A stretch of DNA of 32,000 bases from Dickeya dadantii NCPPB 898. GTDB taxonomy: Bacteria > Pseudomonadota > Gammaproteobacteria > Enterobacterales > Enterobacteriaceae. Shown piece by piece: positions 1 through 32,000 of this stretch. Location: the NCBI RefSeq assembly GCF_000406145.1, contig NZ_CM001976.1:4362380-4394379 (forward strand), in the 5' to 3' direction. The notes under the pieces are model-generated. The model did not search any database. It saw only the letters and a program-made list of their open reading frames with translations, and had not been told where the DNA came from. Made by a program: the position numbers and the translations under genes. Every line of letters starts with the position of its first letter. Within the stretch, counting starts at the first letter, position 1.

Positions 1-203
1 CAGGTCGTTACATTGTTCAAAACGCGAGCGTTTTGTCCTGCAACTTGAATTATTCTGGGTATACACCGCTGATGTAACACCACTTCCCGTGCTCAAGCCG
101 CTATCCTTGTATGCTAAAACGCGGGGATCGTCAAACGATGAAGGACACTATTTAACAAAGCGGGCCCACAAGACAGGCAGCCCTACCCGTTTTTCTGTCG
201 CCT

Positions 204-1508
204 TCAGGTCGCCGGAGCGCGTCTGGCCGACTGAATCAGCGTCGGGGTAATAAAAATAACCAGCTCGCGGCGCGTGTGCTGCTGATTGCCGCTGCGAAAC
301 CATTGCCCGATGCCCGGCAGCGCACTCAATCCCGGAACCTGCCGTTCCCCCTGATTCTTCTGTTGCTGGAAAATGCCGCCCAGCACAATGGTTTCGCCAT
401 CCAGAACCGTCACCTGAGTCTGGATTTCCTGTTTATCGATCGCCAGTATCTCGCTCCCTTCTCCCTGTTTGATGGCACGCCCCGGCATATTCTGGCTAAT
501 CAACAAATTGAGCGTAATCTGCCCGCCATGCAGAATCCTGGGCGTGACTTCCATTCCCAGCACCGCTTCCTTGAACTCAATCGACGTTGAACCGCTGGCG
601 CCGCTAGACACCTGATACGGGATTTCCGTGCCCTGCTTGATGCTGGCCGTCTGCTGGTGTGCGGTAAACAGGCGCGGGCTGGCGATGATCTCCACTTCAT
701 TTTCCTGTTCCAGCGCCATCAATTCCAGATCCAGCAATCGCCCGTTCAACTTCGCCAGATGAAACCCGGCATTAACGGCGGGCGATTCCACCGGCAGGCT
801 GACGCTGAAATTGTTCATTTGCAGCGCCTGCCCCGTCGTCGTGGCATCGCCCAGTCCCCAGTTAACGCCCAGCGCCTTCAAATGTTCGCTGCTGATGGTC
901 ACGATATGCGCCGCCAGTTGCACCTGCGCCAGCGGTTTGTCCAGTTCCCCGAGCCAGGGACGGATTTGCTCCAGCGCCGAAACGACATCCCTTACCAACA
1001 GCGTATTAGTGCGCTTGTCCACCGTGACGCTGCCACGCTCGGTCAGTAGGGTGCCGCGCTGACTCTGCAAGCTTGTTGCCACCTCGGCGGCTTCCGCGTA
1101 CTGCAGGGTGACGGACAGATTCTGCAACGGCAGTTGCTGGCGCTGTTTGGCCGCCAGTTCCTCCTGCTGCCGCTGCCGGTCTTTCATATAGGTATCGGGA
1201 TAGACCATCATGACGCTATCCTGCCGTTCAATCGTCAATTGTCCCATGCGCAGAATAATATCCAGCGCCTGCTGCCAGGGAACCTGCTGCAAATTCAGGC
1301 TGACGTTGCCGGTCACGCCCGGCGCCACTACCAGATTAAGCTGCTGGTGATCGGCCAGCGCCTGCAAGACTCGCTGAACCGGTACATCGTCGAACGCCAG
1401 CGAAACCGGCTCGTCGCCTCGGGCTTCGGCCAGCATGCAGCTAAACAACAGCATCATCAGCCCGCCGTATCGATACAACCATCTGCCGGAAAAACATCCT
1501 GTCTTCAT
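204..1508 (-). CDS. hofQ: Competence/type IV pilus secretin HofQ (PilQ/ComE family DNA-uptake porin)
   Basis: 434-aa ORF with a signal-like N-terminus and a secretin-type C-terminus (GETIVLGGIF...VPGLSALPGIGQWF...ELVIFITP). It is the last gene of a 5-gene overlapping operon next to mrcA, as in E. coli hofMNOPQ. Confidence 0.9.
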   Translation of the reverse strand: MKTGCFSGRWLYRYGGLMMLLFSCMLAEARGDEPVSLAFDDVPVQRVLQALADHQQLNLVVAPGVTGNVSLNLQQVPWQQALDIILRMGQLTIERQDSVMMVYPDTYMKDRQRQQEELAAKQRQQLPLQNLSVTLQYAEAAEVATSLQSQRGTLLTERGSVTVDKRTNTLLVRDVVSALEQIRPWLGELDKPLAQVQLAAHIVTISSEHLKALGVNWGLGDATTTGQALQMNNFSVSLPVESPAVNAGFHLAKLNGRLLDLELMALEQENEVEIIASPRLFTAHQQTASIKQGTEIPYQVSSGASGSTSIEFKEAVLGMEVTPRILHGGQITLNLLISQNMPGRAIKQGEGSEILAIDKQEIQTQVTVLDGETIVLGGIFQQQKNQGERQVPGLSALPGIGQWFRSGNQQHTRRELVIFITPTLIQSARRAPAT

Positions 1509-1511
1509 GCG

Positions 1512-1883
1512 TCATTCCTTAAATGCGTTATTCCTTTTGTGACGAAAGGGCGAGCCAAGATGAAACTCCGCCGCCCCACAGCGCGTCGTCTCGTCTGCCG
1601 GGCGCAGCGTGGCGCCAGTGCGATCCAGCCGCGTAACCCGAAAGTCGCCGGGCGGGATGACGTCGCCATCGCGAACGCGCAGCCAGCCGCTTTGCGTCTG
1701 CGCCAGCCATCCGACCCACCGCGATGACGACCCGACCATACCTTTTAATCGCCATTCATCCGGTAACGCTCGGCTTTCACACGAAACGTCCTGCCGCGGT
1801 TGAAATGGATCGCGCATCGTCTCCGCCATCACCATTCCCGACAGCAAACCGAGCCACAGCGCGACGCTTCGCCATCCGCTCAT
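1512..1883 (-). CDS. hofP: DNA utilization protein HofP
   Basis: 123-aa ORF with a hydrophobic leader followed by the MRDPF motif that I recall from E. coli HofP. Its start overlaps the hofO stop (ATGA), and its position in the operon fits. Confidence 0.7.
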   Translation of the reverse strand: MSGWRSVALWLGLLSGMVMAETMRDPFQPRQDVSCESRALPDEWRLKGMVGSSSRWVGWLAQTQSGWLRVRDGDVIPPGDFRVTRLDRTGATLRPADETTRCGAAEFHLGSPFRHKRNNAFKE

Positions 1884-2434
1884 TGCGCTGCCTCCGCTGA
1901 CAGTGGCAACGACAGCCGCAGTTCGATGCGCAGCCCGTCCGGCGCTTTTCGGATCGTCATATGATCGATGCGCAGCACTACCGGAAGCGCCCTGACACGC
2001 GTCAAAAAATTCAGGGTCGCGGCATACTCCGCGCTAAAAACCAGCAGCCAGACAGGGGATGTCGTGTTCACGCCTTCCGCCTGCACCGGACGCCACGCCA
2101 CCAGATGAGCGCCGCTATCACGCAACGGCGCTTCCAGCAACGATGCCACGCGATCCGACGGCCAATCCGTCGCCAGCGGCGGCTGGTCAGCCAGCCAGCG
2201 CTGCAGCGCGTTTAAGGCTGGCATTCGAGTAATTTTCTCCCTCCACTGCTCAATGGCTTGCGCGCTGCCTCGACACTGCTGCTCAAGCTGCAACAGCAAC
2301 TGCCGTTCTGCCGAAATCCATACCCCGCCGACGATAAGCGCCACAAGCATCACCATCGCCGACGGCGCCAGCAACAGCAGCCACAGCGGCGTCGCCAGCC
2401 AGCGGGCGGCCAGAGGATACAGCCATGTCATCAT
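1880..2434 (-). CDS. hofO: DNA utilization protein HofO (PilO-like)
   Basis: I trimmed the ORF-track start (2467) to the ATG at 2434, which overlaps the hofN stop by 4 nt (ATGA). It has an N-terminal TM segment (LWLLLLAPSAMVMLVALIVGG) and the right operon position. Confidence 0.65.
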   Translation of the reverse strand: MMTWLYPLAARWLATPLWLLLLAPSAMVMLVALIVGGVWISAERQLLLQLEQQCRGSAQAIEQWREKITRMPALNALQRWLADQPPLATDWPSDRVASLLEAPLRDSGAHLVAWRPVQAEGVNTTSPVWLLVFSAEYAATLNFLTRVRALPVVLRIDHMTIRKAPDGLRIELRLSLPLSAEAAQ

Positions 2435-2991
2435 CCTCTGGCTCCCGGCTCGGCCAACGCCTGCCAATACAGGCGCAACGAGAAATTCAGCCTCGTACTG
2501 TCCTGCGCGTCGCGCTGCGTCTGTTGTAAGCTGGCGTGCGCTACCTGCGGTAACGTTGCCATCGCCTTCGCCAGCGCTACGATGGCTGAATAGTGATTGC
2601 TCACTCCGAATATCTGAAGATGCGCGCCGTTATCGCCGATTTCCGTCAGCCAGAGCGAATCGGGCACCAGCGTCGGCAACTGTTCAAGCAACGCCTGATA
2701 ACGCTGGTTCTGCCGCCGCCCCCGCTCCTGCGCCGCCTGCTGTGCCAGCCGCTCTTCCCGCGCCTGCAAGGCATCCCGCGTCTGACGGTAGAGCTGTTCA
2801 TATCGCGCCTGTTGCGACTGCGTGTGATCGAGTCGCTGCCGCAGCCCCGTCAGCTGTTGCTGCCAGTACCAACCGGCCATAACCGCGACACAGCCGATAG
2901 CAAGCAGCGACAAACCCAGCGCCAGCAGGCTCAGCCGCAGACGTCGATACAACAGACGCTGGCGCCATGCCAGAAGATTCACCGTCAGCAT
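2431..2991 (-). CDS. hofN: DNA utilization protein HofN (PilN-like)
   Basis: 186 aa with an N-terminal TM helix followed by a Q/R-rich coiled-coil-like region. It overlaps the 3' end of hofM and sits in the expected operon position. Confidence 0.75.
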   Translation of the reverse strand: MLTVNLLAWRQRLLYRRLRLSLLALGLSLLAIGCVAVMAGWYWQQQLTGLRQRLDHTQSQQARYEQLYRQTRDALQAREERLAQQAAQERGRRQNQRYQALLEQLPTLVPDSLWLTEIGDNGAHLQIFGVSNHYSAIVALAKAMATLPQVAHASLQQTQRDAQDSTRLNFSLRLYWQALAEPGARG

Positions 2992-3899
2992 GGCGTGTCC
3001 TCCGGGCGCACAGCCAGACCACCGGCAATGGCAAAGGCGGCGGGAAACGCCGGTAGCGGAGGCTGTTGCCGATCAAACGCGCTCAGGGGCGACCAGGGAA
3101 TCAACATAGTGGAAACCTGCTGCAGATACTCCGGCGAAGAGGCGCTGAGATAGGCCTGATGATAAGCGTTATTTTGATAGCAGGTACTTACATACTTCAG
3201 TACGTCAGGCATATTCGCAACGCCATCCGAGCGGCTCGTCATGTCATCCGGGTGACCCGTCATGCCATCTGGATGTATGTCATCCGGATAAAAAGTCCCG
3301 AATGTCAGCGGCTCCCCCAGCGGGGCAACCCATAGCCAATGATCGTCGAAACGATGCAACAACAGGCGATCGGTCGCCAACCCGGCCTGAGCGGCCATGC
3401 AACGCAACGCGCAGGGGGTAATATCGACGGCGTCGGGTTGCAGGCCGGCATCGCGCAGGCAATCCAGCCAGACATTCAATTCAGTTTGGCGCGCCGCAGT
3501 GACCAGCAGCGTATTCGGCGTTTGCGGGTCGGGGCGATAATCCAGCGCCAGATCGTCGCCGCTGACCGGCAACGCTTTTGCCGCCATCTTTCCGATATAT
3601 TCGCCGCGCCGCGGCTCACGCAAACGGTGGTCAGGCAGCGCCAGCCGTTGTTGCAGTACCCGCGAGGCGGGAAATCCCAACCGTAATGAAACAAATCGTG
3701 GCAATTCCTGCCGCCATTGACGAAGAACCGTACAAAGCGCGGCGGGATGATGTAGACTACCGCCGCTTAATGTGCCGCCCGGCAACGGCAACTGCCACCA
3801 GTGACGCAATTGCCAGCCATGCCTGCGGCGCTGTACGGCCAGAGCACGCATAAAACCATTCTGGATATCCAGTCCAACCTGCCAGATGGGATAAGCCAT
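2985..3899 (-). CDS. hofM: DNA utilization protein HofM (PilM-like, actin-fold)
   Basis: The N-terminus MAYPIWQVGLDIQ aligns with E. coli HofM MAFKIWQIGL. It is the first gene of the operon and divergent from mrcA. It is about 45 aa longer than the 259-aa E. coli protein I recall, because of a PDD-repeat insertion. Confidence 0.8.
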   Translation of the reverse strand: MAYPIWQVGLDIQNGFMRALAVQRRRHGWQLRHWWQLPLPGGTLSGGSLHHPAALCTVLRQWRQELPRFVSLRLGFPASRVLQQRLALPDHRLREPRRGEYIGKMAAKALPVSGDDLALDYRPDPQTPNTLLVTAARQTELNVWLDCLRDAGLQPDAVDITPCALRCMAAQAGLATDRLLLHRFDDHWLWVAPLGEPLTFGTFYPDDIHPDGMTGHPDDMTSRSDGVANMPDVLKYVSTCYQNNAYHQAYLSASSPEYLQQVSTMLIPWSPLSAFDRQQPPLPAFPAAFAIAGGLAVRPEDTPC

Positions 3900-4215
3900 G
3901 AGTGTTCGATCTCCTTATCGTTTCATAACAGAACAGATGCCCGATGGATGTCGAGGTACAGATAAGGCGGCCACCGACTGGGTGAACCACTGGGAACGGA
4001 ACCCGGTCACGGCAGGGTGACCAATCTGCCGGGCTGATTCGCCCCGGTTTGCAGCGATCCTGACGGGGCGAGGTCCAGAGAAGGGCCGTGGCAGAGGGCG
4101 ACCAACGCGTCTGTAACCTGAAAGATGACGGGTATATCCACCTTGCTGGCTTCCCTTTATACTAGCGCCCGTCTGTTTATAAACTATTCAATTGCTACTG
4201 AATGGAAAATCTCCG

Positions 4216-6774
4216 GTGAAGTTCGTAAAGTACTTATTCATCCTTGCAGTGAGTTGCATTCTGCTGGGAGCCGCTTCGCTCTATGGCCTCTATCGCTATA
4301 TCGAGCCACAGTTACCCGATGTCGCCACGCTGAAGGACGTCCGCCTGCAGACTCCGATGCAGGTTTACAGCGCCGATGGCGAACTGATCGCCCAGTTTGG
4401 CGAAAAGCGTCGTATCCCGTTGAAGCTGGATCAAGTTCCCCCCACGCTGGTGAACGCGTTTATCGCCACCGAAGACAGCCGTTTCTTCGAACATCATGGC
4501 GTTGACCCGCAGGGGATTATCCGTGCGGCGGTGATCGCCCTGACGTCCGGCCATGCCTCGCAGGGGGCGAGCACCATCACCCAGCAGTTGGCGCGAAATT
4601 TCTTTCTGAGTCCTGAGCGCACGTTGCTGCGTAAAATCAAGGAAGTGTTTCTGGCGATTCGCATCGAGCAAACGCTGACCAAAGAAGAAATTCTTGAGCT
4701 GTACCTGAACAAGATTTATCTGGGCTATCGCGCCTACGGCGTCGGTGCGGCGGCGCAGGTCTATTTCGGCCGCCCGGTGGACCAGTTGACGCTGGCGCAG
4801 ATGGCGATGATCGCCGGTCTGCCAAAAGCGCCGTCCACCTTCAACCCGCTCTATTCCTACGATCGCGCCGTCGCTCGCCGCAATGTGGTGCTGTCCCGCA
4901 TGCTGGACGAAAATTACATTACGCAGGCGCAATACGATCAGGCCCGCAGCGAAAAACTGGTGGCGGATTATCACGCGCCGGAAATCGCCTTCTCCGCGCC
5001 TTATCTGGCCGAAATGGTTCGTCAGGAAATGGTGAAGCGTTACGGTGAGGATGCGTATAACGACGGTTATCAGGTCTACACCACCATCACCCGCAAGTTG
5101 CAACTGGCGGCGGAAGACGCGGTGCATAACAACGTCATCGCTTATGACATGCGCCACGGCTACCGCGGGCCGGAGCAGGTGTTGTGGAAAGTGGGCACCC
5201 CGGCTCTGACCCAGGATAAAATCGTCGAGGCATTGAAAAAGCTGCCGGTTTACGGGCCGCTGTTTCCGGCGGTGGTGACCGACGCCAGCGCCGACAAAGC
5301 CCATGCCATGATGGCCAGCGGCGATAAAATCGAACTACCGCTGGCGGGGGTACGCTGGGCGCGCGCCTACCGTTCGGATGACCAGCAAGGCCCCACGCCA
5401 AAACGCGTGACGGACGTGCTGGAAGCCGGCCAGCAAATCTGGGTGCGCAAAGTCGACAACGACTGGTGGCTGGCGCAAGTGCCGGACGTCAACTCCGCGC
5501 TGGTGTCGCTCAATCCGCAAGACGGCGCCGTGCTGGCGCTGGTCGGGGGGTTCGACTTCAACCAGAGCAAGTTCAATCGTGCTACGCAGGCACTGCGTCA
5601 GGTCGGTTCGAACATCAAGCCGTTCCTGTATACCGCGGCAATGGACAAGGGGCTGACACTGGCCACCATTCTCAACGACGCCCCGATTACGCGCTGGGAT
5701 CCAGGCGCCGGTTCCGACTGGAGTCCGAAAAACTCGCCGCCGGAGTATGACGGCCCGATCCGTCTGCGTCAGGGGCTGGGGCAGTCTAAAAACGTGGTGA
5801 TGGTTCGTGCGATGCGCGCCATGGGCGTGGATTACGCCGCCGATTATCTGGAGCGCTTCGGCTTCCCGGAACAGAATATCGTACATACCGAATCGCTGGC
5901 GCTGGGCTCGGCTTCCTTTACGCCGCTGCAGGTGGTGCGCGGCTATGCGGTGATGACCAACGGCGGTTATCTGGTCGACCCGTACTTCATCACCAAAATC
6001 GACAACGCCAGCGGCAGCACCGTCTTCACCGCCATCCCGAAAGTGGTGTGCGATACCTGCAATCTGCCGGTGATCTACGGGGATACCCAACGTTCCGCCG
6101 TTTTGTCGGACGACAGCATGGAAAACGTGGCGACCTCGCAGGAAAACCCGGTGCAGGCCGCCCCGCAGGCCGACCCGGCCACGCCGTCGGAAGTCGCCAG
6201 ACAAGCGGCGACGCAGCCTTACGCGCCGCATGTCATCAGCACGCCGCTGTCCTTCCTGATCAAGGATGCGCTGAACAGTAATGTGTTCGGCGAGCCGGGT
6301 TGGATGGGAACCGGCTGGCGCGCGGGCAAGGTGCTGCAACGCCGCGATATCGGCGGTAAAACCGGTACCACCAACAACTCGAAGGATGCCTGGTTCTCAG
6401 GTTATGGCCCCAATATCGTCGCTTCCGTGTGGATTGGTTTTGACGATCACCGCCGCGACCTTGGCCGGACGTCGGCATCCGGCGTGATTCGCGACCAGAT
6501 TTCCGGTTACGAAGGCGGCGCGAAGAGCGCCGAACCCGCCTGGGATGACTTTATGAAGGTGGCGCTGGCGGGCGTACCGGAGCAGAAAACACCGCCGCCG
6601 CAAGGCATCGTGACCGTAACCATCGATCGCAGCAGCGGCAAACTGTCGGATGGCGGCGCGAACAGCCGTCAGGAATACTTTATCGATGGCACCCAGCCGA
6701 CCGAACGGGCAGTGCATGACGCCGGCACCACGCTGTTCAATACCAGCAGCGGTCAGGCGGAAGAGCTGTTCTGA
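4216..6774 (+). CDS. mrcA: Penicillin-binding protein 1A (bifunctional glycosyltransferase/transpeptidase)
   Basis: Near-colinear match to E. coli PBP1a: LYRYIEPQLPDVATLKDVRLQ, GT motif EDSRFFEHHG, and TP motifs SNIK, SKN and KTGTT. I moved the start from the TTG at 4192 to the GTG at 4216 to match the E. coli N-terminus (M)KFVKY. Confidence 0.95.
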   Translation: MKFVKYLFILAVSCILLGAASLYGLYRYIEPQLPDVATLKDVRLQTPMQVYSADGELIAQFGEKRRIPLKLDQVPPTLVNAFIATEDSRFFEHHGVDPQGIIRAAVIALTSGHASQGASTITQQLARNFFLSPERTLLRKIKEVFLAIRIEQTLTKEEILELYLNKIYLGYRAYGVGAAAQVYFGRPVDQLTLAQMAMIAGLPKAPSTFNPLYSYDRAVARRNVVLSRMLDENYITQAQYDQARSEKLVADYHAPEIAFSAPYLAEMVRQEMVKRYGEDAYNDGYQVYTTITRKLQLAAEDAVHNNVIAYDMRHGYRGPEQVLWKVGTPALTQDKIVEALKKLPVYGPLFPAVVTDASADKAHAMMASGDKIELPLAGVRWARAYRSDDQQGPTPKRVTDVLEAGQQIWVRKVDNDWWLAQVPDVNSALVSLNPQDGAVLALVGGFDFNQSKFNRATQALRQVGSNIKPFLYTAAMDKGLTLATILNDAPITRWDPGAGSDWSPKNSPPEYDGPIRLRQGLGQSKNVVMVRAMRAMGVDYAADYLERFGFPEQNIVHTESLALGSASFTPLQVVRGYAVMTNGGYLVDPYFITKIDNASGSTVFTAIPKVVCDTCNLPVIYGDTQRSAVLSDDSMENVATSQENPVQAAPQADPATPSEVARQAATQPYAPHVISTPLSFLIKDALNSNVFGEPGWMGTGWRAGKVLQRRDIGGKTGTTNNSKDAWFSGYGPNIVASVWIGFDDHRRDLGRTSASGVIRDQISGYEGGAKSAEPAWDDFMKVALAGVPEQKTPPPQGIVTVTIDRSSGKLSDGGANSRQEYFIDGTQPTERAVHDAGTTLFNTSSGQAEELF

Positions 6775-6795
6775 TCCCGGCGGCGATACGCTTAC

Positions 6796-6841
6796 GATCG
6801 AGATACATTTCTGATCGAGATGCATTTCTGATCGAGATAAC
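6796..6841 (+). repeat. 17-bp tandem repeat, about 2.7 copies (gatcgagatRcatttct), in the mrcA 3' UTR
   Basis: Copies at 6796-6812, 6813-6829 (16/17 identical) and a partial copy at 6830-6841. The TTCTGATC core is identical to the mrcA end plus stop codon at 6769-6776. Confidence 0.85.
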
Positions 6842-6872
6842 AAAAAGGCGCGAATATCGCGCCTTTTTCTTT
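6842..6872. terminator. Bidirectional rho-independent terminator between convergent mrcA and nudE
   Basis: AAAAA-GGCGCG-aatat-CGCGCC-TTTTTcttt. The perfect 6-bp GC stem is flanked by an A-run and a T-run. Confidence 0.8.
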
Positions 6873-6913
6873 GGTTATCAGTGCTCTGGCTCAAGCCTGG
6901 ACGTCGCTATCGG

Positions 6914-7465
6914 TTATTGCCGACCCAACCACTGTTGCGCCAAAAACAGCGCGCTGACGTTGCGGGCTTCACGGAAATCCGGCTCTTTCAGCAACGACAT
7001 CATGTCCGCCAGCGGCCAGCGCACCAGTTGCAGCGGTTCCGGTTCGTCGCCTTGCAGACGTTGCGGGTACAGCCCGTTCGCCACCACCACATTCATGCAA
7101 CTGGAAAAATAGGCCGGCGCCATCGTCAGGGTGGATAACAATTCAAACTGTTCCGCGCCAAACCCGGCCTCTTCCATCAGTTCACGGTTAGCCGCTTCAA
7201 ACACCGTCTCACCCGGGTCTATCAAGCCCTTGGGAAATCCCAGCTCATACTGCTCAATCCCTACCGCGTACTCACGAATCAACAGCAGCTCATCACCGCT
7301 CACCGGTACAATCATCACCGCTTCACGGCCCGATGGACGCATACGTTCGTAAACGCGGCGCTCGCCGTTGCTAAACTCCAGATCAACGGATTCCACATTG
7401 AACAGACGTGAACGGGCTACGGTCTCAACCTTGAGGATTTTGGGTTTTTGCAGGTTATTATTCAT
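6914..7465 (-). CDS. nudE: ADP compounds hydrolase NudE (Nudix)
   Basis: 183 aa. KPKILKVETVARSRLFNVESVDLEFSNGERRVYERMRP is nearly identical to E. coli NudE, and a Nudix box is present (GLIDPGETVFEAANRELMEEAGF). Confidence 0.95.
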   Translation of the reverse strand: MNNNLQKPKILKVETVARSRLFNVESVDLEFSNGERRVYERMRPSGREAVMIVPVSGDELLLIREYAVGIEQYELGFPKGLIDPGETVFEAANRELMEEAGFGAEQFELLSTLTMAPAYFSSCMNVVVANGLYPQRLQGDEPEPLQLVRWPLADMMSLLKEPDFREARNVSALFLAQQWLGRQ

Positions 7466-7887
7466 CGTGGCCTCTATAAGGAAACATCAACAGGCTTTCC
7501 CTGTTCAGGCCAATCTCGGCACGGAACAAAAAACCGGTAGAGCCACAGTTTCCTACAGAATATTCAGTGAGTCACATTTTGCGTTAACATTAACAGTAGC
7601 TGCAACTCTATCATCGTGAATTTACATATTAGCAACACCACATACACATTAATTTTTTTTATACAAAAATCACGACTTGCTCACGATCAATTATTAATAA
7701 TTCATCAGAAAAAATTCAGAATTTCCTCATTTCGACAATATCTCCCGCTTGCTACCATACGCTGTTAAACAACTAATAGTCGGTTAATTCAGTCATTAAC
7801 CATGCGACGCGGGTTAACATTGTTCGTGTAGTTTTGTTACTATCCGGAAATAACAGAGGGAACCTTACGCTGTTGGCTGGAGATAAT

Positions 7888-10017
7888 ATGCGCACAATAC
7901 TCATCATATTGGCTGTATTGTTTGCCTGTCTGATTGCGGTAGGGGGGATCATTGGCTATCTCATGTATCGTCGTCTTCTATTCGCCAAGCGTTTGCCAGT
8001 AACACCGTCGGGACATCGTCAGCTGACGGCGTCGGAACGTATTGCCATTGAACGCTATCTGGCCATGTCCCATCTGGACGGCCCGGTTTCGTCATCCGTT
8101 TCGGTCGCGTCGCCGCGTCTGCCCCGTCTGCTGCCGGGCAACCGGGTTTACCCCATAACTCATAGCATTACCCGCTATGGGTTGAGTACCGATGCGCCCA
8201 ACAAATGGCGCTACTACATCGACACTCAGGAGATTCACCTGCCCGCGCGCTGGGAGCAATACATCACCCAGAACAATGAGATCGAGCTGATCAAAACCCG
8301 CTCGATCCCACTGGTGGTTTCACTGAACGGTCATTCGCTGACGGAATTCATCAATGAGATGGATTCCAGCGCCGGTGTCGACATCCCCGGCGAGCAGGCG
8401 TCGATTCGGCCGGAAGTCCATGAGCACACCGAACTGGTGGCGATTCGTCGGGAAACGCTGGAAGAACACGCCGTACACCGCTCACGCGGCCTGCGCGAAA
8501 CCGGGGTGCTGAGTCTGGCGTTTTTACTGCTGGTGTTCAGTCTGACCAGCCCGCTGGCCATGTTGCCCTGGCTGGCTGGCGCCGCCTGCCTCATGGCTGG
8601 CTGGGGATGCTGGCAACTGTTCCGCCCACCTTCGCAGAAAGAACTCCGCGAAGTGCATTGTCTGCACGGCACGCCACAATGCATGGGGTTGTTCAGCGAC
8701 GCCAGTCAAAGCCAGATCGGCAATGTCTCTCTCGGCAATATTGACCTCATCTATCCCCCTCACTGGCAGCCTTATATCGGCTACGATCTCGGCAGAAAAA
8801 CCGATGTAGATATCTACCTGACCCGTCAGGTCGTGCGCCAGGGCCATTACCTGTCATTACACAATGAAGTCAAATTCTTCCCGCTACAGCAATGGGGCAA
8901 AAACGCCGTACTGGCGGTTGGCGCGCTGTTGAGCCTGATTCTGCTGTTGACCTCGGTGCCGCTTGATCTGCCGCTGAAGCTCAGCCTGGCCTGGGTGCAG
9001 GGCACAAGTAGCGTTAAGGTGACTCAGGTAGAAGACCTGGAACGTATGCCGCTGCATATCGGCGACAAATTGCAGGTGCGCGGAGCCGGCATGTGCTACG
9101 TGCCGCCGATCAACCTTAACCCGACGTCCTCCCGAGCTTCCGCGTTTGCGCCGTTTGATTGCGCCGCCATTTACTGGAACAAGGCCGCGCCTCTGCCGCT
9201 GCCCGAGTCGGACACCATTGAGAAAACCACCGCGCTGCAAAAGACGGTCAACGAGCAGTTACACCCGGCCGCCAGCGACAATCAGGTCAGTTCGCAACTG
9301 GCGGACGCCATCCAGAAATCCGGCATGATTCTGCTGAATAATTTCTCGGATATCGTACTGAAAACCGATGCACTGTGTGAAAAAGAAGAAGATTGCACCC
9401 GGCTCAAAAACGCGTTGATCAATCTGGGCAACGCCAAGAACTGGGAGCTGCTGGTCAAACGGGCGCGTTCCGGCGCGCTGAAAGGCATGAGCGTGGTGCT
9501 GCGCCCGGTGAGCGCCGAGTCACTGGATTCGCTGGTGAAAAACGCGACCGACGAGTTCTACAGCCGCGAAATCATCACCGCGTCCAATTCGCTGAACAGT
9601 CCGCCGCCGGGCGGTTTTCTGATTCGCAGCGACGAAGGCCGCCAGTTCGTCAATCATCAAATGCCCGCCACGCCGCTGCGCGATTTCCCGCCGCAGGAGC
9701 AATGGCAGGAACTGCAACGTCTGTCATCAATGCTGCTGCACACGCCGTTCGAAGCCAATGGCGTGATTACCCAACTGAGCATCGATGCCAACGGCACCCG
9801 CCATATTTCGCTGCACAGCGAACCTGATGCGGTCACCATGTGGCGCTCGCTGGGCGCCTGCCTGCTGTTGCTGGCCTTCAGCGTCATTCTGATACTGAAT
9901 CTGGTGTTGCTGCTGGTGAAACGCCGCCGCAGTCAGCAGCGTATCGCCAATATCCAGCAATACTACGCTCGCCATCTGGTGCCGGAAACGCCCGTCGCCA
10001 CCGCCATGTACGGATAA
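7888..10017 (+). CDS. igaA: Intracellular growth attenuator IgaA/YrfF (Rcs phosphorelay inhibitor)
   Basis: 709 aa from the ATG at 7888, with a GGAG SD 5-6 nt upstream. Matches E. coli YrfF (HSITRYGLSTDAPNKWRYYIDTQEIHLP, multiple TM segments). The ORF-track start at 7834 adds 18 unsupported residues. Confidence 0.92.
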   Translation: MRTILIILAVLFACLIAVGGIIGYLMYRRLLFAKRLPVTPSGHRQLTASERIAIERYLAMSHLDGPVSSSVSVASPRLPRLLPGNRVYPITHSITRYGLSTDAPNKWRYYIDTQEIHLPARWEQYITQNNEIELIKTRSIPLVVSLNGHSLTEFINEMDSSAGVDIPGEQASIRPEVHEHTELVAIRRETLEEHAVHRSRGLRETGVLSLAFLLLVFSLTSPLAMLPWLAGAACLMAGWGCWQLFRPPSQKELREVHCLHGTPQCMGLFSDASQSQIGNVSLGNIDLIYPPHWQPYIGYDLGRKTDVDIYLTRQVVRQGHYLSLHNEVKFFPLQQWGKNAVLAVGALLSLILLLTSVPLDLPLKLSLAWVQGTSSVKVTQVEDLERMPLHIGDKLQVRGAGMCYVPPINLNPTSSRASAFAPFDCAAIYWNKAAPLPLPESDTIEKTTALQKTVNEQLHPAASDNQVSSQLADAIQKSGMILLNNFSDIVLKTDALCEKEEDCTRLKNALINLGNAKNWELLVKRARSGALKGMSVVLRPVSAESLDSLVKNATDEFYSREIITASNSLNSPPPGGFLIRSDEGRQFVNHQMPATPLRDFPPQEQWQELQRLSSMLLHTPFEANGVITQLSIDANGTRHISLHSEPDAVTMWRSLGACLLLLAFSVILILNLVLLLVKRRRSQQRIANIQQYYARHLVPETPVATAMYG

Positions 10018-10076
10018 TGTCGTTGCGCTCGGATCGGCGGACGTCGCTCCCGGCTCAGTACTCCACTCCCAGATAA

Positions 10077-10107
10077 GGTAACCGGCCGGCATGAACGGCC
10101 GGTTACC
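10077..10107 (+). terminator. Stem-loop downstream of igaA (possible terminator or attenuator)
   Basis: ggtaaccggccg-gcatgaa-cggccggttacc forms a 12-bp perfect stem, but no T-run follows. Confidence 0.4.
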
Positions 10108-10215
10108 TCAAACGGCGAGTGCGATCGGCCGCGTTTAGCGGTTATGCTACGCTGATAACATTGACGGTCCCGCTTCCGGCCTAACCGGAAACGGGGCATA
10201 TGTCCTGGAGTGTGC

Positions 10216-10920
10216 ATGAATCCCGAACTGAACTGGAATGAGATCGATACCGTCCTGCTGGATATGGACGGCACGCTGCTTGACCTGGCGTTCGACAGCT
10301 ATTTTTGGCTGCAACTGGTGCCGGAATCCCTGAGCCGTCAGCGCAATATCAGCCTGGATCAGGCTCAGCAATTGATCACCACGGAATATCAGGCGGTGCG
10401 CCATACCCTGAACTGGTATTGCTTTGATTACTGGAGCGACCGGTTGGGACTGGATATCTACCAGATGACTAGCGATATCGGCCACCGCGCCCGCCTGCGG
10501 GACGATACTACGCCGTTTCTGCATGCGCTGCGCGCAAGCGGCCGCCGAACTATTTTACTAACCAACGCCCATCCGCACAGCCTGTCGGTCAAGGTAGCTC
10601 ACACCGGGCTTGATCGGCACCTTGATTTATTACTTTCCACCCATACTTATGGGTATCCCAAAGAAGATCAGCGACTATGGCGGTCCGTTCAGGCGGAAAC
10701 CGGGTTTAACCCGGCGCGTACGCTGTTTGTGGATGACAACGAGCCCATACTGGATGCCGCCAGAACGTTTGGCATTCGTTATTGTCTGGGCGTCAGTAAT
10801 CCTGATTCGACCTGCCGGCAGGAAACCCGCTTCCGGCAGCACCCGTCGATGAACGACTATCTGGCGTTGCTCCCGGGCATCCACCAGTCGGTTCCCGTCG
10901 GCAATCAGGAGTGTTCATGA
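10216..10920 (+). CDS. yrfG: GMP/IMP nucleotidase YrfG (HAD superfamily)
   Basis: HAD motif I is present (VLLDMDGTLLDLAFD), and NWYCFDYWSDRLGLDI and LLSTHTYGYPKEDQRLW match E. coli YrfG. The ATG at 10216 is preceded by GGAG. Confidence 0.9.
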   Translation: MNPELNWNEIDTVLLDMDGTLLDLAFDSYFWLQLVPESLSRQRNISLDQAQQLITTEYQAVRHTLNWYCFDYWSDRLGLDIYQMTSDIGHRARLRDDTTPFLHALRASGRRTILLTNAHPHSLSVKVAHTGLDRHLDLLLSTHTYGYPKEDQRLWRSVQAETGFNPARTLFVDDNEPILDAARTFGIRYCLGVSNPDSTCRQETRFRQHPSMNDYLALLPGIHQSVPVGNQECS

Positions 10921-11330
10921 GCAAAGACAGCCAGCATGACGATGACAATGCGGTCCGGTTGGACAAGTGGCTATGGGCGGCGCGTTTTTACAAAACCCGC
11001 GCACTGGCGCGCGAGATGATCGACGGCGGCAAAGTGCACTATAACGGCCAGCGCAGCAAGCCCGGCAAGCTGGTAGAGCTGGATGCCGAAATCACGCTGC
11101 GTCAGGGCAATGACGCGCGCACGGTGATTGTCCGCGCCCTCAGCGCACAACGGCGCCCGGCCGCACAGGCCCAGGCGCTGTATGAAGAGACGCAGCAGAG
11201 CATTGAAAAGCGCGAAAAACTGGCGCAAGCCAGAAAACTGAACGCCCTGTCGATGCCTCACCCGGACCGGCGGCCGGATAAAAAAGAGCGCCGGGATTTA
11301 ATCAAATTTAAATACAGTGACGCGGAATGA
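10917..11330 (+). CDS. hslR: Ribosome-associated heat shock protein Hsp15
   Basis: S4-like RNA-binding motif VRLDKWLWAARFYKTRALAREMIDGGKVHYNGQRSKP. The ATG at 10917 overlaps the yrfG stop (ATGA). Confidence 0.92.
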   Translation: MSKDSQHDDDNAVRLDKWLWAARFYKTRALAREMIDGGKVHYNGQRSKPGKLVELDAEITLRQGNDARTVIVRALSAQRRPAAQAQALYEETQQSIEKREKLAQARKLNALSMPHPDRRPDKKERRDLIKFKYSDAE

Positions 11331-11541
11331 GAGCCTGGCCCACCAAGCGTAATTGGCGCAGCCAGTTTGGACACGGACAGCGCGCAGACAACATGCAACG
11401 CATGTTGAACGGACAAAGCACTTTGTCCGGCCCAACGGGCGAGCGCAGCGAGTAACCCGGAGCGTACACGGAGTACGTGAGGATTTCGAGCACTGCCCAG
11501 GTCCAAAATGGCAAGTAAAATAGCCTTGGCGGGCCAGGCTC
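11331..11541. repeat. ERIC/IRU-like imperfect palindromic intergenic element (MITE-like), 211 bp
   Basis: Terminal inverted repeats gagcctggcccaccaagc (11331-11348) and gccttggcgggccaggctc (11523-11541) match about 16/18. Internal arms also pair (cagtttggacacggacagcgc vs the reverse complement cattttggacctgggcagtgc), and there is a central hairpin ggacaaag-cac-tttgtcc. The segment ccggagcgtacacggagtacgtgag resembles the ERIC core CCAGGAGCTTACATAAGTAAGTGA as I recall it. Confidence 0.6.
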
Positions 11542-11569
11542 TAAGCCGCCCTCACCACGAGAGAACATT

Positions 11570-12442
11570 ATGGCCAACCATGACCAATTGCACCGTTATC
11601 TGTTCGAAAACCACGCCGTTCGCGGCGAACTGGTAACGGTAAGCGACACCTTCCAGCAGATGCTGACCAACCACGACTACCCCGTGCCGGTAAAAAACCT
11701 GCTGGGTGAAATGCTGGTCGCCACCAGCCTGTTAACCGCCACGCTGAAATTCAGCGGCGACATCACCGTGCAGTTGCAAGGCGACGGCCCGCTGAAACTG
11801 GCGGTGATTAACGGCAACCATCAACAGCAGATGCGCGGCGTCGCCCGCCTGCAGGGCGACATCGCCGCCGACAGTTCGCTGCACGACATGGTGGGCAACG
11901 GCTATCTGGTGATCACCATTACCCCGACCGAGGGCGAGCGCTATCAGGGCGTGGTGGGGCTGGACGGCGACAATGTGGCCGCCTGTCTGGAAAACTATTT
12001 CCAGCAGTCCGAGCAGTTGCCGACGCGCCTGTTCATCCGCACCGGCGAACATGACGGCCGCCAGTGCGCCGCCGGGATGCTGCTGCAGGTGCTGCCCGCG
12101 CAGCACGGCAACCGCGAGGACTTCGACCACCTGACCCAGTTGACCGCCACCGTCAAGGGCGAAGAGCTGTTCGGTCTGCCGGCCGACGAGGTGCTTTATC
12201 GTCTGTACCATCAGGAAAACGTCACGCTGTATGAACCGCAGCCGGTGGCGTTCCAGTGCCACTGCTCGCGGGAACGCTGCGCTGACGCGCTGATGACCCT
12301 GCCGGCGGACGAGGTCAGCGACATTCTGGGGCAGGACGGGCAAATCGATATGCACTGCGACTATTGCGGCAGCCATTATCTGTTCAGCGTGCAGGACATT
12401 GCCGACCTTCGTCAGTCCGGCGCCGAACCGACCCTGCACTGA
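11570..12442 (+). CDS. hslO: Redox-regulated chaperone Hsp33
   Basis: 290 aa. N-terminus [19 protein letters not shown], and a C-terminal zinc centre CxC...CxxC ([10 protein letters not shown] ... HCDYCGSHY). Confidence 0.95.
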
Positions 12443-12477
12443 TTCCTCGTTTTAGCGGCTCGCCTGCGGGCTGTTGA

Positions 12478-12495
12478 GGCTGTTGACAAACAGCC
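12478..12495 (+). terminator. Weak hairpin after hslO (possible terminator)
   Basis: ggctgtt-gaca-aacagcc is followed by atgttgtctt. It is preceded by a 9-bp tandem duplicate ggctgttga (12469-12486). Confidence 0.3.
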
Positions 12496-12664
12496 ATGTT
12501 GTCTTACGAACGATGAATTTTGTCTGGTCAGTGAATAGTTTCGTGCGGGATAAACGGTGTCGTTTCTCTGCCTTTCCATCGCACGCACGACAAGGAGAGG
12601 TTCAAACGCCACCTCTCCTTGACCACTGGCTGGTGGCTAAATTATGAACCCTGACGGGTTCACC

Positions 12665-12844
12665 CTTGCGGGCCAGCGCAAGCGCTGTTCCATTTTGCGT
12701 TGCAAAATGGTGTGCCGCTGACGCGGTCCCTTCGGCGTTCGCCTTCGCTGTTCGGGCCGCTCGTGACGTGATTACTCGCCCCATCCCTGGGGCTCGCCCT
12801 ACGGGCCAGCGTAAACGCTGTTCAAAAACGCTCCCGGCGTTTTT
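12665..12844 (+). repeat. Two copies of a ~45-nt module (palindrome CAGCGY-AA-RCGCTG plus a downstream hairpin) in the hslO-pckA spacer
   Basis: Copy A (12665-12710) is cttgcgggccagcgcaagcgctgttc followed by ccattttgc-gtt-gcaaaatgg. Copy B (12798-12844) is cctacgggccagcgtaaacgctgttc followed by aaaaacgc-tcccg-gcgttttt. The palindromes differ by a compensatory change. Confidence 0.6.
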
Positions 12845-12970
12845 GTCCGGCACGGCACGGGCTTTCGCAGCATCCATGCCGCTCACCCGGCGAAGTCGCT
12901 CACCTCAGCACAGTTTTAACGCCGGAAAAAACCTTCATTTTGCACTTATAGGGTTTGTCAGCAATCTGAG

Positions 12971-13000
12971 CGGCCCGCCTGCGGGCCGATTCTCGTTTTT
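12971..13000 (+). terminator. Rho-independent terminator about 530 nt downstream of hslO, upstream of the pckA promoter region
   Basis: cggcccgc-ct-gcgggccg forms an 8-bp GC stem, followed by attctcgttttt. Confidence 0.6.
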
Positions 13001-13203
13001 CAGAGCGATTGAACCACAAGCAACCGCCCGTTCTCTCACCGGATTATTTCGCTTACATAACAACCATTTGCTTACTTTTTATTCACATGTATAAGCAAAG
13101 TTATTAATGAATTTATTTAATTTTTTGATTGTTATCGCGGTTAAAATAAGCTCACCTTCTAGACTTACTACCAGTACGACTATAACGATCTAGGAGTAGC
13201 AAC

Positions 13204-14823
13204 ATGCAGATAAAAGGCATTACGCCAGAAGCACTGACGGCTTATGGCATTCATGATGTCCGCGAAATTGTCTACAACCCAAGCTACGATTTACTTTTTA
13301 CTGAAGAAACATCCCCTACCCTACAAGGCTATGAACGCGGTATCGAAACCCAGTTGGGCGCCGTTTCCGTTGATACCGGCATTTTCACCGGCCGCTCCCC
13401 GAAGGATAAGTACATCGTCCGCGACGATGTGACCCGCGACACCGTGTGGTGGTCCGATCAGGGCAAAGGCAAAAACGACAACCATCCGCTCAGCCAGGAA
13501 ACCTGGCAACACCTGAAACAGCTGGTCACCCGCCAGTTATCAGGTAAACGCGTGTTTGTCGTTGATGCTTTCTGCGGCGCCAACGCCGACACACGTCTGA
13601 AGGTTCGTTTCATCACCGAAGTCGCCTGGCAGGCGCACTTCGTGAAAAACATGTTTATCCGCCCCAGCGATGAGGAGTTACAGGGTTTCGAGCCGGATTT
13701 CATCGTGATGAACGGCGCGAAATGCACCAACCCGCAGTGGCAGGAACAAGGACTGAACTCGGAAAACTTCGTGGCCTTCAACCTGACTGAGCGCATCCAG
13801 CTCATCGGCGGCACCTGGTACGGCGGCGAAATGAAGAAAGGTCTGTTCTCCATCATGAACTACCTGCTGCCGCTCAAGGGCATCGCGTCCATGCACTGCT
13901 CGGCCAACGTGGGCGAAAAAGGTGATGTGGCGGTGTTCTTCGGCCTGTCCGGCACCGGCAAAACCACGCTGTCCACCGACCCGAAACGGCAGTTGATCGG
14001 CGATGACGAACACGGCTGGGACGACGACGGCGTGTTCAACTTTGAAGGCGGCTGCTACGCGAAAACCATCAATCTGTCCGCTGAAGCGGAGCCGGATATT
14101 TATCACGCTATCCGCCGCGACGCGCTGCTGGAAAACGTGACTGTGCTGGCGGATGGCCGCGTGGATTTCAGCGACGGCTCCAAAACCGAAAACACCCGCG
14201 TGTCCTACCCGATCTATCACATCGATAACATCGTCAAGCCGGTTTCCAAAGCCGGGCACGCCACCAAGGTGATTTTCCTGACCGCCGATGCCTTCGGCGT
14301 GCTGCCGCCGGTGTCCCGCCTGACCGCAGACCAGACCCAGTACCACTTCCTGTCCGGCTTTACCGCCAAACTGGCGGGCACCGAACGCGGCGTGACCGAA
14401 CCGACGCCAACCTTCTCCGCCTGCTTCGGCGCGGCGTTCCTGACGCTGCACCCGACGCAGTACGCCGAAGTGCTGGTGAAGCGCATGCAGGCGGCGGGCG
14501 CCAAAGCCTATCTGGTCAACACCGGCTGGAACGGCACCGGCAAGCGTATCTCCATCAAGGACACGCGCGGCATTATCGACGCGATCCTCAATGGCAGCAT
14601 TGACGACGCCGAAACCCAGACGCTGCCGATCTTCGATCTGTCGATCCCGACCGCGCTGCCGGGCGTGGATCCGGCGATTCTGGATCCGCGCGACACCTAC
14701 GCCGATCCGGCGCAGTGGGAAGAGAAGGCGCACGATCTGGCGCAGCGCTTTATCACCAATTTCGACAAGTACACCGACACCCCTGCCGGTGCGGCGCTGG
14801 TTTCCGCCGGTCCGAAACAATAA
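13204..14823 (+). CDS. pckA: Phosphoenolpyruvate carboxykinase (ATP)
   Basis: 539 aa with the kinase-1a motif [13 protein letters not shown] and near-colinear identity to E. coli PckA. An AGGAG SD lies upstream of the ATG at 13204. Confidence 0.97.
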
Positions 14824-14869
14824 TGACGGCAACGCGCTGCCATTCCCCCGGCAGCGCCCGACCGACAGC

Positions 14870-14900
14870 AAAAAGGCGCGATGAACGCGCCTTTTTCTTT
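14870..14900. terminator. Bidirectional rho-independent terminator between convergent pckA and envZ
   Basis: AAAAA-GGCGCG-atgaa-CGCGCC-TTTTTcttt. It is almost identical to the terminator at 6842-6872. Confidence 0.8.
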
Positions 14901-14936
14901 GCTATTTTTTTGCCGTGTTGCCGGCGGCGCACGCCG

Positions 14937-17056
<2,120 letters not shown>

Positions 17057-17326
17057 CTCTCTTCTCCAAAGACGTGATAGCCGCCAGCGCTTGGCTTTAT
17101 TACGAAGCACAATCTGATATTGTTCAGAAACCGGCAATGAACTGACAGTCGTTTCTGGTATATATTCTAGGCAAAATTGTTACAAAGGATATAAAAATAC
17201 GGTGTAATCAAACCGTTCCTGTCGCTGAGTACTGCAAATCACGCCACAAATGACGATTTATCCGCTATGTTATCTCACAGCCAACGATTATAACGATTTT
17301 ATGATCCTTACATTTCAGAAAAGCGT

Positions 17327-17827
17327 ATGAAAACCGATCTGATCACGCGCGAAGGCTATGAAGCCCTGCATCAGGAACTCAATTATCTGTGGAAGGAACG
17401 CCGCCCGGAAATCACCGAGAAGGTGGCCTGGGCCGCCAGCCTGGGCGATCGCAGCGAAAACGCCGATTACCTCTACAATAAGCGCCTGCTGCGTGAAATC
17501 GACCGCCGGGTGCGCTATCTGCGTAAACGCCTGCAAGTGGTGCGGGTGGTGGATTACTCTCCCCAGCAGGACGGCAAGGTATTTTTCGGCGCCTGGGTCG
17601 AGGTGGAAAACGAAGACGGCGATGTGAAACGATTTCGGATCGTCGGGCCGGATGAAATTTACGGCCGCAAGGATTACATCTCGATTGACGCCCCGATGGC
17701 GCGCGCGCTGCTGAAAAAAGCGGTGGATGAAGAAGCGGTGGTCAATACGCCAACCGGTCCAAAGGTCTGGTACGTCAATAAAATCGACTATCGCAACCCC
17801 ATCGGCTATCGCAACCCTATCGACTGA
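17327..17827 (+). CDS. greB: Transcription elongation factor GreB
   Basis: MKTDLITREGYEALHQELNYLWKERRPEITEKVAWAASLGDRSENADY matches E. coli GreB. The C-terminus is about 8 aa longer because of an in-frame 18-bp tandem duplication. Confidence 0.95.
   Translation: MKTDLITREGYEALHQELNYLWKERRPEITEKVAWAASLGDRSENADYLYNKRLLREIDRRVRYLRKRLQVVRVVDYSPQQDGKVFFGAWVEVENEDGDVKRFRIVGPDEIYGRKDYISIDAPMARALLKKAVDEEAVVNTPTGPKVWYVNKIDYRNPIGYRNPID
17788..17823 (+). repeat. 18-bp in-frame tandem duplication at the greB 3' end (YRNPIG/YRNPID)
   Basis: ctatcgcaaccccatcgg (17788-17805) and ctatcgcaaccctatcga (17806-17823) are 16/18 identical, followed immediately by the stop codon. Confidence 0.85.
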
Positions 17828-18042
17828 CCTCCCCGACGCCCGTTATACCGGCGGGCGCACTCCCGGTAGCGCCTGCTGCGTTCGCCTTTCCCAGATGCCA
17901 TATATCAAATCGTGTTTCAATTAGTAATATTTATTCTTTTTATGATATATAAATTCTCTATTTTACATATTTATTCTTACTTTGACATAAAGATGTCATT
18001 TCCCTCCCTTACCGTGGCCTCGATGATTACGGAGGGCCGTTT

Positions 18043-19750
18043 ATGTTTAGCCTGGATAACCTATTACAAGAACTTGCTCCACATCGTTCCACTCCGACCT
18101 GGCAGCGTTCATTGCTGCGTAGCTTGTTATTCGAGAATGAATTTCAGCAATTCGCCCAGCGTTACCCTCATCTCAAAGGACTGGACTTGGTGGAACAGGT
18201 TCTGGATCACTTCAGCCTTAATTGTGAAATGGTGGAAGGCGATCTGGAAAACATTCCCAGCCGGGGGCCGGTGGTGCTGGTCGCCAACCATCCGATCGGT
18301 TCGCTGGATGGACTGGCGCTGCTGCGCACCGTCGCCAGCGTACGTCCGGATGTGCGTGTCGTCGCCAGCCAATTACTTTCCTATATCGAACCACTGAAAA
18401 ACCTGTTTTTTTCGGTAGATAACTTTAGCAACCGCACCCGGCGCCACCAGCTCGCCGCCATTCAGGAACACCTGGCCGGCGATGGCGCGATCATCATGTT
18501 CCCTGCCGGCGAAGTCTCCCGCATGAGCCTGAAAGGCATACGGGACGGCCACTGGCATAGCGGTTTTATCCGCATGGCCGCCAAAGCGCGCGCGCCGATT
18601 GTGCCGATTCATATCAGCGGTCGTAACAGCAACCTGTTCTACCTGTCGTCGTTGATCTATCGCCCGCTGTCCACCCTGTTGCTGGTGCGGGAAATGTTTC
18701 GTCAGCGCGGCAACCGGCTGCGTTTTCGCATCGGCGCACAAATCCCCTATCCAACCTGGAGCCAGGGCGAGTGGCAACCCAACGATCTGGCCGCCCGCTT
18801 TCGCCGCCATGTCTACCGTTTAGGACAAGGCAAACCTGGCTGTTTTAACGGCGACAAGCCGATTGCGTTACCGGAAGAACGCACGCTGCTGAAACGGGCA
18901 TTGGAAACGTGCGAAGCACTCGGTACCACGCCGGACGGCAAGAAAATTTATCTCTATCGCCGCGGCAGCGAAGATTACGTCCCCATCTTGCGTGAGCTGG
19001 GACGTCTGCGGGAAATCGCGTTTTGCGCCGTCGGCGAAGGCTCCGGCAAACGCCGCGACCTCGACAGCTTCGACGACGATTATCTGCATCTGGTGCTATG
19101 GGACGACCGTGAACTGGAAATCGTCGGCGCCTATCGGTTTGCGCCGACGGCGCGCCTGCTGGCGGAAAAAGACATCAGCGGTCTGTACAGTCATAGCCTG
19201 TTTCAATACGGCGAAGAGATGGCCCCGGTGCTGGCCAGCGGAATCGAGTTGGGCCGCAGCTTTATCCAGGGGCAAACGCGGCCTGGACTACCTGTGGCTG
19301 TGTATCGGCGCCTATCTGGCGCGTTATCCGGAATACCGCTATCTGTTCGGCCCGGTATCCTTATCCGGCTCATTGCCGTCGCCGGCGCGGGATCTGCTGA
19401 TCGCCTTCTACCGGTTGCACTTCGCGCCCAGTCAGGCGCTGGCCCGTTCACGCCGGCCCTACCCGGCCTCGCTGCCGGAAGTCCTGAGACAATTCGAGGG
19501 CGACGACTATCAACAGGATTTGACGCGCCTGAAAAGTATGCTCAGCAATATGGGGTGCTCCATTCCCACGCTGTATAAGCAGTACTCGGAGCTGTGTGAA
19601 CCGGGCGGCGTGCAGTTTATCGACTTCGGCCTCGATCCGGACTTCAACAACTGCGTCGATGGCCTGGTACTGGTGGATTTACAGCAACTGAAAGCCTCTC
19701 GCCATCAGCGCTACATCGCGCCGTTCTGCAACGAGGAAAATGTTCAGTAA
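18043..19750 (+). pseudogene. Two-domain lipid acyltransferase (N-terminal PlsC-type acyltransferase plus C-terminal hemolysin-like GNAT N-acyltransferase; OlsF-like), with the reading frame broken at 19267-19273
   Basis: Frame 1 (18043-) carries VLVANHPIGSLDGLALL and FPAGEVSR, then LVLWDDRELEIVGAYRF and IELGRSFIQ. Homology continues in frame 2 as GKRGLDYLWLCIGAYLARYPEYRYLFGPVSLSG through to the stop at 19750. The junction CAG-G-GGC lies in a G4 run. A sequencing error cannot be excluded. Confidence 0.65.
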
Positions 19751-19803
19751 CTAGACATAGTGGTCAGTAACTAGACATAGTGCTCAGTAACGAGGTATAG
19801 CGC
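19744..19803 (+). repeat. 20-bp tandem repeat x3 starting on the acyltransferase stop codon
   Basis: tcagtaactagacatagtgg (19744-19763), tcagtaactagacatagtgc (19764-19783, 19/20 vs copy 1) and tcagtaacgaggtatagcgc (19784-19803, 16/20 vs copy 2). Each copy repeats CAG TAA. Confidence 0.9.
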
Positions 19804-19951
19804 TCGGCGGCACCGGCACCAGTCGGGCCGCCTCAAACCCTCCGTTTGTCTGACTGGCATTTTGCGCCGTCAATCCGTATAACTGTCCCCCAGTCATTTA
19901 TCCTTTCAACATTCATTATCTCGCTAATAAAACTATCTTGCTGATAACACT

Positions 19952-22297
19952 ATGACGAATGCATTAAGCCAGATTATTGCCAGCGAACTGCAGGCACGTA
20001 ACGAACAGGTCAGTGCGGCCATCCAACTGCTGGACGAGGGCAACACGGTTCCTTTTATCGCCCGTTACCGTAAAGAAGTCACCGGCGGGCTGGACGACAC
20101 CCAACTGCGTCAGTTGGAAACTCGCTTGTCTTACCTGCGCGAGCTGGAAGAGCGCCGCCAGACCATCCTCAAATCGATTGAGGAACAGGGCAAGCTGACC
20201 GACGCGCTGGCGACGTCGATCAACACCACCCTCAGCAAAACCGAGCTGGAAGACCTCTACCTGCCTTACAAACCCAAACGCCGCACGCGTGGGCAAATCG
20301 CCATCGAAGCCGGACTGGAGCCGCTGGCGGACAGCCTGTGGAACGACCCGAGCCAGACGCCGGAACTCGTCGCCGAGGCTTACATTAACGCCGATAACGG
20401 CGTGGCCGACGTCAAAGCCGCACTGGACGGCGCGCGCTATATTCTGATGGAGCGCTTTGCCGAAGACGCCGCGCTGCTGGCCAAGGTGCGTGATTACCTG
20501 TGGAAAAACGCCCATCTGGTGTCCCGCGTGGTGGAAGGCAAAGAGGAAGACGGCGCGAAATTCCGCGACTACTTCGACCACCACGAACCGCTGTCGCAGG
20601 TGCCGTCACACCGGGCGCTGGCGATGTTCCGCGGCCGTAACGAAGGCGTGTTGCAACTGTCGCTTAACGCCGATCCGCAGTTTGACGAACCGCCGAAAGA
20701 GAGCCACTGCGAGCACATCATCATCGAGCATCTGGGATTACGTCTCGGCAACGCACCGGCGGACGGCTGGCGGCGCGCGGTGGTGAACTGGACCTGGCGC
20801 ATCAAGGTGCTGCTGCATCTGGAAACCGAACTGATGGGCAGCGTGCGCGAAAAAGCCGAAGACGAAGCCATCAACGTATTTGCCCGCAACCTGCACGACC
20901 TGCTGATGGCGGCGCCCGCCGGCATGCGCGCGACGATGGGGCTGGACCCCGGCCTGCGCACCGGCGTGAAAGTGGCGGTGGTGGACGCCACCGGCAAGCT
21001 GGTGGCGACCGATACTATTTATCCGCACACCGGTCAGGCCGCCAAAGCGGCCACCGTGGTCGCGGCGCTATGCATCAAGCATCAGGTGGAACTGGTCGCC
21101 ATCGGCAACGGCACCGCTTCGCGCGAAACCGAGCGTTTCTTCCTCGACACCCAGAAACAGTTCCCGGACGTAAAAGCGCAGAAAGTCATCGTCAGCGAAG
21201 CGGGCGCGTCGGTGTATTCCGCCTCCGAGCTGGCGGCGCTGGAGTTCCCGGATCTGGACGTGTCGCTGCGCGGCGCGGTATCCATCGCCCGCCGCTTGCA
21301 GGACCCGCTGTCAGAACTGGTCAAGATCGACCCGAAATCCATCGGCGTCGGCCAGTACCAGCATGACGTCAGCCAGACCCAACTGGCGAAAAAACTGGAG
21401 GCGGTGGTAGAAGACTGCGTGAACGGCGTCGGCGTCGACCTCAATACCGCCTCGGTGCCGCTACTGACCCGCGTAGCCGGCCTTACCCGGCTGATGGCGC
21501 AGAACATCGTGAGCTGGCGTGACGAAAACGGGCGCTTCAACAACCGCGACCAGTTGCTGAAAGTCAGCCGCCTCGGCCCGAAGGCCTTTGAGCAGTGCGC
21601 CGGCTTCCTGCGCATCAACCACGGCGACAACCCGCTCGATGCCTCCACCGTCCACCCGGAAGCCTACCCGGTGGTGGAGCGTATTCTAGCCGCCACCGAG
21701 CAGAAACTGCAGGATCTGATGGGCAATGCCAGCGCGCTGCGCAGCCTGAAACCAGCCAGCTTTACCGACGATCGTTTCGGGGTGCCCACCGTCACCGACA
21801 TCATCAAAGAGCTGGAAAAACCGGGGCGCGACCCGCGGCCGGAATTCAAGACCGCCAGCTTCGCCGACGGGGTGGAAACCCTCAACGACCTGCTGCCGGG
21901 CATGATTCTGGAAGGCGCCGTCACCAACGTCACCAACTTCGGCGCGTTTGTGGATATCGGCGTCCATCAGGACGGACTGGTGCACATCTCCTCCTTGTCG
22001 GATCGCTTCGTGGAAGACCCGCATCAGGTGGTGAAAGCCGGTGACATCGTTAAGGTGAAAGTGCTGGAAGTGGATCTGCAGCGTAAGCGCATTGCGCTGA
22101 CCATGCGGCTGGACGAACAGCCGGGCGAGGGCAACAGCCGTCGCGGCAGCGGCGGACGCGAGCGCGACAACGGCAATAATAATGCATCGCGCCCATCGCA
22201 AGCGGGGAACAAGGCTCGTCCGCGCCAGAGCAACGCCCCGGCAAGCGGCAACAGCGCCATGAGCGACGCGCTGGCGGCGGCGTTTAAGAAGCGGTGA
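19952..22297 (+). CDS. yhgF: Transcription accessory protein Tex/YhgF (S1 RNA-binding domain protein)
   Basis: 781 aa with N-terminal [19 protein letters not shown] and a C-terminal S1 domain ([38 protein letters not shown]), followed by a basic low-complexity tail. Confidence 0.93.
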
Positions 22298-22306
22298 TAT
22301 CTCTGT

Positions 22307-22336
22307 CAGGGTTCAGGCTATCGAGCCTGAACCCTG
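22307..22336 (+). terminator. Stem-loop terminator after tex
   Basis: cagggttcaggct-atcg-agcctgaaccctg forms a 13-bp perfect stem 10 nt after the stop. Only a weak T-tract follows (tattc). Confidence 0.6.
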
Positions 22337-22456
22337 TATTCAGGAACGGTGACCGGCGTATCATGTCCGAATGATGTGCGTATGCTAAAGAACAACAATT
22401 TTTATCAAGGCTAGCTGTATGAAAATTATTTTAAATAACTCAAAAGGAAATTACAC

Positions 22457-22918
22457 ATGGATACAGTGGAAGAAATAGGTGGAACATATTTTTATAATGG
22501 GATGATAAATTTAAGCGCAGGAGAATTATTCTTCTGGGTCATGGTTGATGAAACCATGAAACACTTTGGCATTGATGATGCCCTCGCTATGAGCATGATT
22601 CTTTTAGGGCGAAATGATCAAGAGACAAGAAGAAAACCGTCCGGTGCAATAAAAGGAACGTCATTATCTAGCATATACTCCAGGCGAATATTCAAAAAAA
22701 CAAAAATCCCACTGGGAATATCATTACCAACGATTATTGGTGGTCCAATCCAAGGATTAAAGATAAGATTTGTTAGGAACCTAGGGACATTTGTTGGCAG
22801 GACAATACCTGTCTTAGGTTGGGCAATATTAATTTGCGATGTAAGCACCATATCCTATAATACTGTACGACACTACAATCAGATAGCCAGAGGAGAGGAT
22901 AAACTATATGGAAATTAA
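22457..22918 (+). CDS. Uncharacterised 153-aa basic protein (STM2901-family-like); candidate toxin/effector
   Basis: AT-rich ORF with an AAGGAA SD 8 nt upstream. It contains GTYFYNG..LSAGELFF, a basic stretch (RRKPSGAIKG..SRRIFKKTK), and Gly/hydrophobic segments ISLPTIIGGPIQGL and TIPVLGWAILICDVSTI. By hand count it has 18 K/R and 13 D/E. The family assignment is from memory only. Confidence 0.7.
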   Translation: MDTVEEIGGTYFYNGMINLSAGELFFWVMVDETMKHFGIDDALAMSMILLGRNDQETRRKPSGAIKGTSLSSIYSRRIFKKTKIPLGISLPTIIGGPIQGLKIRFVRNLGTFVGRTIPVLGWAILICDVSTISYNTVRHYNQIARGEDKLYGN

Positions 22919-23243
22919 CAAGAAGGAAATAATAAACTTGGTAAAGAGACACGCTGGAGTGTCAATAACCCCATATCAAAAAGAAATAACAGAGGAAAGT
23001 ATAATAAACTCAGATTTTGATTTTGATGATGATGAGATACAGGCATTGATGTCTGATTTCTTTAAAGAATTCGACGTCACTCCAGATAATTTTAATGTGA
23101 AAAATTATTATTATGATTATTCAGATTATAGCTTTCTATCTCTTTTAAACCCTTTTAAAAAGATAGAAAAACCAGAATTAAAAATATTATCTGTAGCAAT
23201 GCTTATAGAATCTGCAAGATTAGGGTGCTGGCTTTACGACTAA
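22908..23243 (+). CDS. DUF1493-like 111-aa acidic protein (ACP-like fold family); candidate immunity/partner protein
   Basis: It overlaps the upstream ORF by 11 nt, and an AGGAGAGG SD lies inside the upstream ORF. By hand count it has 21 D/E and 12 K/R, with no signal peptide or TM segment. The C-terminal LSVAMLIESARLGCWLYD resembles the DUF1493 (PF07377) C-terminus as I recall it. Confidence 0.7.
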   Translation: MEINKKEIINLVKRHAGVSITPYQKEITEESIINSDFDFDDDEIQALMSDFFKEFDVTPDNFNVKNYYYDYSDYSFLSLLNPFKKIEKPELKILSVAMLIESARLGCWLYD

Positions 23244-23307
23244 CCTCCGAAGTGCATACTATACCCATCATGTTTCAAATTTCAGTTTAGGGTATATGTT
23301 TCGGAGG
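23244..23307. terminator. Imperfect long hairpin between the convergent DUF1493-like gene and hcp (bidirectional terminator candidate)
   Basis: cctccgaagtgcatactataccc (23244-23266) pairs imperfectly with gggtatatgtttcggagg (23290-23307). The loop and flanks are AT-rich. Confidence 0.45.
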
Positions 23308-23334
23308 CCATTAGAAATAATATTAATCTATTCG

Positions 23335-23811
23335 TTATATCCCATCATGCCAGATACTATAACCAGAAGTACCTGCAGCTTTATGCGACCAAGATATGCT
23401 CTTATATTTAAGCATAATCTCTTCATACGGGATTGATTCTGTATTATTTATAGAGTGTGGATACGATGAAGATACAGATACTACTCTGGCATCAGCCAAT
23501 GTTAATTCATAAAAAACTTCCAACTTCCCAGCAGAATTCGTTCTATAGAAGAAAAAATGTGCCGTTAGTTTTTCATTTGAGGTAATGGAAACCCCTAAGA
23601 GCGGAGAGGATTTATCGATAGGCTTTACTAATTGTATCGGATGATGAGCTACATTATCATCTCGTGTTATAGTATGGTTCAATCCTAATACCTGTATCTG
23701 ATCTTCATGTCCAGACTGATAACGATTACCGATAGAATCTATAGTAGAACAGCCAGAAGAAATTAATCCCTGCTGATCACCTTCCAAAGTTAGGTAAATA
23801 AGATATGACAT
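23335..23811 (-). CDS. hcp: Type VI secretion tube protein Hcp (TssD), orphan copy
   Basis: 158 aa. YLTLEGDQQGLISSGCSTIDSIGNRYQSGHEDQIQVL ... KPIDKSSPLL ... FYRTN..G..E.FY ... SWSHKAAGTSGYSIW matches the Hcp family pattern. An AAGGA SD is present, and the composition is AT-rich. Confidence 0.88.
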   Translation of the reverse strand: MSYLIYLTLEGDQQGLISSGCSTIDSIGNRYQSGHEDQIQVLGLNHTITRDDNVAHHPIQLVKPIDKSSPLLGVSITSNEKLTAHFFFYRTNSAGKLEVFYELTLADARVVSVSSSYPHSINNTESIPYEEIMLKYKSISWSHKAAGTSGYSIWHDGI

Positions 23812-23868
23812 TTGACATCCTTTTTTCTATTCAATCATCCACGTGTAATACTTTCTTTTAAAACTAGC

Positions 23869-23897
23869 ATTACATCGAACTGATTTAAATACAGCAA
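23869..23897 (-). promoter_or_regulatory. Candidate sigma70 promoter for hcp
   Basis: On the - strand: TTGCTG (-35, 23897-23892), a 17-nt spacer, then TGTAAT (-10, 23874-23869), about 55 nt upstream of the hcp ATG. This rests on sequence pattern only. Confidence 0.35.
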
Positions 23898-23966
23898 CCG
23901 AATCGCAGAGATCCTTGTATTACAATCCCCGCATTTTGATAAACCATTCTCATTAATCTACCGCAT

Positions 23967-24740
23967 CTATAGACTTTCCCCCACAAACCCCACCACATGC
24001 TCCACAAACGCTTCCGGATGGGAGATAAACGGCGCGTGGGCGGCTTTTGGTATTACCACGGAAGTAGAGTGCGGGTACTGTTCGTCCATCAGCGCGGCGA
24101 CTTTGCGCGGCACCAGCCCGTCCAGCGCGCCGTAAAGGCGCAGGAACGGCATCGTCAGTGTGGTCAACGGTTCACGCAGGTCGGTATCGCGCAGAATCCC
24201 CAGCCCGGCGTTCAGCACGTCGGTAGTAGGCGCCGGTTGGCCGGACAGCGCCACTTTCAGCAAGCGGGCGTCTTTTCTGGCGTTTTCGGTACCCAGCGTC
24301 TGCAACGCCAGAAAGCGCTCGATGGTGCCGAGGAAATCGTCGCTCAGCATTTGCTGGAAACCGGATAACACCTGCGGGCGGATGCCCGGCCAGCTATCGC
24401 GCGCTTCAAAGCAAGGGGACGACGCCAGCGTGATCAGCGCATTGACCCGTTCCGGCGCGCTCAGCGCCGCCTGGCTGGCCACCAGCCCGCCCAGCGACCA
24501 GCCTAACCACACCGCCCGCTCCGGCGCCTGCGACAGTACCTGCTGCGCCATATCGGCAAGCGACATCACCCCGAATCCCTGACTCTGCCCATAACCCGGC
24601 AGGTCCACCCGGTGCAGCCTGAAATGCGGGGCCAGCCGCATGACGATGCTGTTCCACACCTGCGAATTCATTCCCCAACCGTGCAGCATCACAAGTTCGC
24701 ATGTTCCTTCCCCTTCCGTTTGCCAGTGCAGTGCTTCCAT
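23967..24740 (-). CDS. bioH: Pimeloyl-ACP methyl ester carboxylesterase BioH
   Basis: 257 aa alpha/beta hydrolase with [14 protein letters not shown] and the nucleophile elbow GWSLGG. It is divergent from gntX, as in E. coli. Confidence 0.93.
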
Positions 24741-24818
24741 GGGTTATGTTGTCCTCCGTCAGAAATGGAATGATTCAGGCCACGCCGCCCGGCATGCCTG
24801 ATGACTCAGGGAAATGCG

Positions 24819-25523
24819 ATGTTGACGATCATGGCACAGTGCTGGCTCTGCCAGCAGCCGCTCTATCATAGTCATCACGGGATTTGCAGTCACTGTCGCC
24901 GTCATCTGCCGCAGCCGGTCGCCTGCTGTCCGCGCTGCGGCCTGCCTTCGGCGTCCGGCACCCTGCCGTGCGGACGGTGCCTACAACAGCCGCCGCCGTG
25001 GCAGTCGTTGCTGTTTGTCAGCGATTATCGGCCGCCGCTGAGCACGCTGCTCAAACGCGTCAAATTTCAGGGGCGCACCGAACTGGCGCCGGCGCTGGCG
25101 CGGCTGATGCTGCTGCAATGGCTGGCACGCCGCCGGGATACCGCCCTGAGCCTGCCCGCCGCGTATCCGCGGCCTGACGCCATCGTCACCGTTCCTCTGC
25201 ACCGACGGCGCCACTGGCGGCGCGGCTTCAACCAGACCGACCTGCTCGCGCGTCTGCTGGCGCGCTGGCTGGGCTGCGCGTATCACCCCGCCGCGCTGGT
25301 CCGCGTGCGTCCTACCGTTCCCCAGCAGACGCTGGGCGCCCGTTCCCGTCGCCGCAACCTGCGCGGCGCGTTCGAGTGTCGGTATGACGTCAATGGCAAA
25401 CGGTTAGTGTTGCTGGACGATGTGGTGACCACCGGCAGCACGGCGGCGGAAGTCAGCCGGGCCTTACGCCACGCCGGCGCGCGGCAGGTTCAGGTGTGGT
25501 GTCTATGCCGCACCTTGTCGTAA
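24819..25523 (+). CDS. gntX: DNA utilization protein GntX/ComF (PRTase-like competence protein)
   Basis: From the ATG at 24819, MLTIMAQCWLCQQPL aligns with E. coli MLTVPGLCWLCRMPL. It has Cys-pair zinc-finger motifs (CWLC, CSHC, CPRCG, CGRC) and the PRTase motif VLLDDVVTTGST. Confidence 0.9.
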   Translation: MLTIMAQCWLCQQPLYHSHHGICSHCRRHLPQPVACCPRCGLPSASGTLPCGRCLQQPPPWQSLLFVSDYRPPLSTLLKRVKFQGRTELAPALARLMLLQWLARRRDTALSLPAAYPRPDAIVTVPLHRRRHWRRGFNQTDLLARLLARWLGCAYHPAALVRVRPTVPQQTLGARSRRRNLRGAFECRYDVNGKRLVLLDDVVTTGSTAAEVSRALRHAGARQVQVWCLCRTLS

Positions 25524-25579
25524 CCGCCGGGATGGGCGTATTATAACCAACTGGCGTAGTCAACTATTGAGTTAACATT

Positions 25580-26155
25580 ATGATTCGTATTACCGACGCT
25601 GCTCAGGAGCACTTTGCCAAGCTGCTGACCAAACAGGAAGAAGGCACCCAGATCCGTGTCTTCGTCATCAATCCCGGTACCCCGAACGCCGAGTGCGGGG
25701 TGTCTTACTGCCCGCCCGATGCCGTCGAACCGAACGATACCGAGCTAAAGTTTGAGAAACTGTCTGCCTACGTGGACGAACTCAGCACGCCGTATCTGGA
25801 AGACGCCGAGATCGACTTCGTGACCGACCAGTTAGGTTCTCAGCTGACGTTAAAAGCGCCGAACGCCAAGATGCGCAAAGTCGGCGACGACGCTCCGCTG
25901 ATGGAGCGCGTGGAGTATGTGCTGCAATCTCAGATCAACCCGCAGCTGGCCGGTCACGGCGGCCGCGTAACGCTGATGGAAATCACTGAGGAAGGTTACG
26001 CCATTCTGCAGTTCGGCGGCGGCTGCAACGGCTGTTCCATGGTGGATTACACCCTGAAGGAAGGCATCGAAAAAGAGCTGTTGCAGAAATTCCCGGAGCT
26101 GAACGGGGTGCGTGACCTCACCGAGCATCAGCGCGGCGAGCACTCCTATTATTGA
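25580..26155 (+). CDS. nfuA: Fe/S cluster biogenesis protein NfuA
   Basis: 191 aa. [16 protein letters not shown] is an A-type-like N-terminal domain, and the C-terminal Nfu domain carries CxxC (GGGCNGCSM). Confidence 0.96.
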
Positions 26156-26240
26156 TAGGGCGTCACGCCGATATTGATAGGACGTCACGCCAATATCGAT
26201 AGAACGTCATGCCGATAATTGATAGGACGTCATACCGCTC
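26152..26240 (+). repeat. 22-bp tandem repeat x4 (TTGATAGGRCGTCAYGCCRATA) starting on the nfuA stop codon
   Basis: Copies at 26152-26173, 26174-26195 (20/22 identical), 26196-26218 and 26219-26240 (3' end diverged). Each contains the near-palindrome GRCGTCAY. Confidence 0.9.
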
Positions 26241-28550
26241 GGATGCCATGATGCGGTACGGCGCTTACCTGATGCGAAGCTGACGATAGGTTCCGTCGAG
26301 CCGGTTTTGATTATCACGGGCGGCCAGTCACCTGACCGCCCGTCGTTTTTCCCGGCGACGCTCACTCGCCACTCAGGCTTTTTTCGTTTCTTTTTTCGTT
26401 TCTTTTTTTTGTCTTCTTTCTTCGTCTCTTCTGGCTTCTCATCACCTGCCGTTTTCACCGTTTTCCGGGTCCGCGACGGCACCGGTCCGCCACGGCGCAA
26501 ATCGATATCCCGAATCAGCCGCTCCAGATAGCGGTCGGTAAAAATGGAATCCAGCGAACGGCTCAGCTTGCGCCGCCAGTTGGGATATTCCTGATGAGTG
26601 CCCGGCACATTCACCGGCGTCGCCATGTCCAGCCAGTCCTCAAGCTGCAATCCCAGCAGCGCGCTGGCGCTGTCGGCCAGATAGCGCTGCACCCCACGGT
26701 TAAGCTGGGCGCTCATGGTCGTGAGCGAGGCATTACGCCCGACCCGCTGCGGCAGCAAGCCTTGCTCATGCAGGGCGTCAAGCAGCCCCTGCTTGGCGCT
26801 TTCCCGCGCGTCGTGCTGCTGTTGCAATAATGCGTCGGTGGGATACAGCCCAAGATCCTTGCCCAGCGTCAGGTCGACGCCCTGCCAGTAGCCACGCAGC
26901 GTCGCCAGATCATGGGTGGTGATGGTCGCCATTGAGCGGGGCGGATACGCGTCCGGCGCGCGAAAACGATCGTGCTGATCCTTTTCAAAAAACAAGCACC
27001 TTATAGGAATAAATACTGTTGTCAGGCAGTTTATTGACGATCTCCTCCGGCACCGTCCCCAGATCCTCGCCGATCACCAGACAGCGATGACGATGGCTTT
27101 CCAGCGCCAGGATCCCCAGCAGGTCATCCACCGGATACCGCACATAGGCGCCGTGGGTAGCGGTGTGGCCGTTCAGAATCCACCACAGCCGCAGCAGCCC
27201 CATCACATGGTCGATACGCAGCGCGCCGCTGTGCGCCATATTACTGCGCAGCAGGTCGATAAACGGCTGATAGCCGCGCTGGCGCAGCAGAATCGGGTGC
27301 ATCGGCGTCAGGTTCCAGTTCTGTCCGCCCGGCCCCAGCGGGTCCGGCGGCGCGCCAAGCGTCACCGACATGCAGTGCAATTGCTGATCGCCCCAGGTAT
27401 CCACGCCGCCCTGCGCCACCCCCACCGCCAGATCGCGGTACAGGCCGATAGGCATGCCCAGTTGTTTGCTGTGGGAAAAACAGGCCGCCAGCTGTTCATG
27501 CGCCAGCCACTGTAGCCAGCAATAAAACCGCACGTCGTCGGCGTGCTCCTGGCGGAATCGCAGCGAGGCGTCGCTGCGCGCGTCGTGGTATTCCCGCGGC
27601 CACTGCAACCAGTCGGCGGCCGGTTGGCCCTGCGTCTTCAGCCACGCCTGCAACGCGTCGTAAGTCGCCTGCTGCAACAGGCTTTCATCGTGGGTTTTCA
27701 GAAATTGCTGGAAGGCGGTCTTGCGCGGGTCCAGTGCGTTGCGGCGATTGAAGTGATTGAACGCCAGCCGCAGCGCCGTCAGTTTCAGGCTGGTGACCGC
27801 GGCGTAATCCACCCAGCGGCTGGCACGGGCGGCGGTCAGCCGCCGCTGAACGTCGTCCTGTTTCCACCACTCGCCGGCGGCATCGCTCTGATGAAAATCA
27901 TCCACCTGATTCACATCGATATAGATAACATTCAGCCAGTTGCGCGATGACGGGCTGTACGGGCTGGCGGCCTCCGGCTCTGCCGGATAAAGCGCGTGCA
28001 ACGGGTTAAGGCCGACAAACGCGCCTCCCCGGCGCGCCACCTGTTCCACCAGCGTTTTCAGGTCGCCGAAATCGCCGATCCCCCAGTTATCCGACGAGCG
28101 CAGGGTATAAAGCTGCACCATGACGCCCCACCAGCGTTTGCCCTGCGTCAGCGGGTCCGGTTCGTAACACCGCGCCGGCGCCACAATCACCCGGCACGGC
28201 CACTGCTGTTCGCCCTGCGTCAGTATCAACTGGTGATAGCCGAGCGGCAGGTTGTCCGGCAACGCCAGCTCCGCCTGCCCGGTCGATCGCCCTTCGATGA
28301 TGCCGCCTTTTTCATAGGTGAGCGTCCAGCCATACTCGCCCTCGTCGCGCAGCGGCAACTTATTCTGTTGCCCCTGACGGAACACGCACACCGAAGGCAA
28401 CGGCGCTACCGCCGGATCCGCCACATCAAGCAGTTGCAGCAGTTTATCGCGGGTTTCCTGGTCTATCGCCTGTTCATTACCGTAAGCATCTTTATAGGTA
28501 TCAGCGATCCCCGGATGTTGGGGTACAGATTTTTTTGCTTTCAACGCCAT
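26207..28550 (-). pseudogene. malQ: 4-alpha-glucanotransferase (amylomaltase) MalQ, with the frame broken at a T6 run (26987-26992) and a 92-codon non-homologous Lys-rich tail
   Basis: The upstream part (28550-26985) matches E. coli MalQ through ...SIYSYKVLVF and then hits TGA. Homology continues in the +1 frame (FEKDQHDRFRAPDAYP...THDLATLRGYW...NWRRKLS). A T5 run would restore KVLVFEKDQH. A sequencing error cannot be excluded. Confidence 0.7.
26316..26350 (+). terminator. Rho-independent terminator of nfuA
   Basis: acgggcgg-ccagtcacctga-ccgcccgt forms an 8-bp stem, followed by cgttttt. It is oriented for the + strand only and lies inside the extended malQ reading frame. Confidence 0.65.
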
Positions 28551-28562
28551 GGTATTGATTCC

Positions 28563-30980
28563 TTAATCACGCATCGTCCAGATGCGTTTCTGATAATCAT
28601 GAATTGCCCGATCGGCACTGAACATCCCCATACGGGCGGTATTCAAAATGCAGCGACGCGTCCATTCATCAGGTTCACGATACAGCTCATCCACACGCTG
28701 TTGAGCCTGGCAGTAAGGTGCGAAATCGGCCAGCACCAGATAGGGGTCCCCCAGTTTCAGCAGGCTATCCAGCAGAGGGGCGAACGCCGTTTTATCCCCA
28801 TGGCTGAAGGTTCCGTCGGCCAGCTCGTCGAGGATTTCCTTGAGCAATGGATGCGCGGCAATGTAGCGAGCGGGTTTATAGCCGCCGGCGGTGAGTTTTT
28901 TCACCTGTTCGACGGTATGCCCGAAGATAAACAGATTCTCCGCGCCCACTTCCTGCGCCATCTCCACATTGGCGCCGTCCAGGGTGCCCACCGTCAGCGC
29001 GCCGTTCAACGCCAGCTTCATGTTGCCGGTACCGGACGCCTCCTTGCCCGCCGTGGAAATCTGCTCCGACACGTCAGCGGCCGGAATAATCCGCTCCGCC
29101 AGCGACACACGGTAATCCGGCAAAAAGACCACTTTCAGGCGGTCATTCACCCGCTTGTCCCGGTTAATGTGCTCCGCCACGCAGTTGATGGCGTAAATAA
29201 TGTTTTTTGCCAGCACGTACCCCGGCGCCGCCTTGGCGCCAAACAGAAAAAGGCGCGGCACGATATCCAATCCGGGGTCGGCAAGCAATCGCTTATACAG
29301 CGATAAAATATGCAGCAAATTCAGATGCTGCCGCTTGTATTCATGCAACCGTTTGATTTGCACATCAAACAGCGAGGCAGGGTCGACACGGATGCCGTAT
29401 TCGCGCTGCAAAAATTGCGTCAGTTGCGTTTTGTTGTCCTGCTTGATGTGGCGGTAACGCGCCCGGAACGCGCTGTCCTGCGCGTAGGGCGCCAGCCCGC
29501 CCAGCAGCGTCAGCCGGTTGCCCCATTCGGTGCACAGAGTATCGTCAATCAGCGAAGAGAGCGCCGGATTGCACTGTTTCAGCCAGCGCCGCGGCGTAAT
29601 GCCGTTGGTGACATTGTGAAATTTTGTCGGCCACAGCTGGTAATATTCCGGAAACAGGTCGCGCACCACCAGATCGGAGTGCATCTGCGCCACGCCATTG
29701 ACCGCAAAACAGGCCACCACGCACAGGTTCGCCATTCTCACCTGACGGCGATGCACCACCGCCAGCCGCGCCCAAACCTGCCGATCGCCCGGCCAGCGCG
29801 CCTCCACCTGCTGATGCAGGCGCTCATTAATCGTTTTGATAATCGACAGATGACGCGGCAGCAGCCGGCCGAACAGCCGTTCGTCCCAGCACTCCAGCGC
29901 CTCCGGCATCAGGGTATGATTGGTGTAGGCGAACAGGCGCCTAGTCAGCCGCCAGGCCTGTTCCCACGGCATTTCGTGCTCGTCCAGCAACAGGCGCAGG
30001 GTTTCGGGGATCGCCAGCGTCGGGTGGGTATCGTTCAACTGCACCACTTCATACTCGGGCAACGTCTCCAGCGGCCTTCCTGCGCGCTCATGCCGCCGGA
30101 AGATGTCCGACACGGCGCAGGCGCACTGAAAATACTGCTGCATCAGGCGCAGTTTTTTACCTGCCGCATGATTGTCGTTCGGGTAAAGCACCTTAGTCAG
30201 ACTGGCGGCGGCGATGCCTTGCTGTTCGGCTTTCAGGTAATGGCCGGCGTTGAACTGCTCAAGATCAAACGGGTCGCTATGGGTGGCCTGCCACAATCGC
30301 AGCGGTTGCACCCTGCCATTGCGATAACCGATAACCGGGATATCGGTGGCCTCGCCGACGATAACCTGCTCCGGTATCCAGCGTTCGCTGCCGTCCGCCT
30401 GTTTCACCAGTTCGCCGCCGAAACCAACCTCCACCGCCAGCTCCGGACGCGGACGCGCCCAGGGGTAGCTGTCGCGCAGCCAGTCGTCCGGCGTTTCCCG
30501 CTGAAAGCCGGCGTCAAAATGCTGGCGGAATAAACCGTACTGATAATGCAGACCATAACCGATCGCCGGCTGGCCGACCGTCGCCATCGCGTCCAGATAA
30601 CAGGACGCCAGCCGCCCTAACCCGCCGTTGCCGAGCGCCGGGTCGGTTTCCTGCTCCAGCACGTCGCTCAGCGCCAGCCCCTGCTGCGCCAGCGCCTCCG
30701 CCACCGCGTCATACCAGCCCAGATTGAGCAGATTGTTGCCGGTCAGGCGGCCGGGCAGGAATTCCATCGACAGATAATTGACATGCCGCGCCGCCGCAGG
30801 CGCGGCGTCGGGCGGGAGCAGGTCGGCAGACGTCAACACATCCAGTTGCTCCGTCAGCGCAGCGCTCACCAGTTGCCAGCACTGACGCAACGACAGCGCC
30901 TGCAAGGACGGTTGAGCGCACGCCTGCAACTGACGCTGCAGGTCGGCGGCGAACCGGGAAGGATTGAATGATGGTGACAT
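28563..30980 (-). CDS. malP: Maltodextrin phosphorylase MalP
   Basis: 805 aa from the ATG at 30980. [45 protein letters not shown] and [27 protein letters not shown] match MalP better than GlgP. The ORF-track start at 31031 would overlap the glpR stop and adds 17 unsupported residues. Confidence 0.94.
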
Positions 30981-31024
30981 CGTGCCTCTCTCCTCTGTCA
31001 GTGATGGAAAAAGGCACGTCGGGA

Positions 31025-31783
31025 TCAGCACAACTCCAACTGTACCTTATGTTGTTCGATGATTTTCAGCACACTGGGCGGTGGTAACTGATCGGTAAAA
31101 AGATAGTCGATCAAATCCATGTTACCCAAATTGACCATAGCGTTACGGCCAAACTTCGAATGGTCCGTCACCAGCATCACGCAGCGGGAGTTTTCGATAA
31201 TCGCCCGTTTGGTGCGTACCTCGTGGTAATCAAACTCCAGCAGCGAGCCGTCCATATCAATACCGCTGATTCCCAAAATGCCGAAATCGAGCCGGAACTG
31301 AGAAATAAAATCCAGCGTGGCCTCGCCGATGATGCCGCCGTCCCGGCTGCGCACCTCGCCTCCCGCCAGAATCAGGCGAAAATCTTCTTTGGCGGTCAGC
31401 AACGTCGCCACATTCAGGTTGTTGGTGACCACCCGCAAATCTTTATGGTTCATCAGCGCGTGGGCCACCGCCTCCGGCGTAGTGCCGATATCAATAAAAA
31501 GCGTAGCACCATCCGGAATCTGGCTGGCGACTTGCCTCGCAATCCTGGCTTTTTCATCAGACCACATCATTTTGCGATCGTGATAGGCGGTATTGACTGA
31601 ACTGGAGGGCAACGCCGCCCCACCATGATGACGATGGATCTTGTTCTGCTCCGCCAGATCGTTCAGATCGCGGCGAATGGTCTGCGGGCTGACCGCAAAA
31701 TGCTCCACCAGCTCCTCGGTACTGACGTATCCCTGCCGACGCACCAGGTCGATAATGGCGTCATGCCGCTGTGTTTGCTTCAC
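31025..31783 (-). CDS. glpR: DeoR-family glycerol-3-phosphate regulon repressor GlpR
   Basis: The 252-aa product [47 protein letters not shown] is nearly identical to E. coli GlpR throughout. Confidence 0.96.
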
Positions 31784-31940
31784 ATTGATCCCCTCAAACA
31801 GATCCCTTCAAACACCGACATGCCGTCATGCCGGCCAATTAAGAAACCGCGCCTCGCAGGCAAAACAACGCACGGCCATGCAGTAGCCACTGCGCGCCCT
31901 TCTGCCACTCATTCGGATTTCGGTAAACGGTATGATGCCA

Positions 31941-32000
31941 TTAACGGTGTCTGTTGCGTGTATCCCACCATGCCATCAGCAAGCCAATGACCAGCCCCGC
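31941..32000 (-). CDS. glpG: Rhomboid protease GlpG, C-terminal fragment (runs off the window)
   Basis: The reverse-strand translation AGLVIGLLMAWWDTRNRHR* resembles the last TM helix and basic tail of GlpG (..[22 protein letters not shown]). It lies upstream of glpR, as in glpEGR. Confidence 0.55.
   Translation of the reverse strand, partial: AGLVIGLLMAWWDTRNRHR

Follow-up and report, generated by a model that had tools for sequence, protein, structure and literature searches.

What is the role of two small overlapping genes that lie beside an orphan hcp gene in an AT-rich islet of Dickeya dadantii? The initial annotation of the 32,000-nucleotide stretch of DNA analysed here (the window) proposed an effector-immunity or toxin-partner module built from two families with no described function. 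The literature outside subscription-only papers agrees on the latter point, since a search of it found no functional study of DUF1493, STM2901/DUF8209, or pigA/pigB, nor one of ACP-like immunity proteins or of an orphan hcp in Dickeya, and the text of the polymorphic-toxin census of Zhang et al. (2012) mentions neither DUF8209 nor DUF1493. The distribution of the two families and their genomic contexts suggest that ORF1 and ORF2 form a free-standing pair of toxin and immunity protein of the polymorphic type, and that ORF1 is probably exported as Hcp cargo. We give this reading a probability of about 0.6.

The islet and its proteins

The islet contains ORF1, ORF2, and hcp within 1.6 kb, and it is AT-rich (GC about 0.35 versus about 0.6). 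It is flanked by tex on one side and by a BioH-type hydrolase gene on the other (23967..24740, minus strand, on the right). The left edge, where the GC content drops, is a perfect 13-bp inverted repeat (22307..22336, plus strand; 100% complementary, with a 4-nt loop) directly 3' of the tex stop codon, and this is likely the tex terminator. The right edge is the AT-rich region upstream of hcp (23812..23966, minus strand), which runs up to the stop codon of the BioH-type gene. A search around the islet found neither direct repeats at its flanks nor an integration scar of the tRNA type. The islet is syntenic in D. undicola, and its dS is similar to that of the flanking bioH. Purifying selection acts on each of the three genes, with omega values against D. 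undicola of 0.058 for ORF1, 0.228 for ORF2, and 0.046 for hcp.

ORF1 (22457..22918, plus strand) encodes a protein of 153 amino acids and 17.1 kDa, and ORF2 (22908..23243, plus strand) encodes a protein of 111 amino acids. The genes overlap by 11 nt (22908-22918), and the Shine-Dalgarno sequence of ORF2, GAGGAGAGG (22890..22898, plus strand), lies within ORF1, 9 nt 5' of the ORF2 ATG. The coordinates, the overlap, and the internal Shine-Dalgarno sequence had all been given in the initial annotation, and re-checking the sequence bore them out. The overlap and the internal Shine-Dalgarno sequence indicate translational coupling of ORF1 and ORF2. The AT-rich leader of the pair (22337..22456, plus strand) is the presumed promoter region, and no convincing sigma-70 match was found in it. 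The hcp gene (23335..23811, minus strand, 158 amino acids) is convergent with the pair and is not co-transcribed with it. Between ORF2 and hcp is a stable hairpin (23240..23314, assigned to neither strand; dG -22.1 kcal/mol, z = -3.58) that is a probable bidirectional terminator.

Profile searches confirmed both family assignments of the initial annotation. ORF1 matches NF045926, the 'STM2901 family', over profile positions 2-140 of 140 with 192.1 bits against a cutoff of 110. This is the same family as Pfam PF26636/DUF8209, which is precomputed both on homologs of ORF1 and on Rhs fusions. ORF2 matches PF07377 (DUF1493) over profile positions 5-108 of 108 with 75.1 bits against a cutoff of 21 (E = 8e-21). 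The neighboring orphan hcp is also genuine, scoring 191.3 bits against 58.9 for TIGR03344 and 83.4 bits against 23.5 for PF05638. The charge asymmetry of the pair was reproduced exactly on recounting: ORF1 is basic, with 18 K/R and 13 D/E (pI 9.5), and ORF2 is acidic, with 12 K/R and 21 D/E (pI 4.5). The asymmetry is family-wide, with a median pI of 9.65 for STM2901 and 4.66 for DUF1493.

The proposal that two stretches of ORF1 could insert into membranes fared less well. Only residues 109-127 reach the hydropathy threshold, with a maximum 19-residue Kyte-Doolittle mean of 1.62 (family median 1.57), and this hydrophobic helix region holds the invariant residues R115 and D128. The stretch ISLPTIIGG is placed in a beta-hairpin in the AlphaFold model of ORF1 (AF2, pLDDT 75). 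A comparison of this model with the PDB gave no significant structural match, the listed matches being due to chance, and the modelled fold appears to be new. Matches to OmpF in a PDB sequence search were spurious (E about 0.2).

ORF2 has no signal peptide and no transmembrane segment. DUF1493 is its sole profile match in Pfam and NCBIfam, and no DNA-binding family of the HTH, RHH, or AbrB type was found among these profiles. In the PDB, the DUF1493 family profile matches almost only acyl carrier proteins (ACPs), over helices I-II in the N-terminal half, with a best E value of 3e-4. The column that corresponds to the ACP serine (DSL motif) contains D, E, V, or G and is unconserved among 43 family members, and DUF1493 appears to be an acidic ACP-like protein without the carrier serine. 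Its C-terminal part, beyond the ACP-like region, ends in a highly conserved helix (...MLIESAKAGRWLYD). An AF2 model of ORF2 from a Dickeya-only alignment has low confidence (pLDDT 59); a Foldseek search with it gave nothing significant (E > 3), and ACPs were the sole compact superpositions.

Rhs fusions, pairing, and linkage to hcp

The reading of ORF1 and ORF2 as toxin and antidote derives from the finding that the same domain forms the tip of large Rhs proteins and is followed there by the same antidote gene. A DUF8209 profile search covered 1.84 billion proteins, and the best 150 matches were inspected. Among these 150, 35 are proteins of 208-575 amino acids with DUF8209 at the extreme C-terminus; besides Rhs/YD-repeat proteins, long proteins of other kinds have this tip. 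An Rhs core-end motif is found in at least 15 of the DUF8209 fusions, and RHS_repeat/YD-shell regions are present in two of them (P0338 and P0364). At four of six fusion loci (L109, L110, L113, and L114) a DUF1493 gene is directly downstream (E 3e-16 to 5e-7), and the fusion of L110 is followed by three tandem copies. The RHS-repeat fusions of L107 and L108 have a different small acidic protein downstream. These two genes were considered as divergent members of DUF1493 and rejected (HMM E 0.18 and 2.7; hhalign probability below 1%), and they putatively represent a different immunity family. DUF8209 and DUF1493 have the characteristics of polymorphic toxins and their immunity proteins: a C-terminal tip after a core-end motif, a shared downstream immunity family, and orphan and tandem immunity genes.

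The free-standing genes are paired almost without exception. A DUF1493 gene is directly downstream of 83 of the 84 full-length STM2901/DUF8209 genes in 80 genomes, and the same 7-nt overlap occurs in 66 of these 83 pairs. The two families have co-evolved, with a mirror-tree correlation of 0.78, which rises to 0.91 for the hcp subset (Mantel p = 0.001). Decay is asymmetric. About ten toxin copies are broken by stop codons, frameshifts, or an IS3 insertion next to an intact DUF1493 gene, and a broken DUF1493 gene beside an intact toxin gene was never seen in these loci. Orphan DUF1493 genes are found at loci L033, L044, L062, L072, and L073, and arrays of orphan genes are seen as well. Judged from these sequence patterns, ORF1 and ORF2 very probably stand in a toxin-immunity relationship, and we infer that ORF2 is the cognate cytoplasmic immunity protein of ORF1.

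Neighborhood statistics support the proposed tie to hcp. The next gene is hcp in 34 of the 77 evaluable pair loci (44%), against a background of 4 of 1,223 other flank genes (0.33%). In 31 of the 34 loci hcp is co-directional with the pair, with gaps typically of 4-24 nt, and in three it is convergent. This adjacency is statistically overwhelming. It occurs in at least five STM2901 clades, and it arose in two orientations and with two unrelated Hcp lineages, which share less than 40% identity. Hcp itself co-evolves weakly with the pair (r about 0.36-0.40), and 41 of the 77 pairs lack an hcp gene within 10 kb.

The linkage does not extend to other secretion genes. VgrG, PAAR, tss, and Rhs were not recurrent among the neighbors within two genes on either side in a Pfam census of 36 loci. 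Placement of the hcp-linked cassette within a T6SS cluster or a defense island was rejected, the neighbors in the same 36 loci belonging to 157 mostly housekeeping Pfam families. The layout had been called classic for Hcp cargo with its immunity protein. The adjacent hcp agrees with this description, but the order is not the canonical hcp-effector-immunity: in the common cassette the pair precedes hcp, and in the window it is convergent with it.

Several observations are consistent with delivery by Hcp. The 17 kDa of ORF1 falls inside the size range of reported Hcp-lumen cargo. The Hcp lineage found in the window is followed in Pectobacterium by a gene with a Tlde1 domain and then a small ORF, and in Yersinia by a 290-residue protein and DUF1240. 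Tlde1/Tae5-type effectors adjoining orphan hcp genes have been read as Hcp cargo (10.1101/2020.02.18.954545), and a tss cluster is present in D. dadantii along with six hcp genes (10.1101/391854). Taken together, the adjacency to hcp, the cargo precedent, the Rhs fusions, and the decay asymmetry support the original proposal of an effector-immunity module tied to hcp. Delivery of the Dickeya ORF1 by Hcp and the T6SS is favored on these genomic grounds, with modest confidence.

Proposed function and alternative explanations

We propose that the overlapping genes are translated together and that ORF2 binds the basic ORF1 one-to-one, which would neutralize it in the cytoplasm of the producer. In Dickeya the pair is kept with the orphan Hcp, and the 17-kDa toxin would most likely travel inside the lumen of the hexamer that this Hcp forms. 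The T6SS of the host would then fire ORF1 into neighboring bacteria, where its site of action may be the cytoplasm or the cytoplasmic side of the inner membrane. ORF2 would protect kin cells. The scheme predicts that ORF1 is toxic, binds ORF2 directly, is loaded into Hcp, and depends on the T6SS, and its cellular target is likewise a prediction. Any specific biochemical activity assigned to ORF1 would be doubtful.

The wide distribution of the pair on mobile elements raises a different explanation, in which it is a non-secreted toxin-antitoxin, abortive-infection or defense, or mobile-element addiction module. ORF1 would then act in its own cell once ORF2 is lost or titrated, and adjacency to hcp would reflect shared variable hotspots. 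The families are found in Dickeya, Salmonella, Escherichia coli (375 of 5,426 complete genomes), Yersinia pestis, Serratia, Pantoea, Erwinia, and Burkholderia, and the Salmonella member is pigA (STM2901), which adjoins SPI-1. In the P2-like phage EtG the pair occupies the cargo slot between the tail-fiber assembly and sheath genes. Of the copies without hcp, one lies near HipBA and RelE/MqsA-like genes in an integrase island, another adjoins symE-hsdRMS and RelB/YafQ, and a third shares its integrase island with a restriction enzyme of the MmeI type. The pair is on 158 plasmids, 57 of them conjugative, and plasmid copies lie beside Shedu, HEPN, and P-loop NTPase genes or beside VapBC. Both proteins have PHROG families (annotated only as 'unknown function'), and the overlapping basic/acidic layout also fits such a module. 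However, plasmid carriage is just 0.2%, and the neighbors within two genes are mostly housekeeping. No model in PADLOC-DB v2 matched ORF1 or ORF2 at E <= 1. ORF2 has no DNA-binding domain and is encoded downstream of the toxin instead of upstream. The position of DUF8209 at the tip of secreted Rhs/YD toxins with DUF1493 downstream also argues against this explanation, and it leaves unexplained why the pair is linked directly to hcp so often, in most cases in one operon, and with hcp genes of two lineages. The initial annotation had listed a toxin-antitoxin or defense-like module as an alternative. It stays viable for the many copies without hcp, and the Rhs-tip occurrence and the hcp linkage weigh against it, making it unlikely overall.

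The domain is found at the tip of Rhs proteins and in arrays that resemble orphans, and orphan DUF1493 genes and disrupted toxin copies are common. These findings could also mean that ORF1 and ORF2 are an orphan, decayed Rhs C-terminal cassette. Such a cassette would no longer be delivered, and it would be retained mainly because ORF2 shields Dickeya from the DUF8209 toxins of competitors. This is improbable. Purifying selection is stronger on ORF1 than on ORF2 (omega 0.058 versus 0.228), and no remnant of an Rhs core is found upstream of ORF1 within the window. In addition, the free-standing DUF8209 proteins begin at a start codon of their own and are extended at both ends by invariant residues (MDTVE at the N-terminus, ...D..LW at the C-terminus) that are not found in the fusions.

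It is about as improbable, or slightly more so, that ORF2 is a chaperone or adaptor, which would hold the hydrophobic ORF1 in solution and load Hcp with it, with the true immunity gene elsewhere or absent. In favor of this are the acidity and cytoplasmic location of ORF2, its translational coupling to ORF1, and the borderline-hydrophobic helix of ORF1; were ORF1 a pore former acting from the periplasmic side, a cytoplasmic partner could not protect recipients. On the other hand, DUF1493 also follows the Rhs-tip versions, which do not use Hcp, and it is found there in tandem arrays. DUF1493 genes also survive as orphans where the toxin gene is missing, and ORF2 diverges faster than ORF1, as is typical of immunity proteins. 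A housekeeping membrane protein with an acyl carrier protein for lipid or secondary metabolism, as suggested by the annotation 'membrane protein / acyl carrier protein' in some records and by the weak similarity of the DUF1493 profile to ACPs, is all but refuted: the serine to which phosphopantetheine would attach is missing, and the genomic contexts show no linked biosynthetic genes within two genes on either side, a patchy island-like distribution, and Rhs fusions.

A bolder extension of the toxin-immunity reading takes STM2901/DUF8209, DUF1493, and hcp as a portable cassette of cargo, antidote, and carrier that hops among prophages, satellite-like islands, restriction/defense hotspots, and chromosomal islets. 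Any T6SS-positive host could then fire a toxin with an unseen fold. An antidote that mimics an ACP without its serine suggests that the toxin target would be holo-ACP or the interface between ACP and its clients in fatty-acid and lipid synthesis, and that the antidote would block the attack as a decoy. We regard this extension as speculative and rather unlikely.

The best reading of the sequence data is that STM2901/DUF8209 and DUF1493 may constitute a new polymorphic-toxin/immunity family. If this is true, two widespread DUF families would gain a function, and the known folds of interbacterial weapons would grow by two, one for the toxin and an ACP-like one for the immunity protein. A compact three-gene cassette in which an effector travels with its own Hcp carrier would bear on the spread of T6SS arsenals and on the engineering of Hcp-based delivery. 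A conserved competition module would also have been identified in Dickeya, a soft-rot plant pathogen.

Comparison with known systems

Tse2-Tsi2 of Pseudomonas aeruginosa consists of a small toxin carried in the Hcp1 lumen and an acidic cytoplasmic immunity protein. ORF1, at about 17 kDa, would similarly fit the Hcp lumen, and ORF2 is small and acidic and lacks a signal peptide, which implies a cytoplasm-acting toxin that must be neutralized in the producer too. The systems differ in that no sequence or fold relationship was detected between them, and the status of ORF1 as Hcp cargo is a prediction. With the Tlde1/Tae5-type effectors the locus shares its Hcp lineage, which precedes a Tlde1-domain gene and a small ORF in Pectobacterium. 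However, the toxin families are unrelated, and Tlde1 acts in the periplasm and has a periplasmic immunity protein. The gene order for Tlde1 is hcp-effector-immunity, whereas for STM2901 it is pair-then-hcp or convergent.

Like type II toxin-antitoxin systems, the pair has overlapping, translationally coupled genes, one for a basic putative toxin and one for its acidic neutralizer, and it is frequent on mobile elements and in toxin-antitoxin or defense islands. Unlike them, it has its protective gene downstream and without a DNA-binding domain, and its toxin domain is common to Rhs toxins and linked to hcp. The resemblance of DUF1493 to ACPs covers helices I-II; it differs from them in having no conserved phosphopantetheine serine and in its extra C-terminal part.

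The Rhs/YD polymorphic toxins and their RhsI immunity proteins, such as RhsA and RhsB of D. dadantii, provide a further comparison within the framework of Zhang et al. (2012). The domain in the window differs in being a free-standing protein of 153 amino acids with its own start and extra terminal residues, and in being linked to hcp and not to VgrG, PAAR, or Rhs. The likeness is that DUF8209 follows the core-end motif at the C-terminus of Rhs proteins, with DUF1493 directly downstream.

The islet and its three genes

The STM2901-DUF1493 pair beside hcp is best described as a predicted new toxin/immunity family of polymorphic-toxin type, free-standing in this islet. The initial annotation had proposed an effector-immunity or toxin-partner module, and sequence comparison argues for it through the occurrence of the STM2901 domain as an Rhs tip with DUF1493 downstream, the adjacency of the pair to hcp, and an asymmetry in gene decay. 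ORF1 would be the toxin, most likely exported by the Dickeya T6SS as Hcp cargo, and ORF2 the immunity protein that would neutralise it in the cytoplasm.

The islet is a 1.6-kb stretch of three genes with a GC content of ~0.35, compared with ~0.6 in its surroundings. It lies between tex (19952..22297, + strand) and a gene for a BioH-type hydrolase (23967..24740, - strand). ORF1 (153 aa; 22457..22918, + strand) matches NF045926, the STM2901 family (192 bits against a cutoff of 110; current Pfam name PF26636/DUF8209), and ORF2 (111 aa; 22908..23243, + strand) matches DUF1493 (PF07377, E = 8e-21), as the initial annotation had suggested for both. The window is D. dadantii chromosome, and ORF2 is 100% identical to a protein named from this species. 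The hcp gene (158 aa; 23335..23811, - strand) is convergent with the pair and encodes a canonical Hcp, as had been thought (TIGR03344, 191 bits). The ORF1 and ORF2 reading frames share 11 nt, and the Shine-Dalgarno site of ORF2, GAGGAGAGG, lies within ORF1 (22890-22898, + strand), both as first described. The earlier charge counts are exact (18 K/R and 13 D/E in ORF1, 12 K/R and 21 D/E in ORF2), the pI values are 9.5 and 4.5, and ORF2 indeed lacks a signal peptide and any TM segment. The suggestion that two stretches of ORF1 could insert into membranes fares less well: residues 109-127 barely reach the classical hydropathy threshold, with invariant R115 and D128, and the model places the other stretch in a beta-hairpin. 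The convergent transcripts are parted by a strong hairpin (23240-23314; -22.1 kcal/mol, z = -3.6), and a perfect 13-bp inverted repeat (22307-22336) closes tex. No flanking direct repeats were found around the islet.

The islet is syntenic between D. dadantii and D. undicola, with dS of 0.33-0.37, near the 0.45 of the flanking bioH. Omega (dN/dS) in this comparison is 0.058 for ORF1, 0.228 for ORF2, 0.046 for hcp and 0.082 for bioH. ORF1, ORF2 and hcp are all under purifying selection, and ORF1 is therefore maintained rather than a relic.

Further along the window, malQ (4-alpha-glucanotransferase; 26207-28550, - strand) is split into two overlapping ORFs. One (26985..28550) covers Glyco_hydro_77 profile positions 1-352 and the other (26207..26995) positions 351-460, the latter with an odd lysine-rich C-terminal extension (…KKEDKKKKRKKKRKK…). 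The split is a frameshift, either from a pseudogene or from a sequencing error.

The pair as a unit and its link to hcp

One genome per species was scanned, and the analysis used the best 80 of the 199 loci obtained, each with 10 kb of flank on either side. Their hosts are Enterobacterales, Burkholderia and a few metagenome-assembled genomes, and D. undicola has the locus closest to the window. Among these 80 loci DUF1493 lies directly 3' of 83 of the 84 full-length STM2901 genes, the remaining one ending at a contig edge, and 66 of the 83 pairs have an identical 7-nt overlap. The pairwise-distance matrices of the two families correlate strongly, with r = 0.78 across all pairs and 0.91 among those linked to hcp (Mantel p = 0.001), and DUF1493 diverges faster (mean distance 0.60 versus 0.46). 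By these comparisons the pair is evidently inherited as one unit. Physical interaction of the partners would be consistent with the correlation, yet linkage alone could yield it.

The pair is widely distributed. Named DUF1493 homologs come from at least seven Dickeya species, the pair occurs at icd-rluE without hcp in 375 of 5,426 complete E. coli genomes, and it is present on 158 of 72,556 plasmids. The nearest relatives of the Dickeya pair outside the genus are in Burkholderia (L002-L005; ~60-62% identity for the putative toxin), closer than those in other Enterobacterales (47-58%), which implies horizontal transfer between orders.

Decay of the pair is one-sided. About ten copies at nine loci (L011, with two, L017, L022, L027, L028, L034, L042, L077 and E. 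coli IAI39) have STM2901 broken by in-frame stops, frameshifts or an IS3 insertion beside an intact DUF1493. No intact STM2901 adjoins a broken DUF1493 among the loci examined, and orphan DUF1493 genes also occur, as would be expected if STM2901 were a toxin and DUF1493 its antidote. In several independent genomes (L017, L034, L011, L027 and L077; STM2901 near 10001-10460) a single in-frame stop interrupts an otherwise full-length gene with DUF1493 intact. These stops probably inactivate the predicted toxin, but may reflect sequencing error or recoding.

Within the best 80 loci, 77 pairs have further sequence after them, and in 34 of these hcp is the very next gene. Among the 1,223 remaining flank genes at these loci just 4 are hcp (0.33%), an enrichment of more than 100-fold. 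The adjacent hcp is convergent in three cases, like the window, and co-directional in 31, typically 4-24 nt past DUF1493, which makes a three-gene operon. Adjacency is spread across at least five STM2901 clades and involves two Hcp lineages, the Dickeya Hcp being 25-30% identical to the cassette Hcps, so the association arose more than once. Co-evolution of Hcp with the pair is loose (r ~0.36-0.40). The 157 Pfam families within two genes of the 36 hcp-linked cassettes are mostly housekeeping, with no recurrence of VgrG, PAAR, Rhs or tss families.

The Hcp lineage of the window is predicted to be of the orphan, cargo-carrying type. In Pectobacterium brasiliense a Tlde1-domain gene and then an 87-aa ORF come after its hcp, and in Yersinia (L103-L106; L103 genes ~6556-7819) the genes after it encode a 290-aa protein that lacks annotation and a protein with DUF1240. 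The Yersinia proteins look like another candidate Hcp cargo/immunity pair. Linkage to an orphan hcp was taken as evidence of Hcp-lumen cargo in the Tlde1/Tae5 study (10.1101/2020.02.18.954545), and a tss cluster and six hcp genes have been reported in D. dadantii (10.1101/391854).

Copies without hcp point to another reading, in which the pair is a non-secreted toxin-antitoxin or defence module. Such copies sit in accessory, defence or toxin-antitoxin territory: between tail-fibre assembly and sheath genes in the P2-like phage EtG, with HipBA and RelE/MqsA-like genes in a Brenneria integrase island, and on Serratia plasmids beside Shedu, HEPN and P-loop NTPase genes or beside VapBC. Some cassettes with hcp occupy similar places, by symE-hsdRMS, alongside an MmeI-type enzyme in an integrase island, or within an E. 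coli prophage. Secreted toxins often have their toxin domains in common with toxin-antitoxin or abortive-infection systems, so the hcp-less copies could have a non-secreted role, and for them this reading stays alive. As a general explanation, however, it leaves the operonic hcp unaccounted for, the protective gene has no DNA-binding domain, and no PADLOC model matches either protein.

Several of these elements can be described further. Erwinia phage EtG (MF276773.2) is a complete P2-like phage carrying the pair on the opposite strand (L082:5001-5761), in what is presumably the Z/fun cargo hotspot. The pair there is a moron at an established cargo position, and its adjacency to the sheath and tube genes, phage homologs of the T6SS sheath and tube, is coincidental. 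In E. coli G3/10 (L097:9001-10309) the three-gene cassette lies in a prophage cargo region by IS1, a RipA-family gene, a DUF3800 gene and terminase. In Lelliottia (L093/L094:10001-11286) it lies in an integrase/CI-repressor island by an MmeI-type restriction enzyme, a DEAD helicase and T5orf172. The hcp genes thus travel on mobile elements.

The STM2901 domain at Rhs tips

A profile of 33 STM2901 proteins had 620 matches among 1.84 billion representative proteins. The best 150 matches include 35 proteins, 208-575 aa long, that have the domain (profile positions ~10-145) at the extreme C-terminus. P0338 and P0364 have RHS repeats and a YD-shell by Pfam search, with the precomputed annotation RHS_repeat, TEN_YD-shell and DUF8209. 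The Rhs core-end motif (...YDP...RF...DP...NP...DPxG) precedes the domain in at least 15 of the 35 by strict pattern and in ~22 by eye, often followed by a glycine-rich hydrophobic linker; P0310 has a lipoprotein-like N-terminus. Polymorphic toxins are defined by a variable C-terminal toxin followed by an immunity gene, and DUF8209 at the tip in an Rhs/YD context has this defining architecture.

A DUF1493 homolog directly follows the fusion in four low-GC metagenomic loci, L109, L110, L113 and L114 (E = 3e-16, 7e-15, 4e-12 and, for a partial gene, 5e-7). L110 has three tandem DUF1493 genes, and L109, downstream of a 2,311-aa LRR/DUF6443 protein, looks like an orphan-module array. The higher-GC RHS-repeat-DUF8209 fusions L107 and L108 are followed by different small acidic proteins (L107:3805-4332, 175 aa; L108:1364-1669, 101 aa) that are mutually related (E = 1.5e-10), and no similarity to DUF1493 is detectable in them. 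They may represent a second immunity family for the domain.

Free-standing and fused forms share a core of G38, D41, G51, G67-T68-S69-x-x-S72, P91, G114-R115, P118, G121-W122 and D128. An invariant N-terminal MDTVE and a C-terminal D..LW tail are limited to free-standing proteins and are candidate carrier- or immunity-binding elements. P0252, P0253, P0257 and P0262 form a distinct free-standing subfamily (163-167 aa) with the N-terminus MNEYE.LI… and a conserved C-terminal tail, …YNRLVKPEDQxNDxTxGSxG, suggesting an alternative delivery or partner-binding appendage.

Full-text literature searches found no functional study of STM2901/DUF8209 or DUF1493, and the 2012 polymorphic-toxin census (Zhang et al.) mentions neither. 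STM2901 of Salmonella Typhimurium is pigA, which lies on the mutS-proximal edge of SPI-1 with pigB (STM2902) immediately after it; its function is reported as unknown, and several pig genes are HilC-regulated without a virulence phenotype (PMC7232297). A T6SS or toxin role, if true, would put these genes in a new light. Both families are widespread and unstudied, and with hcp the pair forms a compact, mobile unit.

Predicted folds and site of action

The ORF1 model (pLDDT 75) has two beta-hairpins and five helices, the last at residues 109-143. Nothing in the PDB matches it significantly, and the modelled toxin fold is new. The immunity candidate looks like an ACP mimic. Nearly all PDB matches of a 43-member DUF1493 profile are acyl carrier proteins, aligned over helices I-II (best E = 3e-4), but the phosphopantetheine-bearing serine of these carriers is not conserved in the profile. 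The most conserved part of DUF1493 is the C-terminal helix, ...MLIESAKAGRWLYD. The model of ORF2 is of poor quality (pLDDT 59), and none of its Foldseek matches is significant; acyl carrier proteins are the sole compact superpositions.

Since ORF2 lacks a signal peptide and TM segment, neutralisation would have to occur in the cytoplasm, which points to a toxin acting there or at the membrane's inner face. The same holds for Rhs tips in general and for Tse2-Tsi2.
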